DNA of 16,998 bases from Fidelibacterota bacterium (GTDB lineage Bacteria; Fidelibacterota; Marinisomatia; Marinisomatales; JABMOV01). This document shows positions 1-16,998 of the stretch, piece after piece. The number at the start of each line of letters is the position of its first letter. Positions within the stretch are counted from its first letter, which is position 1. A program made the position numbers and the translations under genes. Under the pieces are notes generated by a model that saw only the letters and a program-made list of their open reading frames with translations, did no database searches and had not been told where the DNA came from. Where the stretch lies: the NCBI GenBank assembly GCA_046861395.1, contig JBHHUC010000046.1, forward strand, positions 1 through 16,998, read 5' to 3'.

Positions 1-52
1 CACAAAGCAGGATCAAGCCAAAACAGATTGCAGTTTTTAGTGTATTATTCAT
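1..52 (-). CDS. 5' end of an unknown, probably secreted protein (partial; runs off the left edge)
   Basis: The minus strand reads AAAAGGAGATAGTC-ATG (strong SD, ATG at 52) then MNNTLKTAICFGLILLC..., which resembles a signal peptide. The frame is open to position 1. Not in the ORF track. Confidence 0.65.
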   Translation of the reverse strand, partial: MNNTLKTAICFGLILLC

Positions 53-54
53 GA

Positions 55-336
55 CTATCTCCTTTTATTATTAGGTGAACCAAAGCGTTTTAATAAAAGC
101 AACGTGTAAAAGGTTGAAGTCCATTTTGGAGAATAAAGTGCATTAGACCAGGTTCCATTTTCTTCCTGGAGATCCATAAATTGTTTTCCCCAACCTTCTC
201 TCAGAATTCTCTGTCTCTCTTTGGAAATATCTTCAACACTGGCTTTTAATAAATCTTTAAGTGTTTGATATCGAATAGAAGGATCACCTTCCAATAACCA
301 TTTTATTTGTTTTTTATATTTATCTTGAAAATCCAT
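55..336 (-). pseudogene. Truncated N-terminal part of a prenyltransferase/squalene-cyclase-like (alpha/alpha toroid) family protein, in cassette 2
   Basis: WLLEGDPSIRYQTLKDLL...GWG...QEENGTW...YSPKWTSTFYTLLLL matches my recollection of the N-terminus of a roughly 300-aa family. Here it stops after 93 aa, and its last codons overlap the SD of the next gene. Confidence 0.6.
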
Positions 337-357
337 GACTCTTATTTAATATCATTG

Positions 358-489
358 TCCAAACGATCAAGCTCACCTGCCGCCAACACTACAAGGCACA
401 AAGCTTTGAAAAACTACGAACCTTGATAGGGAGCAAAACCTTTGAAAAACCAATACGCTTTTGGCGTCCGGTGCGGTGAATTGTTGGGT
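358..489 (-). mobile_element. attC: Integron attC recombination site (132 bp)
   Basis: On the minus strand, 15 bp after the stop at 505: R'' ACCCAAC (489-483), 5-bp spacer AATTC, L'' ACCGCACC (one extra base), stem GGACGCCAA ... TTGGCGGCA, L' GGTGAGC, 6-bp spacer TTGATC, R' GTTTGGA (364-358). The bottom (+) strand is A-rich, as expected for attC. Confidence 0.88.
404..450 (+). repeat. 11-bp direct repeat CTTTGAAAAAC inside the attC variable terminal region
   Basis: Exact copies at 404-414 and 440-450. Confidence 0.8.
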
Positions 490-504
490 ATATCAAAAAT
501 ATTA

Positions 505-1062
505 CTAATGCCGAATTGTCTCTTTTATCGTTTCATAGCTAAAAGGAAATGAGACGCTTGCTCCTGTATCAAATTTCCATTTTTTATTCTCTAATATTCT
601 TATATCTAATTCTCCCCAACCTATAAAACCGCTAAATAATCCTATTTTAGGATAAAACGGTTTATTCTTATACCGCCATATCCCGGCTGTCACCCCTGAA
701 AATGGGAATGCATGCGGAAATAATCCAATTTTTCCATATTGACCTTCTAAATACCAATAGTTTCTACGACCATCATTGTTTTCAGGGACAGTTAACGCAT
801 TAATTCCAATTGTAATATTATAAAATTGAATATCACTAAAATCAATTCCATACTCACTTTCCTCATTTCCATTAAGTATACCAATGCGCGAGGTTCCAAC
901 GCTCAATTTTGCCTCCAATGTGAAACCCGATCCCCATTCATAGCCAAATCTCAATCCGGGACTTAAATAAATTGGAAAATCGTAAGATTGAGCTATTGAG
1001 AATAGTAGTAATTGGATAAATATTACTTTACGATATATTACGTTCCTTTCTTGTACACCCAA
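505..1062 (-). CDS. Cassette-borne hypothetical secreted or outer-membrane beta-rich protein
   Basis: 185-codon AT-rich ORF. Signal-peptide-like stretch YRKVIFIQLLLFSIAQS, followed by Gly/aromatic-rich alternating strands (SPGLRFGYEWG, FYNITIGIN, WYLEGQYG, FDTGASVSF). Start codon uncertain (TTG at 1062 or ATA at 1038). Confidence 0.72.
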   Translation of the reverse strand: MGVQERNVIYRKVIFIQLLLFSIAQSYDFPIYLSPGLRFGYEWGSGFTLEAKLSVGTSRIGILNGNEESEYGIDFSDIQFYNITIGINALTVPENNDGRRNYWYLEGQYGKIGLFPHAFPFSGVTAGIWRYKNKPFYPKIGLFSGFIGWGELDIRILENKKWKFDTGASVSFPFSYETIKETIRH

Positions 1063-1075
1063 CTAACAATTATCC
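1057..1075 (-). other. attI-like (or secondary) integron recombination site at the head of the array
   Basis: Minus strand GGATAAT-TGTTA-GTTGGGT: a GTTRRRY R box preceded by a 5-bp spacer and a degenerate L box. There is no upstream inverted-repeat arm, so it is not an attC. Confidence 0.55.
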
Positions 1076-1112
1076 CGAATTATTTTATGACAATGAATCA
1101 TGATAATTAGAA

Positions 1113-1140
1113 ATTTTACCGAGATGACAGGCTTCATCAA
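1113..1140 (-). promoter_or_regulatory. Candidate sigma70-type promoter (Pc-like) facing the cassette array
   Basis: Minus strand TTGATG (1140-1135), 16-bp spacer, TAAAAT (1118-1113), about 50 bp upstream of the crossover. The AT-rich context makes a chance match possible. Confidence 0.35.
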
Positions 1141-1442
1141 CGAACATGAACTATTCATTATTATGGTTTTCCCAGGCCAAATATCATTCCCCATTGAAAT
1201 TCCGAATATCAATCCGGCTAATCTTTATGAGCGTCTTCAACCTTCCGGCATCATACAAAGAATCGTCATTCTGGTTCGGGGGAATGTAAAGCATTTGAAA
1301 ATAATAAACAAGAATTGGCGGGGGATTCCGGCGTGACAACAACCGGTTGGACTTTCATCCTGTCCATCGGCCGGATACCGGGTGCGGAGACGGATAAAAA
1401 CTAGTTTTTTCCCGGTCGGAAACCGTACTAAGTTTATTCTCT

Positions 1443-2183
1443 ATGCAATTGCCTGTCTATTTTGTTTCCGATGTACATTTGATGCTGAATGATTCTCCCA
1501 AAGCACAGCAGCGTCAGCAACGGTTTTTCTCCTTCCTGGATATAGTGAAGCAATCCGGCGGGACGTTGTTCATCGTCGGCGATCTCTTTGATTTCTATTT
1601 CGAATATCCCCATACGATTCCGAAAATGTATTTCGACCTCTATCTGGCCATCGAATCGTTGCGCAAGAAGGATATCGAAGTTCATTATGTCCTGGGCAAT
1701 CACGATTACTGGGTGCAATCCTTCATCCGGGACCGTCTCATGACGAAAGTCTATCCCCAGGCGGCGGATATCGTTATCCGGGGGAAGTCGTTCCACATTA
1801 CGCACGGTGACGGAATTCTGTCCTGGGACCGGGGTTACCGGATATTGAAAGCGGTAATTCGCAATCCCTTTTTCATCTGGTGCTATCGCTGGCTCCATCC
1901 CACCCTGGGTTACGGCTTTGCCCACTGGGTATCGCGCACCGGTTACCATAATGGACACAGCGCCGAATACAACCGGCGGGTTCAGGATGAATTGTCCGCC
2001 TATGCCAGCCAGCAGATCGCACGGGGCAGTCAATTCGTGATCTGCGGTCATTATCACCAAAGCGTCGATCATGAACTTTCAGGCGGAAAACTCATTGTCA
2101 TGGGGGATTGGATTTCCGCCCCGAGTTATGCCTATTTTGACGGGAATGATTTAACCCTGATACCGGTGGATAACCATGAATAA
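1443..2183 (+). CDS. lpxH: UDP-2,3-diacylglucosamine diphosphatase (calcineurin-like metallophosphoesterase)
   Basis: Motifs SDVHL, GDLFD, GNHD, HGD and CGHYH; 246 aa; LPS gene neighbourhood. Confidence 0.88.
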   Translation: MQLPVYFVSDVHLMLNDSPKAQQRQQRFFSFLDIVKQSGGTLFIVGDLFDFYFEYPHTIPKMYFDLYLAIESLRKKDIEVHYVLGNHDYWVQSFIRDRLMTKVYPQAADIVIRGKSFHITHGDGILSWDRGYRILKAVIRNPFFIWCYRWLHPTLGYGFAHWVSRTGYHNGHSAEYNRRVQDELSAYASQQIARGSQFVICGHYHQSVDHELSGGKLIVMGDWISAPSYAYFDGNDLTLIPVDNHE

Positions 2184-3303
2184 ACGGCTTATTCTTCTTG
2201 TCCTGCTTGCCCTGTTACTGACCGGGTGTTCCAAGCTGCGGCAGTTGAACATATTCGGGAAAAACAAATCCGGTTACGGCCAGGTCCAGCCCAGTGATAT
2301 TGAGAAATTGAGAATGGCCTACCGGGACGGTCGGATTCAGGCCCTGGAAGAATTGATTGCCATTTACGAGGATTCGGAACAGCCCATGGATATTCGGCTG
2401 GCGGCCGGGACGGCACTGGCGGAAACCCATCATCCCACGGCTCTCAATGCCCTGGCCAACGTGGTCGCCGAAGCTGACGCTCTCGACCTGACCTTCATGA
2501 TCGCCTCCATCGAATTGCTGGCCAAATTCCGGGATAATCCCCGGGCCCCGGAAGCCATGGTTCAATCCATGCACAAAATTGAAGAAAAAGCCAATGAATT
2601 GCACCTGGTGCTGGTCAAGAATCTGAATAAGGTCCGGACCAAGGACCAGATTTTAACCCTCCTGGATCTATATGAAGTGTCCAAGGCCAACCTGGCCCGG
2701 ACAGAAAAACTTCTGGCCGAGACCCTGGGCGCCATCGGGGATGATGATGCCATTCCCGTCCTCATGAAAATCGCCCAGGACCCGGATATCAATATCGGCG
2801 TACGCAATCGTGCCGTGGAAATCCTGGGGAAAAAGGAAGCCACGGAAGTGGTCACTGCCTTTACCGAAATGCTGGGTAATCCGGAAACCAATGAAGAAGT
2901 CCGCGATTTCGCCCTGAACACCATGGCCGGCGTCAAAGAAGAAAACTTGATTCTCACATTGCTGGACACTTACAATACCGGAAAAAAGGAGTATTTTTCA
3001 CTCCTGTCCACATTGATGGATGCCCTGAGCGATTTTGACGACCCGGCGGTGATCAAAACCATCATCGAAATCGCCAAAAGTGATGATTATCCCCTGGCGA
3101 TCCGTAAAAAGGCCATCCGTAAACTGGGGGATTTCGGGGATGCCAGCACGATTCCTCCCGTTCTCACTGTCCTGGACCGGGCTGAGAATTATGACCTTTA
3201 TCCTGACATTATGAACCTGATCATTACGACCGGCACTGCCGATGATTACCTGGAAGACATCCGGCGCCGCTCCTTTCATGCCCATCGGGTGGCTTCGCCA
3301 TGA
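2176..3303 (+). CDS. HEAT-repeat (PBS-lyase-like) lipoprotein
   Basis: Signal peptide MNKRLILLVLLALLLTG-C with lipobox LTGC. Repeated HEAT units: IRLAAGTALAE, LAETLGAIGDDDAIPVL, VRNRAVEILG, VRDFALNTMA, IRKKAIRKLGDFGD. Overlaps the lpxH stop by 8 nt. Confidence 0.85.
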   Translation: MNKRLILLVLLALLLTGCSKLRQLNIFGKNKSGYGQVQPSDIEKLRMAYRDGRIQALEELIAIYEDSEQPMDIRLAAGTALAETHHPTALNALANVVAEADALDLTFMIASIELLAKFRDNPRAPEAMVQSMHKIEEKANELHLVLVKNLNKVRTKDQILTLLDLYEVSKANLARTEKLLAETLGAIGDDDAIPVLMKIAQDPDINIGVRNRAVEILGKKEATEVVTAFTEMLGNPETNEEVRDFALNTMAGVKEENLILTLLDTYNTGKKEYFSLLSTLMDALSDFDDPAVIKTIIEIAKSDDYPLAIRKKAIRKLGDFGDASTIPPVLTVLDRAENYDLYPDIMNLIITTGTADDYLEDIRRRSFHAHRVASP

Positions 3304-4034
3304 TGATGGTCCTCATCCTGCTCTTATTCACCTTGCTAGCGGCCCAGGAGGCTCCTACCGACAGTCTCCCCCCGCTAAAACCCGATGCGGATACCACCGC
3401 CACCTTACCGGCCGGGGGACCATTTTTCGAATATCGCTATGAACTGGATGAATTACGCGATGAAATCGATTCCCTGAAGCAGGTCCTGAAAGTATACGAA
3501 AAACGGAAATCCATTCCCCAGATTGATCCGGCCCTGCTTGAATTCATCCGGACCCCGGAACTGAAACATCGCATCACGCTGCAGAACGGAACGGTCATTA
3601 TCGGTGAAATTCTGCTCGATGAAGGAGAACGTCTGATTGTCCGGACACCGTTGGGCGAACTAGTCATCGACCGGAAGCATGTGGCCAAAATCGAAGACAA
3701 TGAAGCACTGTCACCGAAAATCGAATGGATCCGGGAACCAACCGTCAAAGCTTATCCGAATAAAGAAATCATTCGCGGCGTGGTGCGGAATACGGGACAG
3801 ATACGGGCCGACTTCGTGCGCGTCATCGCCCATCTATGGACCCAGACCACGGAGGAAGTGGCCCGGGATTCGGCTTTTGTCGCCGGCAAACAGGTAACCT
3901 ATAAATCAGGCGTTATTTCCGACACGGCCATTGAGCCGGGCCAGACGGTGAATGTCGTCATCACGGTAGCGGTTCCCGATGATGAACGCGTGGCCTACCG
4001 CACCTATGATTTCCGCTGGATCGAAGCGCGGTAA
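3300..4034 (+). CDS. Hypothetical secreted protein: coiled coil, small beta domain and Ig-like (FxLYD-like) C-terminal domain
   Basis: Hydrophobic signal ending LLAA-QE. Heptad segment LDELRDEIDSLKQVL. Beta motif ITLQNGTVIIGEIL...IVRTPLGELVIDR. C-terminal IRGVVRNTG...IEPGQT. ATGA overlap with the upstream gene. Confidence 0.8.
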   Translation: MMMVLILLLFTLLAAQEAPTDSLPPLKPDADTTATLPAGGPFFEYRYELDELRDEIDSLKQVLKVYEKRKSIPQIDPALLEFIRTPELKHRITLQNGTVIIGEILLDEGERLIVRTPLGELVIDRKHVAKIEDNEALSPKIEWIREPTVKAYPNKEIIRGVVRNTGQIRADFVRVIAHLWTQTTEEVARDSAFVAGKQVTYKSGVISDTAIEPGQTVNVVITVAVPDDERVAYRTYDFRWIEAR

Positions 4035-4049
4035 CGCGTCAGTCCGGAC

Positions 4050-4973
<924 letters not shown>

Positions 4974-5004
4974 CTAAAAATTGATGTTCCGGAAGGCCCG
5001 GTGA

Positions 5005-6348
5005 TCAGAGAATGTAACGGCTGAGATCCTGGTCTTCGGCAATATCCTCCAGTTTGGCTTCCACAATATCTTTCGTAATGATGATCGTCTGTCCTTTCTG
5101 GTTGGACAAATCAAACATATATTCGTCCAGCAGGGTCGTCATGATGGTATGCAGGCGCCGGGCGCCGATATTTTCCGTGCGATTATTGACTTCCGTGGCA
5201 AAACGGGCAATGGAACGAATGGCGGCCTTATCGAATTCCAGGTCCACGCCTTCTGCTTTCAATAATGCCCTGTACTGCTTGATTAGGGCTGATTTGGGAT
5301 GGGTTAATATTTTTACAAAATCATTGGTCGACAATTTATCCATCTCCACCCGGATGGGGAAACGACCCTGCAGTTCGGGTATCATATCAGAGGGCGTGGA
5401 CACATGAAAGGCTCCGGCCGATATGAAGAGGATGTGATCAGTTTTGACCATGCCGTATTTGGTAGGAACCGTGCTCCCTTCGATAATGGGCAGGAGATCA
5501 CGCTGGACGCCTTCCCGGCTCACGTCGGGTCCGGACCCGGCGCCGTTGCCCACGATTTTATCAATTTCATCCAGAAAGACAATACCGTTATTCTCCACCG
5601 CTTCCTGGGCTTGGCGTACCACTTCATCCTGATCAATCAAATGGTAGGCTTCCTGTTCAATGAGCACTTCCCGCGCTTCCGAAACGGGCATTTTCCGTTT
5701 TTTCTTCGATCCGGGCATGACATTGGATAACATATCCTTGATATTCATCCCGATATCTTCCAGTCCCATGGGACCGAAAATCTGCATGGCCGGCATATGG
5801 TCATCCGTGACTTCCACTTCAACGAAATGGTCCTCCAGTTCACCGCTTTCCAGCTTTTTCCGCATTCGATCCCGGTTGCGTTTGTGACGTTCTTCCACTT
5901 CCGCTGGTTGTTTGGATCCAGCCGGCAGAGTCGTGGCGGGAAAAACCAGGTCCAGCAGACGCATTTCCGCCAATTCCTCCGCCCGGTCCAGGACGTCGGC
6001 TTCCATCCGGCTCCGGACCTGGGAAACCGCAATGTCCATCAAATCCCTAATGATGGATTCCACATCGCGGCCCACGTAACCCACTTCGGTAAATTTACTG
6101 GCTTCGATCTTAATGAATGGTGCATTGGCCAGATTGGCCAGACGGCGCGATATTTCCGTTTTGCCGACACCGGTGGGGCCGATCAGGACGATATTGTTGG
6201 GGACAATTTCATTCCGGATGGATTCGGGCACCTGCTGCCGACGCCAGCGATTCCGCAGCGCAATGGCCACCGCCCGCTTGGCTTTGGCCTGACCAACAAT
6301 GTATTTATCCAGTTCCCGGACAATCTGACGGGGCGTCATGTTTTTCAT
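5005..6348 (-). CDS. hslU: ATP-dependent protease ATPase subunit HslU
   Basis: MTPRQIVRELDKYIVGQ, Walker A GPTGVGKT, GYVG pore loop, DEIDK, C-terminal DLSRYIL. Start moved to the ATG at 6348 (TAATG coupling with hslV, GGAGG upstream). Confidence 0.97.
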   Translation of the reverse strand: MKNMTPRQIVRELDKYIVGQAKAKRAVAIALRNRWRRQQVPESIRNEIVPNNIVLIGPTGVGKTEISRRLANLANAPFIKIEASKFTEVGYVGRDVESIIRDLMDIAVSQVRSRMEADVLDRAEELAEMRLLDLVFPATTLPAGSKQPAEVEERHKRNRDRMRKKLESGELEDHFVEVEVTDDHMPAMQIFGPMGLEDIGMNIKDMLSNVMPGSKKKRKMPVSEAREVLIEQEAYHLIDQDEVVRQAQEAVENNGIVFLDEIDKIVGNGAGSGPDVSREGVQRDLLPIIEGSTVPTKYGMVKTDHILFISAGAFHVSTPSDMIPELQGRFPIRVEMDKLSTNDFVKILTHPKSALIKQYRALLKAEGVDLEFDKAAIRSIARFATEVNNRTENIGARRLHTIMTTLLDEYMFDLSNQKGQTIIITKDIVEAKLEDIAEDQDLSRYIL

Positions 6349-6893
6349 TAATCCTCCAGGACCGTAATACTGTCGTTGGTGTAAATACACAACTGGGAAG
6401 CAATCTTCAATGATTTCCTTACCACATCGGCGGCGGACAGGGATTTATTTTCCAGAAAGGCGGAAGCCGCCGCCTGGGCATAACCGCCACCGGAACCGAT
6501 GGCTATCACCGGTCCATCCGGTTCGATGACATTGCCGTCCCCGGAAACAATATAGCTTCCCTGTCGGTTCATTAGGGCCAGCAATGCTTCCAAATGTCGG
6601 AGATACTTATCGGTTCGCCATTCCTTGGCCAACTCTACGACGGCCCGTTTCAAATCACCGTTATACTCATCCAGTTTTTGTTCAAATTTCTCAAACAAAT
6701 TCAAGGCATCGGCGGCAGCGCCGGCAAAACCGCCCAACACTTTGCCCTGGTCGGTATCGAAATCCCGGACTTTTACCGCTTTCTGTTTCATGGCCATATC
6801 GCCGAACGTAACCTGGCCGTCGCCCCCCAGGGCGATCTGTCGGCCACGGCGTACGCCTAAAATAGTGGTTGAACGGATTTTAACTCCTTTCAT
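6348..6893 (-). CDS. hslV: ATP-dependent protease peptidase subunit HslV
   Basis: Short leader then S-TTILGVR (catalytic Thr), GDGQVT, GFAG, LAKEWRTDKYLRHLEA, GSGG and CIYTN. Confidence 0.97.
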   Translation of the reverse strand: MKGVKIRSTTILGVRRGRQIALGGDGQVTFGDMAMKQKAVKVRDFDTDQGKVLGGFAGAAADALNLFEKFEQKLDEYNGDLKRAVVELAKEWRTDKYLRHLEALLALMNRQGSYIVSGDGNVIEPDGPVIAIGSGGGYAQAAASAFLENKSLSAADVVRKSLKIASQLCIYTNDSITVLED

Positions 6894-6911
6894 GACTGCA
6901 TCTGACTCCTT

Positions 6912-7760
6912 CTATTGACTGTTGAGTTGTTGGAACAGTTGCATGTCCCGAGGCAGGACCAGAGTCGTTTTCTCATCGATGATGGATTTATACACTTCCA
7001 GACTGCGTGTGAATTCATAGAAATCGGGATCGCTGGAATAGGCTTTGGCATAGATATCAGCGGCGATGGCTTCCCCTTCACCACGGATTTCTTCGGCCTG
7101 CCGGTAGGCGTCGGCCAGAAGGATGGTTTTATCCTTATCTGTTTCGGCCATGATTTTCTTGGATTCTTCCGACCCCTCGGAGCGGAATCGATTGGCCTGA
7201 CGTTTCCGTTCGGCTTCCATGCGGGCGTAAATCGATTTTTCATTTTCCTGGGGCAGATCTACGCGGCGGATACGGACATCGACAATTTCAATCCCGTAAT
7301 CCTGGGTGGCAATATTGGATGCTTCCGTGACCTTTTCCATGATTAGTTCGCGGTTTTCCGTAATGATTTCCACCATATTATGCGTTCCCAGCTCCTGTCG
7401 CAGTTTGGAATAGATAATATCATCCAACCGGGTCACGGCATTGGGAATAGCCTGGACGGTCTGGATGAAGAGCAGTGGATTGACAATACGCCAGCGAACA
7501 TAATTATCAACAATCAGCGTTTTTTTATCATTGCTGAGTATCTCTTCCGGTGGTACATCGTATTCCAGCAACCGGTTATCAATAACGGTTGCGGTCTGGA
7601 AGGGAGCCGGTAATTTCATATGCAGGCCTGGATCTTTGATCGTCCGGACCGGTTTTCCGAATTGCAGGATAACGACCTGTTCCGTGATATCGACGACAAA
7701 GACGGTTGACCAGACAACCAGGGCCGCCAGAATGGCGATGATGATAATGATTTGTTTCAT
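6912..7760 (-). CDS. hflC: FtsH protease modulator HflC (SPFH domain)
   Basis: N-terminal transmembrane segment, QFGKP..PGLH, DKKTLIVDNYVRWRI, RMEAER, DPDFYEFTRSLE. Confidence 0.95.
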   Translation of the reverse strand: MKQIIIIIAILAALVVWSTVFVVDITEQVVILQFGKPVRTIKDPGLHMKLPAPFQTATVIDNRLLEYDVPPEEILSNDKKTLIVDNYVRWRIVNPLLFIQTVQAIPNAVTRLDDIIYSKLRQELGTHNMVEIITENRELIMEKVTEASNIATQDYGIEIVDVRIRRVDLPQENEKSIYARMEAERKRQANRFRSEGSEESKKIMAETDKDKTILLADAYRQAEEIRGEGEAIAADIYAKAYSSDPDFYEFTRSLEVYKSIIDEKTTLVLPRDMQLFQQLNSQ

Positions 7761-8734
7761 TGGACACCTCCTTGCCCGGCAGGATTAAGATTCAGCAAAT
7801 TCAAGAGATTGCCATTCTTATCATCGGGAATGATTACTTTATTGATTCCGGGTAAAATATCTTCCATGGCTTCCAGGTAGAGTCGCTTCCGGGTAATATC
7901 CTTGGCTTGTTTATATTCCGCCAGGATGGCCTTGAACTTGGCCACATCACCCTGGGCGCGTTTGATTCGGGATTCGCGGTACCCTTCCGCTTCCCGGACC
8001 CGGGCCTGAGCCTCACCCCGGGCCTTGGGAATGATATCGTTGCGATACCCTTCCGCCTGATTGATCATTCGGTTTTTATCTTCCTTGGCCGAGGCAACAT
8101 CCTTGAACGCAGCCACCACTGGTTTGGGCGGTGCTACGGCCTGTAATTGGGCTGCGACGATGAGGATTCCCGAATTATATTTTTCCAAGATGCTCTGGAG
8201 TAAATCCTTGGTTTCTTCCTGAATTACCAACTTTCCATCCGTCAGCGCTTCATCTATGGAATGACGGCCGATGACGGTCCTCAGGGATGCTTCGGCGGCT
8301 TCCCGTACGGTCAACTCCGGTTTTACGAATTTATACAGGTAATTCACCGGCTCCTTGATCTTGTATTGTATGATCAATTCCGCATCCACAATATTTTCAT
8401 CACCGGTAAGCATCAGGCTTTCCTGCTCAACCTTTTTATACTGGTTATTACGGACCGATCGGAATCCGATTTCAATCCGTTTGACTTCCATGACCTTCGG
8501 TATGGCCACCGATTCAATGGGGTAGGGCACATGAAACCGTAACCCGGATGGTGCAATTCGGCTTACATCACCGAAGGTTTTCACCACGCCAACCTCATCC
8601 GGTCCCACGGTATAAAATCCGGTAGCCAGCCAGAGACCCAATACAATCAATATTATGGGGAGAACCCCTAATGTGAAGAGACGATTGGGAATTTTAATTT
8701 CCGTGTCTCCTATAACAACTTTTCGATATGACAT
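7757..8734 (-). CDS. hflK: FtsH protease modulator HflK (SPFH domain)
   Basis: GFYTVGPDEVGVV, PYPIE, MLTGDENIV, IPKARGEA, TRKRLYLEAME. Start moved to the ATG at 8734 (SD AAAGGAA), which removes the overlap with rpoN. Confidence 0.95.
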   Translation of the reverse strand: MSYRKVVIGDTEIKIPNRLFTLGVLPIILIVLGLWLATGFYTVGPDEVGVVKTFGDVSRIAPSGLRFHVPYPIESVAIPKVMEVKRIEIGFRSVRNNQYKKVEQESLMLTGDENIVDAELIIQYKIKEPVNYLYKFVKPELTVREAAEASLRTVIGRHSIDEALTDGKLVIQEETKDLLQSILEKYNSGILIVAAQLQAVAPPKPVVAAFKDVASAKEDKNRMINQAEGYRNDIIPKARGEAQARVREAEGYRESRIKRAQGDVAKFKAILAEYKQAKDITRKRLYLEAMEDILPGINKVIIPDDKNGNLLNLLNLNPAGQGGVQ

Positions 8735-8747
8735 AATCGATTCCTTT

Positions 8748-10115
8748 CTACTTGGTTTGAATGCTCCGGCGCAACCGGGCAACCGGGATCTGTAATTGTT
8801 CGCGGTATTTCGCGATGGTTCGCCGGGCAATCGGATACCCCTTTTCTTTCAGAGCCTGTGCTAATTTTTCATCGTTCAAGGGCTTGGACTTGTCTTCATG
8901 GTCAATGATGTCCTTCAGGGCCAGTTTTATTTCATTGGTACTTACCATACTCCCGTCATCGCGGGCCATGCCTTCGGTAAAAAATGATTTCAATTCAAAA
9001 ACACCATAGATGGTATCCACGTACTTGCCGCGGGTGGAACGGCTGATGGTGGAAATATCCATGCCAATATCATCTGCAATATCCTGGAGCTTCATGGGAT
9101 TCAGATGAGACAAGTTCCCCCTGAAAAATTCTTTTTGCCGGTTGATGATGGACCGGGTGACGGCTTTCATTGTTTCGCGCCGTTGTTCAATGGCCTGAAT
9201 GAACCAGTGTCCCGAATCAATTTTCTTGCGTAAATAGTTTCTGGCATCAGAATTCAACCCGGCCTTGGCATCCATCATGGACAGATAATCATTATTAATT
9301 CTCAGCTCCGGCAATCCGCCGTCATTAACCTGGATGATGAATTCTCCGTTCTGTTCCCGTACAATTACATCGGGAATGACCGTTTCATCCTTGGCCAAAG
9401 ATGTATTTTCCCCGGGCTGGGGATTCAATTGCGAAATGATGCGGATGGCGTCCGATAATTCTTCCGATGTTATACCGCATTTGGCTTGCACCGCTTCGAA
9501 CCGGTGGTTGGCGAAATCATCGAAACAATCACGAATGATACGATAGGCCACCGAATCCGGATCATGATCCAATTGTACCAACAAACATTCCCGTAGATCT
9601 CTCGCTGCTACGCCCACCGGATCAAAATGTTGCACTTCTTTTAAAATATACAGAATCTCATCTTCTGTCTTACCCACGCGATCCGCGATGAGAACCATTT
9701 CCGTGCCCAGATAGCCGCGATCATCAAGATTCCAAAGAATCTCTTCCGCTATCCGCCGTTCATCTTCATTGAAATTCGTATCATCCAGCTGTTTCACCAG
9801 TGTTTCGATAAAATCTTCCCGCGCTACCAGGGGTGCTTCATAATCATTATTGTCGGACTTGCTATATATATTGGGCGGTTCATATTCATCACCATCATCA
9901 GGAATATCGACGTCGGTGTCCTTTTCGTTGCTGTCTGTGTCCGGGGATAATTCCGGGGTTTCCGCTGAATCGGCCGGTTCCAGAACCGGATTGGTTTCCA
10001 GTTCATCCAGAATCCGCTGTTCCAGGTTAATCGTATTTAATTGCAGTAAGGTGGCCTGCAGGATTTGCTGCGGGGCCAGGATTTGCTTTTGGGCTAATAC
10101 CTGTTCCAGTCTCAT
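8748..10115 (-). CDS. rpoN: RNA polymerase sigma-54 factor
   Basis: Gln/Leu-rich region I, ELETNPVLE, DPVGVAARDLRECL, HTH DISTISR, RpoN box ARRTIAKYRE. Confidence 0.97.
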   Translation of the reverse strand: MRLEQVLAQKQILAPQQILQATLLQLNTINLEQRILDELETNPVLEPADSAETPELSPDTDSNEKDTDVDIPDDGDEYEPPNIYSKSDNNDYEAPLVAREDFIETLVKQLDDTNFNEDERRIAEEILWNLDDRGYLGTEMVLIADRVGKTEDEILYILKEVQHFDPVGVAARDLRECLLVQLDHDPDSVAYRIIRDCFDDFANHRFEAVQAKCGITSEELSDAIRIISQLNPQPGENTSLAKDETVIPDVIVREQNGEFIIQVNDGGLPELRINNDYLSMMDAKAGLNSDARNYLRKKIDSGHWFIQAIEQRRETMKAVTRSIINRQKEFFRGNLSHLNPMKLQDIADDIGMDISTISRSTRGKYVDTIYGVFELKSFFTEGMARDDGSMVSTNEIKLALKDIIDHEDKSKPLNDEKLAQALKEKGYPIARRTIAKYREQLQIPVARLRRSIQTK

Positions 10116-10118
10116 GGC

Positions 10119-10859
10119 TCAGTCCAGACGGAATCGTTCCCCCAGATAAAGACGCCGAGCTTCCGGATCGGAGGCCAGGGATTCTGACGTGCCGGAAAGA
10201 AGAATCCGGCCATCGAACAATAGATAGGAGCGATCAGTAATGGACAATGTTTCCCGGACGTTATGATCCGTAATCAATACACCGATCTGCCGGTCCTTCA
10301 GGGAGGAGACAATGGATTGAATATCCTCCACAGCAATGGGATCCACCCCGGCAAACGGTTCATCCAGTAAAATAAAGTCCGGGTCCATGGCCAGACAGCG
10401 ACAGATTTCCACCCGACGTCTTTCACCCCCTGACAGATTGTTGCCTTTGTTTTTCCGTATATGTTGGATGGAGAGATCCTCCAGTAATTGTTCGATTTTC
10501 TCCCATTGTTCCTTTGCTGTCAGGTTTGTCATTTCCAGAACCAGTTTCAGATTCTCCTCCACTGTCAATTTTCCGAAAATGGATGGTTCCTGGGACAGGT
10601 AACCGATACCTTTCCGCGCCCGGCGATACATGGCATCACGGGAAATATCCTCATCGTCCAGATAAATGTGTCCCCGGGTCGGCCGGATCATCCCGGTAAT
10701 CATATAGAATGTTGTTGTCTTCCCCGCTCCGTTGGGTCCCAGCAACCCCACGATTTCTCCCTTTTCCACTTTCAGGTTCACATCACGAACGACCATTCGT
10801 TTGCCATATTTTTTATGCAGACCGGCAGCACGCAGGATGGAATGACTAATTTGTTTCAC
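10119..10859 (-). CDS. lptB: LPS export ABC transporter ATP-binding protein
   Basis: GPNGAGKTTTFYM, LSGGERRRVEI, LLDEPFAGVDP, ITDHNVRETL and YLGERF; GTG start. Confidence 0.97.
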   Translation of the reverse strand: MKQISHSILRAAGLHKKYGKRMVVRDVNLKVEKGEIVGLLGPNGAGKTTTFYMITGMIRPTRGHIYLDDEDISRDAMYRRARKGIGYLSQEPSIFGKLTVEENLKLVLEMTNLTAKEQWEKIEQLLEDLSIQHIRKNKGNNLSGGERRRVEICRCLAMDPDFILLDEPFAGVDPIAVEDIQSIVSSLKDRQIGVLITDHNVRETLSITDRSYLLFDGRILLSGTSESLASDPEARRLYLGERFRLD

Positions 10860-11397
10860 GGGTCGTTACTCCTGAGGGTTTCAGTATTGTCCAGGACTCC
10901 ATTTCCAGATCGGATTCAAATCCCACACCATACAGGGTGTCGTGTTGTGTGGTGGTTATCATGACAGAGTCATCGGTAAAAATCAGACCGGAATTATGAT
11001 CCAGGGACAGGGTGTCACTGAAGAGCGTGATGCCGCTGTCAGATATCACGGTTACTTGTCCGAAGGCTTGCATGAAATTTGATGTTTCCTCCACTTCGGC
11101 CGATTCCGATAATAATAGGGATGTGTGTTTTTCTCTTTCATCAAAAAAATCGACATGAACATTCCCATCCAGTTGGGCATACTGACGGTCGTTGTATTTC
11201 TGGAGATGATCGGCCTTAACCACGGCCCGGATTTTCCCCTGCTCTGTAAAAGTTAGTGTCACTACCCAACTCTCCATATCCGGCTTCCCTTTCCGACTTT
11301 CTCCGGTCAAGGGTGATTCCTGGTGTGTACATGCCGTCCATATCAGGAATAAGGACAAGAATCGGACCACCCGTCCTCGTCTGCCAATCTTCATCAT
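10846..11397 (-). CDS. lptC: LPS export periplasmic protein LptC (lipoprotein-type signal)
   Basis: Position between kdsC and lptB. Beta-jellyroll motifs VHVDFFD, AFGQVTVIS, LFSDTL, IFTDDSVMI and LYGVGFESD. Hydrophobic stretch ends WTA-C. Confidence 0.88.
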   Translation of the reverse strand: MMKIGRRGRVVRFLSLFLIWTACTHQESPLTGESRKGKPDMESWVVTLTFTEQGKIRAVVKADHLQKYNDRQYAQLDGNVHVDFFDEREKHTSLLLSESAEVEETSNFMQAFGQVTVISDSGITLFSDTLSLDHNSGLIFTDDSVMITTTQHDTLYGVGFESDLEMESWTILKPSGVTTRETN

Positions 11398-11951
11398 GTA
11401 TTCGTGTGCTGATCCAATTGTTGCCGTAATGTTTCCAGGACAGTTTCATAGCGGCCCTGGCCCTTCAATATCCAATCTACCGCTTCCCGGAAGGCACCGG
11501 AACCACCACATTTTTCCGTAACATGGACGGCCGCTTCCTGAACCAAAGGATAGGCGTTCTGTACCGAAATGGGAACGCCGCTCCGGGCCATGACCGCCAG
11601 GTCGATGATCCCGTCACCAATGTATGCCACTTCGTCATCATGGAGATGGTATTTTTCTAGAAGGGCCTGGTAGGGAAGCATTTTATTTAGTGTGCCGTTA
11701 TAGACATCTTCGATCTGCAACTCCCTGGCGCGGGCCTCGGTGGCTGCACTGTAACGTCCAGAAATCAAGGCAATATTCAGACCGGCGGCGCGGGCTATGG
11801 CCACACCGGCACCGTCCTCCACGGAAAAGCGTTTGAATTCTACGCCGTCACCCCCCTTAAATATTGAGCCATCCGTCAGGACACCATCAACGTCCGATAT
11901 AATCATTTTAATCTTGACCAGGCGGGCGCGCAATTCAGGTGGATATTCCAC
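11394..11951 (-). CDS. kdsC: KDO-8-phosphate phosphatase (HAD family)
   Basis: DVDGVLTDG, F.VEDG, ISGR, YIGDGIID and GGSGAFRE; GTG start. Confidence 0.92.
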   Translation of the reverse strand: MEYPPELRARLVKIKMIISDVDGVLTDGSIFKGGDGVEFKRFSVEDGAGVAIARAAGLNIALISGRYSAATEARARELQIEDVYNGTLNKMLPYQALLEKYHLHDDEVAYIGDGIIDLAVMARSGVPISVQNAYPLVQEAAVHVTEKCGGSGAFREAVDWILKGQGRYETVLETLRQQLDQHTNT

Positions 11952-12756
11952 GAATGGCCTCCCGCACTTTCATCACATCACGCAACAAGGATTCCAGTTT
12001 ATCCAGCGGCCATTGGGTTGCTGCATCGGACAGGGCTTGTTCCGGGTAATTATGGATTTCCAGGAATAAACCGTCACAACCGGCTGCAACCGCCGCACGC
12101 ACCATGGTGGGAATGTGAGACCTCTCTCCTCCGGTAGTGGAGGATCCCTGTCCGGGGACCTGGGCACTATGCGTCCCGTCAAAGATGACGGGACAACCCG
12201 TGGTCTGCATCATGGGGATGGCTCTGACATCAAACACCAGACTGTCATAGCCGAAAGTTGTGCCGCGTTCCGTAAGTAGAATGATTTCCGTCCCAGCGGT
12301 TTCCAGTTTTTTCACTACCGGCCCCATCTTGCCGGGACTGACGAACTGCCCCCGTTTAACATTCACCGGTTTACCCGTTTTACCCGCCGCCAGGAGTAAG
12401 TCGGTTTGCCGGCATAAGAAGGCCGGGATCTGGATGATATCTACCACCTCGGCGGTCGCTTCAGCCTGGTGAGGAAGATGAATATCCGTGAGAACAGGAA
12501 CACCGATTTCCCGGTGGATACGGGCCAGGATATTCAATCCCTGCTTCAAACCGGGACCGCGATATGATTCCACTGATGTCCGGTTCGCCTTGTCGAAGGA
12601 TGATTTAAAGATGAATGGTAAACCCACCGCGGCCGCAATATCACGGATGGCGGCCGCCATCATGAGGGCGTGATCTTCATTTTCAATCACACAGGGTCCG
12701 GCGATGAGAGGAAGACTGTCTCCCCCGAAAATGACGGGATCAAATTGTTCAGGCAT
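11935..12756 (-). CDS. kdsA: KDO-8-phosphate synthase (metal-dependent type)
   Basis: IAGPCVIE (Cys metal ligand), FDKANRTS, QIPAFLCRQTDLL, ERG, DGTHS, FLEIH and SDA. Confidence 0.97.
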   Translation of the reverse strand: MPEQFDPVIFGGDSLPLIAGPCVIENEDHALMMAAAIRDIAAAVGLPFIFKSSFDKANRTSVESYRGPGLKQGLNILARIHREIGVPVLTDIHLPHQAEATAEVVDIIQIPAFLCRQTDLLLAAGKTGKPVNVKRGQFVSPGKMGPVVKKLETAGTEIILLTERGTTFGYDSLVFDVRAIPMMQTTGCPVIFDGTHSAQVPGQGSSTTGGERSHIPTMVRAAVAAGCDGLFLEIHNYPEQALSDAATQWPLDKLESLLRDVMKVREAIRGIST

Positions 12757-12852
12757 GATTTTTGCAATTTTTCATGACTGGTGAAGATACTATATTAAAT
12801 CATATGGGGAAAAGATTCTTTTGTTTGTCACTACGAAAAAGCAGGCCTGATA

Positions 12853-13260
12853 TCAGAATTTTTCCAGTCGGATTAATTCAATAGTGAAATAGAGTGTTGC
12901 CTCCGGTGGTATTTTATCCCCAAACCCTTCCGCACCATATCCCAGTGCCGGCGGTACGACCAAGTCACGCTTTCCCCCCACTTTCATTCCTTCCAGACCC
13001 TGTTCCCACCCCTCAATCATCCAGCCCGCACCCAGGGTAAAATCAAAGGGCTGCCGCGATTGATCGAAAATGGTTCCATCCTTCAGTTTTCCCACATATT
13101 TCACAGTAAGAATATCCATGGCATCGGCTGCTTCACCCTCCCCGATCACCTGGTCCGTGATTATAAGGCCGTTGGCTAATTCCGTGGTCTGGGCTTTCCG
13201 GCTGCAGCCCGGAAGCACCATCAACGCTCCTAAAATGAGGACTATTTTTATCCTACGCAT
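12853..13260 (-). CDS. FKBP-type peptidyl-prolyl cis-trans isomerase, lipoprotein
   Basis: Start moved to the ATG at 13260 (SD AGGAG). MRRIKIVLILGALMVLPG-C lipobox. YVGKLKDGTIFD, IEGWEQGLEGMKVGGKR, PPALGYG and IPPEATL. Confidence 0.93.
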   Translation of the reverse strand: MRRIKIVLILGALMVLPGCSRKAQTTELANGLIITDQVIGEGEAADAMDILTVKYVGKLKDGTIFDQSRQPFDFTLGAGWMIEGWEQGLEGMKVGGKRDLVVPPALGYGAEGFGDKIPPEATLYFTIELIRLEKF

Positions 13261-13334
13261 GATATCTCCTGTGACCATTGGTTTTCGGGGAAAAAACAGG
13301 GTAATTTTGCAAAATAATATGACACTGAAACAGC

Positions 13335-14639
13335 ATGTCCAATCCCAGATTCCTGTTTGATCAGCAATTACCGCCCCTGGCAGACCGCGTCCGGCCCAAA
13401 ACCATCGCAGATTTCGTCGGTCAATCCCACCTGCTGGGACAGGGAAAAATATTATCCCGCATCGCCCAAACAAAATCTCTTTTTTCATTAATTCTTTGGG
13501 GGCCGCCAGGATCGGGAAAAACATCTCTGGCCCGCATTTTATCACAGACTACGGATGCAACGATGGTCGAGCTGTCGGCCGTCAGTAGCGGTGTGCGCGA
13601 CCTGAGAAAAGTCATAGAACAGGGCAGAACCGGGCGGGAAATGGGAAAACGTACCATTTTGTTCATTGACGAAATTCATCGGTTCAGCAAAGCTCAGCAG
13701 GATGCCCTCCTCCATGCCGTCGAAGAAGGGGATATTACTCTCATTGGCGCAACGACGGAAAATCCATCCTTTGAAATTATTAACCCCCTTCTCTCCCGCT
13801 GCCGGGTACTGGTGCTAAGAGCCCTTAGCACTACCCAACTCAACCGGATACTGGACCACGCCTTTACTGTGGATATTAAACTTTCCGCAGGACGAATTTC
13901 ACTTCCCGATCCAGTCCGGCAGCACCTTCTATCCGCCAGTGGTGGTGATGCCCGGAAAATGCTGAATACCCTGGATATCTGTCTGCATCTGGTTGGCGCT
14001 GACGGTGTTATTTCACTTGACATTCTGAATGAAGCACTCCAGCAGAATCCTCTGCTCTATGACAAGAGCGGAGATTATCATTACGATGCCATCAGTGCCT
14101 TCATTAAAGCGGTGCGCGGCAGCGATCCCGATGCCGCCGTTTATTGGTTGGTGGTAATGCTGGAAGGCGGTGAAAAGCCCGAATTCATTGCCCGGCGCCT
14201 GGTCATTCAGGCGGCGGAAGATGTGGGTAACGCGGATCCCAACGCCTTACCGCTGGCCTCGGCCGGTTTCCAGGCCGTCCATCAGATCGGTATGCCGGAA
14301 AGTGCAATTATTTTGTCCCAGGTGACGACCTATCTGGCGGCAGCACCAAAATCCAATGCGGCCTATATGGCCTTGAAAGCGGCTCAAAAAGTCGTCACTG
14401 CAAATAAAACGCCGACCGTCCCGGTACACCTGCGCAATGCTCCCACCGACCTGATGAAACAGCAGGGGTTCGGAAAGGATTATGTCTATCCCCATGATCA
14501 TCCAGATCATTTTATCCGGGCCAATTATTTTCCGGATGGAGTGACCGGGGGCTATTACATGCCGTCACGGATGGGATATGAAGCCTTTATTCGCAAACGC
14601 CTAGCGGCTTTATGGCAGGATCGTTACTCTGAAGAATAA
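13335..14639 (+). CDS. rarA: Replication-associated recombination protein A (MgsA/RarA AAA+ ATPase)
   Basis: PLADRVRP, GPPGSGKT, DEIHRFSKAQQD, GATTENPSF, SAFIKAVRGSDPDAA, EDVGNADP, HLRNAPT and YPHD. Confidence 0.96.
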   Translation: MSNPRFLFDQQLPPLADRVRPKTIADFVGQSHLLGQGKILSRIAQTKSLFSLILWGPPGSGKTSLARILSQTTDATMVELSAVSSGVRDLRKVIEQGRTGREMGKRTILFIDEIHRFSKAQQDALLHAVEEGDITLIGATTENPSFEIINPLLSRCRVLVLRALSTTQLNRILDHAFTVDIKLSAGRISLPDPVRQHLLSASGGDARKMLNTLDICLHLVGADGVISLDILNEALQQNPLLYDKSGDYHYDAISAFIKAVRGSDPDAAVYWLVVMLEGGEKPEFIARRLVIQAAEDVGNADPNALPLASAGFQAVHQIGMPESAIILSQVTTYLAAAPKSNAAYMALKAAQKVVTANKTPTVPVHLRNAPTDLMKQQGFGKDYVYPHDHPDHFIRANYFPDGVTGGYYMPSRMGYEAFIRKRLAALWQDRYSEE

Positions 14640-16998
14640 TTTTCCTTTCCTCATGGTTCTTCTGATCCCGGTCTGCAGTCTGTTCGCCCAGGATAAGCGG
14701 TTACATTTACAGCAGGCCGATGTGTTAAGAAACATAACCGTTGCTGGAAAACCGTTGCAGATCCTCACCGGGAATGTCACGTTTACAAAAGAAACCATGA
14801 CACTGACCTGCGACCGGGCCCGTTGGTCCGATCGGGACCATGAAGGGACCCTGGCGGGAAATGTGATCGTCACTAAAGATGATCGTACCTTGGTCTGCGA
14901 TTCCCTTTTTTACCAGTCCGATCAGGATATTATCAAAACTTTCGGGAATACTCATATCTGGGATTCCGATTATGATCTAGTCTCCGATTCCCTGCTCTTT
15001 TATTCCAGTCTTGACAGCGGCGTTGCCCTGGGACATGCCCACCTGCTGCAGAAAGAACAGGATATCCGGGCCATGAAAATGATCTATGTCAAACATCCTG
15101 GTGAAGATGCTGTCTCCTACACGGCCCGGGACAGTGTGACCATCATCGAAACGGAATCGGGCCGGAAAGCCCTCTGTGGGCAAGCCGTTTATGACCGTAC
15201 CCGGGAAACGACTACACTCTATGATCAGCCGGAAATGCGCGATGGGGAACGGACCCTGACGGGTTCTGTAATTCAGTTGGTTTACCGGGATGAAGTGTTG
15301 ACCTATTTGTATATTCCCGGTGAGGCCCAGGCCTCGTCGAAAAGCAGCGGTTACCGGAATATAACCGGTGAGGATTCCCTAACCGCCAAGGTACCGGTGC
15401 GAATGACAGATGACATGTCCGGTCGTATCCTGAAAGGGTTTTTCACAGCCGGCGATTTGGATTCAATCCGTCTGGAAGGTATGGCGCAAACTTTGTATCA
15501 TATTTTTGAGGATTCCGTGTATTCGGGCCGGAACTTGGCCTCCGGAGATACGATCAGCATGGGATTTGAAAACCAGGAACTGGTTCGCATTCACATTACC
15601 GGGGGCGCCCGGGGGCTTTATACACCCGACACCACTGATTCCGAATTGTCGGAGCCCATCCAATATGAGGCGGAAGAAATTGTTTACGAAATCAAGGCCG
15701 GAACCAGTGAATTAATCCGTCATGCCATCATTAACCAGGATGTTACCCGACTCTCCGCCGGATTCATCAGCATCAACTGGGACAATAATTTGCTCTATGC
15801 CTGGCCCAGATTGGCCCGTGACAGTCTGACCACACCGGAAACGCCTACCATCCTGGAACGGGGAAAGGATCCCATGTCCGGTGATATGATGGTCTATAAC
15901 CTGAAAACACGAAAGGGCCGGGTTACGGAAGGACGGACCAAAGCAGCGGACGGATATTATCAGGGGCGGGAAATCCGGAATGACGGAACCAAGGTCTTTT
16001 ATATACGCAACAGTATCTATACCACCTGTGACCTGGATGATCCGCATTTTGACTTCACTGGGACACGCATGAAAATGATTCATAACGACAAGGTCATATC
16101 CCGACCACTGATTTTCGAAATCCACCATATTCCCCTGTTTGGTTTACCGTTTATCATACTGCCGCACCAGGGCGGACGCCGCCATTCCGGCTGGATCATG
16201 CCGACCTACGGAGACAATAAAAACCGGGGACAATACATCGACGGAGCCGGCTATTACTGGGCCGTGAATGATTATTGGGATATTACCACAAAATTCGGGT
16301 TTGCCGATAAACAGGGCTTCCGATTGCGGAATAATATCCGATATAAGAAACGATACCGTTTCAATGGCAATCTGCATCTGGAGGGGAAATGGCTACTCAC
16401 GGCGGGCCAGAATGATATTGTAACGCTGAAAAAGAATATGCAGCGGGATATTGTTTTCAAATGGAAACACTCCCATACCCTGCGTCGTAATCAGACCTTC
16501 CGGGCCAATGTGAGCTACTATTCCAATGGTGCCTATAATTACCAGACTGGAATTGACCAACAGGAACGATTGAGCCAGAAGGCCGTTTCCAATATCACCT
16601 ACAGCAAACGATGGAAAAAATCGGGAAATTCGTTTTCCCTGAACCTGTCATCCAATCAGGATTTGATGGTCGACCAGAAAATCGATCCCCTGAACCTCTT
16701 TTACGTAGCCCCGACCCGGGCCGGAACGCAATTAACCATCAATTCGATGGCTTTACCCAATGCAACGTTCCGCCTGGGATCTAAGAATCTGTTGAAACCG
16801 CTGAAATTCCTGGGTCGGTGGACTGAAAATATCACCACGAGTTATTCCACTTCACTCAAGCGAACCGTGAAAACGTATTATAAATCTAAAGGCTTGTTGC
16901 AACCGGACAGTTCCATCGTCTATGACTGGATTCGTTCGGCCAACGGCGACGGAAAGCCATTTTCCGATGAATCGGCCGGGATTACACATACCTATGCC
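14629..16998 (+). CDS. lptD: LPS assembly protein LptD with a long N-terminal LptA/OstA-like extension (partial; runs off the right edge)
   Basis: Translated by hand: frame +1 has no stop from 14629 (CTG) or 14653 (ATG) to 16998. Signal peptide ends CSLFA-QD. LptD motifs: PIQYEAEEIVY, LSAGFISINW, YNLKTRKG, YTTCDLDDPHF, LPFIILP, RHSGWIMPTYG, GYYWAVNDYWD and RYKKRYRFNG. Missing from the ORF track because it has no stop in the window. Confidence 0.9.
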   Translation, partial: MKNNFPFLMVLLIPVCSLFAQDKRLHLQQADVLRNITVAGKPLQILTGNVTFTKETMTLTCDRARWSDRDHEGTLAGNVIVTKDDRTLVCDSLFYQSDQDIIKTFGNTHIWDSDYDLVSDSLLFYSSLDSGVALGHAHLLQKEQDIRAMKMIYVKHPGEDAVSYTARDSVTIIETESGRKALCGQAVYDRTRETTTLYDQPEMRDGERTLTGSVIQLVYRDEVLTYLYIPGEAQASSKSSGYRNITGEDSLTAKVPVRMTDDMSGRILKGFFTAGDLDSIRLEGMAQTLYHIFEDSVYSGRNLASGDTISMGFENQELVRIHITGGARGLYTPDTTDSELSEPIQYEAEEIVYEIKAGTSELIRHAIINQDVTRLSAGFISINWDNNLLYAWPRLARDSLTTPETPTILERGKDPMSGDMMVYNLKTRKGRVTEGRTKAADGYYQGREIRNDGTKVFYIRNSIYTTCDLDDPHFDFTGTRMKMIHNDKVISRPLIFEIHHIPLFGLPFIILPHQGGRRHSGWIMPTYGDNKNRGQYIDGAGYYWAVNDYWDITTKFGFADKQGFRLRNNIRYKKRYRFNGNLHLEGKWLLTAGQNDIVTLKKNMQRDIVFKWKHSHTLRRNQTFRANVSYYSNGAYNYQTGIDQQERLSQKAVSNITYSKRWKKSGNSFSLNLSSNQDLMVDQKIDPLNLFYVAPTRAGTQLTINSMALPNATFRLGSKNLLKPLKFLGRWTENITTSYSTSLKRTVKTYYKSKGLLQPDSSIVYDWIRSANGDGKPFSDESAGITHTYA

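Follow-up and report, generated by a model that had tools for sequence, protein, structure and literature searches.

An LptA-type unit and LptD encoded in one reading frame in a Fidelibacterota genome

In Escherichia coli, the number of LptA copies per working lipopolysaccharide (LPS) bridge has been called unknown and perhaps adjustable (PMC10863985). Free E. coli LptA also acts as an assembly checkpoint that is degraded as a quality control when either end of the bridge is faulty (PMC8727689). Cryo-EM places the LptA of Bacteroidota (F. johnsoniae and B. thetaiotaomicron), which co-purifies with LptD, on LptD as a continuous β-taco (10.64898/2026.10.03.756453). A stable seating of Bacteroidota LptA on LptD as a continuous groove is already known, as is a different Lpt fusion in Thermotoga. 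Literature searches, mostly at the level of listings, turned up no account of LptA fused to LptD in the phyla considered below. In Fidelibacter multiformis IA91, a cultured member of the phylum studied here, cryo-EM is reported to show LPS as well as an inner and an outer membrane (PMC11652737). The phylum is widespread in the ocean and subsurface. Here we analyze a stretch of 16,998 nucleotides (the window, contig C97) from a Fidelibacterota bacterium.

The fused gene and its two parts

An LptA-type unit and LptD are confirmed to share a single reading frame in this gene. This had been proposed in a preliminary description of the window, and the unbroken frame and a profile split into an LptA part and an LptD part bear it out. 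On inspection of the sequence, a single stop-free frame runs on the forward strand from CTG 14629 (790 codons) or ATG 14653 (782 codons) to the contig end at 16998, where the gene is cut after its 5' two thirds. All motifs quoted earlier were recovered at their places in this frame: GGARGLYTP (15601-15627), DTTDSELSEP (15628-15657), IQYEAEEIVY (from 15658), YTTCD (16018-16032) and RHSGWIMP (from 16180). The remainder of the gene is a 395-residue C-terminal piece on the reverse strand of contig C17 (35875-37059), beginning at the end of that contig. No exact overlap between C97 and C17 was found. A relative from the same family is covered by both pieces, residues 18-798 by the window piece and 799-1203 by the C17 piece; because the second maps directly after the first, the whole protein would comprise about 1,180 aa.

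A start at CTG 14629 gives a predicted signal peptide of 20 residues with a basic start (14629..14688, + strand) that aligns with the signal region of free LptA and with relatives, whereas ATG 14653 leaves only 12 residues. The start codon is uncertain, and three relatives from the same family likewise lack a methionine at this position, which favors a non-ATG start. The mature protein would begin at Q21 (14689).

The LptA unit (14689..15627, + strand) is a long FCB-type β-jellyroll of 313 aa; E. coli LptA is approximately half as long (a 159 aa chain in 2r19). Scores for PF03968 (40.4 bits) and PF13100 (37.8 bits) exceed their cut-offs. The 31 bits for TIGR03002 fall under the cut-off of 71.7 of this model, which is built for the short, 142-position LptA type. 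Residues 21-333 score 170.8 bits against a profile of free KSB1 LptA and -0.6 bits against free LptD, in agreement with the claim that this part is closer to LptA than to LptD N-domains. The hhalign comparison with free KSB1 LptA, which lies between lptC and lptB in 21/21 loci, extends nearly end to end (probability 100, E 2.3e-49, 309 columns), and the identification as a long FCB-type LptA is upheld. Database matches include free LptA-named proteins of 387-545 aa, LptA chains are the best solved relatives by sequence, and a structure search of the Atlas gave a TM of 0.86 to free Bacteroidota OstA/LptA models. The unit thus has the family match and full-length homology to operon-encoded LptA, but it is not a separate soluble protein encoded between lptC and lptB. 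Judged by sequence, it would work like LptA, yet is not a canonical LptA protein.

The acidic joint (15628..15657, + strand) is located where the preliminary description put its acidic linker. DTTDSELSEP aligns to positions 43-52 of the free-LptD profile, so we interpret it not as newly acquired sequence but as what is left of the N-terminal leader of LptD itself. Its length is constant in all 36 Marinisomatota sequences measured; in Eisenbacteria the joint can reach 50-85 residues of low complexity. An internal signal peptide is ruled out, as there is no hydrophobic core: the best 11-residue hydropathy mean in the 36 Marinisomatota sequences is 0.67 at the joint (maximum 1.71) versus 2.67 in true signal regions (minimum 1.98). 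Thus, there is no signal-peptidase site at the joint.

The N-terminal jellyroll domain of LptD follows (15658..16179, + strand), matching the free-LptD profile from position 53 and including the conserved cysteine of YTTCD (16027-16029). The β-barrel begins at 16180 and continues to the contig end (16180..16998, + strand; PF19838, 166 bits, and the model of relative P0005). The order of N-terminal jellyroll and C-terminal barrel is that of the FCB-type LptD (LptD_2, PF19838). Residues 344-790 score 320.8 bits against free LptD, and the two contig pieces 329 and 343 bits; the score for NF002997 (64.6 bits) is far under its cut-off of 683. The P0005 model matches LptD structures (E 8.6e-24), and the top Foldseek matches are all LptD. 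Once the C17 piece is counted, Pfam, Foldseek and the mapping to the relative agree with the earlier view of the second unit as a complete LptD. The cysteines of YTTCD and LHCW are invariant in 30 fused proteins and both are present in this genome, a conserved pair that suggests a disulfide linking the LptD N-domain to the barrel end.

Other Lpt genes, distribution and origins

Upstream in the window, on the reverse strand, is a kdsA-kdsC-lptC-lptB-rpoN run headed by kdsA and kdsC (11394..12756). The lptC gene (10846..11397; TIGR04409, 61.4 bits, over cut-off; PF06835) encodes a lipobox-like Cys23. Its stop is overlapped by lptB (10119..10859; TIGR04406, 363 bits), and rpoN (8748..10115) follows lptB, which is the order of the canonical locus. 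Thus lptC adjoins lptB directly and the usual lptA slot is empty. Other LPS genes in the genome are two separate LptF/G genes on other contigs, lptE (PF04390, 43.9 bits, at C13), lpxC, kdsA and kdsC. No second LptA or other jellyroll gene was identified in this 94% complete genome using Pfam and three of our own profiles, although a divergent short LptA could fall below the thresholds or in unassembled DNA. LptC, which shares the LptA fold, gives weak scores with the LptA profiles. A second tblastn match (C112, E 0.11-0.41) is at chance level and was not recovered by the profiles. Pfam identified no inner-membrane permease domain in the fused protein, so it is not a Thermotoga-type LptF/G-LptA-LptD fusion.

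The fusion is the normal state in at least three little-studied phyla, on sequence evidence, and is not peculiar to this genome. In Marinisomatota, 197 of 201 genomes match; among the best matches listed, 150/150 cross the joint without a stop (141 weaker matches exist besides). The fusion is also the rule in Zixibacteria (60/61) and Eisenbacteria (56/60), and at least 120 database proteins have the same domain set. In a search of 101 Marinisomatota genomes with the free-LptA profile, 150/150 of the matches listed fell in a long fused frame or in a frame truncated at a contig end (51 weaker besides). The short database proteins P0122-P0126, which resemble the N-terminal part, were rejected as free LptA: they either continue into LptD sequence or stop abruptly on short contigs, and we read them as fragments. 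Apparent splits were likewise dismissed, since frames reach contig ends (G117, G103, G227), lie so near a contig start that they may run off it (G131, G279) or run off contigs (G364, G400, G405). In G371 the frame changes within a GC-rich joint, most likely because of a sequencing error or because this copy is broken. The LptA unit ranges in length between 245 residues, in a streamlined genome of 1 Mb, and 389, in another class.

Gene order mostly follows the same pattern, with lptC directly before lptB in 15/15 Marinisomatota and in 10/10 Eisenbacteria or other fused genomes. In KSB1, where LptD is separate, the order lptC-lptA-lptB is kept in 21/21 loci. The empty-slot argument fails for Zixibacteria, as lptC is absent from the 1.5 kb upstream of lptB in 4/5 loci.

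A test on the LptD tree (26 rows, LG+G4) rejects a single fused clade (p 5.6e-5), while the LptA-part tree is compatible with one origin (p 0.35). In the IQ-TREE LptD trees, unfused sequences fall between Marinisomatota rows, in positions that lack strong support; unfused neighbors include KSB1 (P0205) and Delongbacteria (the cluster of P0233). The fusion probably arose more than once, with two or more origins in the FCB group. In such a history, lptA would have left the lptC-lptA-lptB operon and joined lptD, with loss of the LptA tail and the LptD signal peptide.

Predicted bridge and alternative explanations

In the AlphaFold2 model of residues 21-469, LptA and the beginning of the LptD N-domain form one unit, with pLDDT 89.6, pTM 0.83 and pLDDT of approximately 80 at the joint. 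The LptA unit and LptD N-domain are thus predicted to fold as one continuous β-taco. With a pTM of 0.51 for the model of a whole relative, it is uncertain how the long arm sits against the barrel. The model of LptC with the N-terminal 220 residues scored 0.42, versus 0.01 for the best of three controls, and runs of the LptC-LptA unit model gave at least 72% contact agreement with a partner pLDDT of at least 81. In calibration, the docking mark was reached by 116/157 solved and 2/215 mismatched pairs. Scores of 0.60 or under comprise only 18 solved pairs and both of the mismatched pairs, and LptC-LptA is a textbook pair; the result therefore adds little weight, and the fused protein may dock directly on LptC.

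We consider it likely that the product works as an outer-membrane LPS translocon with its own periplasmic slide. By analogy with the E. coli pathway, LptB2FG would push LPS into LptC, whose C-terminal edge would pair with the strand that opens the LptA unit and bears the conserved RL-L--AD motif. The lipid would pass from LptC straight into the fused chain, slide along the groove and exit via the lateral gate of the barrel, with LptE as the plug. A joint of 10-13 residues is predicted to replace the non-covalent LptA-LptD contact. There would be one LptA per LptD, and the bridge would be openable only at LptC. Given no free LptA to stack, bridge length is likely fixed by the gene rather than by the number of stacked LptA copies, here at approximately two E. 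coli LptA lengths. More tentatively, we suggest that FCB phyla may have welded LptA to LptD at least twice independently as a gene-encoded ruler, in which unit length sets or tracks periplasm width and contact with the lipid-anchored LptC is the sole joint that is made and broken.

Alternatively, the fusion could be real but the bridge not fixed. A divergent LptA or stacked LptC could extend it, as LptC has the fold of LptA and scores weakly on its profiles, or the same bridge could also export surface lipoproteins, as reported for the Bacteroidota translocon, whose LptP subunit is described as conserved in seven other FCB phyla (10.64898/2026.10.03.756453). The search for a further jellyroll gene argues against the first version, and we regard this explanation as unlikely. 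Lipoprotein export would add to the translocon explanation, not replace it. A two-in-one precursor, cut at the joint into ordinary LptA and LptD, seems improbable. The joint is a polar loop within reach of a periplasmic protease, and the long, low-complexity joints of some Eisenbacteria would suit such a cut. However, it offers no site to signal peptidase, its constant length in Marinisomatota is that expected of a structural connection, and AlphaFold2 models the two sides as one unit.

The remaining alternatives concern the identity of the first unit and the integrity of the frame. LptA and the LptD N-domain have both PF03968 and a fold in common, and the unit could in principle be a duplicated LptD N-domain in a lineage that lost lptA separately. 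This is refuted at the profile level by the scores against free LptA and free LptD, and the LptA-specific start and end motifs are in place, leaving it very improbable. Fragmentation of the source assembly (136 contigs) might suggest that assembly or gene calling joined two adjacent genes. The preliminary description had called for a check of reads and relatives for a continuous frame across 15600-15660. Across the joint, contigs from four sequencing runs agree with the window in every letter and show neither a gap nor a different junction; they derive from one sample, possibly the source of the window, so that conservation in relatives is the independent test. With the frame continuous in every listed relative and the domain set recurring in database proteins, an artefact is refuted and its probability is negligible. 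We therefore retain the fused translocon as the preferred explanation.

Comparison with known systems

The phyla without free LptA suggest that LPS export is apparently possible without a separate, exchangeable LptA. The fused protein would offer a natural construct of fixed 1:1 stoichiometry for cryo-EM and transport kinetics, and its lineage-specific unit lengths a direct test of bridge length against periplasm width. It also corrects annotation, as these genomes appear to lack lptA and the fused protein is filed simply as LptD.

The E. coli bridge (LptB2FG-LptC-LptA-LptDE; LptA 2R19/2R1A, LptD 4Q35, 9KN3) has the same domain families, C-A-D order and LptD fold, and the E. coli locus kdsC-lptC-(lptA)-lptB-rpoN has the same layout. 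Here, however, LptA is not free, its unit is approximately twice as long, there would be one per bridge, and LptC carries a lipobox-like cysteine. Borrelia BB0838 (10.1101/2022.12.21.521298) resembles the fused protein in its large LptD, one LptA per modelled bridge and lipoprotein-type LptC; unlike here, a free LptA is kept in lptCAB and there is no LPS. The 'pABC permease' of Thermotoga maritima (G4FGC1; PMC10160955) likewise unites LptA- and LptD-like domains in one natural gene. That gene further includes the inner-membrane LptF/G permease and belongs to an organism without LPS from an unrelated phylum, whereas here the other Lpt parts are separate and LPS genes are present. In the Bacteroidota LPS translocon, a long LptA sits on LptD, and the LptA (PF13100/PF03968) and LptD (PF19838) types are those found here. 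[quoted passage not shown] In KSB1, a free LptA of ~360-400 aa and a free LptD cover the fused protein between them, with the boundary at model position ~395; they are encoded by two genes at two loci in 59/61 genomes (the other two have no LptA match), and fused in 0/61.

The lptA-lptD gene and its two units

Translation of window positions 14629-16998 (+) is stop-free to the window end, and every motif quoted in the preliminary description lies at its position in this frame. The genome is 2.37 Mb in size and 94% complete, and the window is its full contig C97. The remainder of the gene starts at the end of another contig, C17; relative to a same-family protein, the window encodes residues 18-798 and the C17 piece residues 799-1203. 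Contigs of four runs from one hydrothermal-vent sample, which may itself be the window's source, agree with the window throughout the gene. The likely start codon, CTG, overlaps the stop of a gene for an MgsA/RarA-family ATPase (13335-14639; overlap 14629-14639), and same-family relatives likewise lack an ATG at this position.

We built profiles from 20 free LptA and 19 free LptD proteins of KSB1, a group in which the two genes are separate. Residues 21-333 (14689-15627) score 170.8 bits with the free-LptA profile and -0.6 bits with the free-LptD profile; residues 344-790 score 320.8 bits with the latter. When free LptA and the fused family are aligned profile to profile (probability 100, 309 columns), the match extends from first strand to last and is broken by a single ~30-residue deletion. 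The first part also matches free proteins of 387-545 aa named LptA or OstA-like, and its closest solved structures by sequence are LptA chains. The first part is an LptA unit, aligning near full length to the stand-alone protein and closer to it than to the LptD N-domain, and the second is LptD, with its remainder at the C17 end. The LptA-LptD fusion claimed in the preliminary description is real and was read correctly.

The acidic joint (15628-15657) aligns to the leader of free LptD, and fusion would therefore have removed the LptA tail and the LptD signal peptide. An internal signal peptide in the joint was ruled out by hydropathy comparison with true signal regions.

An AlphaFold2 model of P0005, a near-complete relative, is all-beta (85 rows; pLDDT 82.8, pTM 0.51), and LptD structures rank top in a Foldseek search with it. 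Window residues 21-469, which take in the LptA unit, the joint and 125 residues at the start of the LptD N-domain, were modelled with pLDDT 89.6 and pTM 0.83 (40 rows), which fits a single rigid unit. Modelled as a pair, LptC and the first 220 residues reached a score of 0.42 (best control 0.01), a weak pass for a textbook pair. Given about 40 Å for each E. coli LptA (PMC10863985), the 313-residue unit would add ~80 Å to the bridge.

Distribution among phyla

Among 120 of 240 database matches listed, relatives are mostly 1,130-1,250 aa, with query coverage of 88-100%, and carry PF03968 and PF19838, with PF13100 in most. Where these matches and those in the Atlas have a name, it is Candidatus Marinimicrobia/Neomarinimicrobiota, Fidelibacterota or FCB group, which suggests that the present genome belongs to the phylum Marinisomatota (= Fidelibacterota). 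The domain combination is already in databases, filed as LptD without comment.

The fusion is far more general than the preliminary description knew, and marks several phyla. Matches occur in 197 of the 201 Marinisomatota genomes, and each of the 150 best matches listed crosses the joint in one frame. Second matches in the four genomes inspected are the same fused frame. With a free-LptA profile, the 150 matches listed from 101 Marinisomatota genomes are fused frames or frames cut by contig ends. A long-protein search with such a profile identified seven more fused proteins, some named Eisenbacteria; among 80 loci taken with them, 76 have both units in one frame, three are cut by contig ends and one (KSB1) is unfused. 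The joint is crossed in 60 of 61 Zixibacteria (the other is split over contig ends), and a further phylum is fused in 7/9, with two split likewise. Eisenbacteria have a one-frame fusion in 56/60; the rest are one frameshift in the joint, one contig break, one partial and one without a match. Five of the 56 have one stop within the match span, and both units are in one frame in the two inspected. KSB1 is fused in 0/61, with free LptA in 59; all these counts include kin and are hence non-independent, and many FCB phyla lie outside the by-name sampling.

At one locus, L235 (G371:C8, ~1900-2100), the halves are in different frames, with the shift inside the GC-rich joint; this may be a sequencing slip or a broken copy. 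Seven loci with Eisenbacteria-like fused LptD (L054, L075, L077, L083, L086, L108, L113) come from records whose titles name Saccharimonadales, Acidobacteriota, Bacteroidota or Verrucomicrobiia. Mislabelling of these records is probable, because the Eisenbacteria phylum sample includes the L083 genome.

By our measure, the joint has 13 residues in 36/36 Marinisomatota and 12-21 in Zixibacteria, and is very variable in Eisenbacteria. Low-complexity joints of ~65-85 residues occur in some Eisenbacteria-like proteins (loci L046, L047, L049, L065, L068, L118) and would loop out of the bridge. The LptA unit spans 245-389 residues in 36 Marinisomatota and 300-333 in 10 Zixibacteria. It is shortest in ~1-Mb genomes, namely locus L036 (genome G067) and family f3 (245 aa, one measured; fused frames 1,083-1,157 aa), and is 350-389 aa in other classes.

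The lpt locus and other genes of the window

The kdsA-kdsC-lptC-lptB-rpoN run lies 4 kb upstream of the fused gene on the opposite strand, and lptC overlaps lptB with no lptA between. No second LptA was found in this genome by Pfam or our profiles, LptC being the sole weak match; LptE, two LptF/G and LpxC are encoded. Gene order in KSB1 is lptC-lptA-lptB-rpoN in 21/21 loci, chosen by LptA match (21 of 59 matches taken). The lptC gene is directly 5' of lptB in 15/15 Marinisomatota from 15 families, in 10/10 further fused genomes, Eisenbacteria among them, and in 1/5 Zixibacteria loci; in the other four (L181, L186, L190, L198), unrelated frames occur within 1.5 kb upstream of lptB, and neither lptC nor lptA. 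The N-terminus of LptC (10846-11397, -) is signal-like, and the Cys at its end is conserved in 32/32 LptC sequences compared across four groups (Marinisomatota, KSB1, Zixibacteria and Eisenbacteria). LptC is therefore likely a lipoprotein instead of helix-anchored.

The rpoN run extends on the same strand into hflK-hflC-hslV-hslU and ornithine carbamoyltransferase (4050-8830, -). Three consecutive genes (1443-4034, +) encode a metallophosphoesterase that may be LpxH-like (1443-2183; unconfirmed by NCBIfam at the threshold used), a HEAT-repeat protein (2176-3303) with a weak lipoprotein-site match, and a DUF3426-like secreted protein (3300-4034). A 185-aa protein with a signal-like start (505-1062, -) has no Pfam match.

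Origins of the fusion and known Lpt systems

The gene order in E. coli is lptC-lptA-lptB. It is also given for Borrelia (10.1101/2022.12.21.521298) and, being common to KSB1, Borrelia and E. coli, suggests that free LptA is ancestral. In a FastTree of 235 LptD sequences, fused Marinisomatota group together in a single clade of 55 rows (support 0.996), and the fused Zixibacteria and Eisenbacteria proteins stand apart with unfused lineages between. The two fused groups stay apart in an IQ-TREE of 44 LptD rows, where a starred branch joins Marinisomatota with unfused sequences and Marinisomatota are not resolved as a single clade. A single clade comprising every fused LptD is rejected (p 5.6e-5) by an AU test on 26 rows (LG+G4), run post hoc after the trees. 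In the LptA tree (177 columns), Zixibacteria and Eisenbacteria form a starred clade, and one origin for all fused LptA units is not rejected (p 0.35); there may have been one fusion, with the lptD part replaced later. The best reading is that fusions probably arose at least twice. Near the Eisenbacteria clade, unfused LptD proteins of 760-815 aa (database proteins P0235, P0290 and seven more) adjoin four fused ones (P0247-P0249, P0277), which may represent a further fusion or fission.

In the literature covered, mostly non-subscription, we found no description of an LptA-LptD fusion of this build. This holds for the portions available of papers including 10.64898/2026.10.03.756453, 10.64898/2026.10.02.756314, PMC10160955, PMC10863985, PMC8727689, PMC11652737, PMC11447908, PMC8407342, 10.1101/2022.12.21.521298 and 10.1101/2024.02.19.580942; the distribution table and supplement of 10.64898/2026.10.03.756453 lay outside this scope and may bear on novelty. 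Borrelia LptC is likewise a predicted lipoprotein (10.1101/2022.12.21.521298, cited above). The Thermotoga LptF/G-LptA-LptD protein (PMC10160955) is a published natural Lpt fusion, but it is built differently.
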